Below the pieces are notes generated by a model that had not been told where the DNA came from, did not search any database, and saw only the letters and a program-made list of their open reading frames with translations. From Planctomycetota bacterium (GTDB taxonomy: Bacteria > Planctomycetota > B15-G4), in assembly GCA_038212275.1 (NCBI GenBank), contig JBBQUR010000003.1, positions 1 to 64,000 on the forward strand: a stretch of DNA of 64,000 nt, in the 5' to 3' direction. The position numbers were made by a program, and so were the translations under genes. Shown here piece by piece: positions 1 through 64,000 of the stretch; positions within the stretch are counted from its first letter, which is position 1, and every line of letters begins with the position of its first letter.

Positions 1-1
1 G

Positions 2-367
2 GTGGGTGGCCCGGTGTTCGACTTCGCGAAGCTCGACTGGCTCAACGGCGCCAAGATCCGCGCCTTGAGCGCCGAGCAGCTTGCGGACCGGCTCATCAGC
101 GAGGGTTTCGCGGGGCCCGGCGCACGCACGCCGGAAGGCGCCGCGTTCACGCGCGAGAAGCTCATCGCCGTGCTGCCGCTCTCCCAGGACCGCCTGCGCC
201 TGCCGACGCCTAGCGCGTGCTGCCGAGGCTCCTGGTTCCCAGCGCGTCGTGCAGCGTGCGCAGACTGTCTTCGCATCCCGCGAGGAGCGTGCGCTTGCGG
301 CCGAGCGACAGGGCGAGCGACTGCGCGTTGGTGTTGCGGCGCGACAGCGCGACGATGGTCGCGTTGA
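2..367 (+). pseudogene. gltX: Fragment of glutamate--tRNA ligase; 5' part lies outside the window, recognisable homology ends near nt 200
   Basis: GGPVFDFAKLDWLNGAKIR matches the GluRS FDxxKLxWxN motif after KMSKS. After ...PLSQDRLRL the frame runs into the antisense of the convergent gene, so the anticodon-binding domain appears missing. Confidence 0.6.
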
Positions 368-1157
368 GCCCCGCGAACCTGTCCAGCGCCGCGGTCGCCA
401 GGGCGAGCTGCGGCGGGGCCGGTGCGGGAAACAGCGCGGCCAGCGCCTGCAGTTCGCTTCGCGCGACGGACTCCGCCTCCGCCATCGCCGCTTCCTGGCG
501 CGTCATCGCCGCGTCGTCGGACTCGGCGATGTGCGGCGCCTGCAGCGACTCGATCTGGCGCACGGCGGCCACCGCCGTCTCCACGAGCGCCGCCGCATGC
601 CAGCTCTCCGCGTCCGGCGCAGACGACCGCAGCGGCTGCAGGGCGTCGCGGAACGCATCCGCCGCCTCGCGCTCCTCGCCGAAGGAGAGCCGCTGCGCCT
701 TGAGATTGGTGTTCTCCACGGCGAGGCCGAGGACCTCGCGGTCCAGCGCGCGGTATTCCGCGAAGCGCGTGTCGAATTCCGCGAGCAGGCGGCCCTCCTC
801 GGAGTAGCCGAGGCTCGCGAGGAGCGGCGCCAGTGCCGCGGAGTCGCGCAGCGCGGCCTCGGCCGCCGTGTTGGCCTCGCGGGCGAAGTCCACGGAAGCC
901 TCGTCGCTCTCCGCCATGACGGCCAGATTCGAGGCCGCGGAGGTCTGCTTGACGTCCGCCCGCAACTCGGCCAGGTGCCGGTGCGCCTCCGCAAGGCGCT
1001 GCAGCGAAGGGCCAAGGCCATCGCCGCAACCGGCTGTCGCCAGGGCGAGCAGCGCGGCCACGCCGCCGGCGGCCAGCGCGAGGGCGCGCTGCGAACCCCG
1101 CGAACCCGGCGCAACGAAGAACGGCGTCACGACCTTCACGGCCGCGGACGATAACAC
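210..1157 (-). CDS. Periplasmic lipoprotein with MCP-like four-helix-bundle sensor domain(s)
   Basis: Hydrophobic N-terminus ending LATAGC (lipobox-like), all-helical Ala/Leu/Glu-rich body with duplicated ..LAVENTNLKAQRLS/..LSRRNTNAQSLALS motif; start uncertain. Confidence 0.55.
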   Translation of the reverse strand: MLSSAAVKVVTPFFVAPGSRGSQRALALAAGGVAALLALATAGCGDGLGPSLQRLAEAHRHLAELRADVKQTSAASNLAVMAESDEASVDFAREANTAAEAALRDSAALAPLLASLGYSEEGRLLAEFDTRFAEYRALDREVLGLAVENTNLKAQRLSFGEEREAADAFRDALQPLRSSAPDAESWHAAALVETAVAAVRQIESLQAPHIAESDDAAMTRQEAAMAEAESVARSELQALAALFPAPAPPQLALATAALDRFAGLNATIVALSRRNTNAQSLALSLGRKRTLLAGCEDSLRTLHDALGTRSLGSTR

Positions 1158-1192
1158 GCGACAGCCCGGCGCGCGCGGGCGATGCCGCTCCC

Positions 1193-1588
1193 TCAGAACG
1201 CCGCGGCGCCGGCCTCCGCCACCGCGTGGTCCTGGTCACCACTGCCGCCGCTGACGCCGATCGCGCCGACGACGACGCCCTTGCGCTTCAGCGGGATGCC
1301 GCCGGCGAAGATCATCACGCGGCCGTCGTTGCTCGCATGGATGCCGAAGAACTGGCTGCCCGACTGGCTGTGCGTGGCCAGGTCCTGCGTGGTGATGTCG
1401 AAGGCGCGCGCGGTCCACGCCTTCTTGATGGAGATGTCCACGCTGCCCATCCACGCGCCGTCCATGCGCACGTGCGCGACGAGGTTGCCGCCTGCATCCG
1501 CGACGGCGATGTTCATCGGCTGGCCGAGCCTGGCGGCCTTCTTCTCGGCGGCGGCGATGACCTTGCGGGCTTCCTGGAGCGTGACCAT
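1193..1588 (-). CDS. GlcG/HbpS family heme-binding protein
   Basis: MNIAVADAGGNLVAHVRMDGAWMGSVDISIKKAWTA...FAGGIPL...VGAIGVSGGSGDQD is the typical family signature; ATG at 1588. Confidence 0.9.
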   Translation of the reverse strand: MVTLQEARKVIAAAEKKAARLGQPMNIAVADAGGNLVAHVRMDGAWMGSVDISIKKAWTARAFDITTQDLATHSQSGSQFFGIHASNDGRVMIFAGGIPLKRKGVVVGAIGVSGGSGDQDHAVAEAGAAAF

Positions 1589-1781
1589 GGGCAGATCCTC
1601 GGCGTGGTGAAGGTATGAGCTGGCGTGAACCGCAGATGAGTGCGCCGTCGTACACGACCGCAAGGCGCTACGCAACCGAAGCGAGGGACTCGATGGCGGG
1701 GTCCGGGCTGCGAGTCATCGTCTGGCCAAGCAACGCTCCGACGGCGCTCGAGGACTTCGATCCCGAGCGCGCGCCGCGCAG

Positions 1782-3602
1782 CTAGCGTGCCCGCGAGGCG
1801 GGGTCGCCACCCGGCGCCTCCGGGACGATCTGCTCTCCGAACTCGTCCTCGGGTCCATCGTGGAAGAGGCGCAGTTCCGCGGCTCCGGAGCCTGCGAGTT
1901 TCTCCGCGAAGAGCAGCGCATCGCGTGTGCTGTGCAGGATGCCCGCCGTGCTGAAGAAGATGTTCTCGCGGCCGATGATCTCGTCCACGCCGCTGCGCTG
2001 CAGGATCTTCTCGGCATCGCCCGAGATGCCGGAGACGAGCAGTCGGCGGTCGCTCTCGCGCAACCACACCGCGAGCCGCGAGAGCGCGAGCACGCTCGTC
2101 GCATCCCAGTGCCGCGCGCTCTTCATGCGCAGCAGGATCACCTTGATGGATGGGTCCTGCGCGATGCGGTGCACCTCGGCCTCGAGCACGTCGGCCGCCG
2201 CGAAGAACAGGTCGCCCTCGACGTGCAGCATGCAGATGGCCGGATTGCGGCGCGGCGCGTCACCTGCCACCTGGCTCAGCCGGCGCGAGCGATCCAGCGC
2301 GTACTCCACGAGCTGCGGCGTCTGCGCCTTGCGCAGGTAGAGCGCAAGCGACACGAGCACGCCGATGAACAGCGCCGTGTCGAGGCGCACGACGAGCGTG
2401 GCCGCGAACGTGACGAGCAGCGCGAGAGCGTCCTCGCGCGTGGTGCGGAGCATGAGCCGCACCCGCGTCCAGTCGGGCAGCCGCGAAGCGAGCACGATGA
2501 GCACGCCGGCGAGGCACGCGCGCGGCACGAGCGGCACCAGCGGCCCGGCAAAGAGCATGACGACGAGAATCCACAGGCTCGAGAGGGCCGCGGCAAGCTG
2601 CGTGCGCGCGCCTTCCTGCAGATTGAGGAAGCTGCGCGTGAACGATGACGAGGCGGGCAATCCGCCCAGCACGCCGCTCGCCATGTTCGCGGCGCCCTGT
2701 CCGACGAGCTGCCAGCGGCTGTCGATGCGCTGGCCGGTCTGCGCCGACAGCAGGCTCGTGATCGTGATGGCCTCGACCGCGCCGAGGATCGCGGCGGCGA
2801 TCGCGCCGGGCACCATGTCCGAAAACAGCTCCCAGCTCACGGAGGGAAGGTGCAGCGACGGGAGCATGAGCGGCACCGCCGGCACGCGCGCGGCGACGGA
2901 AGGATCGAGCCCGATGAGCCAGACGGCCACGCCGCTGCCGATCACGGCGACGAGGGCACCGGGCACGCGTCCCAGCACGCGCACGGGAAGCAGCATGACG
3001 GCGATCGAGCAAAGGCCGATGAGCACGGCGACCGGCTGCACCGCGCGCCATTGCCCGGCCAGCTCCCGCAGCAGCGGCAGGGGTTCGGCGCGATGCGTCG
3101 AGAGGCCCATGAGCGGCCCGAGCTCGTGCGCCGCGATGAGCACGGCGGTGCCGACCATGAAGCCCTGCAGCACCGAGCCCGAGATGAAACGCGAGAGATT
3201 GCCCATGCCCACGAGGCCCATGACGACCTGGCAGCAGCCGACGAGCAGCGCGAGCACGACGATGGCCGAGATCGGATCGAACTCGCCGGGGTGCTGCCGC
3301 GCGAGCACCGCGAACAGGCTCGCCACGAGCATGCACACCGCGTTGTTCACGCTGGTGACGAGCTGGTTCGAGCTCCCGATGAGCGCGCCGACGATGCCTG
3401 CGACGATCGCGGTCAGGATGCCGTAGACCGGTGGGAAACCGGCGAGCATCGCGAAGGCGATCGACTGCGGAAGCGCGACCGCGGCCACCGGCAGAGAGGC
3501 GCGCAGGTCGGCGCGCCAGTCCTTCCGGTCGTAGCGGCGCAGGACGTCGAGCAGGGGCAGCGGGCCCATGCGTCGCGCCAGGCCGCGTGCCACGTCCCGC
3601 AT
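1782..3602 (-). CDS. SulP family inorganic anion transporter with C-terminal STAS domain
   Basis: ALPQSIAFAMLAG..P..G, SSFTRS..N..GARTQLAA, many TM segments, STAS motif VEGDLFFAAA..ILLRMKSARHWDAT; start could be 3570-3695. Confidence 0.9.
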   Translation of the reverse strand: MRDVARGLARRMGPLPLLDVLRRYDRKDWRADLRASLPVAAVALPQSIAFAMLAGFPPVYGILTAIVAGIVGALIGSSNQLVTSVNNAVCMLVASLFAVLARQHPGEFDPISAIVVLALLVGCCQVVMGLVGMGNLSRFISGSVLQGFMVGTAVLIAAHELGPLMGLSTHRAEPLPLLRELAGQWRAVQPVAVLIGLCSIAVMLLPVRVLGRVPGALVAVIGSGVAVWLIGLDPSVAARVPAVPLMLPSLHLPSVSWELFSDMVPGAIAAAILGAVEAITITSLLSAQTGQRIDSRWQLVGQGAANMASGVLGGLPASSSFTRSFLNLQEGARTQLAAALSSLWILVVMLFAGPLVPLVPRACLAGVLIVLASRLPDWTRVRLMLRTTREDALALLVTFAATLVVRLDTALFIGVLVSLALYLRKAQTPQLVEYALDRSRRLSQVAGDAPRRNPAICMLHVEGDLFFAAADVLEAEVHRIAQDPSIKVILLRMKSARHWDATSVLALSRLAVWLRESDRRLLVSGISGDAEKILQRSGVDEIIGRENIFFSTAGILHSTRDALLFAEKLAGSGAAELRLFHDGPEDEFGEQIVPEAPGGDPASRAR

Positions 3603-3881
3603 CTCCGTCAGCCGTGTCGTCGTCGCCGTCTCCTGCCCGCGGGGCCGCAAGTCGTTCAGGGTCGATCGTAGCGTGCGCGTCGACCTGCGATCCACCGCGA
3701 CGGTCGACTCGGCCGGCGAGATCGGGCCTCCGGTGCGCTCGCGGGCGATCCACGGAGCCGTCTGGCGAAGGCATCGCCGGAGCGGGAGGCGGATCGACCT
3801 GCCTTGCGGTTAGATTCAGCGCTTCGGTCGGGCGGCATGGCGCCGCGCCCGACTCTCGCGACCTCCGGCAACCGCTCGCTC

Positions 3882-5531
3882 ATGCCAGACTCCACACCTG
3901 CTTCGCGCGACCGGACCGTGCGGTGCGTCAGCCGGAGGGTCGTCGTCGTGCTGGCCGGCGCGCTCTTCAGCGCCGTGATCGGGGCGTGCGCCGCGCCGCC
4001 GCCGGCGCCGTTTTTGCCAACGGGCCTTTCCGTCAAGCTCACGCAGCACGCCGGCTCGGCGATCACCGGGCCGCTGTCCGAGGCGAGCATCGCCGAACTG
4101 GATCAGGATCCGACGCACGCCTTCGCGGTGCAGGGTCGCGCCGTGCTGCTCGAGCACTTTCCGCGCTCGTGGGCGCCACACCTCGCCTCGCAGGCGACGC
4201 TGATGCTCACGACGCCAGGCAGCCGGCCGGTGCTCGCCGTCTCGCGACTGGGCGCCGGCGCCTCGCGCGTGCCGGCCGACGAGACCTCCGCGTTTCTCGC
4301 GGCTCTCGATGCCGGCGCGCTCGGCCCCGACGTGCCGCTCGGCGAGGTCGCCGCCACGCTTCCCGGTGGTGTGACCGTTGCTCTGCGTCTGTCCTCCACG
4401 GAGTCGGACGGATTGCAGACCGTCTCGTTGCTGCTGTCGCGTGACGAAGGCGCCGCGGACGCCGCAGGCGCCGCAGACGCCGCGGACGCCGCGGTCACGC
4501 CGGCGCTCGTCTTCGAGGGCGAGGTTCCCGAGCGCGACGCCGATCGCACGACGAGCCTGGTGCGCATGGCGGACCGCGACGCGCAGCCGAGCGCATCCGG
4601 CTCGAACGCCGCCACTGCCGCCACGGCCGCCGCGCCGGACGTGTCGGACGACGACGAGGTCGCGCGCGTCGTGCATCAGCGCGAAGGCCTCTATCTGAGT
4701 GACGGACCGACCGCCGGCGGCGCGCCCCTCGTCGTCGTCGTGCCGCTTCCCCAGCCCGGCGCTCCGGATGCCGCAGCCGTGCTCGTCTGGTCGCTCGCGC
4801 CGGCCTCCGCGCGCGAGCCGTCGCAGCACGCAGCAGACGTGGCAGCCACCTTCGAAGCGGTGAAGCAGGCGACGGCCTCGCAACGCGAGCTTGCCTCGGC
4901 GCTCACCGACAACGAGTCCTATTTGCGCGGCATGCTTGCGGCGCTCGGGTCGCTGGACGTCGCAGGCCATGAACGCGCGGCGCTCGTCTTCCTCACCGGC
5001 GCATCGGGCGCCTCGCTCGCCGAGGACCTCGCGCTGGTGGGGGACGAGGAAACGCTGCTCGCCTACGTTGCGCGGGTGCAGGTGGAAGCCGCGGCGCTTC
5101 AGGACCAGGGCATGCGCGCCGCAGCGCTGGGCTGGCTGCTCGAGAGCACCGCCTACCGCATGTTCACCAACGCCGCGGACGAGCGGGCGCTTCCGCCCGG
5201 GCTCAGCGGCCTGCTGCTGCGCCACGCCGGCGAAGTCGGCCGCTTCCCCGGCACGCTGGAGGAGTTGCTCGCCTCGTGCCGCGACGTCGACATGCTGCAG
5301 CAGCGGCTGCTCCTCGAGAACCGCCAGTTCCTGCGGGACAGCAACCCCGTCTCGCGAGTGCGCGCCTTCGACTGGCTCGCCCAGCGCGAGGCCGCGCCGC
5401 CCGGCTACGACCCGCTGGGACCACCCGACGCCCGGCGCGCTGCGCTCGATCGCGCGGAAGCGGCCGCGCTCGACGCGTCCAAGTCCGGTGCTGGAACCGA
5501 CGCCGCGGCCGCGCCGGAGGCCGTGCCGTGA
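3882..5531 (+). CDS. Hypothetical lipoprotein
   Basis: Long ORF with GC3-biased codons, signal-like VVVVLAGALFSAVIGAC; its TGA overlaps the ATG of the next gene (TGATG); start uncertain (3804-3920). Confidence 0.65.
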   Translation: MPDSTPASRDRTVRCVSRRVVVVLAGALFSAVIGACAAPPPAPFLPTGLSVKLTQHAGSAITGPLSEASIAELDQDPTHAFAVQGRAVLLEHFPRSWAPHLASQATLMLTTPGSRPVLAVSRLGAGASRVPADETSAFLAALDAGALGPDVPLGEVAATLPGGVTVALRLSSTESDGLQTVSLLLSRDEGAADAAGAADAADAAVTPALVFEGEVPERDADRTTSLVRMADRDAQPSASGSNAATAATAAAPDVSDDDEVARVVHQREGLYLSDGPTAGGAPLVVVVPLPQPGAPDAAAVLVWSLAPASAREPSQHAADVAATFEAVKQATASQRELASALTDNESYLRGMLAALGSLDVAGHERAALVFLTGASGASLAEDLALVGDEETLLAYVARVQVEAAALQDQGMRAAALGWLLESTAYRMFTNAADERALPPGLSGLLLRHAGEVGRFPGTLEELLASCRDVDMLQQRLLLENRQFLRDSNPVSRVRAFDWLAQREAAPPGYDPLGPPDARRAALDRAEAAALDASKSGAGTDAAAAPEAVP

Positions 5532-8500
5532 TGGCCGCGCCGACACCCGTCGCGAACCCGCCGCGCACGCGGCGGCGGCGCTGGTTGAGAACGCTCACCT
5601 GGATCGTGGGCCTCGCCGTCGCCGCGCGGCTGCTGCTGTGGCTTGCCCTGCCGCTCGTGCTGGAGCGGGCCGCGGAAGCCTTCGATCTGGATTACGAAGT
5701 GGGCGAGCTTTCGCTCTCGCTGCGCACCGGCCAGCTCGAGCTGCACGATCTGGTCCTGCTGCCGAAGCATCCGAGCACGCGCGGAGCGACGCCGCCCGCG
5801 CCGCGCGCGCCCGATGGCGCCCCGGATGGTGCGCCGGTCGGCGCCTCGACGCCGGCGGGCGCGGATGCCGACGTGTTCCGCGACTCCCTGGCCGCGGATG
5901 GCCGGGTGGGCGCACTGGACTACCTGCTCGTCGACATCGACATGCAGGCCTTGCTCTCGGGACGCCTGCACGCCGAACGCATCGATGTGGACGGGCTGAC
6001 GATTCTGGTGGCGCTGCCGCCGAAGCCGGCCGCCGACCCGTCGGCATCGCCGCAGGACGCAGCCGACACGCGCGCCGCGCGTGCACGGCACGAGGCCGCG
6101 CCGACACCGGGCCGCGACGCGGGGCGCGAGCCGATCCCGACCGACTTGACGCTGCCGTTCAGCCTGGACGCCCTGCGCGTGCAGCACGCGCGCTGCCTGC
6201 TTCGCGACGAGTCGGTCTCGCCGCCGCTCGCCACCGAGCTCTCGCTCGACGTGCGCGTCTCGGACGTCGGCTCGACGAAGGCGCCGGCGCGCCTGCTCGT
6301 CCGTGCCGAAGCGAGCGGTGTGCTCGACGAATTGCGCATCGACGGCACGCTCTCGGGCGACCGCAGCCGTCAGGAGGGCGTGCTCACGGTGGTGCTGCGC
6401 GGCATGCACCCCGGCGCCCTGGCCGGCTACCTCGCACGGGCCTCAGCGGCCCCCGTGGCCGAGAGACTCGGCCTGCGCTTCTCGCTCACCGGCGGCGCGC
6501 GCGCGTCGGGCGAGCATGGCGAGCTCTGCAGCGCGGAACTGGCCCTCGACGGACTGCAGCTCGACGCGGACGGCCGGACGGCGTTCGCGCTGCAGTCGCT
6601 GCGTCTCGATGTGCCGTCGCTTGCCGGCGCTGCCCGCGGCGTCCTGCGCACGGAACTCGGTGTGCTGAATCTCACGGGCCTGCACGCCGCCGTCGAACGC
6701 CTGCCGTCCGGCGCGTGGCGGGTCGCCGGCCTCGACCTGCTGCCCGCCGCGACGGATGCCGGCGCCGCGGACGCCGTCGCAGCGGCAGGGTCCGCCGGCG
6801 ACGCCGACACGGCGCGTGCATCGCAAGACGCCGCGCCGCCGTCGGACGCGACGACGCCGGCCGCTCCGTCCGAGGCCACGCCATGGAGGCTCGCGCGGCT
6901 TGCGCTCCGCGACGTGCAACTGGACGTCCACGACGGCACAGTGGTCCCGGCCACGGACCTTTCGGTGCAGCTCGCGGCGCTGGAGCTCGGCCCGCTGCAG
7001 AGCGATGCTGGCACGGAGTCGGACCCCGCGCAGCTGTCCGCCACGCTGCACGCCCCCGGTCTGTGCGACACGCTTGAAGTCACGGGCTCGCTCGCGCCCT
7101 TCGGTCCGGAAGCCTCCGCGGATCTCTCACTGCAGTCGACGGGCCTGACGCTCCGGCGCGCCGAGCCGTATCTGCGCGCGGCGGGGCTGCGCTCGCTGTT
7201 GCAGCAGGGCGCGCTCGGCCTGCACGTGCAGGCGCAGACCGGCACGGACGAGCAGGGCGCCGTCACGGCCAGCGTGCGAATCACGGACCTGCTGCTGCGC
7301 GACGGCGACAACACTCTGCTCTCGCTGCCGGTGGTGGCGTTCGACGGACTGGTGGCCGCCGCCGACGGCTCCAGCGTGGTGTTGCGCGACGTGGACATCG
7401 CAGGGCCGGCCCTCGATCTGCGCCGCGACGCGGACGGCGCGCTGCACCTGCTCGGCCTGGCCACGCTCAGCGCTGCGGAACTCGACGCGGCGTCCGGCGG
7501 CGCCGCCGCGCCTGCGGAGCGCCAGGACGCGTCGTCCGCTGCCACCGCGCAGGCCACCGCGCAGGCCGCTGGGCCCGCCGGTCCCCGTCTGCTGCTCGGA
7601 CAGTTGCGCTGGCACGACGTCGCGCTGCACGTGCGTGACGAGGCCGTTGCGCCGCCGATCGACCTGAACCTGCATGACGTAGGGCTGAACCTGTCGGACC
7701 TCGCGATCGGCGGCGACCCCGCGCACGGCGACAGCCGGACCGGCAAGCTGGCGCTCTGGCTCGGCGCGGAGGGCATCCTGCAACGGCTCGAACTGCAGGG
7801 TGCCGTGCAGTCCCGGCCGGGTCCGCTGGATCTCACGGCCGATCTCTCGCTGCAGGTCACGGGCGTGCAGGGCGGACAGGCCGCCGCGTGGATGGAAGCC
7901 GCCGGATGGCAGTCCGCGTGGGCAGACGGTCGGCTCGCGCTCGCGCTGCACGCGGCGGTCGCGCAGCGCGAGGACGCCTTGCACGCCGACGTGGAGCTCA
8001 CGCAGCTCTCGCTCGACAATGGAGGACAGCGCTGGCTCGCGTTGCAGCGGCTGTCGCTCGGAGCCGTGCAGCTCGGGGCCGAGGGCCTGCAGGTCGGAGC
8101 GATCGAGCTCTCGGGCTTCGATGTTCGCGCGGAACGGGATGCAGAGGGCGGCATGCTCTTCGCCGGCGTGCGCGTGCCGCCGCCCGTCGCGCCCGTCACG
8201 CCTGTCGCGCCCGTCGCGCCCGTCGCGGCGACGGGCGATGTGCCGATGACCGACGACGCCGCGCAGGCGGACGACGACACCGCGCCGATGCGCATCGTGG
8301 TGGCGCGCGTCGCGCTCGACGACGTGCACGTGCAGTTCAACGATGCCGCCGTCAGCCCGGCCGCCGACCTGAGCGCCGGGATGGCACTGCACGTCAGCGG
8401 CTTCGACACGGCCTCGCCGCCGGGCGGTGCTCCGGCGGCCTTCGACCTGTCGCTCGCGGTGCCCGGCACGCTGGAGAGCCTTGCCCTTCAAGGCGACGTG

Positions 8501-11191
8501 CTGCTGACTCCCGACAGCCAGCGCCTGCACGCGGCGCTGCTTGCACGCGGGCTCGCCGCGGGCGGCCTTTCCGCGTACCTGCCGCCCGGCCTGCGTTGCG
8601 AGTTGCGCGACGGCCGGCTGGCGCTGCAGGTCGACGCGCTGCACGGCCCCGCGACGGCCGGCGGCGAGCGCTTCGACGTCGCGCTGCACGATGTGCTGCT
8701 GCGCGACGGGCCCGAGGGTGAGACCGTGTTCGCGCTGTCGCGGCTCGCGTGCGTGGCGCCGCGCGTCGATCTGGACGGCGGCGTCGTCGATCTCGAGGAG
8801 GTCAGCCTGCGCGGCGTGCAGCTCGCGGCGCATCGCGGCGACGATGCTGAGGTGCATGCGCTGGGCTTCGCCTTCGGCAGCGCTCCGGATGTCGCGGCGC
8901 AGGGCGCCACGGGCGACATGGCGAGCGCGGCGCAGGGCGTGGCGAGCGGCGCGCCGCCGAGCGCGGCGCGGCGCGGCGAGTCGGCGCTGGCCGCGCTGCC
9001 GGAAGCGAGGCTGAAGACGCTGGACGTGGAGTTCGAGCATCTGTCGTGGCGCGATGAAAGCCAGCCCGGTCAGCCTGAAGTGCTCGCGCACCTGCACCTC
9101 TTCAATCCGGCGCCGCTGGAGCTGATCGGCCGCGATCCGGAGTCGCTCGCCCCGTGGGAGCTGACCTGCGAGGTCGGCGCGAACCCGGTGATCGAAGCGC
9201 TGACGATCGGCCTGCGGCTGCAACCCTTCGCGATGCAGCCGTCGCTCGAGTTGAGTCTCGCGGGGCACGGCATCCAGGGCGCGGGCCTCACGGCGCTCGT
9301 GCCCTCGCTGGCTGGCAGCGTCGACGGCAGCGAGCTGGTCGACGGCACGCTCGGAGCTCAGCTCGAGGCGCAGCTGCAGTGGCCGCGACGCAGCCCGGTG
9401 GACTTCGACCTCTCGCACGGCTTCGGCCTGCGGCTTGCGCTCTCCGGGCTCGAGTTGCGCGACCGGCCTCAGGGCGAACTGCTCGCGGGTCTCGACGGGC
9501 TGGAACTCGAGGTGGCACGCATCAGCCCCGCGAGCGGCGACGTGCACGTGGAGCGCCTCGAGTTGCGCACGCCGCACGCGCTGGTCGTGAATCGCGAGGA
9601 CGGCCTGCACGTGCTGGGACTGCGGCTCCTGTCCGCGGCGGCGGACTCCGGCACGCAGGCGGCAGACGCGCCGACGGTCCCGCCGCCCGCGGCGTCCGGC
9701 GGCGTGGCGTCCGGCGGCGCGGCGTCGGACGTCGCCGCGGCGGCGCGCGCGCCCGAGGTCCGCATCGATGCCGCGACCATCACGGGACTCGACCTGCAGT
9801 TCCGCGACGAGACGCTGACTCCGCCGCTGCTGCTGCCGATCCAGTCGCTCGATGCGGAGCTCACCGGCTTCAGCACGTCCGCGCAGGCCGCGCGGCCGAT
9901 GCGCTTCGGCGTGTTCGTCGGCGCCGGAGACGTGCCGCTGCCCAAGCCGGTCAAGTCCTCCTCGGTGCTGGCGGGCCTGACGAAGGCGACCATCGCGTCG
10001 ATCTCCGGCGCCGATGAAAGCCGCACGCAGATCGAGGAACGCCCGGTGTTCCAGGAGATCTCGCTCACGGGGCGTCTCACGAACGGGCCGTCGCCGAAGG
10101 GCTGGGCGCAACTCAACATCTCGGCCCTGGAACTCATGAGCTTCGCGAGCGCGGCGAAGTCGGCGGGCGTGGTCATCGGCGACGGCGTGCTGGACGCGAG
10201 CGTCAAGCTGCGCTTTCTCGGCGCGGAGGGCGTGTCGATCGACAGCTCGACCACGCTCACGGACCTCTCGCTCAGCGAGCCGGCCAACGGCCCCGTGTCG
10301 CAGTACCTCAAGCTTCCGGCTCCGCTCGACACGGTCGTCTTCCTGTTGCGTGACGAGCAGGAGCGCATCGTGCTGGACATCAATCTCGACAGCGGAGCGG
10401 CGGGCGTGTCGGGCTCCGGACTCGCCCGGGAGGCAGCGGCCACGCTCGGCGCGCTCAGCACGCGTGCGGTGGCCTCGTCGCCGCTGCGCCTGACCGGCAC
10501 GCTCACGGATGCGATCGGCGTCACTGGCGGCCAATCCAGCGTGCAGGCCGAGGTGCCGACGCTGCTGGAGTTCGGCGTGGGCGATGCGGCTCTGCAGCCG
10601 GAGCAGATGCAGCAACTGGCGCCGCTCGTCGCGCGCCTGGCCGCGGACGAGGATCTCACGCTGGTGCTCGAGCACGTGCTCGGCGAGGGCGATGTCGCGC
10701 AGGCCGAACTGCTGGCCAACCCTCCCGACGAAGAAACGCTGCAGGTGGTGGAGCGCCTGCGCCAGATGCGCGGCGAGTTGCAGCGCCGGCGCGACGAACT
10801 CGCCGCGCAGGTGAGTTCCTTCTACGCAGTGGGGCGCGAGAGCGACGCGGCTGCGGCCTCCGAGCAACTGCGCGGCGTCGATCACGATCTCGGCGTGCTG
10901 GAGCAGGGCCTCGATCGCGTGCTCGACCTGCTGCGCCCCGGAGCCGGGCGGCGGGCCGACCACCGCACGCGGGAGGCGGCTCTCGCCCTCGGCAATCAGC
11001 GCCTGGCGACGGTCGCGGCCGCCTTGAAGCAGGCCGGACTGAAAGATTCCCTGTCGGTGATCGAAGTGCGTCCGGCGCGCTGGCAGGTGGCGGCCGGCGA
11101 GTCGGGCGGGCACGTGGCCCTGATCCCGCGCTCGAGGCCCCGGCCGCAGGGGTTGTTCTCCCGGTGGTTCGGCTGGATGTGGCCGTTCTGA
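5531..11191 (+). CDS. Giant DUF748 (AsmA-like) protein with OmpA-like C-terminal region
   Basis: N-terminal TM anchor (WLRTLTWIVGLAVAARLLLWLALP), repeated beta-rich modules (L..RD..V.PP..L, .RDA.G.L), C-terminal LEFGVGDAAL...L.LG.QR...V..AL motif; about 1886 aa. Confidence 0.75.
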   Translation: MAAPTPVANPPRTRRRRWLRTLTWIVGLAVAARLLLWLALPLVLERAAEAFDLDYEVGELSLSLRTGQLELHDLVLLPKHPSTRGATPPAPRAPDGAPDGAPVGASTPAGADADVFRDSLAADGRVGALDYLLVDIDMQALLSGRLHAERIDVDGLTILVALPPKPAADPSASPQDAADTRAARARHEAAPTPGRDAGREPIPTDLTLPFSLDALRVQHARCLLRDESVSPPLATELSLDVRVSDVGSTKAPARLLVRAEASGVLDELRIDGTLSGDRSRQEGVLTVVLRGMHPGALAGYLARASAAPVAERLGLRFSLTGGARASGEHGELCSAELALDGLQLDADGRTAFALQSLRLDVPSLAGAARGVLRTELGVLNLTGLHAAVERLPSGAWRVAGLDLLPAATDAGAADAVAAAGSAGDADTARASQDAAPPSDATTPAAPSEATPWRLARLALRDVQLDVHDGTVVPATDLSVQLAALELGPLQSDAGTESDPAQLSATLHAPGLCDTLEVTGSLAPFGPEASADLSLQSTGLTLRRAEPYLRAAGLRSLLQQGALGLHVQAQTGTDEQGAVTASVRITDLLLRDGDNTLLSLPVVAFDGLVAAADGSSVVLRDVDIAGPALDLRRDADGALHLLGLATLSAAELDAASGGAAAPAERQDASSAATAQATAQAAGPAGPRLLLGQLRWHDVALHVRDEAVAPPIDLNLHDVGLNLSDLAIGGDPAHGDSRTGKLALWLGAEGILQRLELQGAVQSRPGPLDLTADLSLQVTGVQGGQAAAWMEAAGWQSAWADGRLALALHAAVAQREDALHADVELTQLSLDNGGQRWLALQRLSLGAVQLGAEGLQVGAIELSGFDVRAERDAEGGMLFAGVRVPPPVAPVTPVAPVAPVAATGDVPMTDDAAQADDDTAPMRIVVARVALDDVHVQFNDAAVSPAADLSAGMALHVSGFDTASPPGGAPAAFDLSLAVPGTLESLALQGDVLLTPDSQRLHAALLARGLAAGGLSAYLPPGLRCELRDGRLALQVDALHGPATAGGERFDVALHDVLLRDGPEGETVFALSRLACVAPRVDLDGGVVDLEEVSLRGVQLAAHRGDDAEVHALGFAFGSAPDVAAQGATGDMASAAQGVASGAPPSAARRGESALAALPEARLKTLDVEFEHLSWRDESQPGQPEVLAHLHLFNPAPLELIGRDPESLAPWELTCEVGANPVIEALTIGLRLQPFAMQPSLELSLAGHGIQGAGLTALVPSLAGSVDGSELVDGTLGAQLEAQLQWPRRSPVDFDLSHGFGLRLALSGLELRDRPQGELLAGLDGLELEVARISPASGDVHVERLELRTPHALVVNREDGLHVLGLRLLSAAADSGTQAADAPTVPPPAASGGVASGGAASDVAAAARAPEVRIDAATITGLDLQFRDETLTPPLLLPIQSLDAELTGFSTSAQAARPMRFGVFVGAGDVPLPKPVKSSSVLAGLTKATIASISGADESRTQIEERPVFQEISLTGRLTNGPSPKGWAQLNISALELMSFASAAKSAGVVIGDGVLDASVKLRFLGAEGVSIDSSTTLTDLSLSEPANGPVSQYLKLPAPLDTVVFLLRDEQERIVLDINLDSGAAGVSGSGLAREAAATLGALSTRAVASSPLRLTGTLTDAIGVTGGQSSVQAEVPTLLEFGVGDAALQPEQMQQLAPLVARLAADEDLTLVLEHVLGEGDVAQAELLANPPDEETLQVVERLRQMRGELQRRRDELAAQVSSFYAVGRESDAAAASEQLRGVDHDLGVLEQGLDRVLDLLRPGAGRRADHRTREAALALGNQRLATVAAALKQAGLKDSLSVIEVRPARWQVAAGESGGHVALIPRSRPRPQGLFSRWFGWMWPF

Positions 11192-11468
11192 GGCCTTCGG
11201 CGCGGCCCGTTCGGGTCTTGTGCCGGGAGTCGCCGTGCGGGCAGTTGCACGTGCGACACGCGCTCCGGGCCCCCGATCCGGCCGCGAGGGACACGACAAG
11301 CGGCATTCACAATCGGCCGACCAGCCTTACGAGCAGACGGGCTTCGCGGCCGGCGAGGCGCGGCCCGGTGGCTTTCGGGCTTGTAGAGGCAGGCCCCATT
11401 TGGCGACCATGCGGGCATATAGCAAAGTTCGCAGGCGGCCTCAGGCCGTACTGCAAGGAGATTCTCTA

Positions 11469-11891
11469 GTGAAGTTGTTCGTTGGTGGGCTGTCGTGGGA
11501 TACCGATGCGGATTCTCTCCGCGCGGCGTTCGAAGAGTTTGGAACTGTTTCCGAAGCGGTCGTTGTTCAGGACCGCGAGACCGGTCGCAGCCGTGGCTTC
11601 GGGTTCGTGTCTTACGCGAACGATGAAGAGGGCAAGGCGGCCATGAAGGCCATGAACGGCGCGACCCTGGACGGCCGCACGATCAAGTGCGACGAGGCTG
11701 TTGAACGCAGCCGTGGCCCGGGCGGCGGTGGCGGCTTCGGCGGCCCCCGTGGCGGTGGCGGCGGTGGTGGTGGCGGCTTCGGTGGCCCGCGCGGCGGTGG
11801 CGGCGGCGGCGGTGGCGGTGGCTATCGCGGCGGCGCTGGCGGCGGTGCCGGCGGCGGCGGTGGCTACCGCGGGGGTGGCGGCGGACGCTGA
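11469..11891 (+). CDS. RRM-domain RNA-binding protein with glycine-rich RGG tail
   Basis: RNP2 KLFVGGLSW, RNP1 RGFGFVSY, GGPRGGG tail; AAGGAG RBS before GTG. Confidence 0.95.
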   Translation: MKLFVGGLSWDTDADSLRAAFEEFGTVSEAVVVQDRETGRSRGFGFVSYANDEEGKAAMKAMNGATLDGRTIKCDEAVERSRGPGGGGGFGGPRGGGGGGGGGFGGPRGGGGGGGGGGYRGGAGGGAGGGGGYRGGGGGR

Positions 11892-11910
11892 GCGTCTGTC
11901 GATCCCAGCA

Positions 11911-11951
11911 ACCAGCGGCCGGGCAGGCAACTGCCCGGCCGCTGGTGTTTT
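11911..11951 (+). terminator. Intrinsic terminator after the RRM gene
   Basis: Perfect 16-bp stem ACCAGCGGCCGGGCAG / CTGCCCGGCCGCTGGT, GCAA tetraloop, followed by GTTTT. Confidence 0.85.
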
Positions 11952-12083
11952 CCGAGGGTGTTTTCATGCGCACGCTTCGCCGCAGTCCCAATGCCGGTGC
12001 CCCGTCGCACCGGCGCATGGCTGCCCGACGTGGCCGCGAAGGAGCGGTCGGTGACACGCGCATGGACATGGAAGGACTGACAC

Positions 12084-12521
12084 ATGGCCAGGTCTGAAGG
12101 CAGCATCACCGCCACCATCGGTGCGCTCGCGCTGCTCGTCGGCGTCTTCGCTCCGCTGGCCGACGTCGATGTCTATGGCAGCGTCAGTCTCTTCGATCTG
12201 TCGGAGACGCAGGGGCTGCTGTTGCTCGCGGCGGCCAGTGCCACGCTGTATGCGGTGTTCACCGCGTCCACGCGCTGGCTGTGGCTCTGCGCGCTGGGTG
12301 CCTGGGTCGGTCTTCTCTATCCGCTGGTCAAGAGCTGGCTGACGCCGCGCGACGAGAGCGCGCTCGGCCAGCTGCAGGACGCGCTGACCTCCGCCGCGAG
12401 CGACGCGTTCGCCGACGTGTTCGGCGACGTCGTGATGGACATCACGCACCTGCGCTGGGGCGGCGGCGTGCTGCTTGCCGGCTGCGTGCTCCTCACCGTG
12501 GCGGCCGTCCGCCGACGCTGA
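12084..12521 (+). CDS. Small hypothetical membrane protein (about 4 TM)
   Basis: AAGGA RBS, hydrophobic segments, C-terminal WGGGVLLAGCVLL. Confidence 0.75.
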   Translation: MARSEGSITATIGALALLVGVFAPLADVDVYGSVSLFDLSETQGLLLLAAASATLYAVFTASTRWLWLCALGAWVGLLYPLVKSWLTPRDESALGQLQDALTSAASDAFADVFGDVVMDITHLRWGGGVLLAGCVLLTVAAVRRR

Positions 12522-12527
12522 GCAGCC

Positions 12528-14075
12528 TCAGCGCTCGACGGCGGCGAAGCGCAGCGGGCGGAACGAGACGAGCGCCTGCCGGCCGCGCACGTCGGCAGTC
12601 ACCCAGCGCTCGGGCACGAGCTTCAGCTCCATGGGCACGGCGGAGGCGGGCTCGATCGCGCCCGGCGCGCCGCCTCGTGCCGACGGATCCATCGTCGGCT
12701 CCGGCAGGTCGAGGCGCACGGAAGTCGTGCCGGCGCCGGTTGCCTCGGGAGCACTCATGGAAATGATGCCGAGGAGCACGCCGTCGGCTTCCACCCGGAC
12801 CGCCAGTGGATACAGGTCGGGCCGCGTCACGACGGGGCCAAGCTGCAGCTCCAGCGCGGCGGGTCCTGACGGCCGCGCGAGGAGCAGCGAGAGCCGCGCC
12901 CCCGCGCTTCCATCCTCGTTGAGGCCGCCGTAGACCTGGGCCTGGCCATCGGCGGTGGTCATGTCCACCACGCGACGCAGGCGGGCGCCGTCCTGCGCGC
13001 GCAGCTCGGCGCAGACCCGGCTCACTTCATCGGGCGTGTGCGGCACGGCGCGCTTGGCGCGGCGTGCGGTGTCCACCTCCGGCAGCGACCTGCTCGCGCC
13101 CGCGGAGACCCAGCCGCGCTCGAGCAGGTCCGCGGCCAGCCACGTCGCCATGGCGGCGGCGCTTTCCGCATCGGGGTGCGGATCGTCGCCGAGCGTGAAC
13201 TCGGGCGGTACGCCGGTGAACAGCGGCACGCGTGGAACCTCGGGCGCCATGGCAAGCAGTCGCTCGGCCAGATGCCAGCCCGGCCTGTTCTCGATGTACG
13301 GCGCGACCATCAGCCGCGCGCCGCGCTCCGCGAGCCGTCCGGCGAGCAGCGCGACGGACGCTCCCCACGCGTCGTAGCGTGTCGACGACTCCGGCGAGAG
13401 GTCGACTTCCAGCGCGGGCGGACCGAGTCGCCGCGCCAGGGCCTCCGGATCGCCGAGCACGTCGCGCAGCAGCGGCGCGATCCAGGGCGCGGTGCTGCCC
13501 TGGTAGACGGAGAGCCAGGGATCCCGCTGCGCGATGTCGGGCATGGCGCGCCGCATGCCGCGTTCGTTCATGCCGTCCGTGTCCAGCAGGTCGTTGCCGA
13601 CGGGCACGTAGATCACGATGTCGGGCGACAGCGCGTCCAGATGATCGAGCAGGAAGTGCGTCGCGTTGGCGTGATTCCAGCCCGGCATGGCCACGGTCCG
13701 GCAGGCGACGGGCCGCGCGCCGGGGCTGCGGGCGTCGGCGAGGACGACGGCGAGGCGCGCCGCGATGGTCTCGTCGTCCGCAAGTCCGTAGCCGAAGGCG
13801 ACCGAGTCGCCGAGCACCGCGATGACCTCGGCGTCCGCGGGAGGCGGCGGGCCGGGGGGCACGCGCAGTCCGAGCGCGTCGCTGTGCACGGGCGCGTCGT
13901 GGATCCATTGCGTGAGGCCCGGGCGCAGCACGTAGCCGACCAGCGGATCGGGGTGCACGCTGTAGACGCCGACCGCAGCGGCGTCAGGCCGGGCCGCGGA
14001 CACGGGCGTCGTGTCGCCGCACGCCGTGAGGCACAGCGCGACGGCCATGCACCTGGCGACGCGCGACGCTCGCAT
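12528..14075 (-). CDS. SGNH/GDSL hydrolase-family lipoprotein
   Basis: Lipobox LTAC, block I IAVLGDSVAFGYG, block III VGNDL, DDPHP (DxHP). Confidence 0.8.
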   Translation of the reverse strand: MRASRVARCMAVALCLTACGDTTPVSAARPDAAAVGVYSVHPDPLVGYVLRPGLTQWIHDAPVHSDALGLRVPPGPPPPADAEVIAVLGDSVAFGYGLADDETIAARLAVVLADARSPGARPVACRTVAMPGWNHANATHFLLDHLDALSPDIVIYVPVGNDLLDTDGMNERGMRRAMPDIAQRDPWLSVYQGSTAPWIAPLLRDVLGDPEALARRLGPPALEVDLSPESSTRYDAWGASVALLAGRLAERGARLMVAPYIENRPGWHLAERLLAMAPEVPRVPLFTGVPPEFTLGDDPHPDAESAAAMATWLAADLLERGWVSAGASRSLPEVDTARRAKRAVPHTPDEVSRVCAELRAQDGARLRRVVDMTTADGQAQVYGGLNEDGSAGARLSLLLARPSGPAALELQLGPVVTRPDLYPLAVRVEADGVLLGIISMSAPEATGAGTTSVRLDLPEPTMDPSARGGAPGAIEPASAVPMELKLVPERWVTADVRGRQALVSFRPLRFAAVER

Positions 14076-14091
14076 CAGCAGTTCTGCCGGC

Positions 14092-15831
14092 TCACTGCGC
14101 GCCCTTGCCCTCGGCCACGTCGGTGAGGGACGGCGCCGCGTGCGGATGGAACTCGCCCTTGTCCAGCTTGCGGAAATAGCTGTGGTACTCGCGCATCGCC
14201 TGGCGGCCGAACACGAGCATGATCGGGATGTTGGCGAAGAGCATCACGCCCGTGCCGAGCGACGACACGATGTCGAGTTCGTTCTCGCTGCGGATGAAGG
14301 AACTGCACGACACGAGCACGAGCAGGCAGTACACGATGCGGTACGGCATGATGCCGCGGTCGCCGAACATGTAGCGGATGCCCTGCTCGCCGTAGTAGCT
14401 CCACGAGATGATCGTCGAGAGCGCGAACAGCCACGCCACGATGGGCACGAGCCAGTAGCCCAGTCCGTCGAACGCCCGGTCGAAGGCTTTCGCGGTCAGC
14501 GTCGCGCCCTTCCACGACATGTAGATGCCGGCCGACTTCAGCTCGGGCTTCATGCTGCTGGCGAGGCCGGCCGGGTCCCAGGCGATGCTCACGGTGCCGT
14601 CGTCCGCGCGGGACAGCGTGCCCGTGAGCTGGTGGTGGTCGGTGCCGACCTTGTCGTCCCGGTCTGCGTGCAGGACGGCATAGACCTGCTGGCCGGCCAC
14701 CGCGCCGCGCTCGTCGCCGGTGACGACGGCGGGCTCCAGCGACCAGCATGGCGTGCCGTCCGCGGCGGCGGCGACGGACACCAGCGCGGGCGTCGTCCGG
14801 AAGGCCATGTCCGGCTCGCGGTTCCACTCGCCGGACAGCAGCAGCACCATGGCGGTGATCGTGCAGACCACGAGCGTGTCGATGAAGGGCTCGAGGCCCG
14901 CGACGATGCCCTCGCGCACGGGCTCGTCGGTCTTCGCCGCGGAGTGTGCGATGGGCGAACTGCCCTGCCCGGCCTCGTTGCTGAAGAGCGCGCGCTGCAT
15001 GCCCTTGAGGAAGGTGAAGCCGACGGCGCCGCCGATGAACGCGCCCTGCGCCGTCGTGGGGTTGAAGGCCTCGCGGAAGATCAGCAGGAACATCGCCGGG
15101 ATCCGATCGAAGTCCACGACGATGACGATGATTCCGGCCAGCATGTACAGGCCGCACATGAGCGGGACGAGCCGGCCGGTGACGTCGCCGATGCGCTTGA
15201 TGCCGCCGACGATGACGAGGCCGGTGAGGACCGTCAGGATCACGCCGGTCAGCATCCGGTTCACGCCGAAGTAGCTGAAGGTGATGTCGGCGACGTTCCA
15301 GGCCTGGAACATGTTGCCGCCCGTGACCGCCGAGATGACCAGCGTGATGCAGAAGATCACGGCCACGGCCTTGCCGAAGAAGGCGAGCTTCGGGCTGATG
15401 CGCGCGAAGCCGCGGCTCGCGATCCACATCGCGCCGCCGCTCGGGTTCTCCGGGTCGTCCGTGTTGCGATACATGAGCGCCTGCGTGACCTCGGTGGTCT
15501 TCAGCGCCATGCCGACAAGGCCCGTGACCCACATCCAGAAGACGGCGCCTGGACCGCCGAGCGAGACGGCCAGCGCCACGCCGGCGATGTTGCCGAGGCC
15601 CACCGTCGCCGAAAGGGCTGTCGACAGCGCCTGGAAGTGGTTGATGGCGCCGGGGTCGCCCTTGCGGTCGAACTTGCCGCGGATCACGGCCACGCCGTGT
15701 GTCAGCGCGCGCCACTGGCAGAAGCCGCTCCAGACGGTGAACAGCACGCCCACGCCCAGGATGAACAGCAGGACCTTGTCGTCCCACAGGAAGTCATTGA
15801 CGGCATTCACGAGGTTCATGACCTGATCCAT
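14092..15831 (-). CDS. Alanine/glycine:cation symporter (AGCS, AlsT/DagA family)
   Basis: FQALSTALSATVGLGNIAGVA..GGPGAVFWMW, RALFSNEAGQGSSPIAH, EPFIDTLVVCTITA, SWSYYGE. Confidence 0.95.
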   Translation of the reverse strand: MDQVMNLVNAVNDFLWDDKVLLFILGVGVLFTVWSGFCQWRALTHGVAVIRGKFDRKGDPGAINHFQALSTALSATVGLGNIAGVALAVSLGGPGAVFWMWVTGLVGMALKTTEVTQALMYRNTDDPENPSGGAMWIASRGFARISPKLAFFGKAVAVIFCITLVISAVTGGNMFQAWNVADITFSYFGVNRMLTGVILTVLTGLVIVGGIKRIGDVTGRLVPLMCGLYMLAGIIVIVVDFDRIPAMFLLIFREAFNPTTAQGAFIGGAVGFTFLKGMQRALFSNEAGQGSSPIAHSAAKTDEPVREGIVAGLEPFIDTLVVCTITAMVLLLSGEWNREPDMAFRTTPALVSVAAAADGTPCWSLEPAVVTGDERGAVAGQQVYAVLHADRDDKVGTDHHQLTGTLSRADDGTVSIAWDPAGLASSMKPELKSAGIYMSWKGATLTAKAFDRAFDGLGYWLVPIVAWLFALSTIISWSYYGEQGIRYMFGDRGIMPYRIVYCLLVLVSCSSFIRSENELDIVSSLGTGVMLFANIPIMLVFGRQAMREYHSYFRKLDKGEFHPHAAPSLTDVAEGKGAQ

Positions 15832-16122
15832 CGCAGCGCTGCCTCGTCGCGGGGGGCGTAGCCGTCGGATCGCCGGCCACCTCGTCGGGCGCCGCGCGGG
15901 CCGGAGCACGCGAAGGGGACGGTTCTACCACGCGAGCTGCCCGCTCCCGATCGACCGCTTTCCCGGGGACATGTAACGCCGCAGCAGCCGACCCGACGGA
16001 GCACACGGCCCCTCCATGTGCCGTCGGCTCGGAGGCGAAGCGCGGGGCCGATGTCGAGGCGCACGGATGTCCGTGGGCCGATCGAGTGCAACCACCGAGC
16101 GGACGCAGAAGGAGGACGGAAG

Positions 16123-17082
16123 GTGAGGATCGGAACGAATGGTGTGAGTCGGTCGCGGGGCGTGGTGCTTGGCTGCGTGCTGCTGCTTGCGGGCAGCGTG
16201 CCCGCGTCGGCGCACGAACTGCACGAGCCGGGGCCGTGGATCGTGCGCGGCGTGCAGGGCGGAGTCTTGTCGGGTGTCCCGCTGCGCGGCGGGCGGCTGG
16301 TCGGGCCTCGCGTCGCGGGGCCGGCGCCCCTGGTCGCGGCCATTTCGTCGGAGCTGGCGGCCTTGCAAGCAGGGGCAGGCGACGATGGCCGAGGGGAGTC
16401 GGCGCGCGCTGCGCTGGCCGAGGCCGCCGCGAGCCGGAAGGAGGCGCAGAAACTTTCCGGCGAGGAGCGCGAGCAGGCCATGCACGCGGTGCTGGCGCAG
16501 TACGCAAGCATCGCGGAGGACGAGCGCTTCGCGGTCGCCGGGCGCGCCGAGGCGTCGTTCCGTGCGGGAGATCTGCTGCGCGTCGGCAAGCAACTCGACG
16601 AGGCCGCTGCCATGTATGCGCGCGCCGCGGAGCTGGGCGGCACGACGGCGGGAGCCGAGGAGTTTGCCGCGCGCGGATTGCTGGAGGCTGCACACCTCAA
16701 GCGGCGCGCGCACGATGTCGAGGGCGCGTTGACGCTCTACGCGGCTGTGCGGGAGCGCTTCCCCGGCGAGAAGCGGACGGCCGCGCATGCGGTCACGTGG
16801 CAGGGAAAGCTGGAACTGCAGTCCGAGCAGCGCGAGCGAGGCATGGCGACGCTGCTCGGTTTCCGCGAGCTCTTCCCTGAGTATCCGGCGGAGGCCGTGC
16901 GCAACACCGACCTGGTGGCGCTCGAACAGCTTGAGGCCGGGGACGAGGCCGGGGCGCGTCAAACGGTCGAGCAACTCCAGAAGGCCATGGAGCCCATCCT
17001 GGCGGAGGGGGGCAAGCGGGCCGAGTCGGTCAGCAAGGCGCTGGCGGCGATGCGGGTTACCGAACAGCTCACCGGTTACTAG
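16123..17082 (+). CDS. Secreted TPR-like helical-repeat protein
   Basis: GGAGG 7 nt before GTG, signal peptide ending PASA, TPR-like repeats (AEASFRAGDLL...AAAMY, ALTLYAAVRERFP). Confidence 0.7.
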   Translation: MRIGTNGVSRSRGVVLGCVLLLAGSVPASAHELHEPGPWIVRGVQGGVLSGVPLRGGRLVGPRVAGPAPLVAAISSELAALQAGAGDDGRGESARAALAEAAASRKEAQKLSGEEREQAMHAVLAQYASIAEDERFAVAGRAEASFRAGDLLRVGKQLDEAAAMYARAAELGGTTAGAEEFAARGLLEAAHLKRRAHDVEGALTLYAAVRERFPGEKRTAAHAVTWQGKLELQSEQRERGMATLLGFRELFPEYPAEAVRNTDLVALEQLEAGDEAGARQTVEQLQKAMEPILAEGGKRAESVSKALAAMRVTEQLTGY

Positions 17083-17145
17083 TTGGCGCCGATGGTGTCA
17101 GGTGGTTGGCGCTGGTGCTTGGGAGAGAACCAGAGCCGGACACCA

Positions 17146-17191
17146 TGGGGTGCCCTCACGCGAGGAGAGAGCGTGGGGGCACCCCACTTTT
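17146..17191 (+). terminator. Intrinsic terminator between convergent genes
   Basis: 16-bp stem TGGGGTGCCCTCACGC / GCGTGGGGGCACCCCA (one G-U) followed by CTTTT. Confidence 0.75.
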
Positions 17192-17225
17192 ATGGCTCCC
17201 CCGGTGGGGCCGGCGCGCGCCGGCT

Positions 17226-18080
17226 TCAGCGCAGGACACGCGGCGCGCCAAGCGGATTGCTCACGAAACGAGGCTCGTCGAACGTGCCGTCCGGATACAG
17301 CGTGATGAGCACGCCGTCGCCGCGATAGGCGCCGGCACCGCAGAGGCAGAGCGTATCGCCGATGCGCTGCATGCGGCCGTAGTTCTCGTGCAGGTGTCCG
17401 GTGAAGCACAACCGTGGCGAGAGAGCGGCCAGGGCAGCTACGCAGCGGTGCGAGCCGACCATCTGCCCTTGCGCGAAGGCCGGCAGCTCGGGGTTGCTCA
17501 CGCCATCCAGCTCGCTGCGGAACGGGACGTTGTGACTGACCAGCGCGAGGGGCTTGCGGAGCGGCGTGGCCTGGCTGACCAGCGCACCGACTTCGCGTTG
17601 CAGGCGCACGTCATCGGGCGGGCCCGACCAGCCGCCGAGGCCCGCAAAGGCCCAGCCACCCAGGCCCGCTGGGGCGACCTCGTCGCGGTCCACGGCGCGC
17701 GTCTCGATGTTCGCGACGTGGCCGGGCACCGCGGGGCGGTCGGGGCGCGGCAGGTGCGCCGCCACCATCTCGGCGGGAGCGCCCAGGGTCACGCGGTCCG
17801 AGTTGCCGGGAATGGCCAGCACCGGCACGCCCGTTGCCGCCAGCGCGGAGACGACGGCCGAGCCCTCCGCGAGAGCGCGGTCCATCAGCTCCTCGGCGTG
17901 GGCGGGGCTGACGAGCAGCGGCCAGTCGATGGCCTTGCGGCCCTGCGAGAGCGCCGCGAACTTGAGCTGCCGGATCTCGTCGACCTCGCAGTAGTCGCCG
18001 CCTGCGACGATGAGGTCCGGCGACCAGGCCGACACGTCGGGCATGTGGCCGTGGAAGTCGCTCAGGAACAGGACCAGCAT
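17226..18080 (-). CDS. Metallophosphoesterase (calcineurin-like)
   Basis: LSDFHG, GGDY, IPGNSD, SHNVP, GHLHE motifs. Confidence 0.85.
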   Translation of the reverse strand: MLVLFLSDFHGHMPDVSAWSPDLIVAGGDYCEVDEIRQLKFAALSQGRKAIDWPLLVSPAHAEELMDRALAEGSAVVSALAATGVPVLAIPGNSDRVTLGAPAEMVAAHLPRPDRPAVPGHVANIETRAVDRDEVAPAGLGGWAFAGLGGWSGPPDDVRLQREVGALVSQATPLRKPLALVSHNVPFRSELDGVSNPELPAFAQGQMVGSHRCVAALAALSPRLCFTGHLHENYGRMQRIGDTLCLCGAGAYRGDGVLITLYPDGTFDEPRFVSNPLGAPRVLR

Positions 18081-18120
18081 GCGCCGCAGGATAGCGCACG
18101 CGGCCTCGGCGCCGCGGCCA

Positions 18121-19440
18121 TCAGACGACGGCGGCGGCCTGCGACCCGATCGGGTAGTAGGTGAAGCCGAGCCGCGCGAGCTCGGCCTTCGGGAAGATGT
18201 TGCGGCCGTCGAAGATCACCGCCTGCTTGAGGCGCTCCTTCATGAGCGCGAAGTCGGGGTTGCGGAACTCGCTCCACTCCGTGACGAGCAACAGCGCGTC
18301 GGCGCCTTCCAGCGCATCGTAGGGGTGCGGGCAGTAACTGACCCTTTCGCCGAAATGCTTGCTGGCTTCCTTCATGGCCTCGGGGTCGCTCACGCGCACC
18401 TTGGCTCCGGCGTTCAGCAGGCTGTCGATGATGTAGATGGCGGGCGCCTCGCGCATGTCGTCCGTGCGCGGCTTGAAGGCCAGGCCCCACACCGCGAAGG
18501 TCTTGCCGGCGAGGTCGTTCTTGAAATGCGTGCGCACCTTCTCGAAGAGCACGAACTTCTGCTTGGCATTGACGGCCTCGACGGCCTGCAGGATCTGGAA
18601 GTCGTAGCCGTGCTGCGCAGCCGTCTGGACGATGGCCGACACGTCCTTCGGGAAGCAGGAACCGCCGTAGCCGCAGCCCGCGTAGAGGAAGGGGTAGCCG
18701 ATGCGGCTGTCGCTGCCGATGCCCGTGCGCACCTTGCTGACGTCCGCGCCGACGCGCTCGCAGATGTTGGCGATCTCGTTCATGAAGGAGATGCGCGTCG
18801 CGAGCATCGCGTTGGCCGCATACTTGGTCAGCTCCGCGGACGCGATGTCCATGTGGATGATCTTGTTCACGTTGTCGTGGACGAAGGGCTCATAGAGGCG
18901 GGTCATGACCTCCTGCGCCTGCTCGTTGTCCGTGCCGATGACGACGCGGTCAGGCTTCATGAAGTCGTCGATCGCGGCGCCTTCCTTCAGGAACTCCGGG
19001 TTGCTCACGACGGAGATCGGGTGGCTGGTCTCGGCCGTGGCCGCGGCCTTCACGCGCTTGGCCGTGCCGACCGGCACCGTGGACTTGTCCACGATGATCT
19101 TGGGGCCGTTGGCCGCCTTGCCGATCTCCTTCGCGACGCCCAGCACGTACTTCAGGTCCGCGCTGCCGTCCTCGCCCGGGGGCGTGCCGACGGCGATGAA
19201 CACCACGTCGCTGTCCCGCACGGCCTGAGCCGTGTCCGTGGTGAAGGAGAGGCGCTCCTCCTTCACGTTGTGCTTGACCATCTCCTCGAGGCCCGGCTCG
19301 TAGATCGGGATGATGCCGTTCTTGAGGTTGTCCACCTTGCGCTTGTCGATGTCGACGCAGATCACGTGATTGCCGCTTTCGGCGAAGCAGGTGCCGGCCA
19401 CGAGGCCCACGTAACCGGTGCCGATGACTGCGATGCGCAT
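18121..19440 (-). CDS. ugd: UDP-glucose 6-dehydrogenase
   Basis: [54 protein letters not shown]. Confidence 0.95.
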
Positions 19441-19749
19441 GGTGTCGATCCTTGAAGAAGAAGGTGCAGGGGGAGTGGGTGGGAGAGGAGCGGGACAGGG
19501 GCTCGGTGGTGAGAGCCCGTGTATCGAGTGCGCGGACGACCTGCCTTGAGGCTGCCGCTGAAACCCGATTCCGGCAGGAAATGGGCGCGACACCGTACCG
19601 GGCCGCACTCAAGGGGTCAACGTGCTGGGTTGGCTACAACCCGCTTGATACAAGACACTTGTGTGCCCGGCCTGCTGGCCGAGGCAGACCCCGGCCGGCA
19701 GGGGGGTACCGCGTGGCCAGCCGGCAGGACATGCTGCATCTTCATGCGG

Positions 19750-19826
19750 GGGCGATTGGCTCAGCTGGTTAGAGCACCTGCTTTACATGCAGGGGGTCGA
19801 AGGTTCGAATCCTTCATCGCCCACCA
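19750..19826 (+). tRNA. tRNA-Val(TAC)
   Basis: Acceptor GGGCGAT/ATCGCCC-A-CCA, anticodon arm CCTGC-TT-TAC-AT-GCAGG, T-loop TTCGAAT. Confidence 0.97.
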
Positions 19827-20089
19827 CAGCCCGCATTCCGCGCGCCGAGGCTGAGACCTCGACCCTGCAGCGCCGCTGCAGCGCCTCTGCCGCGACCCGG
19901 GTGCTGTGACGCTTCTCGGGCACGCCACGACGGGGGCGCGCCGCTGCGCGCCGACAGCTACCCTGTCCCGTTCCCGCGACCCGCCGCGCACCTCGCATGC
20001 CGAGGTCTCGCATCCACGGGTTGCGGGCCGTTCAGTGGCGTGAAGCGCGGCCTGCGCGCTCACGTGCCCCGGGATTCCTCGCTGCGGAG

Positions 20090-23000
20090 ATGACCCTGAT
20101 GCTGCTGACCTGCACCCTGCTCCTTGCGTCGATCACCGGGTCGGCCCCCGCTGCGCCGCCTCTCGCGGCAGCGCCCGCCCCCGCGCCTGTCGCGCTGCGT
20201 GTCGCCGGGCCGGACGGCTCGCTGCCGGCGCAGGCGCAGCGCCTCGCCGATGGCGGTCAGCCGCTTGAGGCCTTTCACCTGCTGGCGGCCCGGCTGGCGG
20301 ACACGCTCCCCGCACGGAACGCCGACCCGCGGCAGGCTGCCGAGGCCGAACTCGCCGCGCTGCAGCTGGTGACGCTCGCCGGAGAGCTGGATGCCTGGCC
20401 CGAGGTGACCGACGCGCTCGGCCCGATCCTGCCGCGCCTCGGCGAGGCCCCGCCGCAGGTGGCCTTCCTGCTGCACCTGCTGTCCGCCGCAGGCCTGCGC
20501 CACACAGGCCGTCCGGAGGAGGCGGCCGCCAGTTTCGCCCGCCTCGGCTACCTGACCGACTTCCGCATCATCGGCCCCTTCGACAACGAACGCGGCTCGG
20601 GCTTCGATGTGGCCTACGCGCCCGAGACGACGATCGACCTGAACGAGGCGGTGGCCGGCAAGGAGCGCGACGTTCACTGGCGCAGCAATCCCGGCGCCGG
20701 CAAGGCGCAGGTGAGCGTGCCGTTGCACGAGATGCTGCGTCCCGCCGCGCAAGTCGTGGCATACCTGGCCACCACGCTCTCGGTTCAGGCGCCGCGAGAG
20801 GTCGTGCTTTGCCTCGGCAGCTCCTGCGCGTTGAAGGTCTTCCTGAACGGCACCGCCGTGCTGGCGCGCAAGGTCGAGCGTCCGCACTTTCCCGATCAGG
20901 ATCGCGTGGTGCTGGCCCTGCAACCGGGCGTCAACCAGCTGCTCATCAAGGCCTGCGTCGAGGATGGGCCATGGACGGTGGAGGCGCGCCTCACGGGCCT
21001 CGACGGCCTCCCGGTGACAGACCTCGTCGCCGACGGCGCGCTCGTCGCGACTCCCTCGCTGCCCTTCGTGGCGGCGACGGGCGTGCTGCAGCCGCAGGCT
21101 CGCGAGGTACTCGCGGCAGCCACGGACGACGCGGCGGCCGCCCGGCTGCTCGCGCTCTACCACCTCATCGTTCACCCGGACGACAAGGCGGACCGCAGTG
21201 CGCGCGTCGCGGCCGAGCGCGCCGTGGCCCTCGACCCGTCCGATCCCTCCGGTCAGTATCTGCTCGCGCGCGCCAACGACCCCGAAGGCGCGTCGGCCGA
21301 GGAGATGCAGGTCAACCCGCGGCTCTCGGCGCTGCAGGCGACTCTCGCGCTGCAGCCGACGCATGTCGCCGCGCTGCTCGACCTGGCCGAGTTCTCGATG
21401 GCACTCAATCCGCTTCCCGAGCGTGCCGACGACCTGACCGCCCGGGCGCTGGCCGCCGCGCCCGAGAGCTGGCGTGCGCTGGAGTTGCGCGCCCGCTACC
21501 TGCAGAGCCGCGACCGCGATGCCGAGGCCGATGCGCTGCGCGAGCGCGCCGAGCAGAGCCCCGAGGGCAGCGTGCGCATCGAAGGGCTCGTCTCCCGCGC
21601 CGGGCGCCTGCAGGAGCTCGGCCGCACCGACGAGGCGCTGTCCGAGTTGTCCGCGGCCTTCGAGCGCCACGCCTTCACGGGCCCGGTGCTCGACAGCATC
21701 ACGGACGTGCTCATCGATCGCGGCGAGCCCGGCACGGCGCTGCTGCTCACGCAGCGCGCCCTTGCCGCCGCACCCTGCGCCGTGCAACGCATGCTGGAGA
21801 CGGCCGAGCGCCTCGAGTACGCCGGCCAGACCGACGAGGCCCGCGTGCTCGTGGACCGCGCGCTGACAGTCTGCCCCGAGAGCACGCCGGCGCTGATCGC
21901 CAGCGCGCGCATGTTCGAGCGTGGCGGCGACATCGAGGCCGCGCAGAAGACACTGGGAGAGGTCGTGCGCCTCGATCCGGGCAATACCAAGGCGCGGCGC
22001 CATCGCCAGCTGCTGCTGTCGGGCGAGGACGCCGATCGCTTCGAGACGCCGTATCGCCGCGATGCGGTGGCCCTGGCCGCCACGCCCATGCCGCCCAGCG
22101 ACGCCAACGATCCGGTGGAGGTGCTCGATCACACGACCGTGTGGCGGGTGCATCCCGACGGCACCGAGCACCGCTACGAGCACATCGTCATGCGCGCGCT
22201 CAACCAGGGCGGCGTGAAGCAGCTCGACAGCTGGTACATCCCGGCGCCGGACGACAGCCAGATGCAGGTCTTCAACGTGCGCGTGATCCACGCGGACGGC
22301 AGCATCGAGCGCGCGCCGGCGCCGCGCGGCGGCTGGAAGAACTATGACCTGCCGGCGCTGAAGCCCGGCGACCTCGTGGACGTCGAGTACCGCGTCGACC
22401 AGAGCACTCCGGGCGTCTTCGGCGAGTACTTCGGCACGCGACACGAGTTCTACCCGGACATCTTCGACGGCTTCGTGCCGACGCGCCGCGCCGAACTCGT
22501 CGTGCTCTCCCCGAAGGACTTGCCGATCCACGTCACCGAGCGGCGCACCGAGGGCATGGAGCGCAGCCAGACGGTCGGAGCCGACGGCATGCAGGTGCTG
22601 TCGTGGGTGGCGCGCGACCTGCAGCGCCCGGCAATGCAGGGCGGCATGCCGGCACGCAAGGAGATCGCGCCGGTGGTGGACCTCACCACCTTCAAGGACT
22701 GGAACGCCTTCGCGACGTGGTGGTATGCGTTCATCGAGAAGGAGTTCGTGTCGTCGCCGGCGATGAAGGCCAAGGTGGCCGAGCTGACCGAAGGTCTGAC
22801 GACGGAACAGGAGAAGGTCACGGCGATCGCGCGCTTCTGCGGCCAGGAGATCCGCTACAACGCCTGGCCCTTCGGCACGCACGGCTACGAGCCCTTCTCC
22901 GCCGCGACGATCTTCGAGCGCCGTTTCGGCGACTGCAAGGACAAGAGCATCCTCATGAAGACGATGCTCGCGGAGATCGGCGTGAAGGCCGACCCGGTGC

Positions 23001-23893
23001 TCATCAACGCCGAGTACAACCGCGCCGACGAGCCGCTCGACTCCGCGATGGTGGGGCTCTTCAATCACTGCATCGCCTACCTTCCGGCCACGGCCGACCG
23101 GCCCGGCTACTACCTCGATGCGACCGCCGACCGCAACCCGGTGGACTACCTGCGCACCGACGACCAGGGCGCGCGCGTGCTGCACGTCACGCCGCAGGGC
23201 GGCGAGGTCCATGACATCCCCTACGCCGCACCGGCGCAGAACACGATGCACCGCACCTACGTGGTGACCCTCGACGCGCAGGGCGGCGGCACGGTCAGCA
23301 TGGAAGACGACAGCAACGGCTCGTACGGAGTGAACCTGCGCTACCGCTACGGCGGCGAGAAGGGCGACATCGAGAAGAACCTCTCGCGCGAACTGCGTGG
23401 CAGCTTCGGTGAAGTGACCATCACCAAGGTGGACACGTCGGACCTCGACGACATCCGCGTGCCCGCGAAGCTCTCCGCGGAGTTCTCCGCGCAGAATCTG
23501 TGGACGCCGGAGGCCGGCGGCCGCAGCCTGCGGCTGGGCTTCGACGACCTCGGACTGCAGCGCGTTGCCGCGGAGCCCGAGGCCGAGCGCAGCTTCGACC
23601 TGGTCATGGACCGGCCCTACGCGCAGGACACCACGGTCACGTGGAAACTGCCCGAGGGCGTGACCGTCTCCAGGCTCCCGCGCGACGTGAGCGTCGAGGC
23701 GCCCGGCCTGCTGAGCTACTCGCTCACCGCGCGCGAGGTGGACGGCGCCGTCGTCGTGCAGCGGCACTTCGAGCTGCTTCAGCGGCGCATCGAGGTCAAG
23801 GACTATGCGGCCTTCCGCAACGCGCTGCGCGACGTGCAGCTCGCGGAGGCGCGCACCATCGCGGTCTCCGCGCCGGCGGAGGCAAACCGGTGA
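20090..23893 (+). CDS. Secreted TPR + DUF3857 + transglutaminase-like protein, catalytic triad intact
   Basis: Signal peptide, IIGPFDNERG module, TPR region, LPALKPGDLVDVEY, GDCKD(Cys)...FNHCI(His)...YLDAT(Asp). Confidence 0.85.
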   Translation: MTLMLLTCTLLLASITGSAPAAPPLAAAPAPAPVALRVAGPDGSLPAQAQRLADGGQPLEAFHLLAARLADTLPARNADPRQAAEAELAALQLVTLAGELDAWPEVTDALGPILPRLGEAPPQVAFLLHLLSAAGLRHTGRPEEAAASFARLGYLTDFRIIGPFDNERGSGFDVAYAPETTIDLNEAVAGKERDVHWRSNPGAGKAQVSVPLHEMLRPAAQVVAYLATTLSVQAPREVVLCLGSSCALKVFLNGTAVLARKVERPHFPDQDRVVLALQPGVNQLLIKACVEDGPWTVEARLTGLDGLPVTDLVADGALVATPSLPFVAATGVLQPQAREVLAAATDDAAAARLLALYHLIVHPDDKADRSARVAAERAVALDPSDPSGQYLLARANDPEGASAEEMQVNPRLSALQATLALQPTHVAALLDLAEFSMALNPLPERADDLTARALAAAPESWRALELRARYLQSRDRDAEADALRERAEQSPEGSVRIEGLVSRAGRLQELGRTDEALSELSAAFERHAFTGPVLDSITDVLIDRGEPGTALLLTQRALAAAPCAVQRMLETAERLEYAGQTDEARVLVDRALTVCPESTPALIASARMFERGGDIEAAQKTLGEVVRLDPGNTKARRHRQLLLSGEDADRFETPYRRDAVALAATPMPPSDANDPVEVLDHTTVWRVHPDGTEHRYEHIVMRALNQGGVKQLDSWYIPAPDDSQMQVFNVRVIHADGSIERAPAPRGGWKNYDLPALKPGDLVDVEYRVDQSTPGVFGEYFGTRHEFYPDIFDGFVPTRRAELVVLSPKDLPIHVTERRTEGMERSQTVGADGMQVLSWVARDLQRPAMQGGMPARKEIAPVVDLTTFKDWNAFATWWYAFIEKEFVSSPAMKAKVAELTEGLTTEQEKVTAIARFCGQEIRYNAWPFGTHGYEPFSAATIFERRFGDCKDKSILMKTMLAEIGVKADPVLINAEYNRADEPLDSAMVGLFNHCIAYLPATADRPGYYLDATADRNPVDYLRTDDQGARVLHVTPQGGEVHDIPYAAPAQNTMHRTYVVTLDAQGGGTVSMEDDSNGSYGVNLRYRYGGEKGDIEKNLSRELRGSFGEVTITKVDTSDLDDIRVPAKLSAEFSAQNLWTPEAGGRSLRLGFDDLGLQRVAAEPEAERSFDLVMDRPYAQDTTVTWKLPEGVTVSRLPRDVSVEAPGLLSYSLTAREVDGAVVVQRHFELLQRRIEVKDYAAFRNALRDVQLAEARTIAVSAPAEANR

Positions 23894-26800
23894 GGACGAT
23901 GCCGAACACGGCCGGAAGGCGCTCCGCGGCCTCGCGCCTCCTCTCGTCGCTGGGCGGCGGCCTCGCGCTCCTCGCGCCGGTCGCGGCGCTGGCGTTCCTC
24001 GCTCCCGCGCCACGGGCGCAGGACGTGGACGTCGAGACGTGGGCCAAGCTGCTCGTGGACCACCCGCTCGCCGGCACGGGAGACCGCGACACCGTCGTGC
24101 GCTCGTGGATCGACCTGCTCGGCGAGGAACCGGATCATCCGCTCGCCGAAGCCACGCTGCTGCTCCTGTCGCGCCTCCAGGTGGATGACGTCGGCGACGC
24201 GCAGGCGCTGGCCGACGTGGTGGCGGGGCTCGACCCGGACGGGATGCAGCCCGCCGCGGCGCACCAGCTCCGGCGCATGCAGGGAAATCTCGCGGCGCGC
24301 CGTGCGCCGGTGTCGGAGCTCGGCACGGACCGGCACGCGGACCAGTTGTCGCGCTTTGCGGTGCTGGGTCCGCTGCCGCCCTTCGATGACGCGCTGGCAT
24401 TCCGCACGCCCCTTGCCGCGCTGACCGCGCCAGGCTTCGCGACCGCGCACGCAGGCGCCGACGGCGAGTTGCGCTGGCAGCCGCTGCCGCGCTCGCCGCT
24501 GCGCGAGTGCGTGCTGCCCGACAACGTGGTGGATCCGTCGAAGGGCTGGGCGCTCGTCGCCGCGGCATTCGATGCGCCGCAGGGCGGCCCGGCGTGGCTC
24601 GAGATCGAGCTGCCGCGCAGCATGCCCGACGCGGCGCTTTTCGGCGGGGCCGGCGGCAATCGCTCGCGCCCGTCGCCCGGTTATGCCGTGTCGGTCAACG
24701 ACGGCGCCGCGCAGGTCGTGGAACTCGTCGGCACGGAAAGCTCCCCGCGCCAGCTGCTGCCGGTGCTGCTGCGCGCCGGCCGCAATCGCGTCGTGGTGCA
24801 GCTCAGCCTCGATGCGCGCACGGCGCTCGCGCTGCGTGTGCTCGCGCCGGACGGGAATCCCTTTCCGGGGCTGGTGTCCGTCGGTCCCGACGACAGCCCG
24901 CTCGGCGCCGTCGTGACGGGCGCGCTGCCGACGGACGCTCCGCAGGACAGCGAGGCCTTTCTCGTCGCGCTGAACGACCGCGGCGCCGACTCGGAGATGC
25001 TGCTCGGCATGCTGCAGTTCCTCGATGGCAGGCAGGCCTCCGGGCTCGCTCACGTGCGCGCCGCCGTGGAGGCCGCGCCGGCGCGGCCTTCGCTGCTGGC
25101 GCACCTCTCGCGCTTCACGCTCGCGGCGGACTATCTGCCCGACACGTGGCAGAAGAACCGGGCGCGCGAACTGGCCAGCCAGGTCGTCGCCAGCCAGCCC
25201 GATCACCTCGCCATGGGCCTGTATCTCGCGGGGCTGCTCGCGGACGAGGACCAGGAGGAAGAGGCGATGGACTCGCTGGTGGCGCTCACGGAGAGTCACC
25301 CGCGCCAGGTCGCGAGCCTGTTCGCGCTTCAGGACGCGTGCAACAAGCTGGACATGGATGCGCGTGCGGAGAGCGCCCTCCGCGCGGCCGTCGATCGCCA
25401 GCCATCGAATCCTGCCGTGATCGAGCGCCAGGCGCGCTTCGAGAGCCAGCACGGACGCCGGCGCCAGGCGGCGGAGCTGTCGCTGCAGAGCATGCGGCGT
25501 GGCGGGGCCACCGGCCGGCTGCTGCAATCCGCTGCTCGGACCCGGGCCGGGCTCGGCGACGTGGACACGGCGCTTGCGCTCTACGCGGAGGCCATCGCCC
25601 GAGACGACAGCCCCGGCCTCGAGTTGGCCCTGGCGCGCTACCTCATCGACCTTCAGCGCTGGGACGAGGCCGACACGATTCTCGCGCGGCAGCAGGCGCG
25701 CTTTCCCCGCTCGACGGCGGCGGTCATGTTGCGCGCGGATGTCGCCCTGCACCGTGGCGACGCGGAGGGCGAGGTCGCCTTCCTGAACGAGGCCATCGCG
25801 CGGGAGCCGTCGGACAAGGCGGCGCGCGAACGGCTCTTCGCACGCACGGGCAGTGAGCCGACGGAGGCCTTCTTCGCAAGCCAGCGGCTGGACGTGGACG
25901 CCATCCGCGCCGCGTGGCGCGACACGGGCAGCAAGGACTCCGTGGTCAAGGTGCTGGATCACGGCATCGTGAGGGTATTCCCCGACGGCGGCATGGAAAC
26001 GCTCACGCAGGATCTCTGGCAGGCGCGGGACCTGCAGGGCTGCGAGACGCTGGGCGAGATGCGCCTGCGCGGGGACGTGCTGCGCGTGGCCACGATCAAG
26101 GCCGACGGCACGGTCTTCGAACCCGTGCAGGTGAACGGCCAGTACGTGATGCCGTCGCTCAAGCCGGGCGACTTCGTGGCCACGGAGAGCAGGAGCATGA
26201 GCGGCCCGCCGGGCAATCGCATCGTGCGCCCCGGCGAATGGACTTTCGCATCCAACGACCAGCCCTTCCATCTCAGCCGCTACGTGGTCTCCGTGCCGAA
26301 GGATCTCGGCCTGCGACTCGTGCAGCGCAACGGCGACATCAGCCATTCCGAGCAGGACACGGGCGACGCGGTGGTGCACGTCTTCGAGGCGAGCGATCAG
26401 CCGCGCGTGCTGAACGAGCCCGGCGCGCCGCCGCCGACCTGGTATCTGCCGTGGGTCGAGTTCGGCATGGATGCCAACCCGGCCTCGCTGCAGCACGCGC
26501 TGGCGGCGACCGTGCTGGACCCCACGCGCGTGACACCGGAAATCTCCGCCGCCGCGGACGAGGTGGTCAAGGACATCACGGGCGACGAGGCCCGCGCGCG
26601 CGCGCTGCACGCCTTCGTGAACGAGACGCTGGACCAGCGTGGCTACCAGTCGGCCACGGAAGGCCTGCTGTCGCGCGAGGGCAACGGCGCCTGGCTCTAT
26701 GCCGCGCTGCTGTCCGCGGCAGGCATTCCGCATGAAATCGTGTGGACGCGCAATGTCTCGCCCGAGAGCGACGGCGAACCCGACCCGCCCTTCCTCGAGT

Positions 26801-27726
26801 CGGGCTGGTACTCGCGCAAGCTGCTCGTGCTCGTGGAGCCGCGCGATGGCCCGCCCGCGTGGTGTGACATGGATCTCAAGGCGATGCCTTACGGGACGCT
26901 GATCGGCAACGCCCCGCGCGCTCATGCGCTCGCGCTGCCGGAGCTCCGCGAGTTCGCGCTGCCCGACGCGCCGCTCCAGGACCGGCCGAGCGTCGCGCTT
27001 GACCTTGCCTTCAAGGTCGCCGCCGACGGCTCGGCCACGGCCTCGGGCCGCGTGGACCTCAAGGCCGGCTACGGCTACCTGTTCAAGGAGCAGGTGCGCG
27101 ACATCCCGGCCGCCATGCACAAGCTCGCGCTCAATCAGTCGGCCGCCGTGATCGTGCCTGGACTCGACATCTCCAGCTACAAGCTCATCGGGCTCGACGA
27201 GAGCGATGTGCCGCTCGCCATCACGGCGGAGGGGCGCGTCGCGAGCTTCCTGGACGACGACGGCAGCGGCCTGGTCCTCAAGCTGCCGATTCCCACGCTG
27301 AACATGGCTGCGGATCTCACGGGCGGCGAGGGCGTCCGCAAGCTGCCGTACTTCCTCGACAATCCGCTGGTCGATCTCTCCACGGTGCACCTCGAACTCG
27401 ACGACGGCCTGGACTTCGGCGAGTTGCCGGCCAGCCATCGCGCGGAGTTCCACGGCGGCGCCTACGAGCTGTCGTTCGAGCGCGACGGGGCCAGGGGCCT
27501 GTCCATCCGGCGTCAGCTGCTCATGCCGGCGTTCTCGATCCCGGCCGAGGAATACCCGATTTTCGCGGCCTTCTGCGCACGTATCGACGAGGCCGAGCGC
27601 GCGCAGCTCCGCTTCACGCGCACGGCGGGGACGGCGGCGGGAACCTCGGGCGGCGCGACCATCGACGGCGCGCGCGGTGCACCCGGCGACTCCGGCTCCG
27701 TTGATCGCCCGGGGCAGCCCCGCTAA
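23890..27726 (+). CDS. Secreted TPR + DUF3857/transglutaminase-like paralog, triad apparently lost
   Basis: GTG overlaps upstream TGA; same architecture (MPSLKPGDFV, ARALHAFVNE..); LLSREGNGAWLYAALL replaces GDCKD. Confidence 0.8.
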   Translation: MRTMPNTAGRRSAASRLLSSLGGGLALLAPVAALAFLAPAPRAQDVDVETWAKLLVDHPLAGTGDRDTVVRSWIDLLGEEPDHPLAEATLLLLSRLQVDDVGDAQALADVVAGLDPDGMQPAAAHQLRRMQGNLAARRAPVSELGTDRHADQLSRFAVLGPLPPFDDALAFRTPLAALTAPGFATAHAGADGELRWQPLPRSPLRECVLPDNVVDPSKGWALVAAAFDAPQGGPAWLEIELPRSMPDAALFGGAGGNRSRPSPGYAVSVNDGAAQVVELVGTESSPRQLLPVLLRAGRNRVVVQLSLDARTALALRVLAPDGNPFPGLVSVGPDDSPLGAVVTGALPTDAPQDSEAFLVALNDRGADSEMLLGMLQFLDGRQASGLAHVRAAVEAAPARPSLLAHLSRFTLAADYLPDTWQKNRARELASQVVASQPDHLAMGLYLAGLLADEDQEEEAMDSLVALTESHPRQVASLFALQDACNKLDMDARAESALRAAVDRQPSNPAVIERQARFESQHGRRRQAAELSLQSMRRGGATGRLLQSAARTRAGLGDVDTALALYAEAIARDDSPGLELALARYLIDLQRWDEADTILARQQARFPRSTAAVMLRADVALHRGDAEGEVAFLNEAIAREPSDKAARERLFARTGSEPTEAFFASQRLDVDAIRAAWRDTGSKDSVVKVLDHGIVRVFPDGGMETLTQDLWQARDLQGCETLGEMRLRGDVLRVATIKADGTVFEPVQVNGQYVMPSLKPGDFVATESRSMSGPPGNRIVRPGEWTFASNDQPFHLSRYVVSVPKDLGLRLVQRNGDISHSEQDTGDAVVHVFEASDQPRVLNEPGAPPPTWYLPWVEFGMDANPASLQHALAATVLDPTRVTPEISAAADEVVKDITGDEARARALHAFVNETLDQRGYQSATEGLLSREGNGAWLYAALLSAAGIPHEIVWTRNVSPESDGEPDPPFLESGWYSRKLLVLVEPRDGPPAWCDMDLKAMPYGTLIGNAPRAHALALPELREFALPDAPLQDRPSVALDLAFKVAADGSATASGRVDLKAGYGYLFKEQVRDIPAAMHKLALNQSAAVIVPGLDISSYKLIGLDESDVPLAITAEGRVASFLDDDGSGLVLKLPIPTLNMAADLTGGEGVRKLPYFLDNPLVDLSTVHLELDDGLDFGELPASHRAEFHGGAYELSFERDGARGLSIRRQLLMPAFSIPAEEYPIFAAFCARIDEAERAQLRFTRTAGTAAGTSGGATIDGARGAPGDSGSVDRPGQPR

Positions 27727-27737
27727 CCTTCCCGCCC

Positions 27738-28148
27738 ATGCTCCACCGCGTTCACTTCCGCAAGGAAAACATCACGGCGACCGTGCCCGACGGCGCCAAT
27801 CTCCGGCAGGTCTGCCTCGACCGCGGCATCGACGTCTACCCCATCGGGGGTGGCAAGCTGTCCTGCAACGGGAAAGGCTTCTGCGGCACCTGCGCCGTGC
27901 AGGTGGACCCGCGCGAGAGTCTCGCCTTCGTCGAGCCGCACGGATTGTTCGGCAAGCTGGGCCTCGGCGCGGCGCGCCGACGCATGGCAGGCTTCGAGAA
28001 GCACGCGCGCCACGGCCTCGTGCTCTCGTGCAAGATGGCCGTGAAGGCTGATGTCGTCGTGACGACTCAGCCTGGTCTCGACGTGAACTGGCAGGCGCAC
28101 ACCTACTACTCGGGACGCCACTTCCGCTCCTGGGAGAAGGTGTCTTGA
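27738..28148 (+). CDS. 2Fe-2S ferredoxin-type protein
   Basis: SCNGKGFCGTCAVQV...LSCK Cys pattern (C-x5-C-x2-C...C). Confidence 0.85.
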   Translation: MLHRVHFRKENITATVPDGANLRQVCLDRGIDVYPIGGGKLSCNGKGFCGTCAVQVDPRESLAFVEPHGLFGKLGLGAARRRMAGFEKHARHGLVLSCKMAVKADVVVTTQPGLDVNWQAHTYYSGRHFRSWEKVS

Positions 28149-29242
28149 AGCGCGCCGCCTGCGCGGCGCTGCTGATCCTCGCGGGTTGCGGTGCGACGGC
28201 CGGTGACGTGACCGCCCCGGGCGTCGCCGCCGTGCGGCAGCCGCCGACAGCCGAACAGCGCGCGCCGCGCGCCGACCTCGTGCTGCCCGGCGAGACGCAC
28301 TTCAAGAGCGTGCGCCAGATGACTTTCGGCGGGCAGAACGCCGAGGCCTACTGGTCCTGGAACGACGACGCGCTCATTCTTCAGATCACCGATCCGCCCT
28401 CGCCGGCCTGCGACCAGATCTTCATCGCGGATGTCGAGTCGGGCTGGTTGCGGCAGGTCACGGACTCGGGTCGCAACACCTGCGCCTACTTCCTGCCGGG
28501 CGACGAGCGCATCCTCTTCGCGTCCACGGTGGAGGACTCGCCGGATTGCCCGCCGGAGCCCGACCGCAGTCAGGGCTACGTGTGGCCGCTGTACGAGTAC
28601 GACGTCTTCACCGCGAAGCGCGACGGCAGCGAGCGGCGCAACATCACGCATTCGCCGGGCTACGACGCCGAGGCCACCGTGGCGGCCGACGGGCGCATCG
28701 TGTTCACGTCCACGCGCAGCGGCGACATCGAGCTCTGGAGCATGAATGCCGAGGGCGGCGACCTGCGCCAGCTCACGCACGAGGTCGGCTACGACGGCGG
28801 CGCCTTCTTCAGTCCCGATGGCAAGCGCATGGTGTGGCGCGCGAGCCGGCCGACGAGCCCCGAAGCGCTGGCCGAATACACGGGGCTGCTGGCGAAGGGC
28901 CTCGTCAAGCCTTCCGTGATGGAGCTCTACATCGCTGATGCCGACGGCAGCAACGTGCGCCAGCTCACCGCCAATGGCAAGGCCAACTTCGCGCCGTACT
29001 TCACCCCGGACGGCCGCTCGATCCTCTTCGCGAGCAACATGGCCGACCCGCAGGGCCGCGCCTTCGAGATCTGGAAGATCGACGTCGACGGCGGCCACCT
29101 CGAGCAGATCACGCACGACCCCGGCTCGTTCGCTTCGTTCCCGATGTTCTCCCGCGACGGCCGCTGGCTGGCCTTCTCCAGCAATCGCAACGGCTCCGTC
29201 CCGCACGAGACCAATGTCTTCATCGCGGAATGGGCGCCGTAG
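28145..29242 (+). CDS. TolB-like PD40 beta-propeller lipoprotein
   Basis: Lipobox LAGC; GQNAEAYWS, YDAEAT, YDGGAFFSPDG, NFAPYFTPDG, FPMFSRDG repeats; TTG overlaps upstream TGA. Confidence 0.9.
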   Translation: MKRAACAALLILAGCGATAGDVTAPGVAAVRQPPTAEQRAPRADLVLPGETHFKSVRQMTFGGQNAEAYWSWNDDALILQITDPPSPACDQIFIADVESGWLRQVTDSGRNTCAYFLPGDERILFASTVEDSPDCPPEPDRSQGYVWPLYEYDVFTAKRDGSERRNITHSPGYDAEATVAADGRIVFTSTRSGDIELWSMNAEGGDLRQLTHEVGYDGGAFFSPDGKRMVWRASRPTSPEALAEYTGLLAKGLVKPSVMELYIADADGSNVRQLTANGKANFAPYFTPDGRSILFASNMADPQGRAFEIWKIDVDGGHLEQITHDPGSFASFPMFSRDGRWLAFSSNRNGSVPHETNVFIAEWAP

Positions 29243-29257
29243 TCGTGCGCCGCCGAC

Positions 29258-29329
29258 GCGGGCGGTGTGAGTGGCGCGGGCGGTGTGAGTGGCGCGGGCG
29301 GTGCGAGTGGCGAGGGCGGTGCGAGTGGC
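29258..29329 (+). repeat. Intergenic tandem repeat, 4 x 18 bp (GCGGGCGGTGYGAGTGGC)
   Basis: Four near-identical adjacent units with no spacers. Confidence 0.9.
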
Positions 29330-29409
29330 GCCGCGCGCACGCCGCAAAACCAGCGCTCGCGGCGTGATCACGAGGTTCGACGCGCGCGTCGTCGGTTAGA
29401 CTGGCCGCC

Positions 29410-30684
<1,275 letters not shown>

Positions 30685-30941
30685 GCATGGCCCGGCGCGG
30701 CGCAGGGAGGGTCTGATGGATCCCGCCTGCCCGTCGAGGCTGCCGAAGCGCTGGTCGGCGGCACGTGTCGATGCGGCACAGCTGCGTTGACCACCATCGG
30801 CCGGTGCAGGCTCTACCCGCAGCGCGCGAAATGCGCCACACTCGTTTCCCAATGAGCTCCCACACGCGCGGTTGGACTGCGCGACACCACGGACGGGCTC
30901 CGCGGGCTGGAATTCAAGGCATCTCTCACGGAGTCACGCTG

Positions 30942-31844
30942 ATGCGTCTCACCACGCCGCTTTCGCGCCTGTCGTCCCTCGTCGTCCTCGGCAGCCTTCT
31001 CGCCGGCAGCGGCTGCGTCCTGCACCTCGGCAACTGGTCGGACGACTCCTCGGAGATCTTCGGGCACAGCGTGTCCGGGCACGACGGCGTCCTGACCGTG
31101 GATGGAACGCGGCTGCCGTTCAATCGCTGGGTCGACATGTCGGCCGAGTATGCGGGCACGGAGACGCTGGAGCTCGGCACGGCATCGGATGCGATCCGCG
31201 TGAGCGGCGTCCCTGGCTCGACCGTCACGCTGAGGGCCCGGCTCTACAGCGAGATCGAGGGCGACGGCACGGCAGTCCTCGAACACGGCCGGCTGGTTGC
31301 CCGAAGCCAGGGCGGCGGCAAGGTGTTCATCAATGCCATCGAGGGCACGGTACCGGAAGGCACCGCGCTCAACGTGCGGAGCGGCACCGGTGAGATCGAG
31401 GTCTCGGCGCTTGCCGGCGAGGCCGCCCTCTCCATGTCCGACGGCACAGGCACGATGACACTGCACGACTGCACGGCGGGACCGATCATGCTCGACGGCG
31501 GCACGGGCGACTCGCACGTCCAGCGCATCGTGGCCGGCACCGTGAACGCCCACAGCGGCACGGGAGACGTCGTCATCGAGGATCTCACCGCCACCCTGGT
31601 GGGCATCGAGATCGGCACCGGCGACGTCAGCCTGGCGCGCTGCCATGCGACCAGGATCACGCTGGATGCCGGCACCGGCGACACGTCGATGACAGGCTGC
31701 GAGGCCGGCGTCCTGAAGTGCGAGAGCGGCACGGGCGACCTCGTGCTGGACGGCGGCAAGTACGAGGACGTGCGCTTCAGCAGCGGCACCGGCGATCTCA
31801 CGCAGCACAACAGCGTGGCCATCGGCAGCCTCAAGGTGGACTGA
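30942..31844 (+). CDS. DUF4097-type beta-strand-repeat (adhesin-like) lipoprotein
   Basis: Lipobox GSGC; eight xGTG(D/E/T) repeats about 19-21 aa apart. Confidence 0.8.
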   Translation: MRLTTPLSRLSSLVVLGSLLAGSGCVLHLGNWSDDSSEIFGHSVSGHDGVLTVDGTRLPFNRWVDMSAEYAGTETLELGTASDAIRVSGVPGSTVTLRARLYSEIEGDGTAVLEHGRLVARSQGGGKVFINAIEGTVPEGTALNVRSGTGEIEVSALAGEAALSMSDGTGTMTLHDCTAGPIMLDGGTGDSHVQRIVAGTVNAHSGTGDVVIEDLTATLVGIEIGTGDVSLARCHATRITLDAGTGDTSMTGCEAGVLKCESGTGDLVLDGGKYEDVRFSSGTGDLTQHNSVAIGSLKVD

Positions 31845-31972
31845 CGCTCCAGACGGGGGCTCGCGGAGACGATCCCGTCGAGGCCTCCGGGCATCGCGGA
31901 GACCGACGTGCGGCGCAGCACTGAGCAACGCCCTGCGCGCACAGCTTCCGTGAGACGAAACGCCTCGGCGGT

Positions 31973-32725
31973 TCAGCCTTGCGCGGCGTCGAGGGCTTCG
32001 ACGAGGAGCGCGGCCAGCACGGCATACGTGGCGTGCCCCTCGGCGGCCGTGGCCTCCGCGGGGCTGCCGAAGTACGCACGCGTGCCGCCGGCCTTCAGGA
32101 AGTCGTCGCGTCCGGCCGCGATCGCCTCGACGAGGCTGATCGTCACCGGCGGCAGCGAGGCGGCGACGTCTGACTTCACCGCGTCCGGATCGTCGGCCAG
32201 CACGAGCGAGCCTTCGTAGCGGCCCGCGTGGCAGGCGCCGCTGCGGAACTCATCGGTCAGGCGCTCCGCGCTGCGGCGCCGCGTGACGTCCGGAAACGCG
32301 ATGACCGCGCCGGTCTCGGTGGTGACGGCCTCACACGCAAGCTTCAAGCTCGCGATGTGCGCCGGCTCGAGGTGCCCGTTCGCGAGGGCCACCGGCGCGA
32401 AGCCGGCGCGCACGACGCCGACGAGCACGTCGCGCACCAGTGCAATGGCGGTGTCGCGGCGCACCGAGAGCGTGCCCGGAAACGGCGCCGCGTAATCCGT
32501 CACGGAGTACGTCACGGGAGGCAGCACCACGCAGGCACGTCCCTCCGCACGCAACCTCTCCGCCGCGCGCGTCGCCATGCCCAGCGCGATGGTGACATCG
32601 GTGTCCAGCGGCAGGTGCGGGCCGTGCGCCTCCGTGGAACCCACCGGGAGGATCGCCGCACAGCCGCCCGGCCGCGCGAGCAGCGCCGCGACGTCGGTGT
32701 AGGAGAGCTTGGCGAAGTCGGTCAC
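31973..32725 (-). CDS. Creatininase-family amidohydrolase
   Basis: LPVGSTEAHGPHLPLDTD, NGHLE, CHAGRYE; GTG start overlaps the ligase stop (GTGA). Confidence 0.9.
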   Translation of the reverse strand: MTDFAKLSYTDVAALLARPGGCAAILPVGSTEAHGPHLPLDTDVTIALGMATRAAERLRAEGRACVVLPPVTYSVTDYAAPFPGTLSVRRDTAIALVRDVLVGVVRAGFAPVALANGHLEPAHIASLKLACEAVTTETGAVIAFPDVTRRRSAERLTDEFRSGACHAGRYEGSLVLADDPDAVKSDVAASLPPVTISLVEAIAAGRDDFLKAGGTRAYFGSPAEATAAEGHATYAVLAALLVEALDAAQG

Positions 32726-34365
32726 GCGTCCTGCCGCGCCTTGAGGGTCTTGCGATCCACCTTGCCGCGATCGCTCTTCGGCAGCTCGTCGAGGAACTCG
32801 ATCCAGCGCGGGTATTTGTAGACGGCGAGCCTGCTCTTGACCCATTCCTGAAGCGCGTGGGAGAGCGCGTGCGTCGCGGCGACGTCCTTCGGCGCGTGGC
32901 CGGGGCGCAGCACGACGAAGGCCTTGGGCTTCACGAGATCGTCCTTGTCGCGCCAGCCGACGACGGCGGCCTCGGCCACGGCCTCGTGCTCCAGCAGGCA
33001 GCCCTCGATCTCGTGCGGCGCGCACCACACGCCGCCCACCTTGAGCAGCTCGTCGGCGCGGCCCTCGTAGAAGAAGTAGCCGTCCGCGTCCACGCGGAAC
33101 ATGTCGCCCGTGACGACGAGGTCACCGGCGAAGGTCTCCTTGGATTTCTCGTGCGCCTGCCAGTAGCAGAGCGCGGAGGACTCGCCGCGCACCTGCAGCC
33201 GCCCGACCTGGCCCGCGGGCACCGGCCTGCCGTCCGGATCCACGACGGAACACTCGTAGCCGGGCACCGCCTGCCCGAGGCTGCCGACGCGCACCGCGCC
33301 GGGCCGGTTGCTGATGTGGATGTGGAAGAGCTCCGCGCTCCCGATGCCGTCGAGGATCTCCACGCCGCAGCGCGCCAGCCACTGCTTCTGCAGCGCCTCG
33401 GGCAGCTTCTCGCCGGCGGAGAGCACGAGGCGCACGCTCGAGAGGTCGCGTGCGCCGCCCTCGGCCTCCAGCGCGAGCATCTTGCCGATCATCGTCGGCA
33501 CGGAGGTGAGGATGGTGGGGCGGTAGCGCTCGACGACGTCGAAAATGGTCTCCGGAGTGCTGCGCTCGCTGAACAGCGCGGTGCTCGCGCCGACCGCGAA
33601 GGGGAACATGAGGTTGGTGCCCGTCGCATAGCCGAAGAAGAGCTTGGGCACGCCGGCCGTCACGTCGTCCTCGCGGATGCCGAGCACCTGCTTTGCGTAG
33701 GTCTCGACGTTGAAGGCGAAGTCCTCGTGGAAGTGCACTGCGGCCTTGGGCTTGCCGGTGCTGCCGGAGGTGAAGAGCCAGCCGGCGATGTCGTGGAGGT
33801 GCGTGTCCTCCATGACCGGCGTGTGCGGCGCGTGCGCGACGAGGTCGAGCAGCGCGTGCTGTCCGGCCTCGACGTGCGGCCGCGTGCGGCTGGTCTCGCC
33901 GCCCGCGACGATCACGGCGCGCAGGTGCCGCGCCGAGCGCGCCAGCCGCGCGAACATCGGCGCAAGGCTCTCGTCCACGACGGCGATGCGGGCCCGCGTG
34001 TACTCCAGGTAGTAGGCGTAGTCCTCCTCGACGAGCTGCGTGTTCACCATGGCGAAGACCGCGCCGCACTTGAGCGTCGCGAACCACGCGTGGCAGAACT
34101 CCGGCCGGTCGGAGACCGCGATGAGCACGCGTTCCTCCATGCGCAGACCGAGCTCGCGGAAGGCGTGTGCCAACCGGTTGCTCGCCGCGGAGAGTCCCGC
34201 ATAGGTGTGGTTCTCGTCGCGCCAGCGCAGCGCGACCTTCTCGGCGCGGCCCGCCTCGAGATTGTGTTCGAGCAGGTAGTGCGCGAGGTTGAAGCGCTCG
34301 GGGAAGGCGGGCAGCGCGGGTGCGGCCGATGCCGCAGGCGTGCGTGGCGCGTCGGGCCGGGTCAT
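32722..34365 (-). CDS. Benzoate-CoA ligase family protein, probably anthranilate (2-aminobenzoate)-CoA ligase
   Basis: PERFNLA, WLFTSGSTGKPKAAVH, PKLFFGYATG, ILDGIGSAE, EGRADELLKVGG, PKSDRGKVDR; specificity inferred from context. Confidence 0.85.
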   Translation of the reverse strand: MTRPDAPRTPAASAAPALPAFPERFNLAHYLLEHNLEAGRAEKVALRWRDENHTYAGLSAASNRLAHAFRELGLRMEERVLIAVSDRPEFCHAWFATLKCGAVFAMVNTQLVEEDYAYYLEYTRARIAVVDESLAPMFARLARSARHLRAVIVAGGETSRTRPHVEAGQHALLDLVAHAPHTPVMEDTHLHDIAGWLFTSGSTGKPKAAVHFHEDFAFNVETYAKQVLGIREDDVTAGVPKLFFGYATGTNLMFPFAVGASTALFSERSTPETIFDVVERYRPTILTSVPTMIGKMLALEAEGGARDLSSVRLVLSAGEKLPEALQKQWLARCGVEILDGIGSAELFHIHISNRPGAVRVGSLGQAVPGYECSVVDPDGRPVPAGQVGRLQVRGESSALCYWQAHEKSKETFAGDLVVTGDMFRVDADGYFFYEGRADELLKVGGVWCAPHEIEGCLLEHEAVAEAAVVGWRDKDDLVKPKAFVVLRPGHAPKDVAATHALSHALQEWVKSRLAVYKYPRWIEFLDELPKSDRGKVDRKTLKARQDA

Positions 34366-34366
34366 C

Positions 34367-35206
34367 TCAGGCCTCCAGCACCGTGCGGACGGCCCACAGG
34401 TCGGGCAAGGCCTGACGCGAGAGCGTGGTGAGCAGGTAGCGGATGCCGTCCAGGTCTCCGGTGACGCCCTTGCCGGTGCCGGGCTTCGCGCCGATCTGCC
34501 GCTCGACCATCATGATGTGGTGCCGGCGCCAGAGCACGAGCTGCTCGTCGATGTCCACGAGCGCCTCGCACAGGTCGTAGAGCGCGGGGTGATCGTCGGG
34601 CTGCTCGTAGATGCGACGCAACGCGTCGAGCGAGGCGTTCTTCTGCGCTTCGGTGCGGTGATCGTCCGGCGGCGTGACGGTGAAGCCGCGCGCGCGCAGC
34701 AGGCGGTAGAGCGCGTCGGGAATCGTGTCGCCGTCGAAGCGCGCCTGCAGCGCGGCGATGCGCGGGTCGCTTTCGACGCGGCGGACGAGGTCCGCATCCT
34801 TGAGGCCCATGAGGCACTCGACCTCGCGGAATTGCGCCGACTGGAAACCGCTGGCCGGGTTGAGCTGCGCGCGGAAGTCCAGGAAGTCCGCGGGGCGCAT
34901 CGACTCCAGCACGTGGATCTGCTGCACGAGCACCTTGAAGATGGACTCCACGCGCTTCAGCAGGCGCGTGGCCGTGCGCAGCGGCGTGTCGTCCTCGGTC
35001 TCGGCGGCGGCATCGAGCGCGGCCTTCACGGCATCCAGTTCATGCAGGACGAGCTTGAACCACAGCTCGTAGACCTGATGCACGATGATGAACTGCAGCT
35101 CGTCGTGCGCCGGCGGGTTGGCCAGGGTGTGCTGAAGGCGGAGCAGCTCCGGCACCTTGAGGTAGACGGAGTAGCTGACGCGCGCGTCCTTGCCGTAGTC
35201 GGTCAC
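34367..35206 (-). CDS. kynA: Tryptophan 2,3-dioxygenase
   Basis: YSVYLKVPELLRLQ, HDELQFIIVHQVYELWFK, PASGFQSAQFREVE, WRRHHIMMVERQIGAKPGTG. Confidence 0.95.
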   Translation of the reverse strand: MTDYGKDARVSYSVYLKVPELLRLQHTLANPPAHDELQFIIVHQVYELWFKLVLHELDAVKAALDAAAETEDDTPLRTATRLLKRVESIFKVLVQQIHVLESMRPADFLDFRAQLNPASGFQSAQFREVECLMGLKDADLVRRVESDPRIAALQARFDGDTIPDALYRLLRARGFTVTPPDDHRTEAQKNASLDALRRIYEQPDDHPALYDLCEALVDIDEQLVLWRRHHIMMVERQIGAKPGTGKGVTGDLDGIRYLLTTLSRQALPDLWAVRTVLEA

Positions 35207-35265
35207 ATCGGTTCTCGCGGGGAGGCAGAACCGACGTTGTCGCCCCGCGCCGCGGGGGCTGTCAA
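35207..35265 (-). promoter_or_regulatory. Candidate sigma-70 promoter and leader hairpin of kynA
   Basis: Minus strand: TTGACA (35265-35260), 18 nt, GACAAC, then hairpin TCGGTTCT...AGAACCGA next to the GTG start. Confidence 0.4.
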
Positions 35266-35279
35266 GGAGCGCTCACGCC

Positions 35280-36575
35280 TCACGGGCCGGTCGGGTAGAT
35301 GTACTCTCCGTTCGGCAGCACGAGCCACGTCTTCTGCTCGGGGTCGTTCTTCCACTTCGCCGCTTCGGCCAGGCCTTCGGCCGTGCATGCGGGGAGGCCC
35401 AGCATCTTGCCGGCGATGAGCATCGAACGCACCTCCCACGGTCCCAGATACGACTCCGTCACGATGCCTGCGGGCGTCAGGTCGTACCAGGTCGCGACCT
35501 TGTCCACCGTGCACGCCTTGCCGGGCACGAGCGATTGCAGCAGCGCCAGCTTCTGCGACTGGACCTTGAGGGCGACGATGATCGCCTGCTGGTATTCCCC
35601 GGGCGGCATGATCACGGCCAGGTCGAAGAGCGCCGGCATCGCCCAGCAGACGGAGTTGTAGACCTGCAGTTCGCCGCCCTTGCTCGGGTCGTTCGACGGC
35701 GGCGTGCTCCAGTGCGGGAGGAGACGCGACCAGATGTAGTCGCCGATGGTCTGCGCGTCGGCCATGTCGATGCTGCCGACCTTCAGCGCCGCGACCACGT
35801 TGCCCACGAGGTACCGCGCCGCGCGATCGCTGACGACGTAGGGCGTGAGCGCGCCGTTGGCGTTGCGCAACATGCCGGCGTGAGCGGCCATGAGGCTGCG
35901 CACCATGGCGCGCGCGACCTCGTTGGAGGGGAGGCCGCCGGAGAAGCCGGGCGTCGCCGTCGAGTAGCCGTTGCTGCGCGCGACCGCGATCAGCGGCGAG
36001 AGGGCGAAGTGCTCGAGGTCGAAGCCCGACACGGCCACGCCGGCGACCAGCTGGGAACCATCGGGCAGGGCACCCGCTTCGAGATCCGGCAACCAGTCGA
36101 TCGGCCGGCAGCCGACGACGTAGCTCGTGAACCGCGCCGGCGCGTGCTCGTAGTAGGCCGGCCGCGCGCCGTAGTTGGCCACGACAGCACGGATCCAATC
36201 CGGCGTGAGGAGATGGTCATGGCGCCATCCATAGGCCGACTGTCCGCCCGTGTCCGACGCCGTGACGTGCATGCCGCCGAGGGTCCACGCGAGCGACCCG
36301 GTCGGAATGCCCTGCGCGAGTGACAGCGCGCTGAAGGTCGGATTGATCGAAGTCCATGTTGTTGCCGAGCCCGCACTCGAAGCGCCCGGATTCTGCGCGT
36401 TGAGATCGACGACGGTGAGCGCAACCGCCGCGATGAGCGTCATCCCGAGACCTGAGCGGCGCAGCAGAGCGGATCCCGCGCGCTGCATCCGTTTCGCTTT
36501 GCTCACCCATGATGGGCCGGCTGCCACCAAGTTCATTGCACTCTGATGGTCTGTTCGACGCCGGTCATTGGTCAT
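35280..36575 (-). CDS. Hypothetical, probably secreted protein with no family recognised
   Basis: Long ORF with GC3 bias in its 3' two-thirds, signal-like MTLIAAVALTVVDLNA-Q; start uncertain. Confidence 0.65.
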   Translation of the reverse strand: MTNDRRRTDHQSAMNLVAAGPSWVSKAKRMQRAGSALLRRSGLGMTLIAAVALTVVDLNAQNPGASSAGSATTWTSINPTFSALSLAQGIPTGSLAWTLGGMHVTASDTGGQSAYGWRHDHLLTPDWIRAVVANYGARPAYYEHAPARFTSYVVGCRPIDWLPDLEAGALPDGSQLVAGVAVSGFDLEHFALSPLIAVARSNGYSTATPGFSGGLPSNEVARAMVRSLMAAHAGMLRNANGALTPYVVSDRAARYLVGNVVAALKVGSIDMADAQTIGDYIWSRLLPHWSTPPSNDPSKGGELQVYNSVCWAMPALFDLAVIMPPGEYQQAIIVALKVQSQKLALLQSLVPGKACTVDKVATWYDLTPAGIVTESYLGPWEVRSMLIAGKMLGLPACTAEGLAEAAKWKNDPEQKTWLVLPNGEYIYPTGP

Positions 36576-36717
36576 GGTGCTACCGCCAGAGGTGCCTGTC
36601 GAATTCGTGACGCGCGGTAAACAACGAAGGCTGCGCAAGGGTGCGTGACAAAAAAATCTGCTGAGGCACTCGACCCGCAGTCACGCACCTGAAGCGAGCG
36701 CATGCGTCGATGCGTCC

Positions 36718-39700
36718 TCAGTCTCTCCGCAGCGCGACGAGCCGGAACGCTGCTGGGGCGGCTCCCTCCGCGAGGCGGAAGGCGATGCTGCCAGAAGTCG
36801 CAGCGGCATCCGTGAGAGCGGCCGTCTCCACGCCGTTGAGGACGACGCGCAGCTGCGCCCCGCGCGCCTCGATGAGCAGGTGGTTCCAGCTCGCGCGCGC
36901 CAGCTCCGGGCGCCACATCGCGCTGTCCGATGCGACCCGCGTGCCGGTGCCTTCGTCGCTCAGCGAGCCCCACGACTCGCCGCCGATCTCGACGAGCTCG
37001 CCCACGGAACCCGCACCATGGGGCGCGGCCTCCGCACACCGCACGGCAATACCTCCGCTGCCGTCGTGAAGCAGCACCTCGCACTCGAAGCAGAAGTCGC
37101 CGGTGACGAAGGGCGAGACCAGCGATGTCCCGGCCGGGACGCCGTCGCCTGGCGCGCTGTCGACTGGCGCGCTGTCGACCGGCGCGCTGTTGACCGGCGC
37201 GCTGTTGACCGGCGCGTTGGCCATCGGCGCGTTGGCGAGCGGCTCGCAGAGCAGCACGCCGCCTCTCGCGGACCAGATCCCTGCATCGCCTCGCCAACCG
37301 CCGAGTCCCTCGGTGAAGAGCGGCTCCCAGGCGGATCGCTCGGGCGGCGCGACTGCCTCGGCCGCCAGCAGGCAGGCGGCCAGGTCAGCGATCGCTCGCA
37401 GCGACCAGCCGTCCAGGAGTCCCTCGGGCATGGCCGAGGCACGCGAAAGGCGCCGTTCGTCGATCTCGGCCGTGGGCACGCGGACCGTCTCGCCGGTCGA
37501 GGTGAGCAGCTGCACCGACGCTCCGTCGTCGCGCAGCAGCAGTCCCTGCACGACGCGCCCGTCCTTCGTGAACACCTGCGTGGAGCGGTACTGGTCCGAG
37601 ATGTCGCGCGAGGGATCCATGATCGCCGTGAGCAGGTCGGACAGTCCGAGCCGCGAGCCCACCGAGGACAGGTCCGGGCCGCCGGCATGCCCGCGCCCGC
37701 CGCGCACATGGCACGCGGCGCAGGACTGGCTGAAGACGAAGGCTCCCTCCGAAGCGGAGCGTTCCGGCGCATCGAGCGCATTGCGGACGAAGGCCAGCGT
37801 GCGCGGCAGGTCGCGCCTCGGCGCATCGTGCGCGATGCGGATCGTCGTCGCGTGATCCGGCTCGGCGCTGCCTGCGTGCGCCTCGTCGCGCAGCGCCTCG
37901 CGCGCCTCGGCGGGCGCCGCGTCGAGCAGCCGGCGCTCGATCGCGTCGAGGTAGCCCTGGTAACTCGCGCCGCCGGGGCGGCTGCGGAGCGTCGTGAGTC
38001 GTGCCAGCGCGGCGCGCGTCCGTGCCGCGTCGGCGCCGGAGCGCAGCGACGACAGGCAGAGCAGCAGGTGGGCGGCTTCCTCCGGCGAGTCCTCGTCGTC
38101 CAGCGCGGCGAGCAGAGCATCGCGCGCGCCCTCCGGTTCCGTGCGTGCCAGCAGCGCGGCCAGCTCGCGGTCGAGCTCCGGCGATCCGGACGGAAAGTGG
38201 GGCAGCAGCGCCGCGCCGAGCGCGGGATCGGGCGGCTGATCCTCACCGGCCAGGGTGTCGGGCACGCCGACGAGCAGTGACAGCTCGAGTGCCCGGGCCG
38301 CGATCAGCCGCGTGGGCGTCGGAAGCTCGGGGGCGAGCAGAGTCAGCGACAGCGCGCGGCAGCGCGAGGTCGGCGGCGCCGCCGATGAGGAGCCGTCGGC
38401 CTTCCCGGCCGCCGCATCGCGAAGCTCCTGCCGGGCCAGGACCACGAGCGCCTCGGCGCGCACCGCAGCACGCGGGTCGGCGCTCGCCACGCCCTCCACC
38501 TCCGCGACGGGCCGGTGCTCGAGCGCCCGCGCCGCGAGATGGCGCACCACTCGGTCGGGGCTCTCCAGGGCGTCGGCCAGCGCGTCGAGCGGCGTCGCCG
38601 TCGTGAACACCGGTGCGCGCGCGGCGGCGACGAAGCGCGTTGCGCCCGCGGCTGCGGCAGCTTCCGGCGCAGCGGAGGTCGCGACCTGTTCCGGCGCTCG
38701 CGCGGGGTCGGCGCGCAGCCGCAGCAGCGCACCCTGCGTGCCACGTCCACCCACGGACAGGAGCAGAGCGCCGCCGGCCTCGAAGGCCAGGTCCGTGACC
38801 GGCATCGGACGACCGGACAGCAGCACTTCGGAGCGGCCGCGAGAGCTGCAGCCATCCGGCGACAGGTGCACGGCGAGCACCTTGCCTTGCGACCAGTCGC
38901 ACAGCAGCAGAGTGTCCTTCCAGCGCGGCCCGAGTGCCGCCGAGTCGCACCACAGCACGCCGGTCGGCGAACCACGGCCCGTCTCGAGCACGGGCGGCAG
39001 CGAGTCCGGATACCACGCGGGCCATTTGGCGGAGCCCGTGCGCCAGCCGTAGTCGCCGCCTGGCAGCACGTGCACGACGCGCACCGCGCGGTACCACGGC
39101 AGGCCGATGTCCCACTCCATGTCGGAGTCGAAGGTGAAGAGGTCACCGGACGGGGAGAAGGCAAGGTCGTAGGCGTTGCGATAGCCGGCGGAGAACAACT
39201 CGAAGCGACCGGTCTGCATGTCGTACGAGAAGATCGTGCCGCCGGGCGCGGTGACCTCGTTGGCGTGACCGTTCGGGTCGAGCAGGCGCGGAATGACGGC
39301 GCCCTCGTACACGAGTCTGTACGGCGAGGACTCCGCAGCCGGCGCACCGAGTCTCACGTGGTTGCCGAGCGTGAGCCACAGCCGCCCGTCGGGGCCGGGC
39401 AGCACGGCGTGCGGTCCGTGCTCGCCGGCCGAACCGGTGATCGGTGCGACGAGATGCGCGTGGCGCGGCCCGTCGTCGGCGGGCAGCCGGTAGAAGCCGA
39501 GGCCGTCGGGGCCGATGCCGGTGGCCCACGCCTCGTCGCCGACGAAGCACAGACCCTGGCAGGCGCGCAGTTCGTCGCAGAAGACGGTGCTGCGCTCGTA
39601 GCGGCCGTCGCCGTCGTCGTCGTGCAGCGCGAGCAGGCCGCCGCTCTCAACGGAGACGACGGGCTCGCCGCGCGGGCTCATCGTGAAGGCGATGAGCGAG

Positions 39701-40269
39701 CCGAAGCCCGACGCGGCCTCCTCGCACAGCAGCCCCGCGGCGGGGACGAGGTGGCGGTCGGCCGGCGCCTCCGCGTGACGGCCGCTGAAGTCGAGCTTGC
39801 CCCACGGTGCGGCGCCGTATGGCGCGAGGACGTGCGCCGGCACGTCGGGTGCACGCGTCGTCGCATCGGTGCGGAACACGGTGACGCCGTCCGCGACGAG
39901 GAAGCAGAGGAGAGCCGCGGGCCCTCCGTCGTTTCGCGCGTCGATGGTCAGCGTGTTGCGGCCCTCGACCAGGTGCGACGCGACGTCCGCGAGCACCGGC
40001 TCTTGCCACTCGTCGGTGTGCGCGACGAGCGCGCCGTTGAGGTGCACGTCGGCGTGGTTGTCGGCAGACAGCGCGAGCTGCGCCTTCGCGGGAGCACTCT
40101 CCAGCGTGAACTCCGCTGCGAACGACGCGTGGCCCGCCGGTTCGCCCGTCGAGGTGGGCGCGCTCCAGATCCACTGCGCGCCGTCCGGCACCTGCGCCGC
40201 CAGCGGCGCGATCCCGGAAAGCAGTCCGCATGCCAGCAGGGCCGGGAGAGCGTCGCCGATGTGATGCAT
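36718..40269 (-). CDS. PVC-type c-type cytochrome fused to glucose/sorbosone-dehydrogenase-like propeller, HEAT-like repeats and C-terminal DUF1080 domain
   Basis: Signal peptide; N-terminal WIW..SADN..NG module; GEHGPH, GYRNAYD, DSDMEWDIGLPWYR, GRGSPTG; CAACH..GGPDLS..IMDPS..SAMPEGL; C-terminal WEPLF..GW..WNHLLIEARG..LNG. Confidence 0.85.
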   Translation of the reverse strand: MHHIGDALPALLACGLLSGIAPLAAQVPDGAQWIWSAPTSTGEPAGHASFAAEFTLESAPAKAQLALSADNHADVHLNGALVAHTDEWQEPVLADVASHLVEGRNTLTIDARNDGGPAALLCFLVADGVTVFRTDATTRAPDVPAHVLAPYGAAPWGKLDFSGRHAEAPADRHLVPAAGLLCEEAASGFGSLIAFTMSPRGEPVVSVESGGLLALHDDDGDGRYERSTVFCDELRACQGLCFVGDEAWATGIGPDGLGFYRLPADDGPRHAHLVAPITGSAGEHGPHAVLPGPDGRLWLTLGNHVRLGAPAAESSPYRLVYEGAVIPRLLDPNGHANEVTAPGGTIFSYDMQTGRFELFSAGYRNAYDLAFSPSGDLFTFDSDMEWDIGLPWYRAVRVVHVLPGGDYGWRTGSAKWPAWYPDSLPPVLETGRGSPTGVLWCDSAALGPRWKDTLLLCDWSQGKVLAVHLSPDGCSSRGRSEVLLSGRPMPVTDLAFEAGGALLLSVGGRGTQGALLRLRADPARAPEQVATSAAPEAAAAAGATRFVAAARAPVFTTATPLDALADALESPDRVVRHLAARALEHRPVAEVEGVASADPRAAVRAEALVVLARQELRDAAAGKADGSSSAAPPTSRCRALSLTLLAPELPTPTRLIAARALELSLLVGVPDTLAGEDQPPDPALGAALLPHFPSGSPELDRELAALLARTEPEGARDALLAALDDEDSPEEAAHLLLCLSSLRSGADAARTRAALARLTTLRSRPGGASYQGYLDAIERRLLDAAPAEAREALRDEAHAGSAEPDHATTIRIAHDAPRRDLPRTLAFVRNALDAPERSASEGAFVFSQSCAACHVRGGRGHAGGPDLSSVGSRLGLSDLLTAIMDPSRDISDQYRSTQVFTKDGRVVQGLLLRDDGASVQLLTSTGETVRVPTAEIDERRLSRASAMPEGLLDGWSLRAIADLAACLLAAEAVAPPERSAWEPLFTEGLGGWRGDAGIWSARGGVLLCEPLANAPMANAPVNSAPVNSAPVDSAPVDSAPGDGVPAGTSLVSPFVTGDFCFECEVLLHDGSGGIAVRCAEAAPHGAGSVGELVEIGGESWGSLSDEGTGTRVASDSAMWRPELARASWNHLLIEARGAQLRVVLNGVETAALTDAAATSGSIAFRLAEGAAPAAFRLVALRRD
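37151..37240 (-). repeat. In-frame tandem repeat, 6 x 15 bp, encoding (V/M)-(N/D/A)-(S/N)-A-P units
   Basis: GGCGCGCTGTYGACY / GGCGCGTTGGC.. units inside the DUF1080 region. Confidence 0.85.
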
Positions 40270-40349
40270 GGCGCGGCAGTGTAAGGGAAGGCCAGCGCGC
40301 GTCGGGACCGGCACCTGACATCCGGTCGCTGACCCGCGATGATCGGAGC

Positions 40350-41120
40350 ATGGCCAGCCGACCGCGCGCGCTCCTCATCCACAGCGGCGGGCTTTCGTCG
40401 CGGCAGTGGCGGCGGCTTGCAGAAACCCTCGCGCCGACGCACGCGGTGCTGGCGCCGGATCTCCTCGGCTACGGCACGGCCGGCGCGTGGGCCGCGGGCG
40501 CGCCGTTCCACTTCCGGCAGGACGTCGAGCGCCTCGCCGGCATGCTGCTCGCGGACGACGGGACGGTGGACGTCGTCGGCCACTCCTACGGCGGGCTGCT
40601 CGCGCTGAAGCTGGCGCTCGCGCACCCGCCCGCGGTGCGCTCGCTCTCGCTCTACGAGCCGGTCGCGTTCGGCATCCTCGACGCGCGCGCCGATGCCGAC
40701 GCGCTCGCCGAGCTTGAGCGCGTCGCGCACCGCTACGTCCCGGACGCCGACGGCGCCGACGACGCGTGGCTGGAGCATTTCGTGGACTGGTGGAACGGCG
40801 CCGGCACCTGGGCCGGGCTGCCGGCCGCCATGCGTGCCGGTTTCCACGCCGTGTCGTGGAAGCTGTATCAGGAGGTCACCTCGCTGCGTGCGGACCGCAC
40901 CGACGCCGCGACGTTCGGCACGATCGCCGCGCCGACGCTGCTGCTCGGCGGCGCGCTCACGCCGCTGCCCGCGCGCCGCGTGCTGCAACGCCTCGCGTCG
41001 GCGCTGCCGCACGCCACGCTGCACGAGTTGCCCGGCGTCGGCCACATGGGCCCGGTGTCGCACCCGGCGTTGGTGAACGATGCGATCGTCGCGCATGTTC
41101 GCGCGGCGTGGGACCGCTGA
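40350..41120 (+). CDS. Alpha/beta fold hydrolase
   Basis: LIHSG, APDLLGYG, GHSYGG nucleophile elbow, GVGHMGP. Confidence 0.9.
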   Translation: MASRPRALLIHSGGLSSRQWRRLAETLAPTHAVLAPDLLGYGTAGAWAAGAPFHFRQDVERLAGMLLADDGTVDVVGHSYGGLLALKLALAHPPAVRSLSLYEPVAFGILDARADADALAELERVAHRYVPDADGADDAWLEHFVDWWNGAGTWAGLPAAMRAGFHAVSWKLYQEVTSLRADRTDAATFGTIAAPTLLLGGALTPLPARRVLQRLASALPHATLHELPGVGHMGPVSHPALVNDAIVAHVRAAWDR

Positions 41121-41300
41121 GGTTGCGTGCGCTGCGCGGCACCGCTGAGTCGGTGTGCGGCGCGTGGCGCTCGGCGTTCGCGAGGCGCCGAGACTTGCGC
41201 GGCGCGACTTCGCGGCGGCTGTGCGGTTGGAGGCGCGGCACGTCGTGGAGCAGGGGAACGCGGTCTCCTGTCGGATCACGGCTGCGGAAAGGCAGGCAAC

Positions 41301-43118
41301 ATGCGGACCATGGCGGACAGCGTGCAAATCCTTCGGGACGGAGCGAGACGGCTGCGCGGCATCGAGGAGTCGTGCCGTTCCCGGGCGTCCGGGCTGATCT
41401 TCGCTCTCGCGCTGATCTCGATGGCGACGGCCGCGCCACTCGCGCCGGTTGCGGCCGCCACCTACTACGTGTCCAACGGCGGGAGCAACGGGAGCAGTGG
41501 CCTCTCGCCCGCGGCGGCATGGAAGACGCTGCAGTTCGCGGCGGACACGGTGCAGGCGGGCGACACGGTCATCGTGCTGCCGGGCACGTATGCGGGCTTC
41601 AATCTGTTCACGAGCGGGGCGAGCGGCGCGCCGATCACCTTCACGGGCAATCCCGGCGTGCCCGCGCCGAATCCGGCGGTGATCATCAATGCCAACAACA
41701 CGTTCACGAACAAGGACCGCATCAATCTCGAGGGCGCGTCCTTCGTGGTCATCGAGGGCTTCACGCTGCTCGGCAGCGGCAATCCCGCGACCAACCGCGC
41801 CTGCATTCGCGCCGTCGGATCCCCCGATGATCCGTCACGCTTCGTGAGCGTGCTCCACAATCGCTGCGACCTGGGCGGCACGTGGGGCATCTTCACCGGC
41901 TTCGTGGACGACATGCTCGTCGATGGCAACGAGGCCAGCCGCTCGGCGCAGCAGCACGGCATCTACCTCAGCAACAGCGGCGACCGGCCCGTCGTGCGGC
42001 GCAACGTCATCTGGGGCAATCACTCCGCCGGCCTGCACATGAATGGTGACGTGAGCCAGGGCGGCGACGGCGTCATCAGCCACGCGCTCGTGGAGCGCAA
42101 CGTGATCTTCGACAACGGCGATGGCGATCCGGCCTTCGGTGCGCCCGGCGGCGCAGCCATCAACGCCGACGGCGTGCAGGATTCCGTCTTCCGCAACAAC
42201 CTGCTCTGGGACAATCACAAGACGGGCATCGCGCTGTTCCGGCAGGACGGCGGCGGGCCCGCCTCCGGCAACCTCGTGCACAGCAACACGATTCACAATG
42301 CAGTCGACGCGCGCTGGTGCCTGCACATCGGAGACGGCGCGACCGGCAACACCGTGCGCAACAACGTGCTGCTCAACGATCACGCGTTCCGCGGCGCGAT
42401 CGAGATCACGTCGGATTGCCTGCCCGGCTTTTCCAGCGATGCGGGCGCGGTGAAGGATCGTTTCAGTCTCGACGACACCTTTCTCTCGCTCGCGCAGTGG
42501 AAGGCGGCGACGGGTCAGGATGGCGCCTCGTTCGTCGCGACGGCGAGCGCGCTCTTCGTGGATGCGTCGACCGGCGACTACGCGCTGCTGCCGGCGAGTC
42601 CGGCCATCGACACGGGCGGTCCCTTCCTCGCGCCGGCCGACGACCTGCAAGGCTGGCACCGTCCGGCGGGCGCGGGCTTCGACATCGGCGCGCACGAGTT
42701 CGGCGCCTGTTTCGGCATCGCGACGACATACGGCGCCGGCCTCGCCGGCAGCGGGGGCCAGGTGCCGCTGCTGCTGGCGAGCGGTTGTCCCGATCTCGGC
42801 GCGGCGCTCACGTTGACAGTGAGTCAGTCGCTGGGCGGCGCGCCCTCGCTGCTGCTCGTCGGTGGCGCGCCCATCGCGCTGCCGAAGTTCGGCGGGACGC
42901 TGCTCGTGTCGCCCATTGTGTCCGTGGCCCTTGGACTTGGTGGCGCGACGGGGGTGCCGGGTGCGGGCGGCCTGTCGCTGCCGGCGCTCGTGCCGGATGC
43001 GCCGGCGTTCGCCGGCGTCACGTTCACGCTGCAACTGCTCGTGGTGGATACCGGGGCTGTCGCTGGTGTGGCGATGAGCGCAGGGCTTGCAGTGCAGCTC
43101 GGCGCGCCGGAGGGGTGA
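41301..43118 (+). CDS. Secreted right-handed parallel beta-helix protein with choice-of-anchor-Q-like motif and extra C-terminal domain
   Basis: ATYYVS..G.N...A.WKTLQ.AAD.V.AGDTV...GTY, Asn-ladder repeats (QHGIYLSN, AINADG), SPAIDTG..D..G..RP....DIGAHE. Confidence 0.85.
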   Translation: MRTMADSVQILRDGARRLRGIEESCRSRASGLIFALALISMATAAPLAPVAAATYYVSNGGSNGSSGLSPAAAWKTLQFAADTVQAGDTVIVLPGTYAGFNLFTSGASGAPITFTGNPGVPAPNPAVIINANNTFTNKDRINLEGASFVVIEGFTLLGSGNPATNRACIRAVGSPDDPSRFVSVLHNRCDLGGTWGIFTGFVDDMLVDGNEASRSAQQHGIYLSNSGDRPVVRRNVIWGNHSAGLHMNGDVSQGGDGVISHALVERNVIFDNGDGDPAFGAPGGAAINADGVQDSVFRNNLLWDNHKTGIALFRQDGGGPASGNLVHSNTIHNAVDARWCLHIGDGATGNTVRNNVLLNDHAFRGAIEITSDCLPGFSSDAGAVKDRFSLDDTFLSLAQWKAATGQDGASFVATASALFVDASTGDYALLPASPAIDTGGPFLAPADDLQGWHRPAGAGFDIGAHEFGACFGIATTYGAGLAGSGGQVPLLLASGCPDLGAALTLTVSQSLGGAPSLLLVGGAPIALPKFGGTLLVSPIVSVALGLGGATGVPGAGGLSLPALVPDAPAFAGVTFTLQLLVVDTGAVAGVAMSAGLAVQLGAPEG

Positions 43119-43138
43119 ACGGAGTGTCCGTCCGGGCA

Positions 43139-43190
43139 ACTGTCACCCATGTGCCCGGACACGACTGTCACTCCTGTTTCCTTACGGACA
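43139..43190. mobile_element. Possible solo IS481-like terminal remnant
   Basis: Two ACTGTCAC-started repeats 25 bp apart (ACTGTCACCCATGTGCCCGG; ACTGTCACTCCTGTTTCC) ending ...ACA, like IS481 ends; no transposase in the window. Confidence 0.35.
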
Positions 43191-43204
43191 AGTGAGCCCA
43201 GCCC

Positions 43205-44500
43205 TCAGTACACCGCTCCACCCGTCGCGTGCTTCTGCCACGCGCCGCTCGCCAGGATCTCGCACACCGCGTCGAGGCAGGCGTCCATTTCGTCGTCGGT
43301 GTTGTAGTAGTGGGGGGCGATGCGCAGGCCGACGTCGGGGCGGCTGTCCACCAGGATGTCGCGCTCGGCGAGCGCTTTCACCACGGCGGGGGCGTGCGGG
43401 ACGGTGAGTGTCACCGTGCCGCCGCGGCGCGCGGGGTCCTGCGGCGAGCGCGAGGCGAGACCGCGCTCGGCGGCGCGCTGCAGGAATCGCGTCGTCTGCG
43501 CGACGCTCTTGCGGCGGATCGCGTCGACGCCGGCGCGCAGCACCATCTCGTAGCCGGAGCGCGCGGCGTAGTAGGCCGGCACGGCGGGCGAGCCGTGCAG
43601 GAAGCGCGTCGCATCGGCGGCGTACTTCTGCGGGCCCTTCTCGAAGGCGAAGGGGTGCTCGTGCGCCATCCACCCGGTGAGCATCGGCTCGAAATGGTCG
43701 CGAATGCCCGGCTTCACGTAGAGGTATCCCGCGCCGGGGCCGCCGCAGAGCCACTTCACGGAGCCGCCGCAGGCCATGTCCACATCGAGCGCGCGCACGC
43801 TGAACGGCACCGTGCCCGTGGACTGGTAGCAGTCCGCCAGCACGAGCGCGCCGACGGCGTGCGCCTTCTTCACGATGGCAGCCAGGTCCTGGATGAAGGC
43901 GCTCTGGAACAGCACGTGCGACACCGGGACGATGAGCGTGCGCTCGTCGATCGCGTCGAGCAGCGCCTGCGTGTCGACGCCGATGCCGTCGGCCGACGGC
44001 ACGCAGACGATCTCCGCGCCGCGGCGCCGCTGCGCCTCCCACACGTACATCACGGAAGGGAAGTTCAGGTCCGTGTAGACGACGCGGTTGCGCGGCGCCT
44101 TGAACTCCAGGCACGACGCGACGAGGCCCTGGATCACCGAGACATTCTGGTGCATGACGATGCTGCCCGCGGGCGCGTCGATGATCTGCGCGAGCAGATT
44201 GCCGACGTCCACCGGCGAGGTCCACCAGCCCTCGGCCCAGGCGCGGATGCCGCGCGTGGCCCACATCTCGGCGTACTCGTGCAGCCGGTCGTACGTCGCG
44301 CGCGGCATCGCGCCGAGCGAGTGATTCACCAGGTAGTTCGTCGTCTCGAGGATCGGGAACTCGGAGCGCAGCGCGAGCAGCCGCGCGAGCTCATTGGCGG
44401 CGGGCGCGTTGGTGGTGGCGGGGCCCGTGCCCGGGCCGGCGCTCGAACCGGCGGCGGGGCCCGGCGCGGAGCGAGGTGCGGAACCTGGGGCGGTACTCAT
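43205..44500 (-). CDS. kynU: Kynureninase-like class V PLP enzyme
   Basis: YLVNHSLGAMP, W..RGIRAW..GWW, NFPS, SHV, DCYQS.G, GGSVKWLCGGPG, GWMAHEHPFAF, RFLHGSP; ATG overlaps pepP stop. Confidence 0.75.
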   Translation of the reverse strand: MSTAPGSAPRSAPGPAAGSSAGPGTGPATTNAPAANELARLLALRSEFPILETTNYLVNHSLGAMPRATYDRLHEYAEMWATRGIRAWAEGWWTSPVDVGNLLAQIIDAPAGSIVMHQNVSVIQGLVASCLEFKAPRNRVVYTDLNFPSVMYVWEAQRRRGAEIVCVPSADGIGVDTQALLDAIDERTLIVPVSHVLFQSAFIQDLAAIVKKAHAVGALVLADCYQSTGTVPFSVRALDVDMACGGSVKWLCGGPGAGYLYVKPGIRDHFEPMLTGWMAHEHPFAFEKGPQKYAADATRFLHGSPAVPAYYAARSGYEMVLRAGVDAIRRKSVAQTTRFLQRAAERGLASRSPQDPARRGGTVTLTVPHAPAVVKALAERDILVDSRPDVGLRIAPHYYNTDDEMDACLDAVCEILASGAWQKHATGGAVY

Positions 44501-45909
44501 GCGCGTGCTCCCAGTCGTGCGTGGCCCGCGCTCATCGCGGAGGCACTCGAGCCGGCGTGGCTTGCGGCGGAGGCGCCCGACGTGTCCGCAGCGCCGCCGT
44601 GCAGCGCCTCCACGTCCGCGATGCTCTTCGGGATGTCTTTCGTCAGCACGTCGTTGCCCTCCGCGGTGACCAGCACGTCGTCCTCGATGCGGATGCCGAT
44701 GCCGCGGAATGCCGCCGGCGCGGCCTCGTCGTCGGCATTCACGTAGAGCCCGGGCTCCACGGTGAGGACCATGCCGGGCTGCAGCGGGCGGCTCTGCTTG
44801 CTGCCGTCGGCGGCGGTGATGAAGTACGTACCCACGTCGTGCACGTCCAGGCCGAGCCAGTGCGAGGTGCGGTGCATGTAGAATCGCTTGTAGCTGCCGC
44901 TGGCCAGCGCCTCCTCGACGCTGCCCGTGAGCAGTCCCAGCGAGATGAGTCCTTCGATGAGCACGCGCGTGGAGGTGTCGTGCACCGACACGAAGGAGCG
45001 GCCGGGCAGGGCCGCGGCGATTCCGGCGAGCTGCGAGGCCAGCACGATCTCGTACAGGGCGCGCTGCGGCGCCGAGAAACGGCCGCTGGCCGGTGCGCAG
45101 CGCGTGACGTCCGCGGTGTAGCCGTCGCACTCGGCGCCCGCGTCCACCAGCAGGCACGAGCCCTTGCCGACGCGCTCGTTGTTGGTGTTGTAGTGCAGCA
45201 CCGTGGCGTTGGCGCCGGCGGCGACGATGCTCGGATATCCGACGCCCCAGCCGCCTCCCGCGCGGAAGGCGCCGTCGATGAGAGCTTCCAGTTCCCACTC
45301 GCCGCAGCCCTCGCGCACGGCCGACATCGCCGCGCGATGGCCGCGGTTGGTCAGCTCGGCGCAGCGCCGCAGGGCCGCAATTTCCTCGGACGACTTGAAA
45401 AGGCGCAACTCGTGCAACGCGACCCCGGCCTCGACCAGCTCGGGCGGCCCGGTGACGCCGTCGCGCGTGCGCATGAACATCTCGTGCAGCCAGCCGAGCA
45501 GCTTGCGGTCGAAGTCGCTGTCGTGGCCGGTGGTGAAGTGGAGGCGCGACGCACCACGCAACAGCTTCGGAAGTTCCGTGTCGAGCGCAGCGATCGGGTA
45601 CGCCGCGTCCGCGCCGTACAGCTCCTTCGCTCCCTCGACGCCGGTGCGCCGGCCGTTCCACGTCTCCATCTCCGGGTCGCGCGGCCGCACGAAGAGCACG
45701 TAGCTGTCCTTGACGGCGTCCGGGATCAGCACCGCCACGGCATCGGGCTCGCGCAGTCCGGTCAGGTACCAGAAGTCGCTGTCGGGGCGGAAGCGGTAGT
45801 GCGTGTCGCGATTGCGGATGCGCTCCGGACCGGCGCGGAAGATCGCGACGCCGCCGTTCATCCTCGCCATGAGGGCCTCGCGGTGCGCCTTCGCCATCTG
45901 CTGGTTCAC
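44497..45909 (-). CDS. pepP: Xaa-Pro aminopeptidase (aminopeptidase P)
   Basis: RNRDTHYRFRPDSDFWYLTG, LHY, LVDAGAE..YTADVTR, HRTSHWLGLDVHD, TVEPGLY, GIRIEDD. Confidence 0.93.
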   Translation of the reverse strand: MNQQMAKAHREALMARMNGGVAIFRAGPERIRNRDTHYRFRPDSDFWYLTGLREPDAVAVLIPDAVKDSYVLFVRPRDPEMETWNGRRTGVEGAKELYGADAAYPIAALDTELPKLLRGASRLHFTTGHDSDFDRKLLGWLHEMFMRTRDGVTGPPELVEAGVALHELRLFKSSEEIAALRRCAELTNRGHRAAMSAVREGCGEWELEALIDGAFRAGGGWGVGYPSIVAAGANATVLHYNTNNERVGKGSCLLVDAGAECDGYTADVTRCAPASGRFSAPQRALYEIVLASQLAGIAAALPGRSFVSVHDTSTRVLIEGLISLGLLTGSVEEALASGSYKRFYMHRTSHWLGLDVHDVGTYFITAADGSKQSRPLQPGMVLTVEPGLYVNADDEAAPAAFRGIGIRIEDDVLVTAEGNDVLTKDIPKSIADVEALHGGAADTSGASAASHAGSSASAMSAGHARLGARA

Positions 45910-45964
45910 TGGGATTCTCTCCGGGGACGTGGTGCGCGGGCGGTGCCCTGCCCGCCGTGCTTGC

Positions 45965-46957
45965 CTAGGGCTTGAGCGTGTCGAGGACGAGGGTCACGGC
46001 CGGGCCGTCGGCCTCGAGAATGAGCGGCGCGCTCTCGAGGTCGCCGGGACTGGCCGTCGCCAGGCCGCTCAGCGACAGGCGCGCGTAGAGCTTGACGTCG
46101 CCCTGCAGCACCTCGAGCTTGTTGTCGAGACCCTGCAGCGTGACGTGCTCGGGGCCGATGTCGAAGCCATTCGGAAAGTGCGGCGCCGTGCGACGGATCA
46201 CGGCGAGCGGCGCGCCGCCGCTCGTCGCGCTGCGCACGATGATGTAGAGCGTGCCGGTGCCGTCCCTTCCCGCGAACTGCGGCGCCAGCGCCACGCTGCC
46301 GACGAAGCGTGGTCCCGCCTCTCGCGGCGCGTCGGCGAGGCCCGCATGCGGCGAGGTGGCGCCGGCGTGCGCTGCCGTCGCACCCGCAGCGTGCGGCGCC
46401 TCTCCGCTGCCCGTGAGCACCTGATTCAGGACGATGTGCACCGGCGGTCCGCCGGGGACTGCGGGCTCCGCCGCAATCCCCTGCACGTCGCCGACCTGCG
46501 CCGCCGCGTCGCCGTCACGATCGAGGCGCGCGACGATCTGGTAGGCGCCCGACATGCCCGCGCCGCCCTGCATGCTGTGCGCCTCGGTGATGGTGAAGGC
46601 CTGCGGAAACCCGGGATCCGCGAGCTTGCGCACGTAGTCGAGCGGCCCGCCCGGCTGCTTGCGCACGAGCAGGAACACGCTGTCGAAGGCGGCGACGTCG
46701 ATGTCGAGGCCGGGCTGCAATTCGATCACGCCGCTGAGACCGTTGCCCTCCGCTTCGGCGGAGCGCGCACCCGCGGCGACCGCGGACGCCGACGCGGCGG
46801 CCGTGTCCGGCTGCTCGCTGCAGGCGGCAGGCAGCAGCGCCAGAGCCAGCGCGGCAAGGCGCCGCACGCAGAGGTCCGCACCGAGCCGCCTCCGGCTGCG
46901 CCGCCGCGCGCCGTGCAGTGTCGACAGCGGGGCGCGGGGCTTTGTCGGGCATGCCAT
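45965..46957 (-). CDS. Lipoprotein with two tandem CcmI/CycH C-terminal-like Ig domains
   Basis: Lipobox PAAC; two copies of (VFL/LYI)..R....GG.(P/L)...R....FP..F.I....(M/L).....ARL...G.A....GD. Confidence 0.65.
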   Translation of the reverse strand: MACPTKPRAPLSTLHGARRRSRRRLGADLCVRRLAALALALLPAACSEQPDTAAASASAVAAGARSAEAEGNGLSGVIELQPGLDIDVAAFDSVFLLVRKQPGGPLDYVRKLADPGFPQAFTITEAHSMQGGAGMSGAYQIVARLDRDGDAAAQVGDVQGIAAEPAVPGGPPVHIVLNQVLTGSGEAPHAAGATAAHAGATSPHAGLADAPREAGPRFVGSVALAPQFAGRDGTGTLYIIVRSATSGGAPLAVIRRTAPHFPNGFDIGPEHVTLQGLDNKLEVLQGDVKLYARLSLSGLATASPGDLESAPLILEADGPAVTLVLDTLKP

Positions 46958-47036
46958 GGGGGGCGCATGATAGCCGCCTTGCTAGGATGCGTCGCCATGC
47001 CGGCGATGGCCGACACCCGTTCCCCGAGGACAGCTC

Positions 47037-47687
47037 GTGAGCGCCCCGAAGATCTCGCTGCGCACCTTCCAATACCTCGACGTGCTGCAGCCGCAGCTCG
47101 CCAGCTTCCTGGCCACGGTGTCGCAGGGCTACCTGCCCATCGAGGAGCAGGCCTCGCTTTTCGTGGAGGTGCAGCCCGGCATCGCGATCAATCGCATCAC
47201 CGACGTGGCGCTGAAGAACGCCAGCGTCACGCCCGGCATGCAGATCGTGGAGCGCGCCTTCGGCGTGCTGGAGGTGCACTCGTGGAACCAGGCTGACGTG
47301 CGCGCGGCGGGCGAGGCCATCCTGCGGCACCTCGGGCTGCAGGAAAGCGACCGCCTGACGCCCAGGGTCGTGACCTCCGAGATCATCACGGGCACCGACG
47401 CCTACCAGACCATGCTCATCAACCGCATGCGCCACGGCAACGTGATCCTCAAGGGGCAGTCGCTTTACATCATGGAGACGCACCCGGCGGGCTACGCGCT
47501 GCTCGCCGCCAACGAGGCGGAGAAGGCAGCGCCCATCGACCTGCTCGAGGTGGTGTCCTTCGGCGCGTACGGCCGGCTGTACCTCGGCGGCGGAGATGAC
47601 GAGATCAAGGAAGCCGCGCGCGCGGCGGAGGGCTGCCTCGCGAACATCAGCGGGCGCCCCAACGACGAAGTGGTGGACGTGCGCTGA
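47037..47687 (+). CDS. Bacterial microcompartment shell protein, BMC-T dp type (CcmP/CsoS1D-like)
   Basis: LRTFQYLDVLQPQLASF, VEVQPGIAINRITDVALK, QIVERAFGVLEVH, INR.R.G..IL.GQSL...ET.PAGYALLAANEAEKAA, FGA.GRLYL.G. Confidence 0.9.
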   Translation: MSAPKISLRTFQYLDVLQPQLASFLATVSQGYLPIEEQASLFVEVQPGIAINRITDVALKNASVTPGMQIVERAFGVLEVHSWNQADVRAAGEAILRHLGLQESDRLTPRVVTSEIITGTDAYQTMLINRMRHGNVILKGQSLYIMETHPAGYALLAANEAEKAAPIDLLEVVSFGAYGRLYLGGGDDEIKEAARAAEGCLANISGRPNDEVVDVR

Positions 47688-47984
47688 GCCGGATGACGGA
47701 AGAGGTCCGCGGCTGTAACATCCTGCGCCGGTCCGCAACTGACTGCGGGCCTTCGCGTGGAGGATGTCATCGATGTCTGCCGATCGTGCGCCCATGGCCG
47801 CATCTCGCCCGGCTGGGGCGACGTGATGCTCGCGCCGCCGCAGCACGGTGCGCCGCTCAACGACTTCCTCAAGCCCTACGGCGAGCGCGAAGGCGTGCCG
47901 CTGGAGGGCCTCGTCCAGGTCGTGTCCGTCCTCGATGCCTGAGGCGCCCCGCGCCGCCCGACCATTCTGTCCCGGAGACTGCCC

Positions 47985-48581
47985 ATGCGCCCGACCGTCC
48001 TGGCCCTCGCACTCATCCCTCTGCTCGTGCTGCCCGCCTGCTTCGGGCCCAGTTACAGCCGTGGCAGCGAGGACCACGAGATCGATGAGCCGGCGCTCTC
48101 CACGCGCCTCGACCGCGTGGACCTCGAAATGGCGCTGGCCGAGTGGACCTTCGGCCTCGACGGTTCCCCGTTCGTGAAGACGCTGGGCGAGCGCAAGCCG
48201 AGCATCGCCATCCTGCACATCGCCAACGACAGCAGCGAGCACATCGGCGGCGCGCTGGACACGCTGCTGAACTCGGCCGAGACGCGCCTGGTGCAGTCCG
48301 GCCAGTGGAACGTCGTGGACAACAGCACGCTCAGCGCGGATGCGATCATCGCCGAGAGACTGCGCGACCTCGGCGACGACGTCGATGACGCGACCATCGC
48401 CGCGCTCGGCAAGGAGTTCGGCATCGAATACTTCATCAACGGCCGCATCGGCGACACGGCCGAAAAGTCCGGCGACCTGCGCCGGGTGCAGTACTACCTC
48501 TTCCTGCGCGTGACCGAGGTCGCCACCAAGCTCATCCGCTACCAGGCCTCGATCGACATCACCAAGCAGGTCGAGGACTGA
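47985..48581 (+). CDS. LpoB-family lipoprotein (penicillin-binding protein activator-like)
   Basis: Lipobox LPAC; LSTRLDRVDL, IANDSSEHI, LGKEFGIEYFINGRI, YYLFLR. Confidence 0.7.
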   Translation: MRPTVLALALIPLLVLPACFGPSYSRGSEDHEIDEPALSTRLDRVDLEMALAEWTFGLDGSPFVKTLGERKPSIAILHIANDSSEHIGGALDTLLNSAETRLVQSGQWNVVDNSTLSADAIIAERLRDLGDDVDDATIAALGKEFGIEYFINGRIGDTAEKSGDLRRVQYYLFLRVTEVATKLIRYQASIDITKQVED

Positions 48582-48595
48582 CGGCGGCCCCGGGC

Positions 48596-50017
48596 ATGCC
48601 CGCAGCGTGGGCCGCGTCCCGGGTCGAGCGCCACCGGGCCGCCGGGTCGTGGCCGCGCGCCGCCCGCCGGAGCTGCGCGCGCGGCGTGACGGCGATCGTG
48701 CTGCTGCTGGCGTGTGCGGCCGGCTGTGCGACGCCGACCTGGGAGCAGCGCATCGCGCCGGCGCAGCGGGCCTACTACGGCGGCGATCCGCAGCATGCCG
48801 CGGAGATCATCGCCGCGCGCCTGGAGGACGAAGCCGGCGGCCCCGATGCCCACGTGCTGCGTCTCGAACTCGCCAGCGCGCTGGCCGCGGCCGACGACTT
48901 TGCCGGCTCGGCGCGCGAGTACGTCGCGCTGGACGACCAGCTCGAGGTGCTCGACTACAGCGACATGCCCGTGTTCGAGCTGGCCGCCTTCCTGTTTTCC
49001 GTGAACCGCACCGAGTACGGCGCCTCACGCCCGGAGCGCCTCGCGCTCAACACGTTGAATCTGCTGAACTTTCTCGCGCTGGGCGACTGGGAGGGCGCTG
49101 CGGTGGAGGCGCGCCGCCTCCGCGTCCTGATGCTGCAGGGCGACCTGCCCGAGGACCGCCGCTACGCCAGCGCCCTCGCGTGGCAACTCGCCGGCGTCGC
49201 GCTTCAGCTTGCGGGCAGGAGCGGCGAGGCCGAGGACTGCTTCCGCGCGGCGGGCAGCTCCGACCTCGCGGTGGATCCTCCGCCGGACGAAGGCACGGTG
49301 CTCGTCGTCGTGCAGAACGGCAAGGCTCCCATGCGCGTGGAGGCGATCTACCGGCTGCTCTTCGACAACGGCCTGCACCGCCTGCAAGTGCCTGCCCTCG
49401 TGTGGCGGCCGTCGCCCTGGCAGCGTGCTGTCGTGCTGCTGGACGGCCAGCCCGTGGCGGAGGCCCCCGTGCTGCTCGACCTCGGCGCGCAATTGCGCGC
49501 CCAGTACGATCGGGACTTCCCGCGGATGCTGGCGGCTGCGGCCTTCGCGGCGGCGCCGCGCGTGGTGGCCGGCCAGGCCGTCGAGCGCGAGGTGTCCGAG
49601 CGCAAGAGCAAGCACATCGACGACGATCTGCAGCAGGTCCTCGCGCAGTTCTCGGGCTTCTTCACCGAGGAGCTGCTGGCCGACGCGCTGCCTGCCGACA
49701 CGCGCTGCTGGTCGCTGCTGCCCGCGGACGTGCGTGCGCTCCGCCTGCACGTGCCGGCCGGAACCCACGACATCGCGGTGGACCTCATCGGGCCCGAGCG
49801 CAAGCGCCTGCACTGGTCGGTCAGCGTGCAGCCGCGAGGCTTCGCGCTCGTGAACGCGATCACCGCGCTGGACGAGGGCTGGCAGCCGTCGCAGGAGCCG
49901 CGCACGCAGGACCTCACGCACCAGCCCGCAGGCCTCGCCGCGCTGAACATGCTGCAGGCGGCGCTGGCCGTGCGCGCCGCGATCCTGCACGACGATCACG
50001 ATCACGACGACCACTGA
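48596..50017 (+). CDS. COG3014-like lipoprotein
   Basis: Lipobox AAGC; Y....PER..LN..N.LNFLALGD...A.VEARR, VVVQNGKAP, ADTRCWSLLP; true start probably GTG 48686; follows the LpoB-like gene, a known pairing. Confidence 0.7.
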   Translation: MPAAWAASRVERHRAAGSWPRAARRSCARGVTAIVLLLACAAGCATPTWEQRIAPAQRAYYGGDPQHAAEIIAARLEDEAGGPDAHVLRLELASALAAADDFAGSAREYVALDDQLEVLDYSDMPVFELAAFLFSVNRTEYGASRPERLALNTLNLLNFLALGDWEGAAVEARRLRVLMLQGDLPEDRRYASALAWQLAGVALQLAGRSGEAEDCFRAAGSSDLAVDPPPDEGTVLVVVQNGKAPMRVEAIYRLLFDNGLHRLQVPALVWRPSPWQRAVVLLDGQPVAEAPVLLDLGAQLRAQYDRDFPRMLAAAAFAAAPRVVAGQAVEREVSERKSKHIDDDLQQVLAQFSGFFTEELLADALPADTRCWSLLPADVRALRLHVPAGTHDIAVDLIGPERKRLHWSVSVQPRGFALVNAITALDEGWQPSQEPRTQDLTHQPAGLAALNMLQAALAVRAAILHDDHDHDDH

Positions 50018-50084
50018 GCTCGCGCGGGCCGACGCGCCGGCGCCGGACGTGCAAGCTGTCTGCGGCGCGCGCGTCACGCCGCGC

Positions 50085-51260
50085 TCAGTGCCGCGCCATC
50101 TCCCATCGGTCCGTGAGCGCTGACTGCTGCTGCAGGCGCTTGGCGGCGGCGATCACCTGGAGCAGATGCACGACCTGTCGCCCGCGCCGCGTGGCGAGCG
50201 CGAGCACCGGCAGCGACAGCAGCAGCGCCAGGCCTGCCAGCGCGACCGACAGCAGGACGGGGCCCTTTGAGCGATCGGCCGCAAGCAGCAGCAGCGCCGC
50301 GAGCGCCGCGATGATCGGCACCGCCCAGCCGGACACGAGCACCGGCGCCGCAAGCGGCGCGCGCCGGTAGAAGAGCAGTTGCACGCGGTCCGCGAGCGAT
50401 GCGCCCTTGCGGCTGCGACGCCCCTGCATGACCTGCACGTAGGCGCGTGCGCGGCGCAGCTCCTGGCTGGCCTTCGCCTGCGGGGCGTGCGTCTTCACCT
50501 CCAGGAAGGCCGCGTCGCGCAGCAGCTCGACGTGTGCGCCGCGCTGACGCACCTGGAACATCAGGTCGAGGTCATCGGCGGCGATGCCGGGCGTGGGCAG
50601 CAGCTCGAACTCCGCGCGCCACGCCAGGAGCTGCCCGTGCACGGAGAAAAGCCTGCCGCCGCGCGACTCGATGCGACGCACGCGCGCCGTGGCGCGGTCG
50701 AAGACATCCGCGGCGGGCACGGGCGCGCCGCCGTCGGCGCCGCGGCACGTGCCGTCGGCGTGCAGGTCACGCACGAATTCCTGCGCACCGCAGGCCATGC
50801 CCAGCGCCGCGCGCGCCTCGAAGGCGGCGGCCAGCGCGCCGAGCGATGCGGGCCTGACGATCACGTCCGCATCCGTGAGCACGACGAGGTCCGTCGTCGG
50901 GCGCAACGCCCGGAGCGCGGTCTCGATCGCGCCGGACTTGCCGGGGCGCACGGCGTTGGGCAGCAGCTGCGCACGCACCGGACCGCTCGCGGAGAAGTGC
51001 GCCGCGAGGAAGTCCCGCGCGAGGCTCGCGGTGTCGTCGTCCGAGCCGTCGTCCACGACGAGGAGCATGTGCTGGCGGCCGTCGGGCAGTGCGGGCCACG
51101 CGCAGCGCGCCAGGTTGCGCAGCTTGCGTTCGATGACGGCCGCCTCGTTGTGGCACGGCACGACGACGCCGAGCGCGAGGCCGGTCGCCCGCGCCGGCGC
51201 GGAGCCCGGTGGCTGTCGGGGCGCGCTGTCGGGCGCGGCCAGCGGCTGGGTCGCCGTCAT
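50085..51260 (-). CDS. Glycosyltransferase family 2 with C-terminal TM helices
   Basis: VVVPCHNE, VVDDGSDD, GK, TDAD, DDL; start overlaps the radical SAM stop. Confidence 0.85.
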   Translation of the reverse strand: MTATQPLAAPDSAPRQPPGSAPARATGLALGVVVPCHNEAAVIERKLRNLARCAWPALPDGRQHMLLVVDDGSDDDTASLARDFLAAHFSASGPVRAQLLPNAVRPGKSGAIETALRALRPTTDLVVLTDADVIVRPASLGALAAAFEARAALGMACGAQEFVRDLHADGTCRGADGGAPVPAADVFDRATARVRRIESRGGRLFSVHGQLLAWRAEFELLPTPGIAADDLDLMFQVRQRGAHVELLRDAAFLEVKTHAPQAKASQELRRARAYVQVMQGRRSRKGASLADRVQLLFYRRAPLAAPVLVSGWAVPIIAALAALLLLAADRSKGPVLLSVALAGLALLLSLPVLALATRRGRQVVHLLQVIAAAKRLQQQSALTDRWEMARH

Positions 51261-52354
51261 CCGCGTGGAGAGAGCATCGCGCGCGCGAGCGCCGGCCACT
51301 GTCGCGGCTGGAAGAGCACGTTGTCGGCCTGCGCGCACTCCCAGGTGCAGGCGCAGCGCGTGTCGCGGATGGTGGTGCGCAGCGCGCGGGCCTCCGCGCC
51401 GTCCCAGAGCGCGGCGAGATCCCAGTCCGTGTCGGCCAGGCTGCCGAGGCTCTTGCCGAGGATCTCGCACGGGTGCACCGCGCCGTCCTCGAAAATCACC
51501 GCGGACAGCGTGCCGGCCGTGCAGGGCAGGTGGCTGCTCGTGTCGCCGGTGCGCACGCGGGCGACGTGCTCGTACATGAGCTTGTCGCGCGCGACGGCGA
51601 GCTTCGCCATCGGGAAGTCGAAGTAGGGCAGCGCACCCGATCCCACGAGCGACGCCTTGCGCGCGACCACCTCGCGATAGCGCATGACGTCGACATCGAG
51701 GAGCTGGCGCTCCATCGCCGTGCCGCGGGCGAGGTTGATGGTCACGTTGTCGGGCTGCAGCTCGCGCACCAGCTCCTCGAGATGATCGGCCAGGACGTGC
51801 TGGTTCTCGCTGGTCACCGTGACGATGACTCCGACGCCGAGGTGCCCGGCGTGTTCGCGCTGCTGCTCCTTGTAGCGGCGCACCGAGGCCATCGAGCGCG
51901 CGTGGCCGCCCGGCACCTGGCGGATCGAGTCATGGATCCCGGGCGGGCCGTCGAAGGACACCGACACCGAGAGAAATGTGTCCGGGTTGCGCGCGAGGAT
52001 CTCGTCGACGAGCTTGTGCTGCGTCGGCTCGACGAGGCCGTTGGTCGGGATGGCGAGGTGGCGCAGGCCGTGGCGCCCGAAGGCCTCCGCGAGATCGGCG
52101 AGATCTGGCCGCAGGAAGGGCTCGCCGCCGCCGAAACTCACCCAGAGCAGCGGCCCCATGCGCGCCGCGGAGTCCGCAAGTTTCCGCACGTTGTCCACAG
52201 AGGGCCCGCGGACGCCGGCCGCCACTTCCTTCCAGTGGAAACAGTGACGGCAGCGCGCGTTGCAGACGCCGGTGACGAAGAGCGTGAGGTGCAGCGGCGG
52301 CCCTCGGCGCACCAGGCCGCGACGCATGAACGGCAGGTAGCGCAGGGCGTTCAC
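51257..52354 (-). CDS. Radical SAM protein with SPASM/twitch domain
   Basis: CNARCRHC, GGGEPFLR, TNG, SFDG; C-terminal CTAG..I..DG.V.PCE..CACTWEC. Confidence 0.9.
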   Translation of the reverse strand: MNALRYLPFMRRGLVRRGPPLHLTLFVTGVCNARCRHCFHWKEVAAGVRGPSVDNVRKLADSAARMGPLLWVSFGGGEPFLRPDLADLAEAFGRHGLRHLAIPTNGLVEPTQHKLVDEILARNPDTFLSVSVSFDGPPGIHDSIRQVPGGHARSMASVRRYKEQQREHAGHLGVGVIVTVTSENQHVLADHLEELVRELQPDNVTINLARGTAMERQLLDVDVMRYREVVARKASLVGSGALPYFDFPMAKLAVARDKLMYEHVARVRTGDTSSHLPCTAGTLSAVIFEDGAVHPCEILGKSLGSLADTDWDLAALWDGAEARALRTTIRDTRCACTWECAQADNVLFQPRQWPALARAMLSPRG

Positions 52355-52418
52355 GAGGGGCCGCGATGATAGCACTGCCGATGTGATCTGCGGCGCGCGG
52401 TGGCGTCATGCGGTCCTG

Positions 52419-52883
52419 ATGACCACACCTCACTGCTGTGCCGATGTTCCGGTGGACCGAGCGCCTGATCCCCGTGGCGCCGATGCCTGGATCTCCACGG
52501 CCGTGGAGCATTGCCTGCAGGTGTGCCGGCGCTCGGCTCCGCGATATGCGTGGCATCTGCGGCGCACGCAGCATTGCCGCGATCCAGTCGATGACCTGCT
52601 CGTGCTTGCGGCGCGGCGGCAGGTGGCCCTGTCCCAGCGCGTGGTGCGGCCCTTGCCCGGCGCGACGCTGCCGGCCACTGCCCGGGCCTTCAACGCGCTG
52701 GATCGTGCGGATCGTCGTGCGCTGCTGGCCCTGATGGCGCCGCTTTCGCCTCCCGGAGATCGCGTCGAGTCACCGGCTGCAGCGCGTGGGGAGCACCTGG
52801 CCTCGGCGCTCGCGCGTCTCGTCGACGGAACTCGAGCGCGCGAGCGGCCGGGGCGCCACAAAAAGCCCCGCCCGCCGCCGTGA
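52419..52883 (+). CDS. Hypothetical protein
   Basis: Only ORF filling the gap between the radical SAM start and the PDZ terminator; weak codon bias. Confidence 0.35.
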   Translation: MTTPHCCADVPVDRAPDPRGADAWISTAVEHCLQVCRRSAPRYAWHLRRTQHCRDPVDDLLVLAARRQVALSQRVVRPLPGATLPATARAFNALDRADRRALLALMAPLSPPGDRVESPAAARGEHLASALARLVDGTRARERPGRHKKPRPPP

Positions 52884-52901
52884 GTCGGCGACGGGCGGGG
52901 C
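52860..52901 (-). terminator. Intrinsic terminator of the PDZ gene
   Basis: 16-bp stem with one U-G pair on the minus strand, 5-nt loop, followed by UUUUU (AAAAA on +). Confidence 0.8.
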
Positions 52902-52936
52902 GGGACAGGTCCGTCCGCAGCGGGCGCGTTCGCGCC

Positions 52937-54583
52937 TCAACCGCGCTGCGGAACGGACAGGCTCCCCACGCCTGGAAGGCCGGGCGTGGTGCCGAGGTTT
53001 GTCGTGCCGGAGTTCATCGCGCCGGAATTCAGTGCACCGGAATTCATCGCACCGGTATCGGGGGCGCTCGCGTCGGGCGCGCTGTCCTGCATCCAGTGGC
53101 CGTCGGCGTCGAGGGTGTAGGTCTCGGTCTTGCCGTCGCGCGTCACGGTCACGGTGCCCTGGCCGTTGCGGATGTCCACGCGCATCGACTGCTTCTGTGT
53201 GCCCGTGCCGTCGAGGTCCATCGCCTGCAGGAATTGCTCGAGCTCCTGATGCCACTCGCCGAGCGACGGCATCATGTCGTCGTCGAACGAGAAGCCCGGC
53301 ATCGCGCCGAACGGACCGCCGGGCAAACCGGGCATACCGGGTTGGCCGGGCTGGCCGGGCTGGCCGGGCATACCGGGCTGGCCGGGCATGACGGGTTGGC
53401 CGGCGCGCAGGCGCGGCAGGTTCGGCCCCGCGCTGACGCCGCCGCCGCTCTGTCCACCGAATGGCAGCATGCGCAGGCCCGGGAGAGCCTCCGCGAGAGC
53501 GCCTCCGGCCCGGCGCTCGCCGAGGCGGACGCGGGCGTCGTGCTGCTCGCCGTCGCGCAGCCAGGTGAGCGCCACGACTGTGCCGGGTTCCTTGCCGGAC
53601 ACCGCGCCGATGAGGTCCGCGGCGGCGGCCAGCGTCTCGCCGTCGATGCTCAGGAGCCGGTCGCCCGGCTGCAGGTCGGCAAACCAGGCCGCGCTTTCGG
53701 GGATGACGGCCACGACGCCCACGCCGGGTCGAGGCGCGGCTCCGTCGTGAGGCGCGGCGGCGGCGGCATCAGGGTCTGCGCCGGAGTCCTGCTGCGCCGC
53801 GTCATCGTCGCGTGATGCAGCGTCGATCGTTTCGCCGAGCTGGACGCCGAGGAAGCCGCCGCGGAAAGAGTCGGCGACGTCCGGCGAGCGCGTCCACGGC
53901 AGCATCCCCGCATCCGGGTCGAAAGGCGCCTGGCGCGGCCGCAGTTCCTGTGTTCCGTTCGGCGCGGCCGGTGCAGGTGCGGCCGGTGCAGGTGCGGCCG
54001 GTGCAGGTGCGGGAGCCGCAGGTTCCGGCATGACGCCGGACAACTGCACGATGCCCTCGCCCTCGCGGATCACGGCCGCACTCACCGCCGCGCCGGGCGC
54101 CCGTCCGGACAGCGCGCGCTTCACATCGACGATGGACTCGATGCGCTCGTCGTCGATGCGCAGCAGAATGTCTTTGGCCGCGATGCCCATCGTCTCCGCC
54201 AGGGAGCCACCGAGGACCTCGGTGATCTGCAGGCCGTCGGCGGTCTGCTGCACCATGACGCCGAGGCGCGGGCCATCGTCGCGTCCGGCAGCACCGGAGC
54301 GGAGTCGCAAGGCCCGCGGCGCGGCCTGCGGTGCGAGCGGGTCGCCGGAGACCTGAGCAGCCGGAACGATCGGCACCTTCATCTGCACTGGCACCTGCAC
54401 AGGCACCGGCACCAGCAGGTTCACCTGCAGTGGGCGAACGGCCATCGAGGCCTGCGCCGACGGCAGCGCGCAGAACGTGCCGTGCCCGCAGGCACCACTG
54501 CTATCCTGCTGCGCCGTCGCGTCGGCGGAGACGGTTCCGAGGACAGCGATCAGGGCCACTCCGGTCATGCGCAGGTGATTCAT
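52937..54583 (-). CDS. Secreted protein with two PDZ domains
   Basis: AGGAG RBS, signal peptide; RLGV..GLQITEV..GSLA..GI...DILLRID and GFLGV..V..V.P.SAA..ADLQPGDRLLSIDG. Confidence 0.85.
   Translation of the reverse strand: MNHLRMTGVALIAVLGTVSADATAQQDSSGACGHGTFCALPSAQASMAVRPLQVNLLVPVPVQVPVQMKVPIVPAAQVSGDPLAPQAAPRALRLRSGAAGRDDGPRLGVMVQQTADGLQITEVLGGSLAETMGIAAKDILLRIDDERIESIVDVKRALSGRAPGAAVSAAVIREGEGIVQLSGVMPEPAAPAPAPAAPAPAAPAPAAPNGTQELRPRQAPFDPDAGMLPWTRSPDVADSFRGGFLGVQLGETIDAASRDDDAAQQDSGADPDAAAAAPHDGAAPRPGVGVVAVIPESAAWFADLQPGDRLLSIDGETLAAAADLIGAVSGKEPGTVVALTWLRDGEQHDARVRLGERRAGGALAEALPGLRMLPFGGQSGGGVSAGPNLPRLRAGQPVMPGQPGMPGQPGQPGQPGMPGLPGGPFGAMPGFSFDDDMMPSLGEWHQELEQFLQAMDLDGTGTQKQSMRVDIRNGQGTVTVTRDGKTETYTLDADGHWMQDSAPDASAPDTGAMNSGALNSGAMNSGTTNLGTTPGLPGVGSLSVPQRG
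53964..54012 (-). repeat. In-frame 15-bp tandem repeat x3 (PAAPA linker)
   Basis: GCGGCCGGTGCAGGT x3. Confidence 0.85.
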
Positions 54584-54691
54584 CGTGACAACTCCTGAAA
54601 CGTCGGGCGTCTGGCTTGTGTCTCGGGGGCTTCTACCGGTGCGTGCTCCGACGTGTTGGGGGGCGGGCACGGCTCTCGCGCGGGGGGCCGC

Positions 54692-55375
54692 ATGATTCTC
54701 GGCACAGCTTGTCTCGGCGATGGCGCATTGGATGGCGCGGCCGTGCGCGCGGCGCTCACCGTCACGGGCTTGTCGCGGCTGCTGCTCGTGGTGCGCCCGG
54801 GAGCGGCGCTGCCGGCGGGTCCGACGGGATTGCCGAGCCTGCGCGGCGCGCCGGCCGCCGCCGTGCGCGCCGGCTGGGCCGACGCCGCCCTGGCCATCGA
54901 GGTGGCGGCTGCCACGCACGCTGCGCTGCTGGTCCTCGAATTGCCGCGCCTTTTCGGGCTCGAGCGAGCCTGCCGCGAGCTGCACGCCTTCGGGCGGGCG
55001 CAGTCGGGCCTTCGCTGGGCCGTGGCCACACCCGACGCCGGCCCGCTGGCCGAGCCCGACCAGCTCGCGCTGCTGCTGGACGATCTCGCAGGGCAGCGAG
55101 CCGCCTATTGGCACAGGCCGTCGCGCGCCCTGCTGCTCGGCCACGGTGATGTCGCGTGGCTGGAAGCGTGCGGTCGCCACGTGGTGGGCGCGTCGCTCGA
55201 CGATGTCGTGGAGGGCAAGCCCGGTGCGCCGCCAGGCCTCGGCAGCGTGGACTTCCGCGTGTGCGCGGAACTGCTGCCGTCGTCGGCGCTGCTGGCGCTC
55301 GACGTCGAGCCGGTGTCCAATGCCGCCCTGCTGCGCTTCACGTGTGAGCAGCTCCGTCGCACGGGCCTGACCTGA
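54692..55375 (+). CDS. Degenerate xylose-isomerase/AP-endonuclease-2-like TIM-barrel protein
   Basis: A...AIEVAA..A..LVL, L.D......PG.G.VDF, LALDV pattern; metal ligands not conserved. Confidence 0.5.
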   Translation: MILGTACLGDGALDGAAVRAALTVTGLSRLLLVVRPGAALPAGPTGLPSLRGAPAAAVRAGWADAALAIEVAAATHAALLVLELPRLFGLERACRELHAFGRAQSGLRWAVATPDAGPLAEPDQLALLLDDLAGQRAAYWHRPSRALLLGHGDVAWLEACGRHVVGASLDDVVEGKPGAPPGLGSVDFRVCAELLPSSALLALDVEPVSNAALLRFTCEQLRRTGLT

Positions 55376-55388
55376 GGGACTCCTGATC

Positions 55389-56213
55389 ATGAGCACCAAG
55401 CCCGTCCGACCGCGCGTGCCACTCACCATCGCAGGCTCCGATCCGTCCGGCGGCGCCGGACTGCAGGCGGATCTCAAGGTCTTCCTGCGCTTCGGGCTCT
55501 CGGGCGCTGCAGTGCCGACGGCGATCACCGTGCAGTCGCCCACCGGCGTCCGCGCGGTGCATGCGCTGTCGGCGAACCTCGTGAGTCAGCAGCTCGGCGC
55601 GCTGCTGGCCGACGTGCGCCCGGCGGCCGTCAAGGTGGGCCTGCTGCCCGATGCGGAGTGCGTGCGCGCCGTCGCGCGCGCTCTCGGGCCGCTGGTGCGA
55701 CTTCGCATTCCCATCGTCATCGATCCGGTGCTCGCCGGCAGCGACGGCACGCGCTTCCTGCCGAAGGACGCCGTGTCGGTGTGGATGCGCCACCTGCTGC
55801 CGCTGGCCACGCTCGTCACGCCGAACATCGCCGAGGCGGCCGAACTCGCCGGCTGCGACGAGAAGACGGTGCGCGATGCCACGGATGAGGTCGTCGCCAC
55901 GCTGTGCCAGGCCGGCGCGCGCGCGGTGCTCATCAAGGGCGGTCACGGCACCGGCGACGAGGCGACGGACGTGCTGGGCACCAAGGAGGAGCTGACGCTG
56001 TATTCGCTGCCGCGCGTTCCGCGGCGACGCGCGGTGCACGGCACGGGATGCGCGCTCTCCGCGGCCATCACCGCGCTGCTGGCGCGGGGCCTTTCGCTGG
56101 AGGAATCCGTGCAGGGCGGCAAGGCCTTCGTGGAGCTGGCCATCCGCGGGGCGCGCCACATCGGTCGCGGCAGCCGGCAGCTGGACTTCCTCTCGCAGGG
56201 CGAGCTGGGCTGA
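55389..56213 (+). CDS. thiD: Hydroxymethylpyrimidine/phosphomethylpyrimidine kinase
   Basis: LTIAGSDPSGGAGLQADLK, VIDPV, TPNIAEA, IKGGH, HGTGCALSAA. Confidence 0.93.
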   Translation: MSTKPVRPRVPLTIAGSDPSGGAGLQADLKVFLRFGLSGAAVPTAITVQSPTGVRAVHALSANLVSQQLGALLADVRPAAVKVGLLPDAECVRAVARALGPLVRLRIPIVIDPVLAGSDGTRFLPKDAVSVWMRHLLPLATLVTPNIAEAAELAGCDEKTVRDATDEVVATLCQAGARAVLIKGGHGTGDEATDVLGTKEELTLYSLPRVPRRRAVHGTGCALSAAITALLARGLSLEESVQGGKAFVELAIRGARHIGRGSRQLDFLSQGELG

Positions 56214-56270
56214 GGCGCCGCGCGTGTGCGCTGCGCGTGTGCGCCGCGCGTCGTGGCCACGGCGCAGGCG

Positions 56271-57476
56271 TCAGCCGTCGCGGAGCAGGCCGAACCACGC
56301 GGCGAGGAGGCCGAGCGTGCCGGGGCCGTCCATCACGGAGAGGCCCATGTGGCCGCCGCGCGGCAGTTCGCGCGTGACGATCCAGGGATTTCCCGCCGCC
56401 AGTTTCGCCGCCGCGCGCAGGTGCCGGATGGGCACGAGGAAATCGTCCTGCGCGTGCAGCAGCGCGACAGGCACCGCGATCGCTCCGAGCACGGAGGCTT
56501 GCGTCGAGCGCGCCAGGCCCAGGAAGGCGCCCACGAGTTGCGGCTCGGCGGGATAGCGCGGCAGGACGAACTCGCGGATGTAGGCCTCGTAGCCGTCGAC
56601 GCGATGGCCGATCGGCGGGTGCTCGTCGATGCGGAGCCGGAGGTGGCGGTCGAACGCGGCGCGCAGCTGTCCGACGAGCACGCGCTGCAGCGCACCGCGA
56701 GGCTGCGGCAGGTGGCTCGCGTCGTCGAGCGCGAGCACCGCCTCCTGCACGTCCAGCGGCGCGCTGATGCCGAGCACGCCGCCGCGCAGGACGTCGGGCC
56801 GGCCCGCACGCGTGGCCTCGTACGCCGCGCGCACGGCGCACTGCCCGCCGTACGAGAGCCCGAGGATGCCGACCGAGACGCCCTCCGCGTCGGACAGCGC
56901 GCGCGCGGCGGCGAAGAGATCGCGCCCCTCGTGCAGCCCCATGGACGGCGGGAGCGAGCGCCCGCGCAGTCGGCCGTGGTCGCGCATGTCCAGGGCGAAG
57001 ACGTGAAAGCCCCAGCGCCGCAGCAGTTCCGCGTACTCCGCCACGTACAGGCTGGTGTGACTGTCGTACAGGCCGTGCACCACGATGACCACGGGAGCGC
57101 CCGGCGCGCCGACCGAGTGCCGCCCCTGCAGCACGACGCCGTCGGCGCCTGGCACCGAGACCTCCTCGAAGGCCGGATAGGCCGCGTAGGTGGGCGTGCG
57201 CCCTGCCGTGTCGGGATGCTGATCGGCCTCGCGCGTGATGAGCTCGCGGCAGCCCAGCGCCATGAGCGCGCCGTAGGGCGAGAGGTCTGTGCGCGGCGTG
57301 TACGGCGCGGCGAGGAGCGCACGCCCGGCGTCGCCCGCGCGCTCGGCCAGCTGGTCGTGCGGGCTCGGGTCCGGCAGCTCGGGGGCCGGCAGGTCCAGCA
57401 GGCTGGTGATCTGCGGGGCCAGTCGACAGGCCAGCCAGAGCAACATGCTGCCGAGTCTAGCCCGCCTCGGCGACAA
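56271..57476 (-). CDS. YheT-like alpha/beta hydrolase
   Basis: VIVVHGL, DMRDHG, GLSYGG, HAQDDFLVP, GGHMG; start uncertain (57446/57476). Confidence 0.8.
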   Translation of the reverse strand: MSPRRARLGSMLLWLACRLAPQITSLLDLPAPELPDPSPHDQLAERAGDAGRALLAAPYTPRTDLSPYGALMALGCRELITREADQHPDTAGRTPTYAAYPAFEEVSVPGADGVVLQGRHSVGAPGAPVVIVVHGLYDSHTSLYVAEYAELLRRWGFHVFALDMRDHGRLRGRSLPPSMGLHEGRDLFAAARALSDAEGVSVGILGLSYGGQCAVRAAYEATRAGRPDVLRGGVLGISAPLDVQEAVLALDDASHLPQPRGALQRVLVGQLRAAFDRHLRLRIDEHPPIGHRVDGYEAYIREFVLPRYPAEPQLVGAFLGLARSTQASVLGAIAVPVALLHAQDDFLVPIRHLRAAAKLAAGNPWIVTRELPRGGHMGLSVMDGPGTLGLLAAWFGLLRDG

Positions 57477-57643
57477 GCCCTACTGTGGTGGCTCACCCTG
57501 CTCCGGGAGCGCACCCGGCTGAGCGGGAGCGCGGGCGGCCGGAGCCTCCGGGGCGGCCATCGGGCAACCGGAGCACGAGCGCACACTTGACCGGATGCGC
57601 TTCCGCCAAGTATGACCTTGGCGCTCGTTGCATCAGACTTCGA

Positions 57644-57718
57644 GCGGGTGTAGCTCAGTGGTAGAGCACAACGTTGCCAACGTTGTTGTCGACGGTTCAA
57701 TCCCGTTCACCCGCTCCA
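57644..57718 (+). tRNA. tRNA-Gly(GCC)
   Basis: GCGGGTG/CACCCGC-T-CCA acceptor, anticodon arm CAACG-TT-GCC-AA-CGTTG, T-loop TTCAATC. Confidence 0.97.
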
Positions 57719-57780
57719 TCTCCCTCCCGCGCGGCCGGGCCTCCCGCGACCCCGCCGCCACCACGCGGAGGACGTCGCCC

Positions 57781-57821
57781 GACCGAGGCCAGACCGAGGC
57801 CAGACCGAGGCCAGACCGAGG
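57781..57821 (+). repeat. Tandem 11-bp repeat (GACCGAGGCCA) x3.7
   Basis: Read directly between tRNA-Gly and the oxidoreductase start. Confidence 0.9.
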
Positions 57822-57848
57822 GATGGTGAATCACCAGGGAGAGGCCCT

Positions 57849-58919
57849 TTGAGCGCGCACACGACCGGTGCGAGCGACTCCGGCGGCCCTGCAACCCTGC
57901 GTCCGCTGCGGGTCGGCGTGGTGGGCGCGAGGCAGGCCGTGCAGGGCATCGGGGCCTACGTGGCCCGGGAATTCGCTCGGGCGGGCTGCGATGTCGTCGG
58001 CATCGTCGGCACCAGCGCGGCGACGGTGGCCGAGGCGCGCGTGGATCTCGAGCGGCGCTTCGGCCTGTCCTGCGAGGGCTACACGCAACTTGCGGAGCTG
58101 CTTGCGCGGCAGCGGCCGGACATCGTGGCGCTCTGCTCGCCGGCCGGCGGCCATCGCGAGCAACTGGCCGAGGCGCTGGCCGCTGGCGTCCACGTCTTCT
58201 GCGAGAAACCGCTCTGGTGGGACGATTCGTGCCGCTCCTCGGCCGGCGGCGACGCACTGGCTTCGGTGGTGGCCGGCATGGCGCAGGGCTTTGCCGACCG
58301 CGGGCTGCTGCTGGAGCTCAACACGCAATGGCCGTGCACGCTGGAGAGCTATCGCCGCCTGCATCCGGACGTGCTGCGGGGCGAGGCCCCGTGGCCCGTG
58401 TCGCGCTTCGACATGCTGCTCTCGCCGATCCGCCGCGGCCCTGACCTCGTGGTGGACGGCGCGCCGCACGCGTTGTCGCTGCTGGCGGCGCTGACGGGCC
58501 ACGGCCGCGTGGAGGCCGTGTCCGCGCGCTGGCCGGGCCCCGACGACACGGCGCTGGACCTCGCCTTTCGCTACGTGCACGCACGCGGGGAGACGGCCGT
58601 TTCGCTGCGCCTGCGCACCTGCCCGCAGCAGCCGCGGCCTGCGGGATACGGGGTCGATGGCGCCTGGGCCGAGCGACAGGTCACCCAGCCGGGGTATCGC
58701 ATGTCGCTTTCCGCGGCCGGCCGCAGCGAGCCGCTGCACGATCCGCTGGACCTGCGCGTGGCCCGATTCGTGGCCGACGTGAGGGCCCGGAAGGCCACCG
58801 ACGTGCAGGGCCTCGTTGAAAGCCTGGTCAACCTGCGCGATCTTGTGGCGGCGGCGGAGGATCGAGACAGGCCCCGACCTGGGCCGGCAGCAGATCCAGC
58901 ATCAGAGGTTCCGGCATGA
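57849..58919 (+). CDS. Gfo/Idh/MocA-family oxidoreductase
   Basis: LRVGVVGA, PDIVALCSP..H...AL.AG.HVFCEKPL; GGGAGAGG RBS before TTG. Confidence 0.85.
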   Translation: MSAHTTGASDSGGPATLRPLRVGVVGARQAVQGIGAYVAREFARAGCDVVGIVGTSAATVAEARVDLERRFGLSCEGYTQLAELLARQRPDIVALCSPAGGHREQLAEALAAGVHVFCEKPLWWDDSCRSSAGGDALASVVAGMAQGFADRGLLLELNTQWPCTLESYRRLHPDVLRGEAPWPVSRFDMLLSPIRRGPDLVVDGAPHALSLLAALTGHGRVEAVSARWPGPDDTALDLAFRYVHARGETAVSLRLRTCPQQPRPAGYGVDGAWAERQVTQPGYRMSLSAAGRSEPLHDPLDLRVARFVADVRARKATDVQGLVESLVNLRDLVAAAEDRDRPRPGPAADPASEVPA

Positions 58920-60232
58920 CGATCACCGCAGACGAGCGCACCCCCGGGCCTGAGAAGCAAGGCGGTGCGGGGGCGGCGCCTGCCGCGGCCAGGCCGGCCG
59001 AACTGGCCGCCATCCACGACTTCGCGTCCAAGCTGCTCCAGCCGTCGCTCATCGGGCGCCTCAAGGAGTACGTGAACTGGCGCGTCGCGCTGCGGCGCGC
59101 GGAGGCGGACGGGCTGGGCATCCCCGAGGCGCTGGCGGCGCTGGACGACGTGCCCGTCTCCATCAACCTGGACCTGACCACGGCCTGCAACTACGCGTGC
59201 GATCACTGCGTGGACATGGAGATCCTCAACACCGGCAAGCGCTACGACCACGACAAGCTGCTGTCGAGTCTCGAGCAGCTCGCGCGGCGCGGCCTGAAAT
59301 CCGTCATCGTGATCGGCGGCGGCGAGCCGACGACCTATCCGCAGTTCACCGAGGTCATGCGCGCCATGAAGGGCCTGGGGCTGCGCCTCGGGCTGGTGAC
59401 CAACGGCACCGGCATGGCCAAGGTGGCGGAGATCGCGGATTGCCTCGACGGCAGCGACTGGGTGCGGCTCTCGCTCGACTCCGGCAGCGACGCGACCTTC
59501 CAGGCGATGCACAAGCCGCGCAAGCCGATCACGCTGGACGAGATCTGCGCCGGCATCCCGCCCGTGAAGGCCATCAACCGCGCGACGAAGATCGGCTTCT
59601 CCTACATCATCGTGTGGAAGGGCTGCGAGGCGAACGACACCGCCATCGTGGAGAACGTGCACGAGATGGCGCAGGCCGCGGAGCGCGCGCGCCGCTCCGG
59701 CTTCGACTACATCTCCTTCAAGCCCTTCCTCGTGCGCGCGGACGAAAACAATGCGGAGATCGTGGACCTCTCGCAGTCCTCCGGCCGCGTCACCGACGTG
59801 ATGGGCGCCATCCGCCAGCAGCTCGAGCTGGCGAAGCTGCACGAGTCGCCGACCTTCAAGGTGGTGGAGAGCACCAATCTTCGCGTGCTGGCCAACAACA
59901 GCTATCGCAACTACACGCGCCAGCCCCAGCAGTGCCACATGACGGTGTTCCGCCAGGTGCTGTCGCCGCTGGGCCTCTACAACTGCCCGGTCTACCGGCA
60001 CGTGCCGCAGGCCATGCTGGGCGACAAGCACGCCTACGCGACGGAGGCCTCGCTGGCCGCCACGCAGCTCGCCACGGCGAAGCTCGTGGACCGCTTCGAC
60101 GCGAGCCACGAATGCCGCGAGGTCACCTGCCTCTACAACTCCGCCAACTGGTTCATCGAAGACCTCATCCGGCATCCGGAAAAGCTCGATGACCTGCTGC
60201 CCGGCGAGGAGCGCCACGACTACTTCCTGTAG
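58916..60232 (+). CDS. Radical SAM protein with C-terminal Cys-rich auxiliary-cluster region
   Basis: CNYACDHC, GGGEPT, TNG, RLSLD; CHM..YNC..CREVTC; ATGA overlap. Confidence 0.9.
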   Translation: MTITADERTPGPEKQGGAGAAPAAARPAELAAIHDFASKLLQPSLIGRLKEYVNWRVALRRAEADGLGIPEALAALDDVPVSINLDLTTACNYACDHCVDMEILNTGKRYDHDKLLSSLEQLARRGLKSVIVIGGGEPTTYPQFTEVMRAMKGLGLRLGLVTNGTGMAKVAEIADCLDGSDWVRLSLDSGSDATFQAMHKPRKPITLDEICAGIPPVKAINRATKIGFSYIIVWKGCEANDTAIVENVHEMAQAAERARRSGFDYISFKPFLVRADENNAEIVDLSQSSGRVTDVMGAIRQQLELAKLHESPTFKVVESTNLRVLANNSYRNYTRQPQQCHMTVFRQVLSPLGLYNCPVYRHVPQAMLGDKHAYATEASLAATQLATAKLVDRFDASHECREVTCLYNSANWFIEDLIRHPEKLDDLLPGEERHDYFL

Positions 60233-60241
60233 GCGACGGGC

Positions 60242-61384
60242 GTGAAGGTCCTGCACATCAACACCGAGCGCACGTGGCGCGGCGGCGAGCAGCAGGTCCT
60301 GTATCTCATGCGTGGACTGCGTGCGGCGGGCGTGGAGCAGGAGCTGCTCGCGGTGCCCGGGTCCATCATCCTGCGGCGCGCGCAGGCGGACGGCCTGCCG
60401 GCGACGGCGCAGCGCATGCGCGGCGAGGTGGACCTGCCCGCCGCGCGCTCGATCGCGGCGCGCCTGCGTGCCGGGCACTTCGACGTCGTGCACATGCACA
60501 CCTCGCACGCGCACACCCTGGGCGTGCTCGCCGCGCGGCTTGCGGGGCGTCGCCGGCGCGGCGAGCGGCCGGTGACCGTCGTCTCGCGGCGCGTGGACTT
60601 CTCCATTCACAAGCGGCGGCTGCTCGACTTCTCGCGGCTCAAGTACACCTGGGGCGTGGACCGCATCGTGTGCGTGTCGGAGATGATCCGGCGCGTGCTC
60701 CTCGCGGACGGCCTGCCCGAGGCCTCGCTCGCGGTCGTGCACTCCGGCGTGGACCTGGCGCGCTTTGCCGGCGTCGTGGACCGCAGCGCGGACTATCGGC
60801 GCGAGTTCGGCGTGCCGGCCGGTGTGCCGGTCATCGGCAACGTCGCACACTGCGCGGCGCACAAGGGGCAGCGCGACCTGCTCGATGCGGCGCCCGCGGT
60901 GCTGCGCAGACATCCCGAGGCGCGTGTCGTCATCGTCGGCGAGGGCGAACTGCTGCCGGCGCTCAAGGAGCAGGCGCAGCAGCTCGGCATCGCGGACCGC
61001 GTGCTCTTCCCGGGCTTCCGCACCGACGTGCCGTCGCTGCTGCTCTGGTTCGACGTGTTCTGCTTCCCGAGCCGCCAGGAGGGTCTGGGAACCTCCGTGC
61101 TCGACGCGCTGGCGATGGCGCGCCCGGTGCTCGCCACCGCCGCGGGCGGCATCCCCGAGATGATCCGCGGCGGCGAGCACGGCTTGCTCGTCGCGCCGGC
61201 TGATCCCGCCGCGCTGGCGGACTCGCTTCTCTGGCTGCTGGAGCACCGCGAACAGGCAGCCGCGCTGGGACGGGCCGGCCGGCTCCGCGTGCAGCAGGAG
61301 TTCAGCATGGGGCACACGGTGGCCGGCACGCTGGCGCAGTATGAGGAGCTGCTGTGCGCGGCGGCCCCCGGCGCGCGGCGGTAG
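60242..61384 (+). CDS. Glycosyltransferase family 4
   Basis: KVLHINTERTWRGGEQQ, KG..DLL, GFR.DV, PSRQEGLGTSVLDA, GGIPE. Confidence 0.92.
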   Translation: MKVLHINTERTWRGGEQQVLYLMRGLRAAGVEQELLAVPGSIILRRAQADGLPATAQRMRGEVDLPAARSIAARLRAGHFDVVHMHTSHAHTLGVLAARLAGRRRRGERPVTVVSRRVDFSIHKRRLLDFSRLKYTWGVDRIVCVSEMIRRVLLADGLPEASLAVVHSGVDLARFAGVVDRSADYRREFGVPAGVPVIGNVAHCAAHKGQRDLLDAAPAVLRRHPEARVVIVGEGELLPALKEQAQQLGIADRVLFPGFRTDVPSLLLWFDVFCFPSRQEGLGTSVLDALAMARPVLATAAGGIPEMIRGGEHGLLVAPADPAALADSLLWLLEHREQAAALGRAGRLRVQQEFSMGHTVAGTLAQYEELLCAAAPGARR

Positions 61385-61523
61385 GGAGGCCCCGATCGCA
61401 CGGCGGACACGGGGGTGTCACGGATCCTGAACCGGTCTCCCCGCCGGGGCAGGCCCGCGTGCCCTATCCTCCGGTGCGGCAGTTCGTGGCAACGCAGGCG
61501 CGGATCGAGAGCAGGAGGGGAAC

Positions 61524-63788
61524 TTGGGAGTCTTCTTGATACCGATCGTCTGCGTCGCGTTGCTCGGAACGATCGGCTGGGCGCTGTTCAAGCTCATGCG
61601 GATGCCCGACAGCTCCCGCATCGACGAGATGAATGCGTCGATCGACGCGTTGCGGGAGCGTGTCGCGATGCTGGAGCGCCAGCCCGGCACGCAGCGCGCC
61701 GGCGCCGTGCATCCCACCGGCGCCGCGCAGCCCACCGGCGGCATGCAGCCGACGCATGCGAGCATGACCGAGCAGCCGCACCTCGCGCCCATGCTGCCTG
61801 CGGATGCGCCGACGTCGCCGCCATCACGGATGCCTGCACCGGCCGGCGTCGCGCGGCCGGCGCCGGCGCGTCGGGATGTCTCTCTCGAGACCTTCCTCGG
61901 CGGCCGCGTGATGCTCGTCGCCGGCGTGATCGTCGGCTTGTTCGGCATCGCGTTCTTCCTGAAGTACGCGATCGAGCACGGCTGGATCGGGCCCGCGCTG
62001 CGCGTGGCGATGGGCGCGCTGGCCGGCGTGGCGTTGCTCGTCGGCGGCGACAGACTCCGCCGGCGCGGCTACGACCCGTTCGGCCAGGCGCTCATGGGCT
62101 GCGGGCTCGGGGCCGTGTACCTGTCGAACTACTTCGCGAGCACGAGGTACGGCCTCGTCGGCCAGAGCGGCGCGTTTCTTGCCGCGGCTGCGATCACCGC
62201 CGCCGGCGCAGCCCTTGCGGTGATCCGCAGCGCTCCGGCGCTCGCCTTCCTCGGCTTTCTCGGCGGCTACCTCGCACCGGCGCTGCTCGCGACGTCGAGC
62301 GGCGAACTCGGCGGGCTGACCGGCTGGCTGCTCGTCATCGATGCGGGCGTGCTCGTCGTGCTCATGCTCCGGGCCTGGAAGGGCCTCGACCTGCTGGCGC
62401 TCCTCGCGACGCTTCTCTACTTCATCGGGTGGTTCGACGCTTCCGGCGGGAGCGGCGACGCGCTCGGAGATTCCGGATATCTCGCAGCGCTCGTCGCGGC
62501 CTCGCTGCTGCTCTCCCTGCTGCCGCCGATCGTCCGACGCGAGGCGCCGGGGCTCCCGTCGCTGGCAGGCGCAGCGGGCACAGGCCTGTTCGGCATGCTC
62601 GCGGGGCATGCGCTGCTTTTCCCGACATGGCGCACGGGGCTCGGCGCCGCGGCCCTCGTGCTGGGAGCGGTGTACGTCGTCGCGTCGAGACTCCTGGCCG
62701 CGCGCGTCCCCGCGGCGCGCGATGCGTCGGAGAGCCTGCTCGGTCTGGCGGTCGCGGCACTCGCCACGGCGATCGGCATTGCGCTGACCGGCAACGCCGT
62801 CTCGCTGGCACTCTCGGCGACGGGCGTGGCCGTCGTCTTCGCCGGCACGCGGACGCGCCAGCGAGTCCTTCTTGCGGGGGGCATCGGGCTGATCACCCTC
62901 GCGTTCGGCGACCTGATGCTTCGCCGGCTCGGGATGTTCTCGTCGGTCGAGACGCCGTTCCTCAACGAGCGCTTCGTGGTCTTCGCGTGCCCGTGCGTCG
63001 CGCTGCTCGTCTGCGGCCGGCTGCTGTCACGCACCAGGGATCTGGTCCCGGAGGGCTCGGTGCTCGTGTCGGCGGCCGGCCTGTGGGCGCTGCCCCTCGT
63101 CGTCTGCGCCGACATGATGTGTGGTGTCCGCCTCGACGAGGTCGCCGGGTTCGAGCATCGGCTTGCTGCGACGACGGTGGTGCTCGCCTTGTATGGCGCG
63201 GTCGTCGCGAGGCTCATCGGCGCCGGACGCGACGCGTCCTGGCGCGTCGCCGCGGCCGGGCCGATCGCCATGGCGATGCTCTTCGGCGTGTGGCTCGTCC
63301 TCGCCGGACATCGCATGCCCTTCGTGCCCGGATGGAACCTGAGCTTCGGGGCGGGTCTCGTGCTCGTCGTCGCGAGCCTTGCCGCCGCGGCAAGCGTGGC
63401 ACCCGCGGCGCGCGAGGCACTCCATGTGCTGCCGCTCCTCTATCTGTTCGCGCTGATCACCGCGGAAATCCACGCGTGGGGCGTGCAGCGGCCGCTTTCG
63501 GACTTCACGCGTCAGGAGGCGCAGTTCACTGCGGTGGTGTGGATCTCGATCGCGTGGGCTCTCTACGCCTCGGCGCTCGTCGCCGCCGGCTTCTGGAAGC
63601 GGCGCGCCGGGCTGCGCTGGCTGGGGCTCGCCGTGTTCGCGCTCACGACCGGCAAAGTGTTCTTCTTCGACCTGGCGCGGCTGCAGCCCGTCTACCGCAT
63701 CGGCAGCTTCCTGGCGCTCGGCGCGCTGCTCGTGGCGGCGTCCTTCCTCTACCAGCGCGCGCGACGGAGCGACGAACTCTCTGCGTGA
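61524..63788 (+). CDS. DUF2339-family membrane protein
   Basis: LE.FLGGR...G......G..FFLKYAIEHGWIGP..RV, multi-TM, C-terminal S..WALYA...KVFFFDL..L...YRI.SF..LG. Confidence 0.85.
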   Translation: MGVFLIPIVCVALLGTIGWALFKLMRMPDSSRIDEMNASIDALRERVAMLERQPGTQRAGAVHPTGAAQPTGGMQPTHASMTEQPHLAPMLPADAPTSPPSRMPAPAGVARPAPARRDVSLETFLGGRVMLVAGVIVGLFGIAFFLKYAIEHGWIGPALRVAMGALAGVALLVGGDRLRRRGYDPFGQALMGCGLGAVYLSNYFASTRYGLVGQSGAFLAAAAITAAGAALAVIRSAPALAFLGFLGGYLAPALLATSSGELGGLTGWLLVIDAGVLVVLMLRAWKGLDLLALLATLLYFIGWFDASGGSGDALGDSGYLAALVAASLLLSLLPPIVRREAPGLPSLAGAAGTGLFGMLAGHALLFPTWRTGLGAAALVLGAVYVVASRLLAARVPAARDASESLLGLAVAALATAIGIALTGNAVSLALSATGVAVVFAGTRTRQRVLLAGGIGLITLAFGDLMLRRLGMFSSVETPFLNERFVVFACPCVALLVCGRLLSRTRDLVPEGSVLVSAAGLWALPLVVCADMMCGVRLDEVAGFEHRLAATTVVLALYGAVVARLIGAGRDASWRVAAAGPIAMAMLFGVWLVLAGHRMPFVPGWNLSFGAGLVLVVASLAAAASVAPAAREALHVLPLLYLFALITAEIHAWGVQRPLSDFTRQEAQFTAVVWISIAWALYASALVAAGFWKRRAGLRWLGLAVFALTTGKVFFFDLARLQPVYRIGSFLALGALLVAASFLYQRARRSDELSA

Positions 63789-63840
63789 CGGTGCGTGACG
63801 GTGACAGTCCGCGACGAGACGAGGCGCCGGGGGCGCGCGC

Positions 63841-63999
63841 TCAGGCGTCGAAGGCCACGCCGGCGAAGTTGATGTCGAGCATGCCGGCCTTGAGGCATTC
63901 GTCGACGACCTTCACCACGTGCGAATAGTTGATGCCGACTCCCGGGTGTAGTGAGGCTTTCATCTCGGGGCTCAGGCGCATCAGTTCGGTCAGGCGGGC
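63841..63999 (-). CDS. C-terminal part of an ExbD/TolR biopolymer transport protein; 5' end outside the window
   Basis: Manual translation ARLTELMRLSPEMKASLHPGVGINYSHVVKVVDECLKAGMLDINFAGVAFDA*, matching the ExbD Y..VV.V.D....AG...I.F motif. Confidence 0.7.
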   Translation of the reverse strand, partial: ARLTELMRLSPEMKASLHPGVGINYSHVVKVVDECLKAGMLDINFAGVAFDA

Positions 64000-64000
64000 A

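Follow-up and report, generated by a model that had tools for sequence, protein, structure and literature searches.

Results

The window, by which we mean the whole 64,000-nucleotide stretch of DNA that was analysed, contains a segment at 31973-35206 that is filled exactly by three minus-strand genes: kynA, an aryl-CoA ligase gene and a gene of the creatininase family. kynA (34367-35206) encodes a 279-aa tryptophan 2,3-dioxygenase of the short bacterial type (PF03301, E = 6e-54, 184 bits). It scores 215 bits on TIGR03036, under the cut-off of 391, and is the sole kynA detected in the assembly. One base separates its TGA stop codon from the ATG of the ligase gene (32722-34365), whose 547-aa product carries the AMP-binding domains PF00501 and PF13193 and scores 516 bits on the benzoate-CoA ligase family TIGR02262 (cut-off 375). 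The closest solved relative is 4wv3, "Anthranilate-CoA ligase" (403 bits), with benzoate-CoA ligases behind it (377 and 359 bits); judged by these matches, the enzyme is most likely an anthranilate (2-aminobenzoate)-CoA ligase. A GTGA overlap joins the ligase stop to the start of the third gene (31973-32725), which encodes a predicted metallohydrolase of 250 aa that we call crea, after its subfamily. A kynureninase gene, kynU (43205-44500, minus strand, ATG at 44500), lies 8.0 kb upstream of kynA on the same strand. Its long open reading frame encodes 431 aa with PF00266 and PF22580 (KYNU_C) domains, 45-56% identical to kynU-like products of four of the crea loci described below (L007, L040, L041 and L057). 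The tight packing of the three genes and the kynU-like gene 8 kb away had both been described in an earlier note on this DNA, and both are present in the sequence as described. The start of kynU overlaps, as ATGA, a pepP-like Xaa-Pro aminopeptidase gene (44497-45909, minus strand, 470 aa; NF008131 393 bits, under the cut-off of 465), which we regard as context only.

The crea protein matches PF02633 over profile positions 2-238 of 238 (167 bits, or 168 bits in the genome scan; cut-off 31.3). Its best solved relative is the creatinine amidohydrolase of Pseudomonas putida (PDB 1j2t, 1q3k, 3a6d and others; 72 bits, TM 0.78), to which it is only 22-24% identical. The motifs TEAHGPHLPLDTD, NGHLE and CHAGRYE, named in the earlier note as signs that the metal ligands look intact, are present and match the metal-binding and catalytic positions of that enzyme in the alignment. 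All of the binuclear-site residues of the Pseudomonas enzyme are matched: E34, H36, D45, H120, E122 and H178 align to E32, H34, D43, H118, E120 and H166, respectively. Across 62 subfamily members, E32, H34, D43, H118 and H166 are invariant and E120 is kept in at least 90%; E171 is also among the conserved ligand or catalytic residues. In its AF2 model (pLDDT 97.5, pTM 0.94), the protein has the creatininase fold, and the top 25 Foldseek matches of the model are all creatininase-family chains, with TM scores up to 0.78.

The subfamily is distinct from the characterized families to which it was compared. Three assignments were rejected on score: TIGR03964, the mycofactocin peptidase MftE, needs 172 bits and gave 93.4; TIGR04448, creatinine amidohydrolase proper (EC 3.5.2.10), needs 235 and gave 81.5; and NF041098, the 3-dehydro-scyllo-inosose hydrolase IolN, needs 245 and gave 44.7, on a partial profile match. 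No NCBIfam model for the formamide hydrolases BrbF or ArfB came up among the matches of the protein. The annotated neighbors, both in the window and at ten related loci, included no mycofactocin genes. In the profile alignment, Y121 and W154 of creatininase face L119 and P145 of crea, and W174/D175 fall in a two-residue deletion. We take Y121, W154 and W174 to be substrate-pocket residues of creatininase, and PDB entries exist for mutants of all three. Within the phylum of the source genome the subfamily is set apart bimodally, with profile scores of at least 180 bits or at most 110 bits. The crea protein matched PF02633 only, and not the cyclase-like domain of the bacterial kynurenine formamidase KynB (PF04199/TIGR03035). 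Thus, crea is proposed as a functional analogue of KynB and not as a member of its family.

The source assembly (4.65 Mb in 40 contigs, 91.1% complete) carries kynA, kynU, the ligase gene and a homologue of the ring-attacking enzyme ACMR. A PF04199 profile search of the window and of this whole 91.1%-complete assembly returned 0 matches, and a TIGR03035 search of the assembly returned nothing at E<=1e-30. The cyclase-family kynB that the earlier note had missed in the window was therefore not found in the assembly either. These searches were for formamidases of the cyclase (KynB) type. ACMR is 2-aminobenzoyl-CoA monooxygenase/reductase, an FAD monooxygenase fused to an OYE-type reductase; the homologue (contig C19, 47418-49946) is 52-57% identical over both domains. 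Genes for an SDR, an enoyl-CoA hydratase and an acyl-CoA dehydrogenase are on contig C26. With the ligase (best PDB match 4wv3) and ACMR, the genome holds members of the aerobic 2-aminobenzoyl-CoA pathway, and with kynA adjoining and kynU on the same strand at a distance of 8 kb, it holds members of the anthranilate branch of the kynurenine pathway.

At least 593 confirmed crea matches were found in species-representative genomes, and we counted neighborhoods in the best 80 of these loci, which come from Acidobacteriota, Gemmatimonadota, Planctomycetota, Myxococcota, Actinomycetota, Chloroflexota and others. Cultured organisms with crea include Actinophytocola spp. and Sorangium cellulosum So0157-2. 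In these 80 loci, crea is clustered with genes for the route from tryptophan through anthranilate to 2-aminobenzoyl-CoA in at least six phyla, with differing gene orders. A ligase homologue lies within 400 bp of crea in 52 of them. Since these are other genomes, the packing of crea with the ligase in the window is not a matter of chance, and the possibility that orthologues are unlinked to kynurenine or anthranilate genes is set aside. Among the same best 80 of at least 593 loci, the other neighbors are RidA (51), enoyl-CoA hydratase (50), SDR (48), ACAD (40), ACMR (29), kynA (25) and kynU (17). crea stands directly beside the SDR gene in 34 of the 80 and beside kynA in only 1; a 4HBT-type thioesterase follows it in 12. 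At many loci the whole pathway is clustered, and a common Gemmatimonadota layout places crea at the head of a crea-SDR-RidA-ECH-ACAD-ACMR-kynA-kynU operon. About 10 of the 80 loci have crea with lower-pathway genes and no kynA within 10 kb. No cyclase domain was found among the 133 ORFs of ten crea loci. Conversely, one locus without crea (L156) carries ACMR-SDR-ECH-ACAD-ligase-RidA next to kynA-kynB.

Genome content tells a similar story. In 251 genomes of the source genome's phylum, with KynB-like defined as a TIGR03035 match at E<=1e-30, all 43 crea carriers have kynA, compared to 74 of 208 genomes lacking crea. KynB-like genes occur in 2/43 of the genomes with both kynA and crea, 62/74 of those with kynA only and 26/134 of those without kynA. 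By taxonomic family, 16 have only crea, 21 only KynB, 2 include a genome carrying both and 4 have neither. Families are thus nearly monomorphic for crea or KynB, so independent gains and losses cannot be counted from genome tallies, and Fisher values computed on these tallies overstate the anti-correlation. The KynB-like genes abut kynA in at least 12 crea-lacking genomes of this phylum and at least 12 of a second phylum, and 16 of 20 sampled matches reach 200 bits or more on TIGR03035. By comparison, none of 15 cyclase-family genes from 11 crea-bearing genomes exceeds 142 bits, and only one exceeds 81. Judged by position and score, the KynB-like matches are genuine.

The second phylum shows the same direction more weakly. 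There, 41 of 43 crea carriers have kynA, and KynB-like matches occur in 8/41 kynA-bearing genomes with crea versus 26/42 without it. At a threshold of 170 bits, these become 0/41 versus 19/42. The 8 matches in crea carriers score 134-163 bits, and one 160-bit match abuts kynA in a genome lacking crea. Neither crea nor a KynB-like gene occurs in 16 of the 42 crea-lacking genomes with kynA. A further type of formamidase must therefore exist, and it could also serve crea-bearing genomes. In 50 carriers from other phyla, 47 have kynA, none exceeds the TIGR03035 cut-off and 9 reach E<=1e-30. In all, 131 of the 136 carriers examined have kynA; the exceptions, 3/50 from other phyla and 2/43 from the second phylum, are MAGs of unstated completeness. 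These surveys bear out the co-occurrence with kynA and the anti-correlation with kynB that the earlier note had proposed as tests, and they speak against a canonical kynB in most carriers.

Discussion

We propose that the creatininase-fold protein is a metal-dependent formamide hydrolase that replaces the unrelated, cyclase-fold KynB in tryptophan catabolism, a reading to which we assign a probability of roughly 0.7. The replacement would be repeated across several phyla of bacteria. KynA would convert L-tryptophan to N-formyl-L-kynurenine, from which the creatininase-fold enzyme would take the formyl group off as formate, using a predicted binuclear metal site (E32, H34, D43, H118 and E120) and catalytic H166/E171. 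KynU would then split kynurenine into anthranilate and alanine, and the adjoining ligase would yield 2-aminobenzoyl-CoA, to be dearomatised and degraded via ACMR and the SDR, enoyl-CoA hydratase and acyl-CoA dehydrogenase of contig C26. Alternatively, deformylation could follow KynU and act on N-formylanthranilate. A non-orthologous formamidase completing the path from tryptophan to 2-aminobenzoyl-CoA is what the earlier note had suggested, and the clustering and the complementarity with KynB, both from comparative genomics, support it. Its plainest form, a new KynB analogue acting simply on N-formylkynurenine, we consider probable. A literature search found no paper tying a creatininase-family enzyme to the kynurenine pathway.

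It is useful to contrast crea with known systems. KynB has the same proposed reaction and pathway position, both are metal-dependent hydrolases (crea by prediction), and the two are nearly mutually exclusive in kynA-bearing genomes. However, their folds and families are unrelated (PF04199 versus PF02633), and KynB usually abuts kynA whereas crea usually abuts the CoA ligase. Afmid/Bna7-type formamidases have a serine hydrolase fold and no metal; these eukaryotic alpha/beta-hydrolases solve the same step in yet another non-orthologous way. PMC4243253 describes structures of bacterial KynB and states in its abstract that the kynurenine formamidases of eukaryotes and prokaryotes differ. In contrast to creatininase systems, no creatine or sarcosine genes are near crea.

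Archaeal ArfB belongs to the creatininase fold and PF02633. A published chemical precedent is BrbF (SMc02977) of Sinorhizobium meliloti, annotated as a creatininase, which deformylates AFRPP, a formylamino-pyrimidine, in vitro; according to PMC9478397, BrbF and archaeal ArfB are formamide hydrolases of riboflavin biosynthesis without sequence similarity to each other. Like the activity proposed for crea, the BrbF reaction deformylates an amine on an aromatic ring, which gives the family a direct precedent for such chemistry. BrbF and ArfB, compared here by their published descriptions, differ from crea in their nucleotide substrate, pathway and gene context. With the metal ligands kept, creatininase Y121, W154 and W174 lost and BrbF as precedent, formamidase chemistry is plausible for crea.

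For the later steps, the relevant comparison is the aerobic 2-aminobenzoyl-CoA pathway of the abm clusters of Azoarcus evansii (Schuhle et al. 2001), which the review PMC4539516 covers. As outlined there, the abm set comprises a 2-aminobenzoate-CoA ligase, ACMR and beta-oxidation-like enzymes. This set is clustered with crea at many loci, and in the source genome it is present but scattered. The Azoarcus pathway, in the same outline, begins at anthranilate, whereas that of the source genome is joined to kynA and kynU; tryptophan is therefore the likely feed, and a formamidase would be needed.

The order of deformylation and kynureninase cleavage bears on which substrate crea would use. Kynureninases can accept N-formylkynurenine, so KynU might cut it first, leaving crea to deformylate N-formylanthranilate or its CoA ester around the ligase step. 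We regard this as unlikely, and equally so its consequence, a new class of arylformamidase in a reordered pathway that reaches 2-aminobenzoyl-CoA without free kynurenine. It would account for the position of crea, which among the best 80 of at least 593 loci adjoins the ligase in 52 and kynA in 1, while KynB, in contrast, abuts kynA; the thioesterase that follows crea in 12 of the 80 would fit it too. Indeed, the close linkage to the ligase (52/80) and SDR (34/80) suits a role at the level of anthranilate or its CoA ester as well as one on N-formylkynurenine. Yet deformylation of the CoA ester is without precedent, and our data fit either free substrate without separating the two. Arylformamidases that accept both N-formylkynurenine and N-formylanthranilate have been reported, so the complementarity with KynB is compatible with either.

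The same linkage could place crea further down, in the lower 2-aminobenzoyl-CoA pathway. Its substrate there might be 2-amino-5-oxocyclohex-1-ene-1-carbonyl-CoA, for hydrolysis or deamination, or else a cyclic diketone whose ring it would open much as IolN does; IolN is a weak family match at 45 bits. The most frequent flanking genes, the Gemmatimonadota operon that crea heads and the roughly 10 loci that combine crea with lower-pathway genes and lack kynA within 10 kb are all consistent with such a role, as is the statement in PMC4539516 that the steps past ACMR are biochemically unsettled. The distribution of KynB makes it distinctly improbable. Among 78 genomes with ACMR, 42 lack crea, and 36 of these have a KynB-like gene, compared to 0 of the 36 that carry crea; the lower pathway thus runs without crea, with KynB filling the gap, and locus L156 has a full lower-pathway cluster without it. 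Moreover, 7 genomes with crea and kynA have no detected ACMR, no carrier in the source genome's phylum has crea without kynA (0/43), and in the window crea is packed with the ligase and kynA, ACMR and the beta-oxidation-like genes being on other contigs. Least probable of all, and very much so, is a role unrelated to tryptophan (creatinine, mycofactocin as for MftE, or riboflavin as for BrbF and ArfB), with the KynB pattern reflecting shared ancestry of lineages only. Lineage effects are real, given that families are nearly monomorphic, and among curated families MftE (93 bits) and creatininase (82 bits) score best. Nonetheless, the equivalog cut-offs of MftE, creatininase and IolN (172, 235 and 245 bits) are all missed widely, the creatininase substrate residues are lost, and mycofactocin-type neighbors were absent from the ten annotated loci. 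The recurrence of kynurenine and anthranilate clustering in at least six phyla with differing gene orders, and of kynA in 131 of 136 carriers, favors instead the formamidase that we propose.

The kynurenine formamidase step is well known for its "missing gene", KynB being absent from many bacteria that have kynA and kynU. If our proposal is right, re-annotation would be due for hundreds of species of the Planctomycetota, Gemmatimonadota, Acidobacteriota and Myxococcota and for some Actinomycetota, whose crea genes currently carry the label "creatinine amidohydrolase". One more fold would be added to a step already invented more than once, and the creatininase-family formamidase chemistry proven for BrbF would reach aromatic-amine catabolism. 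Our comparison also shows that a complete route from tryptophan through 2-aminobenzoyl-CoA to ring reduction is widespread among little-studied phyla of soil and sediment. A RidA-type protein is clustered with this route.

Results

Open reading frames of the window (G+C 72%) were filtered by third-position G+C and then scanned against Pfam and NCBIfam. Three minus-strand genes occupy positions 31973–35206: kynA (34367–35206; 279 aa; PF03301, 184 bits), an aryl-CoA ligase (32722–34365; 547 aa; 516 bits on the benzoate-CoA ligase family profile TIGR02262, whose cut-off is 375) and a creatininase-family gene (31973–32725; 250 aa; PF02633, 167 bits), whose subfamily we call crea. The tight packing claimed in the earlier note is seen in the sequence, with a 1-nt gap between the kynA stop and the ligase and a GTGA overlap of the ligase stop and the crea start. 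The best solved relative of the ligase is 4wv3, an entry named “Anthranilate-CoA ligase” (403 bits), and benzoate-CoA ligases rank below it. The kynU-like gene that the note had placed on the same strand is kynU, at 43205–44500 (minus). The absence of a cyclase-family (PF04199) kynB, noted for the window, holds for the whole assembly (4.65 Mb, 40 contigs, 91.1% complete), which contains no PF04199 match and no match at E ≤ 1e-30 to TIGR03035, the profile and threshold by which KynB-like genes were called. The lower-pathway genes of this genome sit on other contigs: a 2-aminobenzoyl-CoA monooxygenase/reductase-like fusion (ACMR) on C19, and SDR, enoyl-CoA hydratase (ECH) and acyl-CoA dehydrogenase (ACAD) genes on C26. 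The crea gene remains beside kynA and the ligase, apart from these contigs. All features of the locus described in the earlier note are borne out.

The start of kynU overlaps, by ATGA, the stop of a pepP-like gene for a Xaa-Pro aminopeptidase (NF008131, 393 bits, below the cut-off of 465), the two genes together spanning 43205–45909 on the minus strand. Such translational coupling of a peptidase to kynureninase is unusual, and the best 80 related loci gave no pepP homologue at E ≤ 1e-10. An ORF of coding-like composition (35280–36638, minus, 452 aa), 73 nt upstream of kynA, matched neither Pfam nor NCBIfam, lacked homologues in the same 80 loci and was kept out of the system. A consensus scan for promoters and terminators over 31500–37000, uninformative for this organism, returned no sites. 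Elsewhere in the assembly, a second, distant creatininase-family gene (C11:48625–49335; PF02633, 252 bits) shares 30% identity with crea and reaches just 100 bits on the crea subfamily profile. The ACMR homologue (C19:47418–49946) matches in two blocks about 550 nt apart within one 911-aa open frame, a pattern suggestive of inserted sequence between the monooxygenase and reductase domains; ACMR is also split into two blocks in the relatives G155, G161, G181, G252 and G284.

A pattern scan with one genome per species confirmed at least 593 relatives. For neighborhood counts, made by tblastn with the window's genes and genes from the loci, the best 80 loci were taken; they represent Acidobacteriota, Gemmatimonadota, Planctomycetota, Myxococcota, Actinophytocola, Chloroflexota, Eisenbacteria and others. 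The ligase was present in 59/80 loci and within 400 bp of crea in 52/80; the corresponding counts were 48 and 34 for SDR, 51 and 3 for a RidA-like gene, 50 and 2 for ECH, 40 and 0 for ACAD, 29 and 3 for ACMR, 25 and 1 for kynA, 17 and 0 for kynU, and 13 and 12 for a 4HBT thioesterase. Many of the 80 loci are short; where crea has 8 kb or more of sequence on each side (35 loci), the neighbors found were ligase (29), ECH (29), RidA (27), SDR (23), ACAD (23), ACMR (19), kynA (16) and kynU (11). When 133 ORFs from ten loci were annotated with Pfam, the neighbor identities held and no cyclase domain was found. A frequent layout has the ligase divergent from crea-SDR-RidA-ECH-ACAD-ACMR-kynA-kynU. 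From this gene set, the cluster is predicted to encode conversion of Trp to anthranilate and 2-aminobenzoyl-CoA, followed by ring reduction and β-oxidation-like steps. The formamidase is its only step without a known enzyme, and crea is its only unexplained hydrolase.

Other genes recur at or near these loci (individual loci are numbered L). A 4HBT_2 thioesterase gene comes after crea, at a distance of no more than ∼120 bp (ligase-crea-thioesterase), in L005, L007, L030, L037, L039, L040, L041, L052, L054, L058, L067 and L079, the loci being mostly planctomycete-type; its product could proofread the aryl-CoA pool. No thioesterase gene lies downstream of crea in the window, and the homologue sits at C1:319130–319543 of the same assembly. 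One Planctomycetales MAG has a PF00756 “putative esterase” between ligase and crea (L007:4766–5998), and a Multivoradales genome has a PLP-dependent decarboxylase (PF00282) between kynA and crea (L046:7359–9911). The RidA/YjgF-type protein belongs consistently to the ACMR cluster (for example in L008, L015, L022, L038 and L057), with a gene at C7:107708–108106 in the window's genome. ACMR yields an enamine, which makes an imine/enamine deaminase of the RidA type a candidate for the step that releases ammonia in the aerobic 2-aminobenzoyl-CoA pathway.

The best solved relative found with the crea subfamily profile is Pseudomonas putida creatininase (72 bits). The residues that bind metal or act in catalysis in creatininase align to E32, H34, D43, H118, E120, H166 and E171 of crea, and across 62 subfamily members the ligands vary little or not at all, which bears out the earlier claim of intact metal ligands. 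Creatininase Y121 faces Leu in crea, W154 faces Pro, and W174/D175 face a deletion. An AlphaFold2 model of crea (pLDDT 97.5, very confident) resembles creatininase-family structures only, with TM up to 0.78 at 22–24% identity. Since the ligands are kept, the fold matches, and Y121, W154 and W174 are lost, alignment and model indicate an intact creatininase-fold metallohydrolase whose substrate pocket is predicted to differ from that of creatininase. Close relatives are mostly unnamed or labelled “creatinine amidohydrolase,” and many come from Planctomycetota MAGs.

A PF04199 match alone is a poor proxy for KynB, such matches being present in 31/50 carrier (crea+) genomes from the 80 loci and in 13/43 carriers of the window's own phylum. 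The top PF04199 matches are non-KynB paralogues (23 tested, all ≤90.5 bits on TIGR03035), none of the 30 best PF04199 loci has kynA or kynU within 1.5 kb, and the true KynB type scores lower on Pfam than these paralogues do. On TIGR03035, 15 cyclase-family genes from 11 own-phylum carriers score at most 142 bits (14 of them ≤81), and 16 of the 20 sampled in non-carriers reach 200 bits or more; the other four (in G139, G270, G237 and G202) are the wrong paralogue, each genome having a second gene at 200–210 bits. By gene coordinates, KynB-like genes abut kynA in at least 12 own-phylum non-carriers, and because of this direct adjacency we regard the own-phylum KynB-like genes as real KynB.

When 251 own-phylum genomes were scanned with five queries, the crea profile separated cleanly, with 43 genomes at 180 bits or more and all other matches at 110 or less. 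kynA was present in 117/251 genomes, that is, in 43/43 carriers versus 74/208 non-carriers. In raw counts (simple statistics are inflated by relatedness, as families are almost monomorphic, and Fisher values were given no extra weight; most genomes compared are MAGs), KynB-like genes were found in 2/43 kynA+ carriers versus 62/74 kynA+ non-carriers, and in 26/134 genomes lacking kynA. The co-occurrence with kynA and the anti-correlation with kynB that the earlier note proposed to look for are both evident here. Counts for any cyclase-family gene in the same three groups were 13/43, 66/74 and 59/134. KynB-like matches in these carriers are confined to G078 (143 bits) and G121 (194 bits). Among 43 taxonomic families with kynA, 16 have crea only, 21 have KynB only, 2 include a genome with both genes, and 4 have neither. 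Two kynA length classes occur in this phylum, one a single piece (Pfam positions 15–346, 170–376 bits) and the other, including the window's, in two pieces (positions about 15–148 and 266–346); both are found with crea and with KynB.

ACMR, counted only where its N-terminal monooxygenase domain was covered, occurs in 78/251 own-phylum genomes, 76 of which also have kynA. KynB-like genes are present in 0/36 ACMR+ genomes with crea versus 36/42 without it. On a complete Gemmatimonadota chromosome (L156), ACMR-SDR-ECH-ACAD-ligase-RidA adjoins kynA-kynB, with no creatininase-family gene. These observations point to one pathway in two versions, which differ in whether crea or KynB is the hydrolase present. 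Seven own-phylum carriers have kynA, with ACMR not detected.

kynA was present in 47 of the 50 carriers drawn from the 80 loci. A canonical kynB in most carriers, which the note had named as evidence against its proposal, was not seen: no TIGR03035 match exceeded the cut-off in these 50 genomes, and nine had a match at E ≤ 1e-30 (best, 195 bits). A second sample comprised 151 genomes from the phylum of genome G025, its counts including G396, which is marked unpublished. It held 43 carriers, two of them doubtful (one in-frame stop, one split), and 41/43 had kynA. KynB-like genes were found in 8/41 carriers versus 26/42 kynA+ non-carriers at E ≤ 1e-30, and in 0/41 versus 19/42 at ≥170 bits; the anti-correlation thus runs in the same direction as in the window's own phylum but is noisier. 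TIGR03035 bit scores form a continuum in this second phylum, where one 160-bit gene abuts kynA and, as in the own phylum, KynB and kynA are adjacent in 12 or more non-carriers.

Discussion

Our main reading is that crea replaces KynB as the arylformamidase of the route from Trp through anthranilate to 2-aminobenzoyl-CoA. From comparative genomics, we give a probability of about 0.85 that its product is the pathway's arylformamidase, acting on either formyl substrate. The comparative evidence supports the non-orthologous formamidase role put forward in the earlier note, and the activity itself is a prediction. The named members of the creatininase family offer other identities, and crea does score on their equivalog profiles, at 93 bits for MftE (cut-off 172), 82 for creatininase proper (235) and 45 for IolN (245); all three curated cut-offs are missed, and we reject these assignments. 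We also reject a role in the lower pathway, mainly since the ACMR pathway exists without crea, and then mostly with KynB. As to the formyl substrate, crea has closer linkage with the ligase and SDR than with kynA, which leaves room for an altered order of steps with deformylation at the N-formylanthranilate stage; we consider this order unlikely. The route in which KynA is followed by deformylation by crea, then by KynU and the ligase, is the likely one.

By analogy with creatininase and BrbF, a hydroxide bridging two metals, held by E32, H34, D43, H118 and E120, would attack the formyl carbonyl; H166 and E171 would aid proton transfer, and formate and the aryl amine would be released. BrbF, a creatininase by annotation, has been shown to deformylate a formylamino-pyrimidine in vitro (PMC9478397), a role like that proposed for crea on a different substrate. 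Full-text searches, with subscription journals outside their reach, showed among the matches listed no paper tying the creatininase family to kynurenine or anthranilate metabolism or to 2-aminobenzoyl-CoA monooxygenase, and none joining kynurenine formamidase with 2-aminobenzoyl-CoA. Creatininase and kynurenine formamidase occurred together only in an unrelated paper on mouse kidney. An arylformamidase of the crea type thus appears new to print. Its novelty is one of function, as both the fold and the reaction are known.

Finally, 16 of the 42 kynA+ second-phylum genomes without crea also lack a KynB-like gene; several of these are single-contig assemblies, and G396 is among them. Because these 16 genomes carry neither enzyme, a further type of formamidase probably exists. 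Five Gemmatimonadota kynA+ genomes without crea and KynB-like genes (L148–L152) showed no neighbor common to all. In one of the five, an Amidohydro_2 (PF04909) gene, L152:10541–11887, is convergent with kynA.
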